The notes: generated by a model from the letters alone, not told the origin. A DNA stretch of 18,530 bases from a virus (UHGV-0075052); one strand, 5' to 3'; positions 1 to 18,530 are shown, counted from the first letter of the stretch. A program made the numbers and translations.

Positions 1-49
1 TACCAGATGTGTACCAAACCATTATTTCTGAGCGTACCAAATATTATTT

Positions 50-1228
50 ATGGCTATAAGCGACACAAAACTGCGTACTATTTATGGTAAACCATATTCG
101 GGCCCACAAGAAGTGGCTGATGCCGATGGCCTCAGCGTACGAATTTCACCGAAGGGGGTCATCCAGTTCCAGTACCGCTATCGCTGGCATGGCAAGCCTA
201 ATCGACTTGGGCTTGGTCGATACCCATCCCTGTCTTTGAAGGATGCCAGACAGATCACTGCTGACTTGCGAAAGCTCTATTTCTCAGGAACGGATCCACG
301 CACCTATTTTGAAGAGAAGGTGGAGAACTCCATGACGGTCGCCCAGTGTCTCGACTACTGGTTCGACAACTACGTCTCTACAACTCTCAGAGAAAAGACC
401 CAGGCACTTTACCGATCAACGGTTATGAAGCGCATGCATGACGCCTTTCCTAATCGTCCGGCATCTTCTATCACGGTTAAGCAATGGGTTGACCTGCTTA
501 CCGAAGAAGAAAGAGATAATCCACGCCGAGCAAGGCAGGTGCTAAGTCAACTAAGATCAGCAATAAGTTGGTGCATGCGGCGTCAGTTGATAGATAGTTG
601 CGCAATTATGAGCATCCAACCAAGGGACTTCGGCTCCCGCGCTGAGGTAGGGGATCGGGTACTGTCGTATCACGAACTGGCTAAGATTTGGCTTGCTATT
701 GAAAGAAGCCGTGCGTCTACGTCAAATAAGCTACTTCATCAGATGCTTATGCTGTGGGGGGCGAGGCTCTCAGAGCTTAGGCTGGCAAAAAAGACAGAAT
801 TTGACCTGCTGGAAAACGTATGGACCGTACCGAAAGAGCATAGCAAGATGGGTAATGTTATCCGCCGTCCAATCTTCGAACAAATTAAGCCTTTCCTCGA
901 AAAGGCCATGACAACGTACAATGATGTTCTTTTCCCTGGAGAAGACATAAACAAACCGATCAGCATCGCTGCAGCCAACCGATTCGTAAATAGAATAAGG
1001 GGAGGGATGGATCTAGGTTACTGGCGAACACACGATTTCAGAAGAACGCTTGTTACACGTCTGTCCGAGATGAATGTCGAGCCTCATGTTACTGAGCGAA
1101 TGCTCGGTCATGAACTTGGCGGGATAATGTCCGTATACAATAAACACGATTGGATAGAGGCTCAGCGCAAAGCGTATGAGCTTCACGCTGATAAATTGTT
1201 CTGGCACATCAGGAGCATTTCTGATTAA
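50..1228 (+). CDS. int: Tyrosine-type phage integrase (P4-like, with N-terminal arm-type DNA-binding domain)
   Basis: 392-aa ORF. N-terminus (GLSVRISPKGVIQFQYRYRWHGK...LGRYPSLSLKDAR) resembles the arm-binding domain of P4-family integrases; C-terminus carries HDFRRT and LGHELGGIMSVY, consistent with the R..HxxR..Y tyrosine recombinase signature. No obvious Shine-Dalgarno before the ATG at 50. Confidence 0.9.
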   Translation: MAISDTKLRTIYGKPYSGPQEVADADGLSVRISPKGVIQFQYRYRWHGKPNRLGLGRYPSLSLKDARQITADLRKLYFSGTDPRTYFEEKVENSMTVAQCLDYWFDNYVSTTLREKTQALYRSTVMKRMHDAFPNRPASSITVKQWVDLLTEEERDNPRRARQVLSQLRSAISWCMRRQLIDSCAIMSIQPRDFGSRAEVGDRVLSYHELAKIWLAIERSRASTSNKLLHQMLMLWGARLSELRLAKKTEFDLLENVWTVPKEHSKMGNVIRRPIFEQIKPFLEKAMTTYNDVLFPGEDINKPISIAAANRFVNRIRGGMDLGYWRTHDFRRTLVTRLSEMNVEPHVTERMLGHELGGIMSVYNKHDWIEAQRKAYELHADKLFWHIRSISD

Positions 1229-1400
1229 CGCCACCGTTAAGAATCCACCCTTCAACAGCTTCACGAAGGTATGATTTGGGGTGGGTTCTGACTGGCTTCG
1301 GAAATCCGTGCCGTTTGGTATAGTTCCAGATTGTCTGACGTGATGAAACACCGAGCTTGTTCATCACTTCTTTCTCAGGAATCAGGCTGGTATCGGTCAT
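1209..1400 (-). CDS. xis: Excisionase / AlpA-like small DNA-binding protein
   Basis: Start placed at internal Met (MTDTSLIPEKEV...) preceded by a GGAGA SD. 63-aa basic HTH-like protein adjacent to int. 3' end overlaps the int 3' end by 20 nt in convergent orientation. Confidence 0.7.
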   Translation of the reverse strand: MTDTSLIPEKEVMNKLGVSSRQTIWNYTKRHGFPKPVRTHPKSYLREAVEGWILNGGVNQKCS

Positions 1401-1413
1401 CTTAATTCTCCAG

Positions 1414-1440
1414 GCAAAAAGAAACCGCCATATAGCGGCT
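1414..1440 (-). terminator. Putative intrinsic terminator (weak) between the 114-aa gene and xis
   Basis: Minus-strand hairpin AGCCGC-tatatg-GCGGTT (6 bp including one G-U) followed by TCTTTTTG. Confidence 0.3.
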
Positions 1441-1477
1441 CTATCAGATATGTACATGCCTCATCGAGTGTGAGGCG

Positions 1478-1822
1478 TTAGTCCTTGCGTAGCTCGCTGA
1501 TTCTTCTGTAAGTCTCTGGTGCTTTGTTTCCGTGCATCTTCATTTCAGACTTCAACAGAGCAACGAGAGAATCCCATTCGTTGAGGATGCCTTTGAATGC
1601 CGGAACGCGCTTTGCAACCTTGTCGAATGAATCTCTGATTTCTGGAATCTGCTCAACAAGTGCAACGCATCGCCGAAAGTCTGCTGCGTCATGGGGAGCG
1701 CCGAAGTGATGACCATAGATATTCTTTTTCAGTCCACATGCGATTGAGGCAAGAGTTGCGCTACTGATGCCGACATCGCCAGTCGATTGCCATTTCAAAA
1801 CCTTCATAGCCAAATCTGACAT
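1478..1822 (-). CDS. Hypothetical phage protein (114 aa)
   Basis: ORF with start at internal Met (MSDLAMKVLKWQ...), GGAGA SD 6 nt upstream; no family recognised. Confidence 0.6.
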   Translation of the reverse strand: MSDLAMKVLKWQSTGDVGISSATLASIACGLKKNIYGHHFGAPHDAADFRRCVALVEQIPEIRDSFDKVAKRVPAFKGILNEWDSLVALLKSEMKMHGNKAPETYRRISELRKD

Positions 1823-1836
1823 TTCTTGTCTCCAAT

Positions 1837-1858
1837 AAAAAACCGCCATCAGGCGGCT
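1837..1858 (-). terminator. Putative rho-independent terminator
   Basis: Minus-strand hairpin CCGCC-tgat-GGCGG followed by a TTTTTT run; overlaps the stop of the 55-aa ORF and abuts the SD of the downstream gene. Confidence 0.45.
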
Positions 1859-2016
1859 TGGTGTTCTTTCAGTTCTTCAATTCGAATATTGGTTATGTCT
1901 GCATGTGCTATCTGCGCCCATATCATCCAGTGGTCATAGCAGTCGTTGATGTTCTCCGCTTCGATAACTCTGTTGAATGGCTCTCCATTCCATTCACCTG
2001 TGACTCGGAAGTGCAT
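1849..2016 (-). CDS. Small hypothetical protein (55 aa), absent from the ORF track
   Basis: Hand translation: ATG at 2016..2014 with GGAGA SD; MHFRVTGEWNGEPFNRVIEAENINDCYDHWMIWAQIAHADITNIRIEELKEHQAA; stop TGA at 1851..1849. Confidence 0.45.
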   Translation of the reverse strand: MHFRVTGEWNGEPFNRVIEAENINDCYDHWMIWAQIAHADITNIRIEELKEHQAA

Positions 2017-2088
2017 TTATCATCTCCATAAAACAAAACTCGCCGTAGCGAGTTCAGATAAAAGAAATCCCCGCGAGTTCGAGGATTG

Positions 2089-2373
2089 TTATTCATTGCC
2101 GATATTCACCTTTATCGCGAACACCTTTACCGGTTTATCGCCGAAGTGCGGATGTGTGATTGTCTTGATTTCATATCCGTCATACGGAACATCAATTCTA
2201 CGGCTGGAATCGTCGCGCTTCGGATATCCCTTTGTGATAATCAGGCGGTCATACTCCCGGAACATAATTCGCTTATTCCAGTAGTCATTACACAGGCGAT
2301 ACTCTTCCGTTTTCTCTCCGCGAATCATGGCATCGAAGTATTCACCTTTGACAGCAAGTTGCAGGTTAGCCAT
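2089..2373 (-). CDS. ASCH/PUA-like domain protein (94 aa)
   Basis: Start at MANLQLAVKGEYF... preceded by a GGAGGT SD; its ATG overlaps the upstream TAA (TAATG). Sequence has the character of ASCH-domain phage proteins; assignment from memory, not searched. Confidence 0.65.
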   Translation of the reverse strand: MANLQLAVKGEYFDAMIRGEKTEEYRLCNDYWNKRIMFREYDRLIITKGYPKRDDSSRRIDVPYDGYEIKTITHPHFGDKPVKVFAIKVNIGNE

Positions 2374-2633
2374 TACCGCACCTCCAGTCTCCATACCGCC
2401 TGACCAATCCGGCTGGCATAGGTATCTTTGGATACTGCTCCGTCTTTAGCCAGCTCCATAAGAATTTTGCGCAAATCTGCCGAACGCCATTCTTCATCAG
2501 GAAATTCCTTCTCCATTGCCAACCGCAGATTCCAGGTTGCTATCGTGAATGGATATTCCCCGCCGAGAGCTTTCTCTTGCAGGGCAGCACGGGAACGCAT
2601 CACCTGCAAAACCTTCTCTTTTACATCCATCAT
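2373..2633 (-). CDS. Hypothetical phage protein (86 aa)
   Basis: Start MDVKEKVLQVMRSR... with GGAGGCAAAATG context; ATGA overlap with the stop of the upstream gene (2630). Confidence 0.65.
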   Translation of the reverse strand: MMDVKEKVLQVMRSRAALQEKALGGEYPFTIATWNLRLAMEKEFPDEEWRSADLRKILMELAKDGAVSKDTYASRIGQAVWRLEVR

Positions 2634-3358
2634 TTTGCCTCCTGCGGCGGTTCTGGTAACGGCATCCAGTGTGACGGTTTCCACGACGCACCAGGAATTA
2701 TCCACCCATCATTAGCGTCAGGATGACCCGGGATGTAAGTCGCCCATTTCATTCGCCAGTCACCTTTCCTGTCAAACTCCACGGCAACAAGAACGGCTGT
2801 TTTGGTATCCGGCATTCGATCACTACAGCTTATCCAACCATCCGGAGTTACCGGAGAGTTGCCATTTACATCGAAGTTTGGCTCTGCGTCCTGAACCAGG
2901 AGGATGTAACCATTCTTGGCAGTATCAAGTTCTAACGCCTCGGTGACGGTGCCGAAATAGCGATTACCTAAATCAGCATCACAAGTACTTACATCAATGG
3001 AAACTTCCATGCCTTCGATTAATTCTGGCAAGTTGTAAGCTTGGCTTACAGGTTCGGCTTCCAGTTCTGCTATGCGCTTTTTTGCTGTTTCCAGCTCGCC
3101 CAGCAGCGCCAAGACGGTAGCCGGATTGGCTGCAGCGATGAATTCAGCATTGGCCTGCTGTTCCATTTGGAAATCTTCATCGAAACCGCTTTCTGGATGC
3201 GCTCCTTCAATTCTGCAAATGGGAATATATCCAGCAGCCTCGCGATGAATTAGTGCATCATCACCATCAAATCGGCCCTCTCCATATTCGAGCGACCACA
3301 CACCACACGTTGCTTTCTCTGCTTTTTCACGCAGTCCCTGATAGTCAATCTTGCTCAC
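2630..3358 (-). CDS. Ead/Ea22-like early protein with C-terminal DUF551-like domain
   Basis: 242-aa acidic protein with a central coiled-coil-like stretch (LALLGELETAKKRIAELEAE) and a Trp-rich C-terminus (WISCSDRMPDTKT...WMPLPEPP) typical of DUF551 in Ea22-like proteins. Confidence 0.7.
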   Translation of the reverse strand: MSKIDYQGLREKAEKATCGVWSLEYGEGRFDGDDALIHREAAGYIPICRIEGAHPESGFDEDFQMEQQANAEFIAAANPATVLALLGELETAKKRIAELEAEPVSQAYNLPELIEGMEVSIDVSTCDADLGNRYFGTVTEALELDTAKNGYILLVQDAEPNFDVNGNSPVTPDGWISCSDRMPDTKTAVLVAVEFDRKGDWRMKWATYIPGHPDANDGWIIPGASWKPSHWMPLPEPPQEAK

Positions 3359-4002
3359 TGGTTGACTCCTTTGCGAAGCTCTGCGGCGAACTCGTTAAGT
3401 GATATGTAGCAATCTCCAAATGTTAACGAACCGCTCGACTGCATATGCTCCATAGCCATATCCACCCCCTGCGCCCGTACTTCAGCCAGGAAAGCATCGG
3501 TGGCTGGGGTGTCGATATTAGGCAGAAGCGCATAATCGCAAATCGTATCGATCGCAGGATTACAACAGTCATCCTCGTTTCGTGGTCGTTCGCCAACCTT
3601 CGTTGACGATTGCATGATGATTCCCCAGCAAATACTATCGACTTCTTCGCTCCATCCATCGCAAGCATCACCGCGATAGTCGTCAATTGCAGCCTCAGCC
3701 GATTCGATAGCTTCCTCAGCAGTTTTGTGCCATTCGAAATTATGCTCAGAGCCATATGAGAAATATGAATGTCCTGCCTTCATCACCGCACTCTCCGCAG
3801 CCAGCTCCGCGCACTTGGCCTCAAGGTTATCAATCGTGATTCCAGCAGAACGACACTCCCGCAACGCCGTTTCCAGTTTTGATTCAAGTTCACCGAACTT
3901 ACGGACAAGATATTCAGCGTTTGTTTCGTTAACCTTTAAATCACTTGGGATGCATTTACCTTTCAGAAATCCATCCATCTCAATTAGTGACATTTGTTTC
4001 AT
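3355..4002 (-). CDS. Ead/Ea22-like acidic early protein
   Basis: Start chosen at [11 protein letters not shown] (ATG 4002..4000), which forms an ATGA overlap with the upstream stop; acidic, Cys/Trp-containing protein of Ea22-like character. Confidence 0.65.
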
Positions 4003-4196
4003 TTCTTCCCACTCCGCCACATCGCATTCAGATATTTGTTTTGATTCACTGAAGGAAAAGAATTTCTCTTAAGCAATTCCTCTCTCGATGGCATTGGCTT
4101 TACGCGTTGGCGAATAATCATTTCTGCCGGAAGAATGCCGGGATTGTATGCAAGTCCTCTCATAGTAAATTCCTCAGTCATTACTGATAGCGCCAT
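3999..4196 (-). CDS. Small hypothetical protein (start uncertain)
   Basis: Maximal ORF 65 aa; candidate ATGs at 4196, 4181 and 4163, of which only 4163 has a GAGGAA SD. Ends with ATGA coupling to the next gene. Confidence 0.4.
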
Positions 4197-4470
4197 AGCG
4201 TGAGCGGTAATTACGCAGGCGCGGGTCGATATATTCAGGGAATTTGTCTATTGTCGCTTTTCGCAACGGTCGCATTGCTGTTTCGTTTGTTCGGTCCTTC
4301 TCATCTTTTAACGCGAGTTGTATATCGCGTCGGTACATCCGTTCTGCTTTTGTTTCTGGTGGCAGATCAATAAACGTGTCGAAAATGTTTTTGATATTTT
4401 CCAGCACCTCCGCCTTGGAGCTACCGGAGCAGTTGTGCGGGTCATCCGCACCATACAGAGGCGCTGGCAT
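4174..4470 (-). CDS. Hypothetical phage protein (98 aa)
   Basis: ORF in the operon frame with a weak AAGG SD; no family recognised. Confidence 0.55.
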
Positions 4471-4493
4471 AATGGGAGCCTTATTTTCAGTAA

Positions 4494-5081
4494 TCAGAAA
4501 GGAGGGTAATCGTTCTGGCTGTAACCATAATCATCTGCATGATTCTGGCTTACGTTTTTAGAGCGATTGTCTTTATCTTTGAGGCTGGCAACCATGTTGG
4601 CGATAGTTTCTGGTTGCTTGCCTTCCGCCTTTTCTTTAAGGGTTTGACCCGTTTTTGCAATAAACGGGATGCGTATTTCCATCTGGTAGCTGTCTGCGCC
4701 AGTCTTTTTGTTTGTGGTTAATACTTTCTGGAGCACTAACCCGATTTTCTTTCCATGAAATTCAGGAGCAACAAATTTACTGGCGGAAACCATATGTTGC
4801 GTTAATTGTCCAATCCCGGCACACCCCATCATGGCGTGGACGACATTTGCGCCAAATTTATTTTCCGTTCCGTCATTTTTCTGAACACAGACGCTAAGAT
4901 ATTGGATTTTACGTCCGTCGTCGGATTCGCCAGAAAACTCAATAAATTTGGCTCCTTTTTCTGATTGCTTTAGTTCTGCTTCAGTAATGGTAATGATATG
5001 AGCGCCAGTTTCGTTAATAAAACCACCTTGCCCTGCGGTCAGTGCTGCTTCTTCGTTATAAGTAAAAATCACGTTGCTCAT
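4494..5081 (-). CDS. SSB-like ssDNA-binding accessory protein (DUF669-like) partnered with Sak4
   Basis: 195 aa; ATGA-coupled to the upstream Sak4 gene; C-terminal acidic/aromatic tail ...DDYGYSQNDYPPF resembles the SSB C-terminal DDDIPF interaction tail. Confidence 0.7.
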   Translation of the reverse strand: MSNVIFTYNEEAALTAGQGGFINETGAHIITITEAELKQSEKGAKFIEFSGESDDGRKIQYLSVCVQKNDGTENKFGANVVHAMMGCAGIGQLTQHMVSASKFVAPEFHGKKIGLVLQKVLTTNKKTGADSYQMEIRIPFIAKTGQTLKEKAEGKQPETIANMVASLKDKDNRSKNVSQNHADDYGYSQNDYPPF

Positions 5082-5758
5082 GCGGCGTTTTCCTTAATTT
5101 GATGAACATTATTGATGCCGTAGTAATCACAAACAGTGGCATCGACGAAAGAGAGATCGTTATCAATCTCATTGGAGTCAAACATTCCCATTGGGGATTT
5201 AACAGTGTCTGCACCGTTGTTTTTTGTGGTGAAAAAGAACTGGTCATCACGGGTAAGGGTGCGAAGAACTATAGTAAACATGCCTTCAACAGTAATTTTC
5301 TCGTCCAGCATTTTGCCGATAGTTTTCATTTTCACGCGCCCCATAGGGGTTTCTTCGGTGTGTGCAAGAAAATAGACTCTCAGGTCATCAGGTGCATCCT
5401 GTGCAGCCTTAATCACCTCCCATGCGTGGCGGCCTATCTCAGTAAATTTATCAAACGATTTTTCTTCTGAGCGGCGCATAAACTCATTGCTCATCACATA
5501 CTGGAAGTCATCAACAATAACGATTCTTTTCCCGTATTCGTGAGCACGCTTAATTACGGCAACTATTACGTCCCATTTGTCAGTGGTAACTACGGTTCCT
5601 TTTTTTGCTCTGACATCCCATGCAAGCCAGTCTTTTGATTTAAATGGTAGCGGCTTGCCTATTGGTTTTATAAGTATTGCTTCCTCTGGATTGATATTTC
5701 TCATGCTGGTTGATTTTCCGGTGCCAGATTCACCGAGTATTAATGTCGCAGTTCCCAT
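5078..5758 (-). CDS. sak4: Sak4-like RecA-fold ATPase (phage ssDNA annealing/recombination protein)
   Basis: 226 aa; N-terminal Walker A LILGESGTGKST; Walker B-like hydrophobic stretch ending in DD (RIVIVDDF); GAGG SD 7 nt upstream; sits where lambda carries bet/exo. Confidence 0.8.
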   Translation of the reverse strand: MGTATLILGESGTGKSTSMRNINPEEAILIKPIGKPLPFKSKDWLAWDVRAKKGTVVTTDKWDVIVAVIKRAHEYGKRIVIVDDFQYVMSNEFMRRSEEKSFDKFTEIGRHAWEVIKAAQDAPDDLRVYFLAHTEETPMGRVKMKTIGKMLDEKITVEGMFTIVLRTLTRDDQFFFTTKNNGADTVKSPMGMFDSNEIDNDLSFVDATVCDYYGINNVHQIKENAA

Positions 5759-5766
5759 AATTTGCC

Positions 5767-5955
5767 TCAGAATGGTAATTCGGATGGGACGGAAAGAAAT
5801 TCGCGCTCATTCATGTGCTCTCTTTGAGCCTGCCATAAACAAAGTTGTTTCTTTGATTTATCTCCCGCTTTACGCCAGTAACGAGCCTCAGCAATGTGAT
5901 ATTCTCTTTTTAATCGACTTAATTCTGGAGTTTTCGCCAGTTCTACCGGAATCAT
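5767..5955 (-). CDS. Small hypothetical protein (62 aa)
   Basis: Start at MIPVELAKT... with GGAGG SD; ATGA overlap with the stop of the kil-like gene. Confidence 0.5.
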   Translation of the reverse strand: MIPVELAKTPELSRLKREYHIAEARYWRKAGDKSKKQLCLWQAQREHMNEREFLSVPSELPF

Positions 5956-6065
5956 TTTGACCTCCATTTTCTGTAGGCTTCGATGGCCTCACGAAACATC
6001 TTTTCATCGCCAATAAAAGTGGCGATAGTGAATTTAGTCTGGATAGCCATAAGTGTTTTATCCAT
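5952..6065 (-). CDS. kil: Kil-like host-killing / FtsZ-inhibitor small protein (37 aa)
   Basis: MDKTLMAIQTKFTIATFIGDEKMFREAIEAYRKWRSK resembles lambda Kil as recalled from memory; located immediately downstream of cIII as in lambda. Confidence 0.6.
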   Translation of the reverse strand: MDKTLMAIQTKFTIATFIGDEKMFREAIEAYRKWRSK

Positions 6066-6198
6066 TTTTGGGAACTCCTGGCTGATTAAGTACGTCGATG
6101 AGTCGTTTCCATCCGTCACGTAATTTGCGGGTGATTCGTTCAAGTAAAGATTCGGAAGGGCAGCCAGCAACAGGCCACCCTGCAATGGCATATTGCAT
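6058..6198 (-). CDS. cIII: cIII (FtsH/HflB inhibitor that stabilises cII)
   Basis: 46 aa, MQYAIAGWPVAGCPSESLLERITRKLRDGWKRLIDVLNQPGVPKNG, near-identical to the lambda cIII N-terminal region as recalled; AAGGAG SD 6 nt upstream. Confidence 0.85.
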   Translation of the reverse strand: MQYAIAGWPVAGCPSESLLERITRKLRDGWKRLIDVLNQPGVPKNG

Positions 6199-6260
6199 GG
6201 TGTGCTCCTTATTTATACATAACGAAAACGCCTCAAGTGAAGCGTTATTGGTATGCATAT

Positions 6261-6284
6261 AAAAAGGCCCTCACATCGGAGGGC
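6261..6284 (-). terminator. Putative rho-independent terminator upstream of cIII
   Basis: Minus-strand hairpin GCCCTC-cgatgt-GAGGGC followed by CTTTTTAT. Confidence 0.5.
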
Positions 6285-6346
6285 AAAGAAGATTTCCAAT
6301 AATCAGAACAAGTCGGCTCCTGTTTAGTTACGAGCGACATTGCTCC

Positions 6347-6374
6347 GTGTATTCACTCGTTGGAATGAATACAC
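6347..6374. repeat. Perfect 9-bp inverted repeat (GTGTATTCA / TGAATACAC) with 10-nt spacer
   Basis: Read directly from sequence; lies 15 nt downstream of the stop of the 156-aa gene; no U-tract follows on the minus strand. Confidence 0.5.
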
Positions 6375-6388
6375 AGTGCTTATTCGTA

Positions 6389-6859
6389 CTAATAAAACAC
6401 CCAGTTTTCTGTTTCTTGGTTGTGTCCAAAGTTATATTCAATATCTGGTGTTGATGTATCAATATTCTTCATCCCATCAACAAGAGTTGATACAACAGCC
6501 AAATCTTGTTTGATTCTCATCAAATGGTATTTCTTTCGGCGCAATAAACTTTCAATGGCAAGTTTCTTCGTCGGGAATGCAAAAGATCTTTCTGCATTTT
6601 TTGCTACTTTCTTAATTGCATATCTATTTCTCCTTTGTTTCCATTCCCGTAACCACTGATTTGGTGCTGGTTTAAAATCAACAATCCAATGCGCAGGAAC
6701 CAACCATGCATAATGCTCTGTCTGATGAAAAGCTATATATTGAAGTGCGAATATTTTGATTCCATCTTCTTCAACTGTCGCTTGGAATCTCCAGAAAACA
6801 GGCATTCCATCATGTTCAGTTTCTGATTCAGGAAAAGGTACGCTCCATGATTTTGTCAT
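6389..6859 (-). CDS. Hypothetical accessory protein (156 aa), AT-rich
   Basis: Clean ORF with a GAGGTGAG SD; visibly more AT-rich than neighbouring core phage genes; no recognisable motif. Confidence 0.7.
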   Translation of the reverse strand: MTKSWSVPFPESETEHDGMPVFWRFQATVEEDGIKIFALQYIAFHQTEHYAWLVPAHWIVDFKPAPNQWLREWKQRRNRYAIKKVAKNAERSFAFPTKKLAIESLLRRKKYHLMRIKQDLAVVSTLVDGMKNIDTSTPDIEYNFGHNQETENWVFY

Positions 6860-6913
6860 ATCTCACCTCAAATAAGTGGTTTGCTGCGAAAGTAAATACG
6901 CTTAAGTTACCTG

Positions 6914-7051
6914 TTATTTATCCCACCAAGTTCCGTATCTATCTATCCAGTTACACCAATCATCGACACTCCATTTTGTTGTGTCGCATTTTGGCAACTG
7001 GCATGAATATCTACCTTCTTTGTAAAGTCGGCGTTTGACTTTCTTGAGCAT
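6914..7051 (-). CDS. Small Cys/Trp-rich putative zinc-binding protein (45 aa), absent from the ORF track
   Basis: Hand translation MLKKVKRRLYKEGRYSCQLPKCDTTKWSVDDWCNWIDRYGTWWDK; ATG 7051..7049 with a GAGGTGAG SD; three Cys. Confidence 0.4.
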   Translation of the reverse strand: MLKKVKRRLYKEGRYSCQLPKCDTTKWSVDDWCNWIDRYGTWWDK

Positions 7052-7170
7052 GGCTCACCTCAATCGTAATAAGTTGGAATTGATTTTCCGCGTTGCTTCT
7101 GGCGGCCTGAGCAGGTAACCCTCATTTCACTGCGTGGCTTGCGGTAGTAAATTAGATTTGTTCAGACAAT

Positions 7171-7190
7171 AAAAAACCCACCGAAGTGGG
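7171..7190 (-). terminator. Putative rho-independent terminator (tL1-like) after the N-distal gene
   Basis: Minus-strand hairpin CCCAC-ttcg-GTGGG followed by TTTTTTATTG, immediately 3' of the stop at 7191. Confidence 0.6.
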
Positions 7191-7529
7191 CTATGACCAT
7201 TTTTTATTTGGATTTCGTTGGTGAGCGTGATTAACAACTCTGTGCATTACATCCTCATATTTTTCATCTTCAATTTTTTCGACATCGCGAGGAAATGGTG
7301 TTGCTAATGCTTTGTCAACTTTGTCCATTGGTTCTTCATTAATCTTATATTCAGGACCGTCATCTATAGCATTAAATCCAGGTGTTACACCGTTTTTTAA
7401 TGCATATGCTATCCTTTTTTCCCATCTCGCTATTCTCCTCCTGTCTCGAGATGTAAGACCTCTATCAGATACCTTTCTGTTTTGTCCGCGGTCAGGATTA
7501 ACATAAATAGTCTTTTTCACCATAAGCAT
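7191..7529 (-). CDS. Hypothetical basic protein (about 113 aa) directly downstream of N
   Basis: ORF with ATG candidates at 7529 and 7523 (the track's 7538 start is a TTG); the N stop TGA lies at 7532-7534; Arg/Lys-rich N-terminal half, acidic C-terminal half; AT-rich. Confidence 0.55.
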   Translation of the reverse strand: MLMVKKTIYVNPDRGQNRKVSDRGLTSRDRRRIARWEKRIAYALKNGVTPGFNAIDDGPEYKINEEPMDKVDKALATPFPRDVEKIEDEKYEDVMHRVVNHAHQRNPNKKWS

Positions 7530-7531
7530 AC

Positions 7532-7837
7532 TCAACAAGCACCGTACGGTAGTTTACTGTACAATTTTATTTTTTGGACTGCATGTATTTTGTTTCCTAA
7601 CGGGTTTGAATCTTTGTAATAAATACTTCTATTTTTTCGAACGACTTCTTCTTTCTTCTTGCAGCAAAGGCTTCCTAGTGATGCTGCTTTGTCTGCTCTG
7701 ACGCAACCAGAGAGCTTTAGCGCAATTTTTCGCGCCAGTGCTTCATTACTGCGTCGCTCGGCAATAAGTTCTGCTCTGCGAGCTTTGTAGCGGCTTTTTG
7801 CCGTACCTTTGGATTCTTTCCAGACAATGGTTACCAT
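7532..7837 (-). CDS. N: N-type transcription antitermination protein with phage-21-type arginine-rich motif
   Basis: N-terminal GTAKSRYKARRAELIAERR matches the phi21 N ARM peptide as recalled; AGGAG SD before ATG 7837..7835; nutL lies in the leader. Confidence 0.8.
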   Translation of the reverse strand: MVTIVWKESKGTAKSRYKARRAELIAERRSNEALARKIALKLSGCVRADKAASLGSLCCKKKEEVVRKNRSIYYKDSNPLGNKIHAVQKIKLYSKLPYGAC

Positions 7838-7947
7838 GATGGTCTCCTTTAAGTGGCTTTGGCGCATGACGCGTCGAGGTGCTTATCTTCTCGATCGCTG
7901 TCTTGCAGCTGCAATTCGCGCCATCCCCAAAACCACTCAAGTTCTGG

Positions 7948-7987
7948 TCTCAACGGTTAGGTTGAGAGTCCGTCGATGTTAAAGAGC
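7948..7987 (-). promoter_or_regulatory. nutL: boxA (7976-7987) and boxB hairpin (7948-7967)
   Basis: On the minus strand, GCTCTTTAACAT (boxA-like) is followed by UCUCAAC-CUAACC-GUUGAGA (7-bp stem, 6-nt loop); sits between pL and N. Confidence 0.6.
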
Positions 7988-8025
7988 CTGCCAATCTGTT
8001 CCGTTTGGCTTCCAGCGTCCTGCTG

Positions 8026-8062
8026 ATGGCTTAAATTTAAGACTTCTTAATTTATTGGTCAA
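8026..8062 (-). promoter_or_regulatory. Candidate pL promoter with overlapping OL operator sites
   Basis: Minus-strand TTGACC (8062..8057), 17-nt spacer, TAAATT (8039..8034); palindromic sites CTTAAATTTAAG (8030-8041) and TTAAGACTTCTTAA (8037-8050), the latter one base different from the OR site. Confidence 0.45.
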
Positions 8063-8131
8063 GTGCATTTTTGAAGAAAACTTAATTTTATGGGCGTGAA
8101 TTTAGTTTGTCTTTGATTTTTAACGGGAAAT

Positions 8132-8151
8132 AAAAAAGGGGCGAAAGCCCC
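8132..8151 (-). terminator. Rho-independent terminator of the cI transcript
   Basis: Minus-strand hairpin GGGGC-tttc-GCCCC followed by TTTTTTATTTCCC, immediately 3' of the cI stop. Confidence 0.6.
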
Positions 8152-8802
8152 TTAAGGAAGGTTTGCTAGCTTGGCATCAACGACAACGCCAATGATTTTA
8201 CAGTTCCCATTGATTTCAATCATTGGGTATTGTGGATTGAGTGGTTTCAGGAATTTTCTACCGGCATCAATAACTAACTTTTTGAATGTCGCCTCGTTTT
8301 CCCCTTCAAGTTTGGCGACTACCAGCTTTCCATTACGTGGTTCGACTTCTGGGTCGACGAGAATAATCATCCCCTCAGGAATACTCAGTCCTGCCGGGGC
8401 AGTCATTGAATCGCCTTTAACGTCGAGCCAAAAAGAGTCTTCAGAACAATCTACCGTTGTGTCGTACCAGTTATCTATTGCACGCCTATGATATGGCTCT
8501 ACAGCTTCCATCCAACATCCTGCGCTTACCCAACTAATTAGAGGATACGAACCTCTTGGATCATGCCTGCTGTGATAGGCAATGTTTGAAAGACTATCCT
8601 CTCCTTTCAACAGGTAATCAGGGGAGCACTGCAAAGCCTTGGCTAAGGCCAATAGGTTTTCGCCATTGGGCTCAGTTTCAGATCGCTCCCATTGGGAAAT
8701 AGCAACATTAGACACGCCAACCATCTTGCCAAGGGCAGCCTGCCTAATCTTGAGTTCTTTTCTGCGAGCGCGAATACGCTCACCCATCAGTTGTGTATTC
8801 AT
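8152..8802 (-). CDS. cI: cI-type prophage repressor (HTH_XRE plus LexA-like S24 peptidase domain)
   Basis: 216 aa; N-terminal HTH (LKIRQAALGKMVGVSNVAISQWERS); C-terminal autocleavage domain with GDSM and a downstream Lys (VVAKLEGE); divergent from cro. Confidence 0.9.
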   Translation of the reverse strand: MNTQLMGERIRARRKELKIRQAALGKMVGVSNVAISQWERSETEPNGENLLALAKALQCSPDYLLKGEDSLSNIAYHSRHDPRGSYPLISWVSAGCWMEAVEPYHRRAIDNWYDTTVDCSEDSFWLDVKGDSMTAPAGLSIPEGMIILVDPEVEPRNGKLVVAKLEGENEATFKKLVIDAGRKFLKPLNPQYPMIEINGNCKIIGVVVDAKLANLP

Positions 8803-8870
8803 AGTTAAGACATCTTAAATAAACTTGACTTAAGATTCCTTTGGTGGATAATTTAAGTGTTCTTTAATTT
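8803..8870. promoter_or_regulatory. OR operator region with pR (and presumably pRM)
   Basis: Palindrome TTAAGACATCTTAA (8805-8818) starts 3 bp from the cI ATG; pR read as TTGACT (8825-8830) with a -10 at GATAAT/ATAATT (8847-8853); a further related site TTAAGTGTTCTTTAA (8853-8867). Confidence 0.6.
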
Positions 8871-8882
8871 CGGAGCGAGTCT

Positions 8883-9068
8883 ATGTACAAAAAAGATGTT
8901 ATTGACCACTTCGGAACCCAGCGTGCTGTTGCTAAAGCACTAGGCATTAGCGATGCAGCAGTCTCTCAGTGGAAAGAAGTTATCCCAGAGAAAGACGCCT
9001 ATCGATTGGAAATCGTTACAGCTGGCGCCCTGAAGTATCAAGAAAGTGCTTACCGCCAAGCGGCATAA
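8883..9068 (+). CDS. cro: Cro-like repressor
   Basis: 61 aa small HTH protein (QRAVAKALGISDAAVSQW) divergent from cI; GGAG SD 7 nt upstream. Confidence 0.8.
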   Translation: MYKKDVIDHFGTQRAVAKALGISDAAVSQWKEVIPEKDAYRLEIVTAGALKYQESAYRQAA

Positions 9069-9074
9069 GCAAAT

Positions 9075-9116
9075 TGCTCTTTAACAGTTCTGGCCTTTCA
9101 CCTCTAACCGGGTGAG
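9075..9116 (+). promoter_or_regulatory. nutR: boxA (9075-9086) and boxB hairpin (9097-9116)
   Basis: TGCTCTTTAACA followed by UUCACC-UCUAACCG-GGUGAG; matches the phi21 boxB as recalled; same CUAACC loop core as nutL. Confidence 0.65.
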
Positions 9117-9124
9117 CAAACATC

Positions 9125-9151
9125 AGCGGCAAATCCATTGGGTGTGCCGCT
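9125..9151 (+). other. Inverted repeat / RNA hairpin in the tR1 position
   Basis: AGCGGCA-13 nt-TGCCGCT; no U-tract, so not an intrinsic terminator; possibly a rho-dependent tR1 element or processing site. Confidence 0.3.
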
Positions 9152-9183
9152 ATAACTCAATATCAATATAGGAAAATTAACAA

Positions 9184-9480
9184 ATGGCACAAGCAAGCTA
9201 CAGCAAGCCAACACAGCGAGAAATTGATCGCGCTGAAACTGATTTACTCATCAACCTGTCAACGCTTACCCAGCGCGGTCTGGCAAAGATGATTGGCTGT
9301 CATGAATCGAAGATAAGCAGAACGGACTGGAGATTTATTGCTTCGGTCTTGTGTGCTTTCGGAATGGCATCAGACATCAGTCCGATTAGCAGGGCTTTTA
9401 AGTATGCGCTTGATGAAATCACAAAGAAAAAATCCCCGGCCGCCACCGAGGATTTTAAGCAAATTGATATGCAATTCTGA
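9184..9480 (+). CDS. cII: cII transcriptional activator
   Basis: 98 aa; HTH region and C-terminus KKKSPAATEDFKQIDMQF resembling lambda cII (KKRPAATERSEQIQMEF) as recalled; AGGAAA SD. Confidence 0.85.
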   Translation: MAQASYSKPTQREIDRAETDLLINLSTLTQRGLAKMIGCHESKISRTDWRFIASVLCAFGMASDISPISRAFKYALDEITKKKSPAATEDFKQIDMQF

Positions 9481-9512
9481 GGGAATTACTGGATCAATCC
9501 ACAGGGGTAATT

Positions 9513-9674
9513 ATGACAAAACGTCGTAAGAAATACCAGGAAAAAGAAGAGATTCGACACCCTGATTCACCTGAGGGATTAGTGGTAGCCGCAGCAAATA
9601 ACAGGGCGTTCGCAGAACGCCTTGTTGGTGTTTACAGACTAGCCAAAGCAGGAGTGAAACATGGGCGTCGTTAA
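9513..9674 (+). CDS. Small basic hypothetical protein (53 aa), absent from the ORF track
   Basis: Hand translation [53 protein letters not shown]; AGGGG SD 5 nt upstream; 3' end overlaps the start of the O-like gene in another frame. Confidence 0.35.
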   Translation: MTKRRKKYQEKEEIRHPDSPEGLVVAAANNRAFAERLVGVYRLAKAGVKHGRR

Positions 9675-10482
9675 GTTAGCTGATTACAGGCCTCAACTGG
9701 AGGTCGTGGAGCATCGCGTGGCAGATACCGAAGATGGTTTCATGCGCGTTGCTAACGAGATTACCGACAGTCTGCTGATGGCTGATTTAACCGTCCGGCA
9801 GTTGAAGGTGATGCTCGCTATCATGCGCAAGACATACGGATTCAATAAGCCGATGGATCGACTCACAAACACGCAGATAGCAGCCATGACAGGTATTCAT
9901 CACACTCATGTTTGCGCTGCCAAGCGCCAGCTTATCGAGCGTAAATTCCTCATTGCTGATGGCGTGAAAATCGGAGTGAACAAGGTGGTTTCTCAGTGGA
10001 TTAGCCAGGACAGCTTAACATTAGCTAAAACAGCTAATAAAACATTAGCCGAGTCGGCTAATGGGTATAAGCCAAGTCAGCTAAACACAAAAGACAATAT
10101 ACAAAAGACAATAAATACAAATACCCCCTTACCCCCTAACGGGGGAGGCGATGGGCAGGTTAAACCTGAACGTCGCAAGGCAGAACGAATCGACTACGAA
10201 TCCTTCCTGAACGCCTACAACACCGAAGTCGGTGACAGACTTCCACATGCTGTTGCGGTCAACGAGAAACGCAAACGCCGCCTGAAGAAAATCATCCCGC
10301 AACTGAAAACGCCAAACGTGGACGGTTTCAGAGCGTATGTCAGGGCGTTTGTGCATCAGGCCAAGCCGTTTTACTTCGGAGACAACGACACGGGCTGGAC
10401 GGCAGATTTTGATTACCTGCTGAGGGAAGATTCGTTAATGGGAGTACGGGAAGGGAAGTTTGCAGACAGGGGGATTGCATGA
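9661..10482 (+). CDS. Replication initiator, lambda O / P22 gp18-like (N-terminal phage replication protein O domain)
   Basis: 273 aa; N-terminal [37 protein letters not shown] typical of the O N-terminal domain; iterons inside the gene; ATGA-coupled to the helicase. Confidence 0.85.
10001..10125. repeat. Putative origin of replication: four iteron-like repeats plus an AT-rich tract inside the O-like gene
   Basis: Units of the form TTAGCYnnnnnCAGCTAA start near 10001, 10021, 10045 and 10068; followed by tandem ACAAAAGACAATA x2 within an AT-rich stretch (10087-10125). Confidence 0.55.
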
Positions 10483-11855
10483 GACAGGATATCGAAGCGA
10501 GCGTTATCGGTGGCCTGCTGATTGGTGGATTAACTCCAACCGCCAGCGACGTTCTGGCAACTCTGGAGCCGGAAGCGTTTTCAATTCCGCTCTACCGGAA
10601 AGCCTTCGAGGTTATCCGCAAGCAGGCGAGAAACAGAAACCTAATCGACGCGCTGATGGTTGCCGAGGCGTGCGGAGAGGAGCATTTCACGTCAATCCTG
10701 ATGACCAGCAAGAACTGCCCGAGTGACGCAAACCTGAAGGGATATGCCGGAATGGTCGCGGATAACTATCACCGCCGTCTGGTGCTGGAAATCATGGATG
10801 AAATGCGTGAACCAATTCAGAGCGGAACCATCGATACATCGAGTCAGGCGATGGACGAGCTTGTAAAGCGTCTTTCAGCCATCAGAAAGCCCCGTGACGA
10901 GGTTAAACCTGTACGGTTAGGGGAAATCATCACTGACTACACTGACACGCTTGACAGGCGTCTGAGGAACGGAGAAGAGTCAGATACCCTGAAGACCGGA
11001 ATCGAAGAACTTGATGTCATCACCGGAGGGATGAACGCGGAAGACCTGGTGATAATCGCTGCCCGTCCTGGAATGGGGAAAACCGAACTGGCGCTGAAGA
11101 TTGCCGAAGGCGTTGCAAGCCGCGTTATTCCTGGTTCTGACGTCCGGCGCGGAGTATTGATTTTCTCAATGGAAATGAGCGCATTGCAGATTGCAGAGCG
11201 AAGTATTGCCAACGCCGGGAGGATGTCGGTTAGCGTGCTGCGAAATCCTGCATCGATGGATGACGAAGGCTGGGCGCGCGTTGCTAACGGCATGAGTCAG
11301 CTTGCAGATTTGGATGTATGGGTAGTCGATGCCTCGCGGTTATCGGTCGAAGAAATACGCTCAATCGCAGAACGGCACAAACAGGAAAATCCAAACCTGT
11401 CACTCATCATGGCGGATTATCTTGGCCTGATTGAGAAGCCGAAAGCAGATCGCAACGACCTCGCAATTGCTCACATCTCCGGAAGCCTGAAGGCGATGGC
11501 GAAAGACCTGAAAACGCCTGTTATCTCCCTAAGTCAGCTTTCGCGCGATGTTGAGAAGCGACCAAACAAACGCCCGACAAACGCAGATTTGCGTGATTCA
11601 GGAAGCATTGAACAGGACGCAGACTCAATCATCATGCTCTATCGGGAAGCAGTATATGACGAGAACAGTAGCGCCGCGCCATTTGCTGAAATCATCGTGA
11701 CGAAAAACCGTTTTGGCTCGCTTGGTACGGTTTACCAGCGGTTCTGCAACGGACACTTTGTTGCATGTGACCAGGATGAAGCCAGACAGATTTGCACAGC
11801 ATCAAATGCACCTGCTGCGCGTGGTAGACGATATGCACAAGGGGCTGACGTATGA
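10479..11855 (+). CDS. DnaB-family replicative helicase (P22 gp12-like)
   Basis: 458 aa; Walker [14 protein letters not shown]; DnaB-like C-terminal RecA-fold motifs ([23 protein letters not shown]). Confidence 0.9.
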
Positions 11856-11877
11856 CCATCTACATCACTGAGATAAT

Positions 11878-11907
11878 AACAGGCCAGCTGGTAATCGCAG
11901 GCCTTTT
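11878..11907 (+). terminator. Possible tR2-like terminator between the replication genes and nin region
   Basis: AGGCC...GGCCT stem (loop contains the palindrome CCAGCTGG) followed by TTTTTATTT. Confidence 0.35.
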
Positions 11908-11928
11908 TATTTGGGGGAGAGGGAAGTC

Positions 11929-12369
11929 ATGAAAAAACTAACCTTTGAAATTCGATCTCCAGCACATCAGCAAAACGCTATTCACGCAGTACAGCAAATC
12001 CTTCCAGACCCAACCAAACCAATCGTAGTAACCATTCAGGAACGCAACCGCAGCTTAGACCAAAACAGGAAGCTTTGGGCTTGCCTTGGTGACGTTTCGC
12101 GTCAGGTTGAATGGCATGGTCGCTGGCTGGATGCAGAAAGCTGGAAGTGTGTGTTTACCGCAGCATTAAAGCAGCAGGACGTTGTTCCTAACCTTGCCGG
12201 GAATGGCTTTGTGGTAATAGGCCAGTCAACCAGCAGGATGCGTGTAAGCGAATTTGCGGAGTTATTAGAGCTTATACAGGCATTCGGTACAGAGCGTGGC
12301 GTTAAGTGGTCAGACGAAGCGCGACTGGCTCTGGAGTGGAAAGCAAGATGGGGAGACAGGGCGGCATGA
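11929..12369 (+). CDS. ninB: NinB (Orf-family recombination mediator)
   Basis: 146 aa beginning [31 protein letters not shown], matching lambda NinB as recalled; GGGAGAGGGAAG SD. Confidence 0.9.
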
Positions 12370-12542
12370 GACGACAGCGACGAAGTATCACCGACATCAT
12401 CTGCGAAAACTGCAAATACCTTCCAACGAAACGCTCCAGAAATAAACGCAAGCCAATCCCAAAAGAATCTGACGTAAAAACCTTCAATTACACGGCTCAC
12501 CTGTGGGATATCCGGTGGCTAAGACATCGTGCGAGGAAATGA
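12366..12542 (+). CDS. ninE: Small nin-region protein (NinE/NinD-like, 58 aa)
   Basis: [58 protein letters not shown]; ATGA overlap with the ninB stop; NinE versus NinD assignment from memory is uncertain. Confidence 0.7.
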
Positions 12543-12928
12543 CAATGGATTATTCACAGTTAAGTGATTTTGAAATTAACGTGGCGGTATTCGAAGCCAT
12601 TCATAACGGATCACCGGATTACAAAGAAGGTGAGAATGGCGCGATGGTGTTTATCTCATTTGAGGGAGACATTGTAAACGGAGACGCAGTTGAAGTAGAG
12701 GTTGAGCGCGGATCCTTTAACCCATGCGCAAACCCAGCAGACGCATGGCCGATTATCACTGAAAACAACATCAGCATAATTTTAGACAATCCTTCAATGC
12801 CGTGCGCTACAGACAACGCAAGGGACTTGTTTGATGATGCCGGACCGAATGTTGGTGTCGCATATGACAATCCACTCCGTGCCGCCATGATTGTCTTTCT
12901 CATGATGCAGGACGCCAATAATGCTTAG
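12539..12928 (+). CDS. Hypothetical nin-region protein (129 aa), possibly NinX-like
   Basis: Start [14 protein letters not shown] with GAGGAA SD and ATGA overlap; acidic protein; takes the position occupied by ninC in lambda. Confidence 0.6.
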
Positions 12929-13097
12929 CCCATCCCAATCCCTTCAATACCAGAAAGAAAGCGTCGAGCGGGCTTTAACGTGCGCTAACTGCGGTCAGAA
13001 GCTGCATGTGCTGGAAGTTCACGTGTGTGAGCACTGCTGCGTAGAACTGATGAGCGATCCGAATAGCTCAATGTACGAGGAAGAAGACGATGAGTGA
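12921..13097 (+). CDS. ninF: NinF
   Basis: 58 aa, [40 protein letters not shown]..., matching lambda NinF as recalled; four-Cys motif; absent from the ORF track. Confidence 0.8.
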   Translation: MLSPSQSLQYQKESVERALTCANCGQKLHVLEVHVCEHCCVELMSDPNSSMYEEEDDE

Positions 13098-13359
13098 TTT
13101 CTCTGAGCTTATTTCCTTCAAAAAAGACAGAGAAGAAATGCGGACTGAATCTGTCTATTACGTTCAACACCGGAATAAACGCTCTGTGCTTGATCAGAAG
13201 CTGGTTATTACCGGAGACCTGGCATTCAGAACATATAAGGCCAGCATGGAAATGAAGGATTTCCCTAAATGTGGTTCTGAAAGAGAAGCCGCGTTAAAGC
13301 TGGCAGAGTGGATGCAGAGAATGGCTGCTGCAATTGAGAATTACTGGAGCGAACCATAA
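13090..13359 (+). CDS. Hypothetical nin-region protein (89 aa)
   Basis: ORF with GAGGAAGAAG SD; overlaps the ninF stop; not recognised. Confidence 0.6.
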
Positions 13360-13970
13360 TGGCTAAACCAGCGCGAAGACGATGTAAAAACGATGAATGC
13401 CGGGAATGGTTTCACCCTGCATTCGCTAATCAGTGGTGGTGCTCTCCAGAGTGTGGAACCAAGATAGCACTCGAACGACGAAGCAAAGAACGCGAAAAAG
13501 CGGAAAAAGCAGCAGAGAAGAAACGACGACGAGAGGAGCAGAAACAGAAAGATAAACTTAAGATTCGAAAACTCGCCTTAAAGCCCCGCAGTTACTGGAT
13601 TAAACAAGCCCAACAAGCCGTAAACGCCTTCATCAGAGAAAGAGACCGCGACTTACCATGTATCTCGTGCGGAACGCTCACGTCTGCTCAGTGGGATGCC
13701 GGACATTACCGGACAACTGCTGCGGCACCTCAACTCCGATTTGATGAACGCAATATTCACAAGCAATGCGTGGTGTGCAACCAGCACAAAAGCGGAAATC
13801 TCGTTCCGTATCGCGTCGAACTGATTAATCGCATCGGGCAGGAAGCAGTAGACGAAATCGAATCAAACCATAACCGCCATCGCTGGACTGTCGAAGAGTG
13901 CAGGGCCATCAAGGCGGAGTATCAGCAGAAACTCAAAGACCTGCGAAATAGCAGAAGTGAGGCCGCATGA
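13359..13970 (+). CDS. ninG: NinG / Rap-like recombination endonuclease
   Basis: 203 aa; N-terminal Cys cluster ([27 protein letters not shown]) and overall similarity to lambda NinG as recalled. Confidence 0.9.
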
Positions 13971-14173
13971 CGTTCTCAGTAAAAACCATTCCAGACATGC
14001 TCGTTGAAGCATACGGAAACCAGACAGAAGTAGCACGCAGACTGAAATGTAGTCGCGGTACGGTCAGAAAATACGTTGATGATAAAGACGGGAAAATGCA
14101 CGCCATCGTCAACGACGTTCTCATGGTTCATCGCGGATGGAGTGAAAGAGATGCGCTATTACGAAAAAATTGA
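13967..14173 (+). CDS. ninH: NinH
   Basis: 68 aa, [37 protein letters not shown]... (HTH-like); ATGA overlap with ninG. Confidence 0.85.
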
Positions 14174-14816
14174 TGGCAGCAAATACCGAAATATTTGGGT
14201 AGTTGGCGATCTGCACGGATGCTACACGAACCTGATGAAAAAACTGGAGACGATAGGATTCGACACCAAAAAAGACCTGCTTATCTCGGTTGGCGATTTG
14301 GTCGATCGCGGTACAGAGAACGTCGAATGCCTGGAATTAATCACATTCCCCTGGTTCAGAGCTGTACGTGGAAACCATGAGCAAATGATGATTGATGGCT
14401 TATCAGAGCGCGGAAACGTCAATCACTGGCTGCTTAATGGCGGTAGTTGGTTCTTTAATCTCGATTACGACAAAGAAACTCTGGCTAAAGCTCTTGCCCA
14501 TAAAGCAGAAGAACTTCCGTTAATCATCGAACTGGTGAGCAAAGATAAAAAATATGTCATCTGCCACGCCGATTATCCTTGTGACGAATACGAGTTTGGA
14601 AAGCCAGTTGATCATCAGCAGGTAATCTGGAACCGCGAACGAATCAGCAACTCACAAGACGGGATCGTGAAAGAAATCAAAGGCGCGGACATGTTCATCT
14701 TTGGTCATACGCCAGCAGTGAAACCACTCAAGTTTGCCAACCAGATGTATATCGATACCGGCGCAGTGTTCTGCGGAAACCTCACATTGATTCAGGTACA
14801 GGGAGAAGGCGCATGA
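14151..14816 (+). CDS. ninI: Ser/Thr protein phosphatase (lambda PPase / NinI-like)
   Basis: 221 aa from [25 protein letters not shown]; metallophosphatase motifs GDLHG, GDLVDRG, GNHE. Confidence 0.9.
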
Positions 14817-15436
14817 GACTCGAAAGCGTAGCTAAATTTCATTCGCCAAAAAGCCCGATGATGAGCGACTCACCACGGGCTACGGCTTCTGACTCTCTTT
14901 CCGGTACTGATGTGATGGCTGCTATGGGGATGGCGCAATCACAAGCCGGATTCGGAATGGCTGCATTCTGTGGTAAGCACGAACTCAGCCAGAACGACAA
15001 ACAAAAGGCTATCAACTATCTGATGCAATTTGCACACAAGGTATCGGGGAAATACCGTGGTGTGGCAAAGCTTGAAGGAAATACTAAGGCAAAGGTACTG
15101 CAAGTGCTCGCAACATTCGCTTATGCGGATTATTGCCGTAGTGCCGCGACGCCGGGCGCAAGATGCAGAGATTGTCACGGTACAGGCCGTGCGGTTGATA
15201 TAGCAAAAACAGAGCAGTGGGGGAGAGTTGTTGAGAAAGAATGCGGAAGATGCAAAGGTGTCGGCTATTCAAAGATGCCAGCAAGCGCCGCATATCGCGC
15301 TGTGACGATGCTAATCCCAAACCTTACCCAACCCACCTGGTCACGCACTGTTAAGCCGCTGTATGACGCTCTGGTGGTGCAATGCCACAAGGAAGAGTCA
15401 ATCGCAGACAGCATTTTGAATGCGGTCACACGTTAG
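14813..15436 (+). CDS. Q: Q late-gene antiterminator (lambda-type)
   Basis: 207 aa beginning [29 protein letters not shown], matching lambda Q as recalled; zinc-binding Cys cluster (CRDCHGTG...CGRCKG). Confidence 0.9.
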
Positions 15437-15478
15437 CAGCATGATTGCCACGGATGGCAACATATTAACGGCATGATA

Positions 15479-15510
15479 TTGACTTTTTGAATAAAGTTGG
15501 GTAAATTTGA
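15479..15510 (+). promoter_or_regulatory. pR' late promoter with adjacent qut-like region
   Basis: TTGACT (15479-15484), 17-nt spacer, TAAATT (15502-15507); arrangement as in lambda pR' as recalled. Confidence 0.7.
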
Positions 15511-15542
15511 CTCAACGATGGATAAATGCACTCGTTAAATAA

Positions 15543-15578
15543 AGCCCTGAGTTAATAGCTCGGGGCTTTTTGCGTTTT
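15543..15578 (+). terminator. Rho-independent terminator downstream of pR' (tR'-like)
   Basis: AGCCCTGAG-ttaata-CTCGGGGCT (9-bp stem with one G-U) followed by TTTTTGCGTTTT; implies a pR' transcript of about 65 nt. Confidence 0.6.
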
Positions 15579-15715
15579 AATCACGACCTTTCTGAAAGCA
15601 CATCAAACCAAATACCAGACAGACAAAAATAATCACCTTATCCGCTGTGGCTACGGTGCGGTGTGCTTTGCATAAAAGAAAACCAGCGCAATGGCTGGCT
15701 TCGTGAAAGCGGGTG

Positions 15716-15750
15716 GCAAGAGGTTGCGCTAACAACCTCCTGCCGTTTTG
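15716..15750 (+). terminator. Second terminator-like hairpin upstream of S
   Basis: GCAAGAGGTT-gcgctaac-AACCTCCTGC (10-bp stem, one mismatch) followed by CGTTTTG. Confidence 0.4.
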
Positions 15751-15869
15751 CCCGTGCATATCGGTCACGAACAAATCTGATTACTAAACACAGTAGCCTG
15801 GATTTGTTCTATCAGTAACCGACCATATTCCTAATTAAATAGAGCAAATCCCCTTATTGGGGGTAAGAC

Positions 15870-16193
15870 ATGAAGATGCCAGAAAAAAATGACCTGTTAG
15901 CCGCCATTCTCGCGGCAAAGGAACAAGGCATCGGGGCAATCCTTGCGTTTGCAATGGCGTACCTTCGCGGCAGATATAATGGCGGTGCGTTTACAAAAAC
16001 AGTAATCGACGCAACGATGTGCGCCATTATCGCCTGGTTCATTCGTGACCTTCTCGACTTCGCCGGACTAAGTAGCAATCTCGCTTATATAACGAGCGTG
16101 TTCATCGGCTACATCGGTACTGACTCGATTGGTTCGCTTATCAAACGCTTCGCTGCTAAAAAAGCCGGAGTAGAAGATGGTGGGAATCAATAA
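15870..16193 (+). CDS. S: Holin, lambda S-type with dual start (antiholin/holin)
   Basis: 107 aa starting MKMPEK (Met1 and Met3 dual-start motif); three hydrophobic segments; matches lambda S as recalled. Confidence 0.9.
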
Positions 16194-16653
16194 TCAACGT
16201 AAGGCGTTCCTCGATATGCTGGCATGGTCAGAGGGAACTGATAACGGACGTCAGAAAACCAGAAATCATGGTTATGACGTCATTGTAGGAGGAGAGCTAT
16301 TCACTGATTACTCCGATCACCCTCGCAAACTTGTCACGCTAAACCCCAAACTCAAATCAACAGCCGCCGGACGCTACCAGCTTCTTTCCCGTTGGTGGGA
16401 TGCCTACCGCAAGCAGCTTGGCCTGAAAGACTTCTCCCCCAAAAGCCAGGACGCTGTGGCATTGCAGCAGATTAAAGAACGTGGCGCTTTACCGATGATT
16501 GATCGTGGTGATATTCGTCAGGCTATTGATCGTTGCAGTAATATTTGGGCTTCATTGCCCGGTGCTGGCTACGGTCAGTATGAACACAAGATCGATAGTC
16601 TGATTGCCAAATTCAAAGAAGCTGGCGGGGTGGTTAATGAAACTTCGCTATAA
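16177..16653 (+). CDS. R: Endolysin, lambda R-type lytic transglycosylase
   Basis: 158 aa; ...[36 protein letters not shown]... matches lambda R as recalled. Confidence 0.9.
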
Positions 16654-17098
16654 GCTGGTTATTTCTGCTTTTCTCCTGACTTTATTCGGTTCTCTCGTCT
16701 GGTCAGCTAATCATTACCACAATAAAGCCATTGAATACAAAAAACAGCGCGACGAAAACGCTATGGCATTAGATTCGGCTATGTCGACGATCTCTGATAT
16801 GCAGAAGCGTCAACGTGACGTAGCAGAACTCGATGCCAGATATACAAAGGAGCTTGCTGATGCTAACGCGACTATCGAAAGTCTCCGTGCTGATGTTTCT
16901 GCTGGTCGTAAGCGCCTGCAAGTCGCCGCCACCTGTGCAAAGTCAACGACCGGAGCCAGCGGCATGGGCGATGGAGAAAGCCCAGGACTTACAGCAGATG
17001 CTGAACTCAATTATTACCGTCTCCGAAGTGGAATCGACAAGATAACCGCGCAGGTTAACTACCTGCAGGAATACATCAGGACGCAATGCCTGAAATAA
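16637..17098 (+). CDS. Rz: Rz i-spanin
   Basis: 153 aa from [23 protein letters not shown] (N-terminal TM segment) with coiled-coil periplasmic domain; overlaps the R stop. Confidence 0.85.
   Translation: MKLRYKLVISAFLLTLFGSLVWSANHYHNKAIEYKKQRDENAMALDSAMSTISDMQKRQRDVAELDARYTKELADANATIESLRADVSAGRKRLQVAATCAKSTTGASGMGDGESPGLTADAELNYYRLRSGIDKITAQVNYLQEYIRTQCLK
16860..17045 (+). CDS. Rz1: Rz1 o-spanin (outer-membrane lipoprotein) embedded in Rz in the +1 frame
   Basis: MLTRLSKVSVLMFLLVVSAC...: signal peptide with lipobox VSAC, Pro-rich mature region (KSPPPVQSQRPEP); AAGGAG SD 8 nt upstream of ATG 16860. Confidence 0.75.
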   Translation: MLTRLSKVSVLMFLLVVSACKSPPPVQSQRPEPAAWAMEKAQDLQQMLNSIITVSEVESTR

Positions 17099-17129
17099 TT
17101 TTTTTGCAAATCACAAAGTCCATTTAATG

Positions 17130-17153
17130 AGCCTCGCGATGCGGGGCTTTTTT
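17130..17153 (+). terminator. Rho-independent terminator after the lysis cassette
   Basis: GCCTCGC-gat-GCGGGGC hairpin followed by TTTTTTAT. Confidence 0.55.
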
Positions 17154-17300
17154 ATGTCCGCAGTAAACGCGCTTCACACGCGCGACTTATGAACACAGAA
17201 CCTTTCAGGATGACCCTTGAGGATGCCGGTTTGGTAATCGGTGCCTTTCTGTGGGCCGGAATCCTGTGTGACAAGGTTCATCACTAAAAGGTAATCACCG

Positions 17301-17843
17301 ATGAATTATCCAACTATCGTTGACGGCATTGATTTCAAAGAACTGGTTTTTATTACCAACAATGACCCTGTCACCGATTCATTTATGGTGGCGAAAGCAT
17401 TTCGTAAGCGACATGACAACGTTGTGCGTGATGTAGAAAGAACTATCGCTGCTTGTCCTGAAGAGTTTGATACAAAACTCAATTTTGAGGTTTGCTATAA
17501 AAACAATGAGTTACAGAATGGTAAGCCACAAAAATTCTATCGGCTACGTAAGGATGGGTTGATGCTTTTGGTTATGTCCTACACCAAAAAAGAAGCAATG
17601 CGTATCAAAATTGCTTACATCAACGCATTCAACTGGATGTACGCCATGCTTCAGGTTGGTCATCGTCAATTTGAAGAAGAGAGAAATGCCGTAATGCTGG
17701 AGTACATGAAAGAGAAGGATGTTGCCAGCATGTCAGGCCGCCTGCTTAATCGCTGGGGAAAAATTAAGAAGCCTCAGCTACTGGCGAGAATTGAACGCCT
17801 TGAACAGCACGGGCAAACCGTAATCCCCGGACTCACCAATTAA
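17301..17843 (+). CDS. Rha-family phage regulatory protein
   Basis: 180 aa; N-terminal region (ELVFITNNDPVTDSFMVAKAFRKRHDNVVRDVER) has the character of the Rha domain. Confidence 0.75.
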   Translation: MNYPTIVDGIDFKELVFITNNDPVTDSFMVAKAFRKRHDNVVRDVERTIAACPEEFDTKLNFEVCYKNNELQNGKPQKFYRLRKDGLMLLVMSYTKKEAMRIKIAYINAFNWMYAMLQVGHRQFEEERNAVMLEYMKEKDVASMSGRLLNRWGKIKKPQLLARIERLEQHGQTVIPGLTN

Positions 17844-18129
17844 CGGCAGTACCACGAAACAACCCAAGCCAGTAAGTGGGGAAATAACACTGGCAGCCAC
17901 TGAAAGATGAAGCTCCTGCCTTAAGGCAAAAAAGATTCTTTGTGGTGGCGGACTGATGGAAAGACATCGGTTATTGCAGAGGCCATTCAATGAGTGGTCT
18001 CGACAATGGCTTATACCCTACACGGGATAACTTAACTGATATCCCTTTTAACGGATAAATGGAGCCAATAATGGCAGAGAATGTCGGCATTATGGCAGTG
18101 AAATTTGGATAAATCGGAGATTAGTACAT

Positions 18130-18480
18130 ATGCCGCCACGAATCCCAAAAGCCTGCCGTGTTCGCGGCTGCCGCCATACCACTACTGACCCGTCAGGCTA
18201 CTGCGAAAGCCACAAAAGCGAAGGCTGGAAGCAATACAAGCCAGGCCAGTCCCGACACCAGCGCGGTTATGGTTCGAAATGGGATGTTATCCGTGAACGT
18301 GTGCTCAAGCGTGACAAAGGCCTGTGTCAGTTGTGCCTGCGTGCTGGTGTGGTGCGTGAGGCGAAGACCGTTGACCACATCATCCCTAAATCGCATGGCG
18401 GCACTGATGTCGACAGTAATCTGCAGAGTTTGTGCTGGCCGTGTCATAAGGCGAAGACGGCCCGTGAACGGCTAAAGTGA
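18130..18480 (+). CDS. HNH endonuclease (phage packaging-associated type)
   Basis: 116 aa; HNH signature DHIIPKSHGG...N...CWPCH plus N-terminal Cys cluster (CRVRGC...C); typical position just upstream of terminase genes. Confidence 0.85.
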   Translation: MPPRIPKACRVRGCRHTTTDPSGYCESHKSEGWKQYKPGQSRHQRGYGSKWDVIRERVLKRDKGLCQLCLRAGVVREAKTVDHIIPKSHGGTDVDSNLQSLCWPCHKAKTARERLK

Positions 18481-18530
18481 TAATAATTCTCAACTGCCAG
18501 TGGGGAGGGGCGGGTCAAATCCCTGTGACC

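Follow-up and report, generated by a model that had tools for sequence, protein, structure and literature searches.

Gene content of the N-cIII interval

The DNA analysed here, referred to as the window, is an 18,530-nucleotide stretch of viral sequence (UHGV-0075052) that belongs to a P22/HK97-like lambdoid prophage of E. coli, and positions are counted from its first letter. Two small open reading frames (ORFs) lie on the minus strand between the antiterminator gene N and cIII, one encoding 156 amino acids (aa; 6389-6859) and the other 45 aa (6914-7051). Their boundaries are exactly those given in a preliminary description of this DNA, which had proposed that the two genes form a novel accessory module, possibly for defence or exclusion. 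The location between N and cIII likewise holds, except that the gene directly upstream of the terminator at 7192-7171 is nun, with N lying farther upstream. From the repressor gene towards cIII, the features are:

8152-8802, minus strand: repressor, P22 c2-like, LexA family (Peptidase_S24 and HTH)
8113-8034, minus strand: pL-like promoter sites (consensus scan)
7532-7867, minus strand: antiterminator N, phage-21-type N terminus (PHROG 271, E 1.2e-31)
7191-7538, minus strand: nun, HK022-type transcription-termination/exclusion factor (PDB 6ALG chain N; PHROG 5632)
7171-7192, minus strand: intrinsic terminator-like hairpin, AGCCCACTTCGGTGGGTT then TTTTATTG, directly after the nun stop codon (terminator scan)
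7060-7150, minus strand: relic A, a non-coding 3' remnant of a 21-type N gene, IYYRKPRSEMRVTCSGRQKQRGKSIPTYYD then stop (translation, DNA alignment)
7054-7063, minus strand: TTGAGGTGAG, copy 1, Shine-Dalgarno sequence (SD) of the 45-aa ORF plus relic N stop codon
6914-7051, minus strand: 45-aa ORF (Pfam PF17583, DUF5484; Sf6 gene 36 protein)
6868-6900, minus strand: relic B, a second N 3'-end remnant, RIYFRSKPLI then stop (translation; DNA homology firm for 6868-6887)
6862-6871, minus strand: TTGAGGTGAG, copy 2, SD of the 156-aa ORF plus relic N stop codon
6389-6859, minus strand: 156-aa ORF (PHROG 1636; HK97 Gp45 / 933W L0079)
6345-6376, minus strand: 9-bp hairpin, GTGTATTCA / TGAATACAC, without a T-run (read from the sequence; absent from the terminator-scan output)
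6284-6267 and 6246-6227, minus strand: tandem pair of terminator-like hairpins, separating the 156-aa gene from cIII (terminator scan)
6153-6211, minus strand: cIII RNA thermometer, overlapping the cIII start (Rfam RF01804, 88.5 bits)
6058-6198, minus strand: cIII, left edge of the variable slot (Pfam Lambda_CIII, E 9.4e-30)

The N gene probably starts at about 7837 (MVTIVWKE), and the NCBI pipeline PGAP calls a product of 101 aa in identical prophages. Its match to the Pfam N_peptide model is weak; PHROG 271 is described as 'anti-termination protein N-like', and the gene is named N in mEpX1. At the other edge of the interval, the position of the RNA thermometer places the start codon of cIII at 6198 and not at the upstream ATG of a 66-aa ORF. 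Beyond cIII follow kil, a small 'recombinase' ORF, an AAA_24 (Sak4-like) ATPase, a 195-aa protein, Abc2 and an Ea22-like gene, and the integrase gene is found on the opposite (plus) strand at the far left end of the window. The recombination module (4494-5758, minus strand) is of neither the Red nor the Erf type. Its ATPase has 226 aa and overlaps the gene for the 195-aa protein, which has no Pfam match, and the anti-RecBCD protein Abc2 follows at 4174-4470; the same pair of ATPase and 195-aa protein also adjoins a homologue of the 156-aa gene in a Cronobacter prophage (locus L029).

The contents of the slot between N and cIII differ among related phages, where ral, ea10/DUF2528, a P22 gp17-type sie gene, an Nmad5-family gene or nun may be found, in agreement with the view that the two genes are accessory and lie outside the core. 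The low G+C content noted earlier is also real, at 0.376 for 6389-7051 compared with 0.468 for the window, a value as low being reached in only 0.3% of 663-bp windows. The AT-rich tract is, however, wider than the two genes and extends over approximately 6300-7650, including nun (G+C 0.371).

The nun gene upstream of the two ORFs

The product of the gene at 7191-7538 is ~98% identical over 109 residues to Nun of HK022 (PDB 6ALG chain N, E 9e-71) and falls into PHROG 5632 (E 9e-71). It is an inserted gene and the one recognisable exclusion factor in the interval. The full-length nun follows a complete phage-21-type N gene, with an overlap of 7 nt at the end of the latter, and the same pair of N and nun is present in mEpX1 and mEp235. 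In HK022, nun occupies the place of N. RefSeq labels the Nun protein of the window (WP_000930322.1) merely as 'hypothetical protein'. With regard to expression of nun in the lysogen, the stop codon of the repressor gene is adjoined by a strong terminator-like hairpin (AAGGGGCTTTCGCCCCTT then a T-run; 8136-8153, minus strand), so that maintenance transcripts should stop before pL.

The 156-aa protein belongs to a wide phage family

End to end (residues 1-156 of 156), the 156-aa protein matches PHROG 1636 (E 2.3e-111), and it is 98.1% identical to Gp45 of HK97 over the full 156 residues and 98.7% identical to L0079 of 933W. The gene is present in many Shiga-toxin phage records and in 598 of 5426 complete E. 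coli genomes (~11%). Orthologues of the same length with 55-85% identity are encoded in Pectobacterium, Brenneria, Cronobacter, Rosenbergiella and metagenomes; 40 positions are invariant, and this conservation indicates that the protein is clearly under selection. Searches of Pfam, NCBIfam, PADLOC and PDB sequences gave nothing above noise, the sole PADLOC match being Cas1_II at noise level (E 0.024, 11.9 bits), and a literature search with L0079, HK97 gp45 and the protein accessions did not find a functional study.

More distant relatives were found by a profile search of 1.84 billion representative sequences, which returned 87 clusters (E < 1e-3) of proteins of 125-170 aa with ~20-25% identity. 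Among the 75 aligned family members, none carries a Pfam domain, and the PHROGs that they match (1636, 13631, 25384 and 28215) are all of unknown function. Only G33, T47, K87 and A101 are nearly invariant among the 75 members, so that a catalytic site is not apparent. As a family, these proteins are basic, with a median pI of 9.0 and 77% of members above 8.5; a basic pI, however, argues only weakly for binding of nucleic acids. No membrane segment is present in the 156-aa protein, the highest 19-residue Kyte-Doolittle mean being 0.56.

Structure prediction depended on these distant relatives: an AlphaFold2 model made from a shallow alignment of 21 enterobacterial sequences was poor (pLDDT 59.8) and was discarded, while the alignment of 75 sequences gave a confident model (pLDDT 96, pTM 0.83). 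The predicted fold consists of a long beta-hairpin and a third strand (residues 19-55), two short helices followed by a fourth strand (83-86), and a 33-residue helix (98-130), after which the C-terminal tail is predicted to fold back against the core. Conserved basic positions (24, 75-76, 83-84, 87, 92, 98 and 108-109) are located in strand 1, in strand 4 and its flanks, and in the long helix. Using the confident model, a structure search of the PDB gave no significant match to a solved structure, and a search of BFVD matched only uncharacterised phage proteins. The relatives in fold include proteins of N4-like, Vi1-like, Cellulophaga and rhizobial phages. Virulent phages of other groups, such as phiEa2809, phiAxp-3 and RG-2014, have relatives in fold.

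The genomic settings of the distant homologues are heterogeneous, and neither a partner nor a pathway stands out from them. Some homologues immediately precede xis/int, and others are found with DNA methylases in an early region, behind the terminase genes, leading an operon that includes a ParB-like gene, or singly, on the opposite strand, within a group of tail genes. They have no conserved partner gene beside them, and the small ORFs upstream are unrelated. In several phages the homologue immediately follows N or opens an operon. Within one metagenomic phage group (L031, 4001-5298; L023, 6001-6935; L018, 6001-6450), the family member stands alone or leads an operon on the opposite strand and adjoins tail and head genes, once with a ParB/KorB-like gene directly after it. 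A homologue of DNA polymerase III theta (HolE-like) lies immediately upstream of the family gene in a Brenneria prophage (L008, 3684-3935).

The 45-aa protein is shared with T4-like phages

The 45-aa protein scores 46.7 bits with Pfam DUF5484 (PF17583), above the cut-off of 27, with residues 5-42 aligned to positions 3-41 of the 43 in the model, and it also matches PHROG 1871 (E 1.4e-22). Its sequence, present on ~1000 contigs, is identical to that of 'gene 36 protein [Shigella phage Sf6]'. The preliminary description had found that neither protein of the pair resembled anything recognisable; both are in fact nearly identical to annotated ORFs of classical phages, and the profile searches that it had called for led to known families, PHROG 1636 and DUF5484, and not to a novel system.

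Homologues of the 45-aa protein were detected by tblastn in 1037 phage records at ~45-54% identity, mostly in T4-like phages of Escherichia, Klebsiella, Shigella, Yersinia and Enterobacter. In T4-like phages the homologue is gene 55.4, located between nrdH and gene 55. An alignment that included RB32 55.4, an Erwinia phiEt88 ORF and ORFs of Klebsiella and Enterobacter phages has 14 invariant positions (M1, K6, R7, K11, G13, Y15, P20, T24, W27, W32, I36, D37, G40 and W42), and the 45-aa ORF fits both this conserved pattern and the family length of ~43-48 aa. Its cysteines are a different matter, as the T4-type and Klebsiella-phage homologues have L/I in place of C17, G/R in place of C22 and I in place of C33. 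The cysteine-rich character that had been pointed out is therefore not a trait of the family, and since the three cysteines are not conserved, a reading of the protein as a zinc finger was rejected. No PADLOC match and no membrane segment (highest 19-residue Kyte-Doolittle mean -0.74) were found for the 45-aa protein. A literature search with DUF5484 and gp55.4 returned no functional study, the sole mention of gp55.4 being as a listed transcript.

In all four RefSeq E. coli loci inspected (L005, L019 and L020 among them), the ORF is intact and 98-100% conserved, yet left unannotated by PGAP, and the phiEt88 homologue (L013, 2495-2641) is likewise unannotated, lying beneath a probably spurious CDS on the opposite strand.

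The two genes assort independently

If the two genes formed a cassette, they would be expected together. Adjacency was counted with a probe across the junction of the two genes, scored in E. coli genomes when covered to at least 80%. By this measure, only 42 E. coli genomes have the two genes side by side, compared with 598 that carry the 156-aa gene and 137 (full length) to 204 that carry the 45-aa segment. Phages with a single one of the genes exist for both, as seen in the order of genes that follows N:

HK97: Gp45, terminator, cIII
933W: L0079, ea10/ssb, cIII
GPEC172: Nun, 156-aa gene, cIII (the small ORF would not fit)
PA28: Nun-like fragment, 156-aa gene, gp17-type sie gene
AW1.7: 45-aa gene, Nmad5-family gene
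WAT: Nun, 45-aa gene, ral, DUF2528
mEpX1: Nun, 45-aa gene, other genes

HK97, 933W and GPEC172 thus have the 156-aa gene only, and AW1.7, WAT and mEpX1 the 45-aa gene only. Compared across related prophages, the genes come and go separately and not as one unit, so a two-gene cassette is not upheld. The anatomy of the interval, which we regard with high confidence, the family assignments of both proteins and their independent assortment are observed directly in these data.

The repeated 10-mer marks the ends of relic N genes

The 10-mer CTCACCTCAA on the plus strand (TTGAGGTGAG on the minus strand) occurs exactly twice, at 6862-6871 and 7054-7063, where 0.04 occurrences would be expected by chance. 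Both copies had been recognised before, at coordinates that were off by one base, and had been read as a translation-initiation context shared by a cassette. Each copy is instead the junction of a stop codon and an SD at the 3' end of a relic N gene. The TGA that ends relic A falls within the SD of the 45-aa ORF, and the peptide translated from the relic matches the C-terminus of the intact N of AW1.7, which ends in YSKPRSEMGVTCSGRQKQRGKSIPAYYD and a stop. The TGA stop of relic B lies in the same way inside the SD of the 156-aa ORF. Within the junction, GAGGTGA matches the anti-SD over 7 nt, in support of translation of the ORFs behind it. Counting the real end of N at ~7532 together with 7060-7150 and 6868-6900, three N-terminus-like segments are packed into ~700 bp.

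In 933W, VTCVGRQKMKLGSKPLI and a stop are found at the equivalent place upstream of L0079, after the stop codon of the phage's own, unrelated N; this peptide resembles the C-terminus of phage 21 N. The boundaries of matches that contain only the 156-aa gene and of those that contain only the 45-aa gene overlap at 6857-6887, a segment of ~30 bp, and H127 has a single 32-bp match in that segment, beneath its annotated N gene. In CurroJimenez_Bas106 (Bas106; L003, 3634-3798, minus strand), the stop codon of the 45-aa ORF is lost and the frame continues into the relic N 3' end, resulting in a 55-aa fusion of the 45-aa ORF and relic B that ends in RIYFRSKPLI. Mosaic C-termini of N proteins have been described in a published comparison of gene 24 of P22 and L (PMC8022706). 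On the strength of the relics, the repeat looks like a recombination joint that was inherited twice, and not like a regulatory element of a cassette.

Terminators and promoters around the two genes

The terminators and hairpins described as flanking the genes are present on the minus strand, both in the terminator scan and on direct reading. The 9-bp hairpin at 6345-6376 lies just past the stop codon of the 156-aa ORF. HK97 has the same two tandem hairpins after gp45, the first of them recorded as 'terminator, putative' in the HK97 entry. Where N is intact, no terminator separates N from gp45 (HK97) or N from the 45-aa ORF (AW1.7). Bracketing by terminators is consequently no property of a cassette, as the upstream terminator arrives with nun and is absent where N is intact. 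A crude consensus scan for sigma-70 promoters, which weak or non-sigma-70 promoters could escape, found no promoter-like site on the minus strand from pL (8113-8034) to cIII.

Proposed stacking of early genes behind N

With high confidence for rejecting a two-gene system, we conclude that the genes are independent, catalogued phage accessory genes, probably stacked behind N by recombination. In the explanation that we consider somewhat probable, the interval would be made up of independent modules stacked in the leftward early (pL) operon, in the order N; nun with its terminator; a relic N 3' end; the 45-aa gene; a second relic; the 156-aa gene; terminators; and cIII. Each of the genes would once have stood directly behind a phage-21-type N whose TGA stop codon lay within the gene's own strong SD (TTGAGGTGAG), and the conserved end of N may have served as a homologous joint at which genes are swapped or stacked. 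Such a joint would account for both the repeated 10-mer and the cassette-like look of the interval.

As for expression, both genes would be delayed-early: silent in the lysogen and transcribed only once N antiterminates pL upon infection or induction, with N letting RNA polymerase pass the nun terminator to reach them. We infer this timing from the lack of a detectable promoter and from the position of the genes behind terminators. Action by binding is suggested for both proteins since they are small and soluble and have no conserved catalytic residues. The 156-aa protein, with its basic fold of a beta-sheet and a long helix, would most likely bind nucleic acid or an acidic host protein during early lytic growth. 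It could be speculated that its role is in host takeover or counter-defence, analogous in position to Ral of lambda, given that relatives occur in virulent phages, that the gene often comes first after N or leads an operon, and that the protein has a basic surface and no catalytic residues. The more than 1000 records of T4-like virulent phages with DUF5484 homologues are consistent with a role in the lytic cycle. The proposal that both proteins are made early under N and bind a host target or a nucleic acid draws on position, distribution and composition, and is made with low confidence. Similarly tentative is the possibility that the 156-aa family, phage-wide and with a fold that is new among solved structures, represents a new kind of early counter-defence or host-takeover factor that binds nucleic acid or a conserved host protein, its repeated placement first after N or in front of early operons being a reflection of this role, and that DUF5484 is a second, independent factor of the same class in T4-like and lambdoid phages.

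Among other readings, the 156-aa protein may be a DNA-binding regulator of the phage's own development, as an accessory to integration and excision, replication or the lysis-lysogeny decision, and may not target the host at all; we consider this rather unlikely. A further reading, which we find quite improbable, is that the 45-aa protein is a transcription-linked factor coupled to N, translated in concert with it and modulating antitermination or RNA polymerase. Where N is intact, its stop lies inside the SD of the 45-aa ORF, 8 nt before the ATG, the 3' end of N travels with the ORF, and the T4-type gene 55.4 belongs to a cluster just upstream of gene 55, which encodes the late sigma factor. 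However, nun and a terminator separate the ORF from N in the window, WAT and mEpX1, leaving only a relic end of N beside it, and T4-like phages have no N; moreover, the order of genes around T4 gene 55 is no evidence of function, and searches revealed no homology to known proteins that bind RNA polymerase or Nus factors. Finally, a module expressed in the lysogen for defence or superinfection exclusion, possibly toxin/antitoxin-like, that protects the host is very improbable, for although the N-cIII slot carries exclusion genes elsewhere (sieB and ral in lambda, the gp17-type sie gene in PA28), the interval is low in G+C and variably present, and nun, a genuine exclusion gene, adjoins, the two genes are seldom adjacent, have no promoter-like site in the consensus scan and a terminator upstream, encode proteins with neither a PADLOC match beyond noise nor a membrane segment, and belong to families shared with virulent phages, for which there is no lysogen to protect.

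Comparison with related systems

In HK97 and 933W, Gp45 and L0079 are encoded in the pL operon as well, downstream of N and before the same hairpin pair and cIII, but there the gene follows N directly, whereas nun, a terminator and the 45-aa gene intervene in the window. The T4-type 55.4 proteins have the pattern KR.L[FY]K.G.Y..P..T..W....W..ID..G.W in common with the 45-aa protein, at ~50% identity. Unlike the lambdoid version, the T4-type and Klebsiella-phage members are missing the three cysteines, and the T4-type gene resides in an early/middle cluster from nrd to gene 55 and not in a temperate pL operon.

Ral of lambda occupies the same pL slot, and in WAT the place that the 156-aa gene takes in the window is taken by ral, behind the 45-aa ORF. 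The gene is small, belongs to the N-dependent early accessory genes and has a soluble product, as would be true of the genes of the window if they too depend on N, yet it has no sequence similarity to either ORF and the analogy is one of position only. HK022 Nun is encoded immediately upstream of the two ORFs and supplies the terminator that had been taken as the upstream bracket of a cassette, but it is a separate module whose sequence is unrelated to either ORF. The combination of N and nun occurs with or without the two ORFs, as in mEp235, mEpX1 and WAT.

Significance

Both ORFs were already in databases without a function, as HK97 Gp45 / 933W L0079 and as Sf6 gp36 / DUF5484 / T4-type 55.4, and cannot count as a novel system. 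What is new is the wider gp45 family with its confident orphan fold, the connection of the lambdoid ORF to T4-type 55.4, and the nested architecture of N relics. The candidate novel defence system does not stand, and effort on a two-gene hypothesis is thereby spared.

The gp45 / L0079 family is much wider than annotated and has a confident model without a solved relative. Its gene, found in ~11% of the complete E. coli genomes and in many Shiga-toxin phages, is a reasonable target for a phenotype screen. DUF5484 is a 45-aa protein that bridges T4-like virulent phages and lambdoid prophages. The nested 3' relics of N, finally, illustrate cleanly, at the level of sequence, how lambdoid phages come to stack accessory genes on a conserved gene-end joint.
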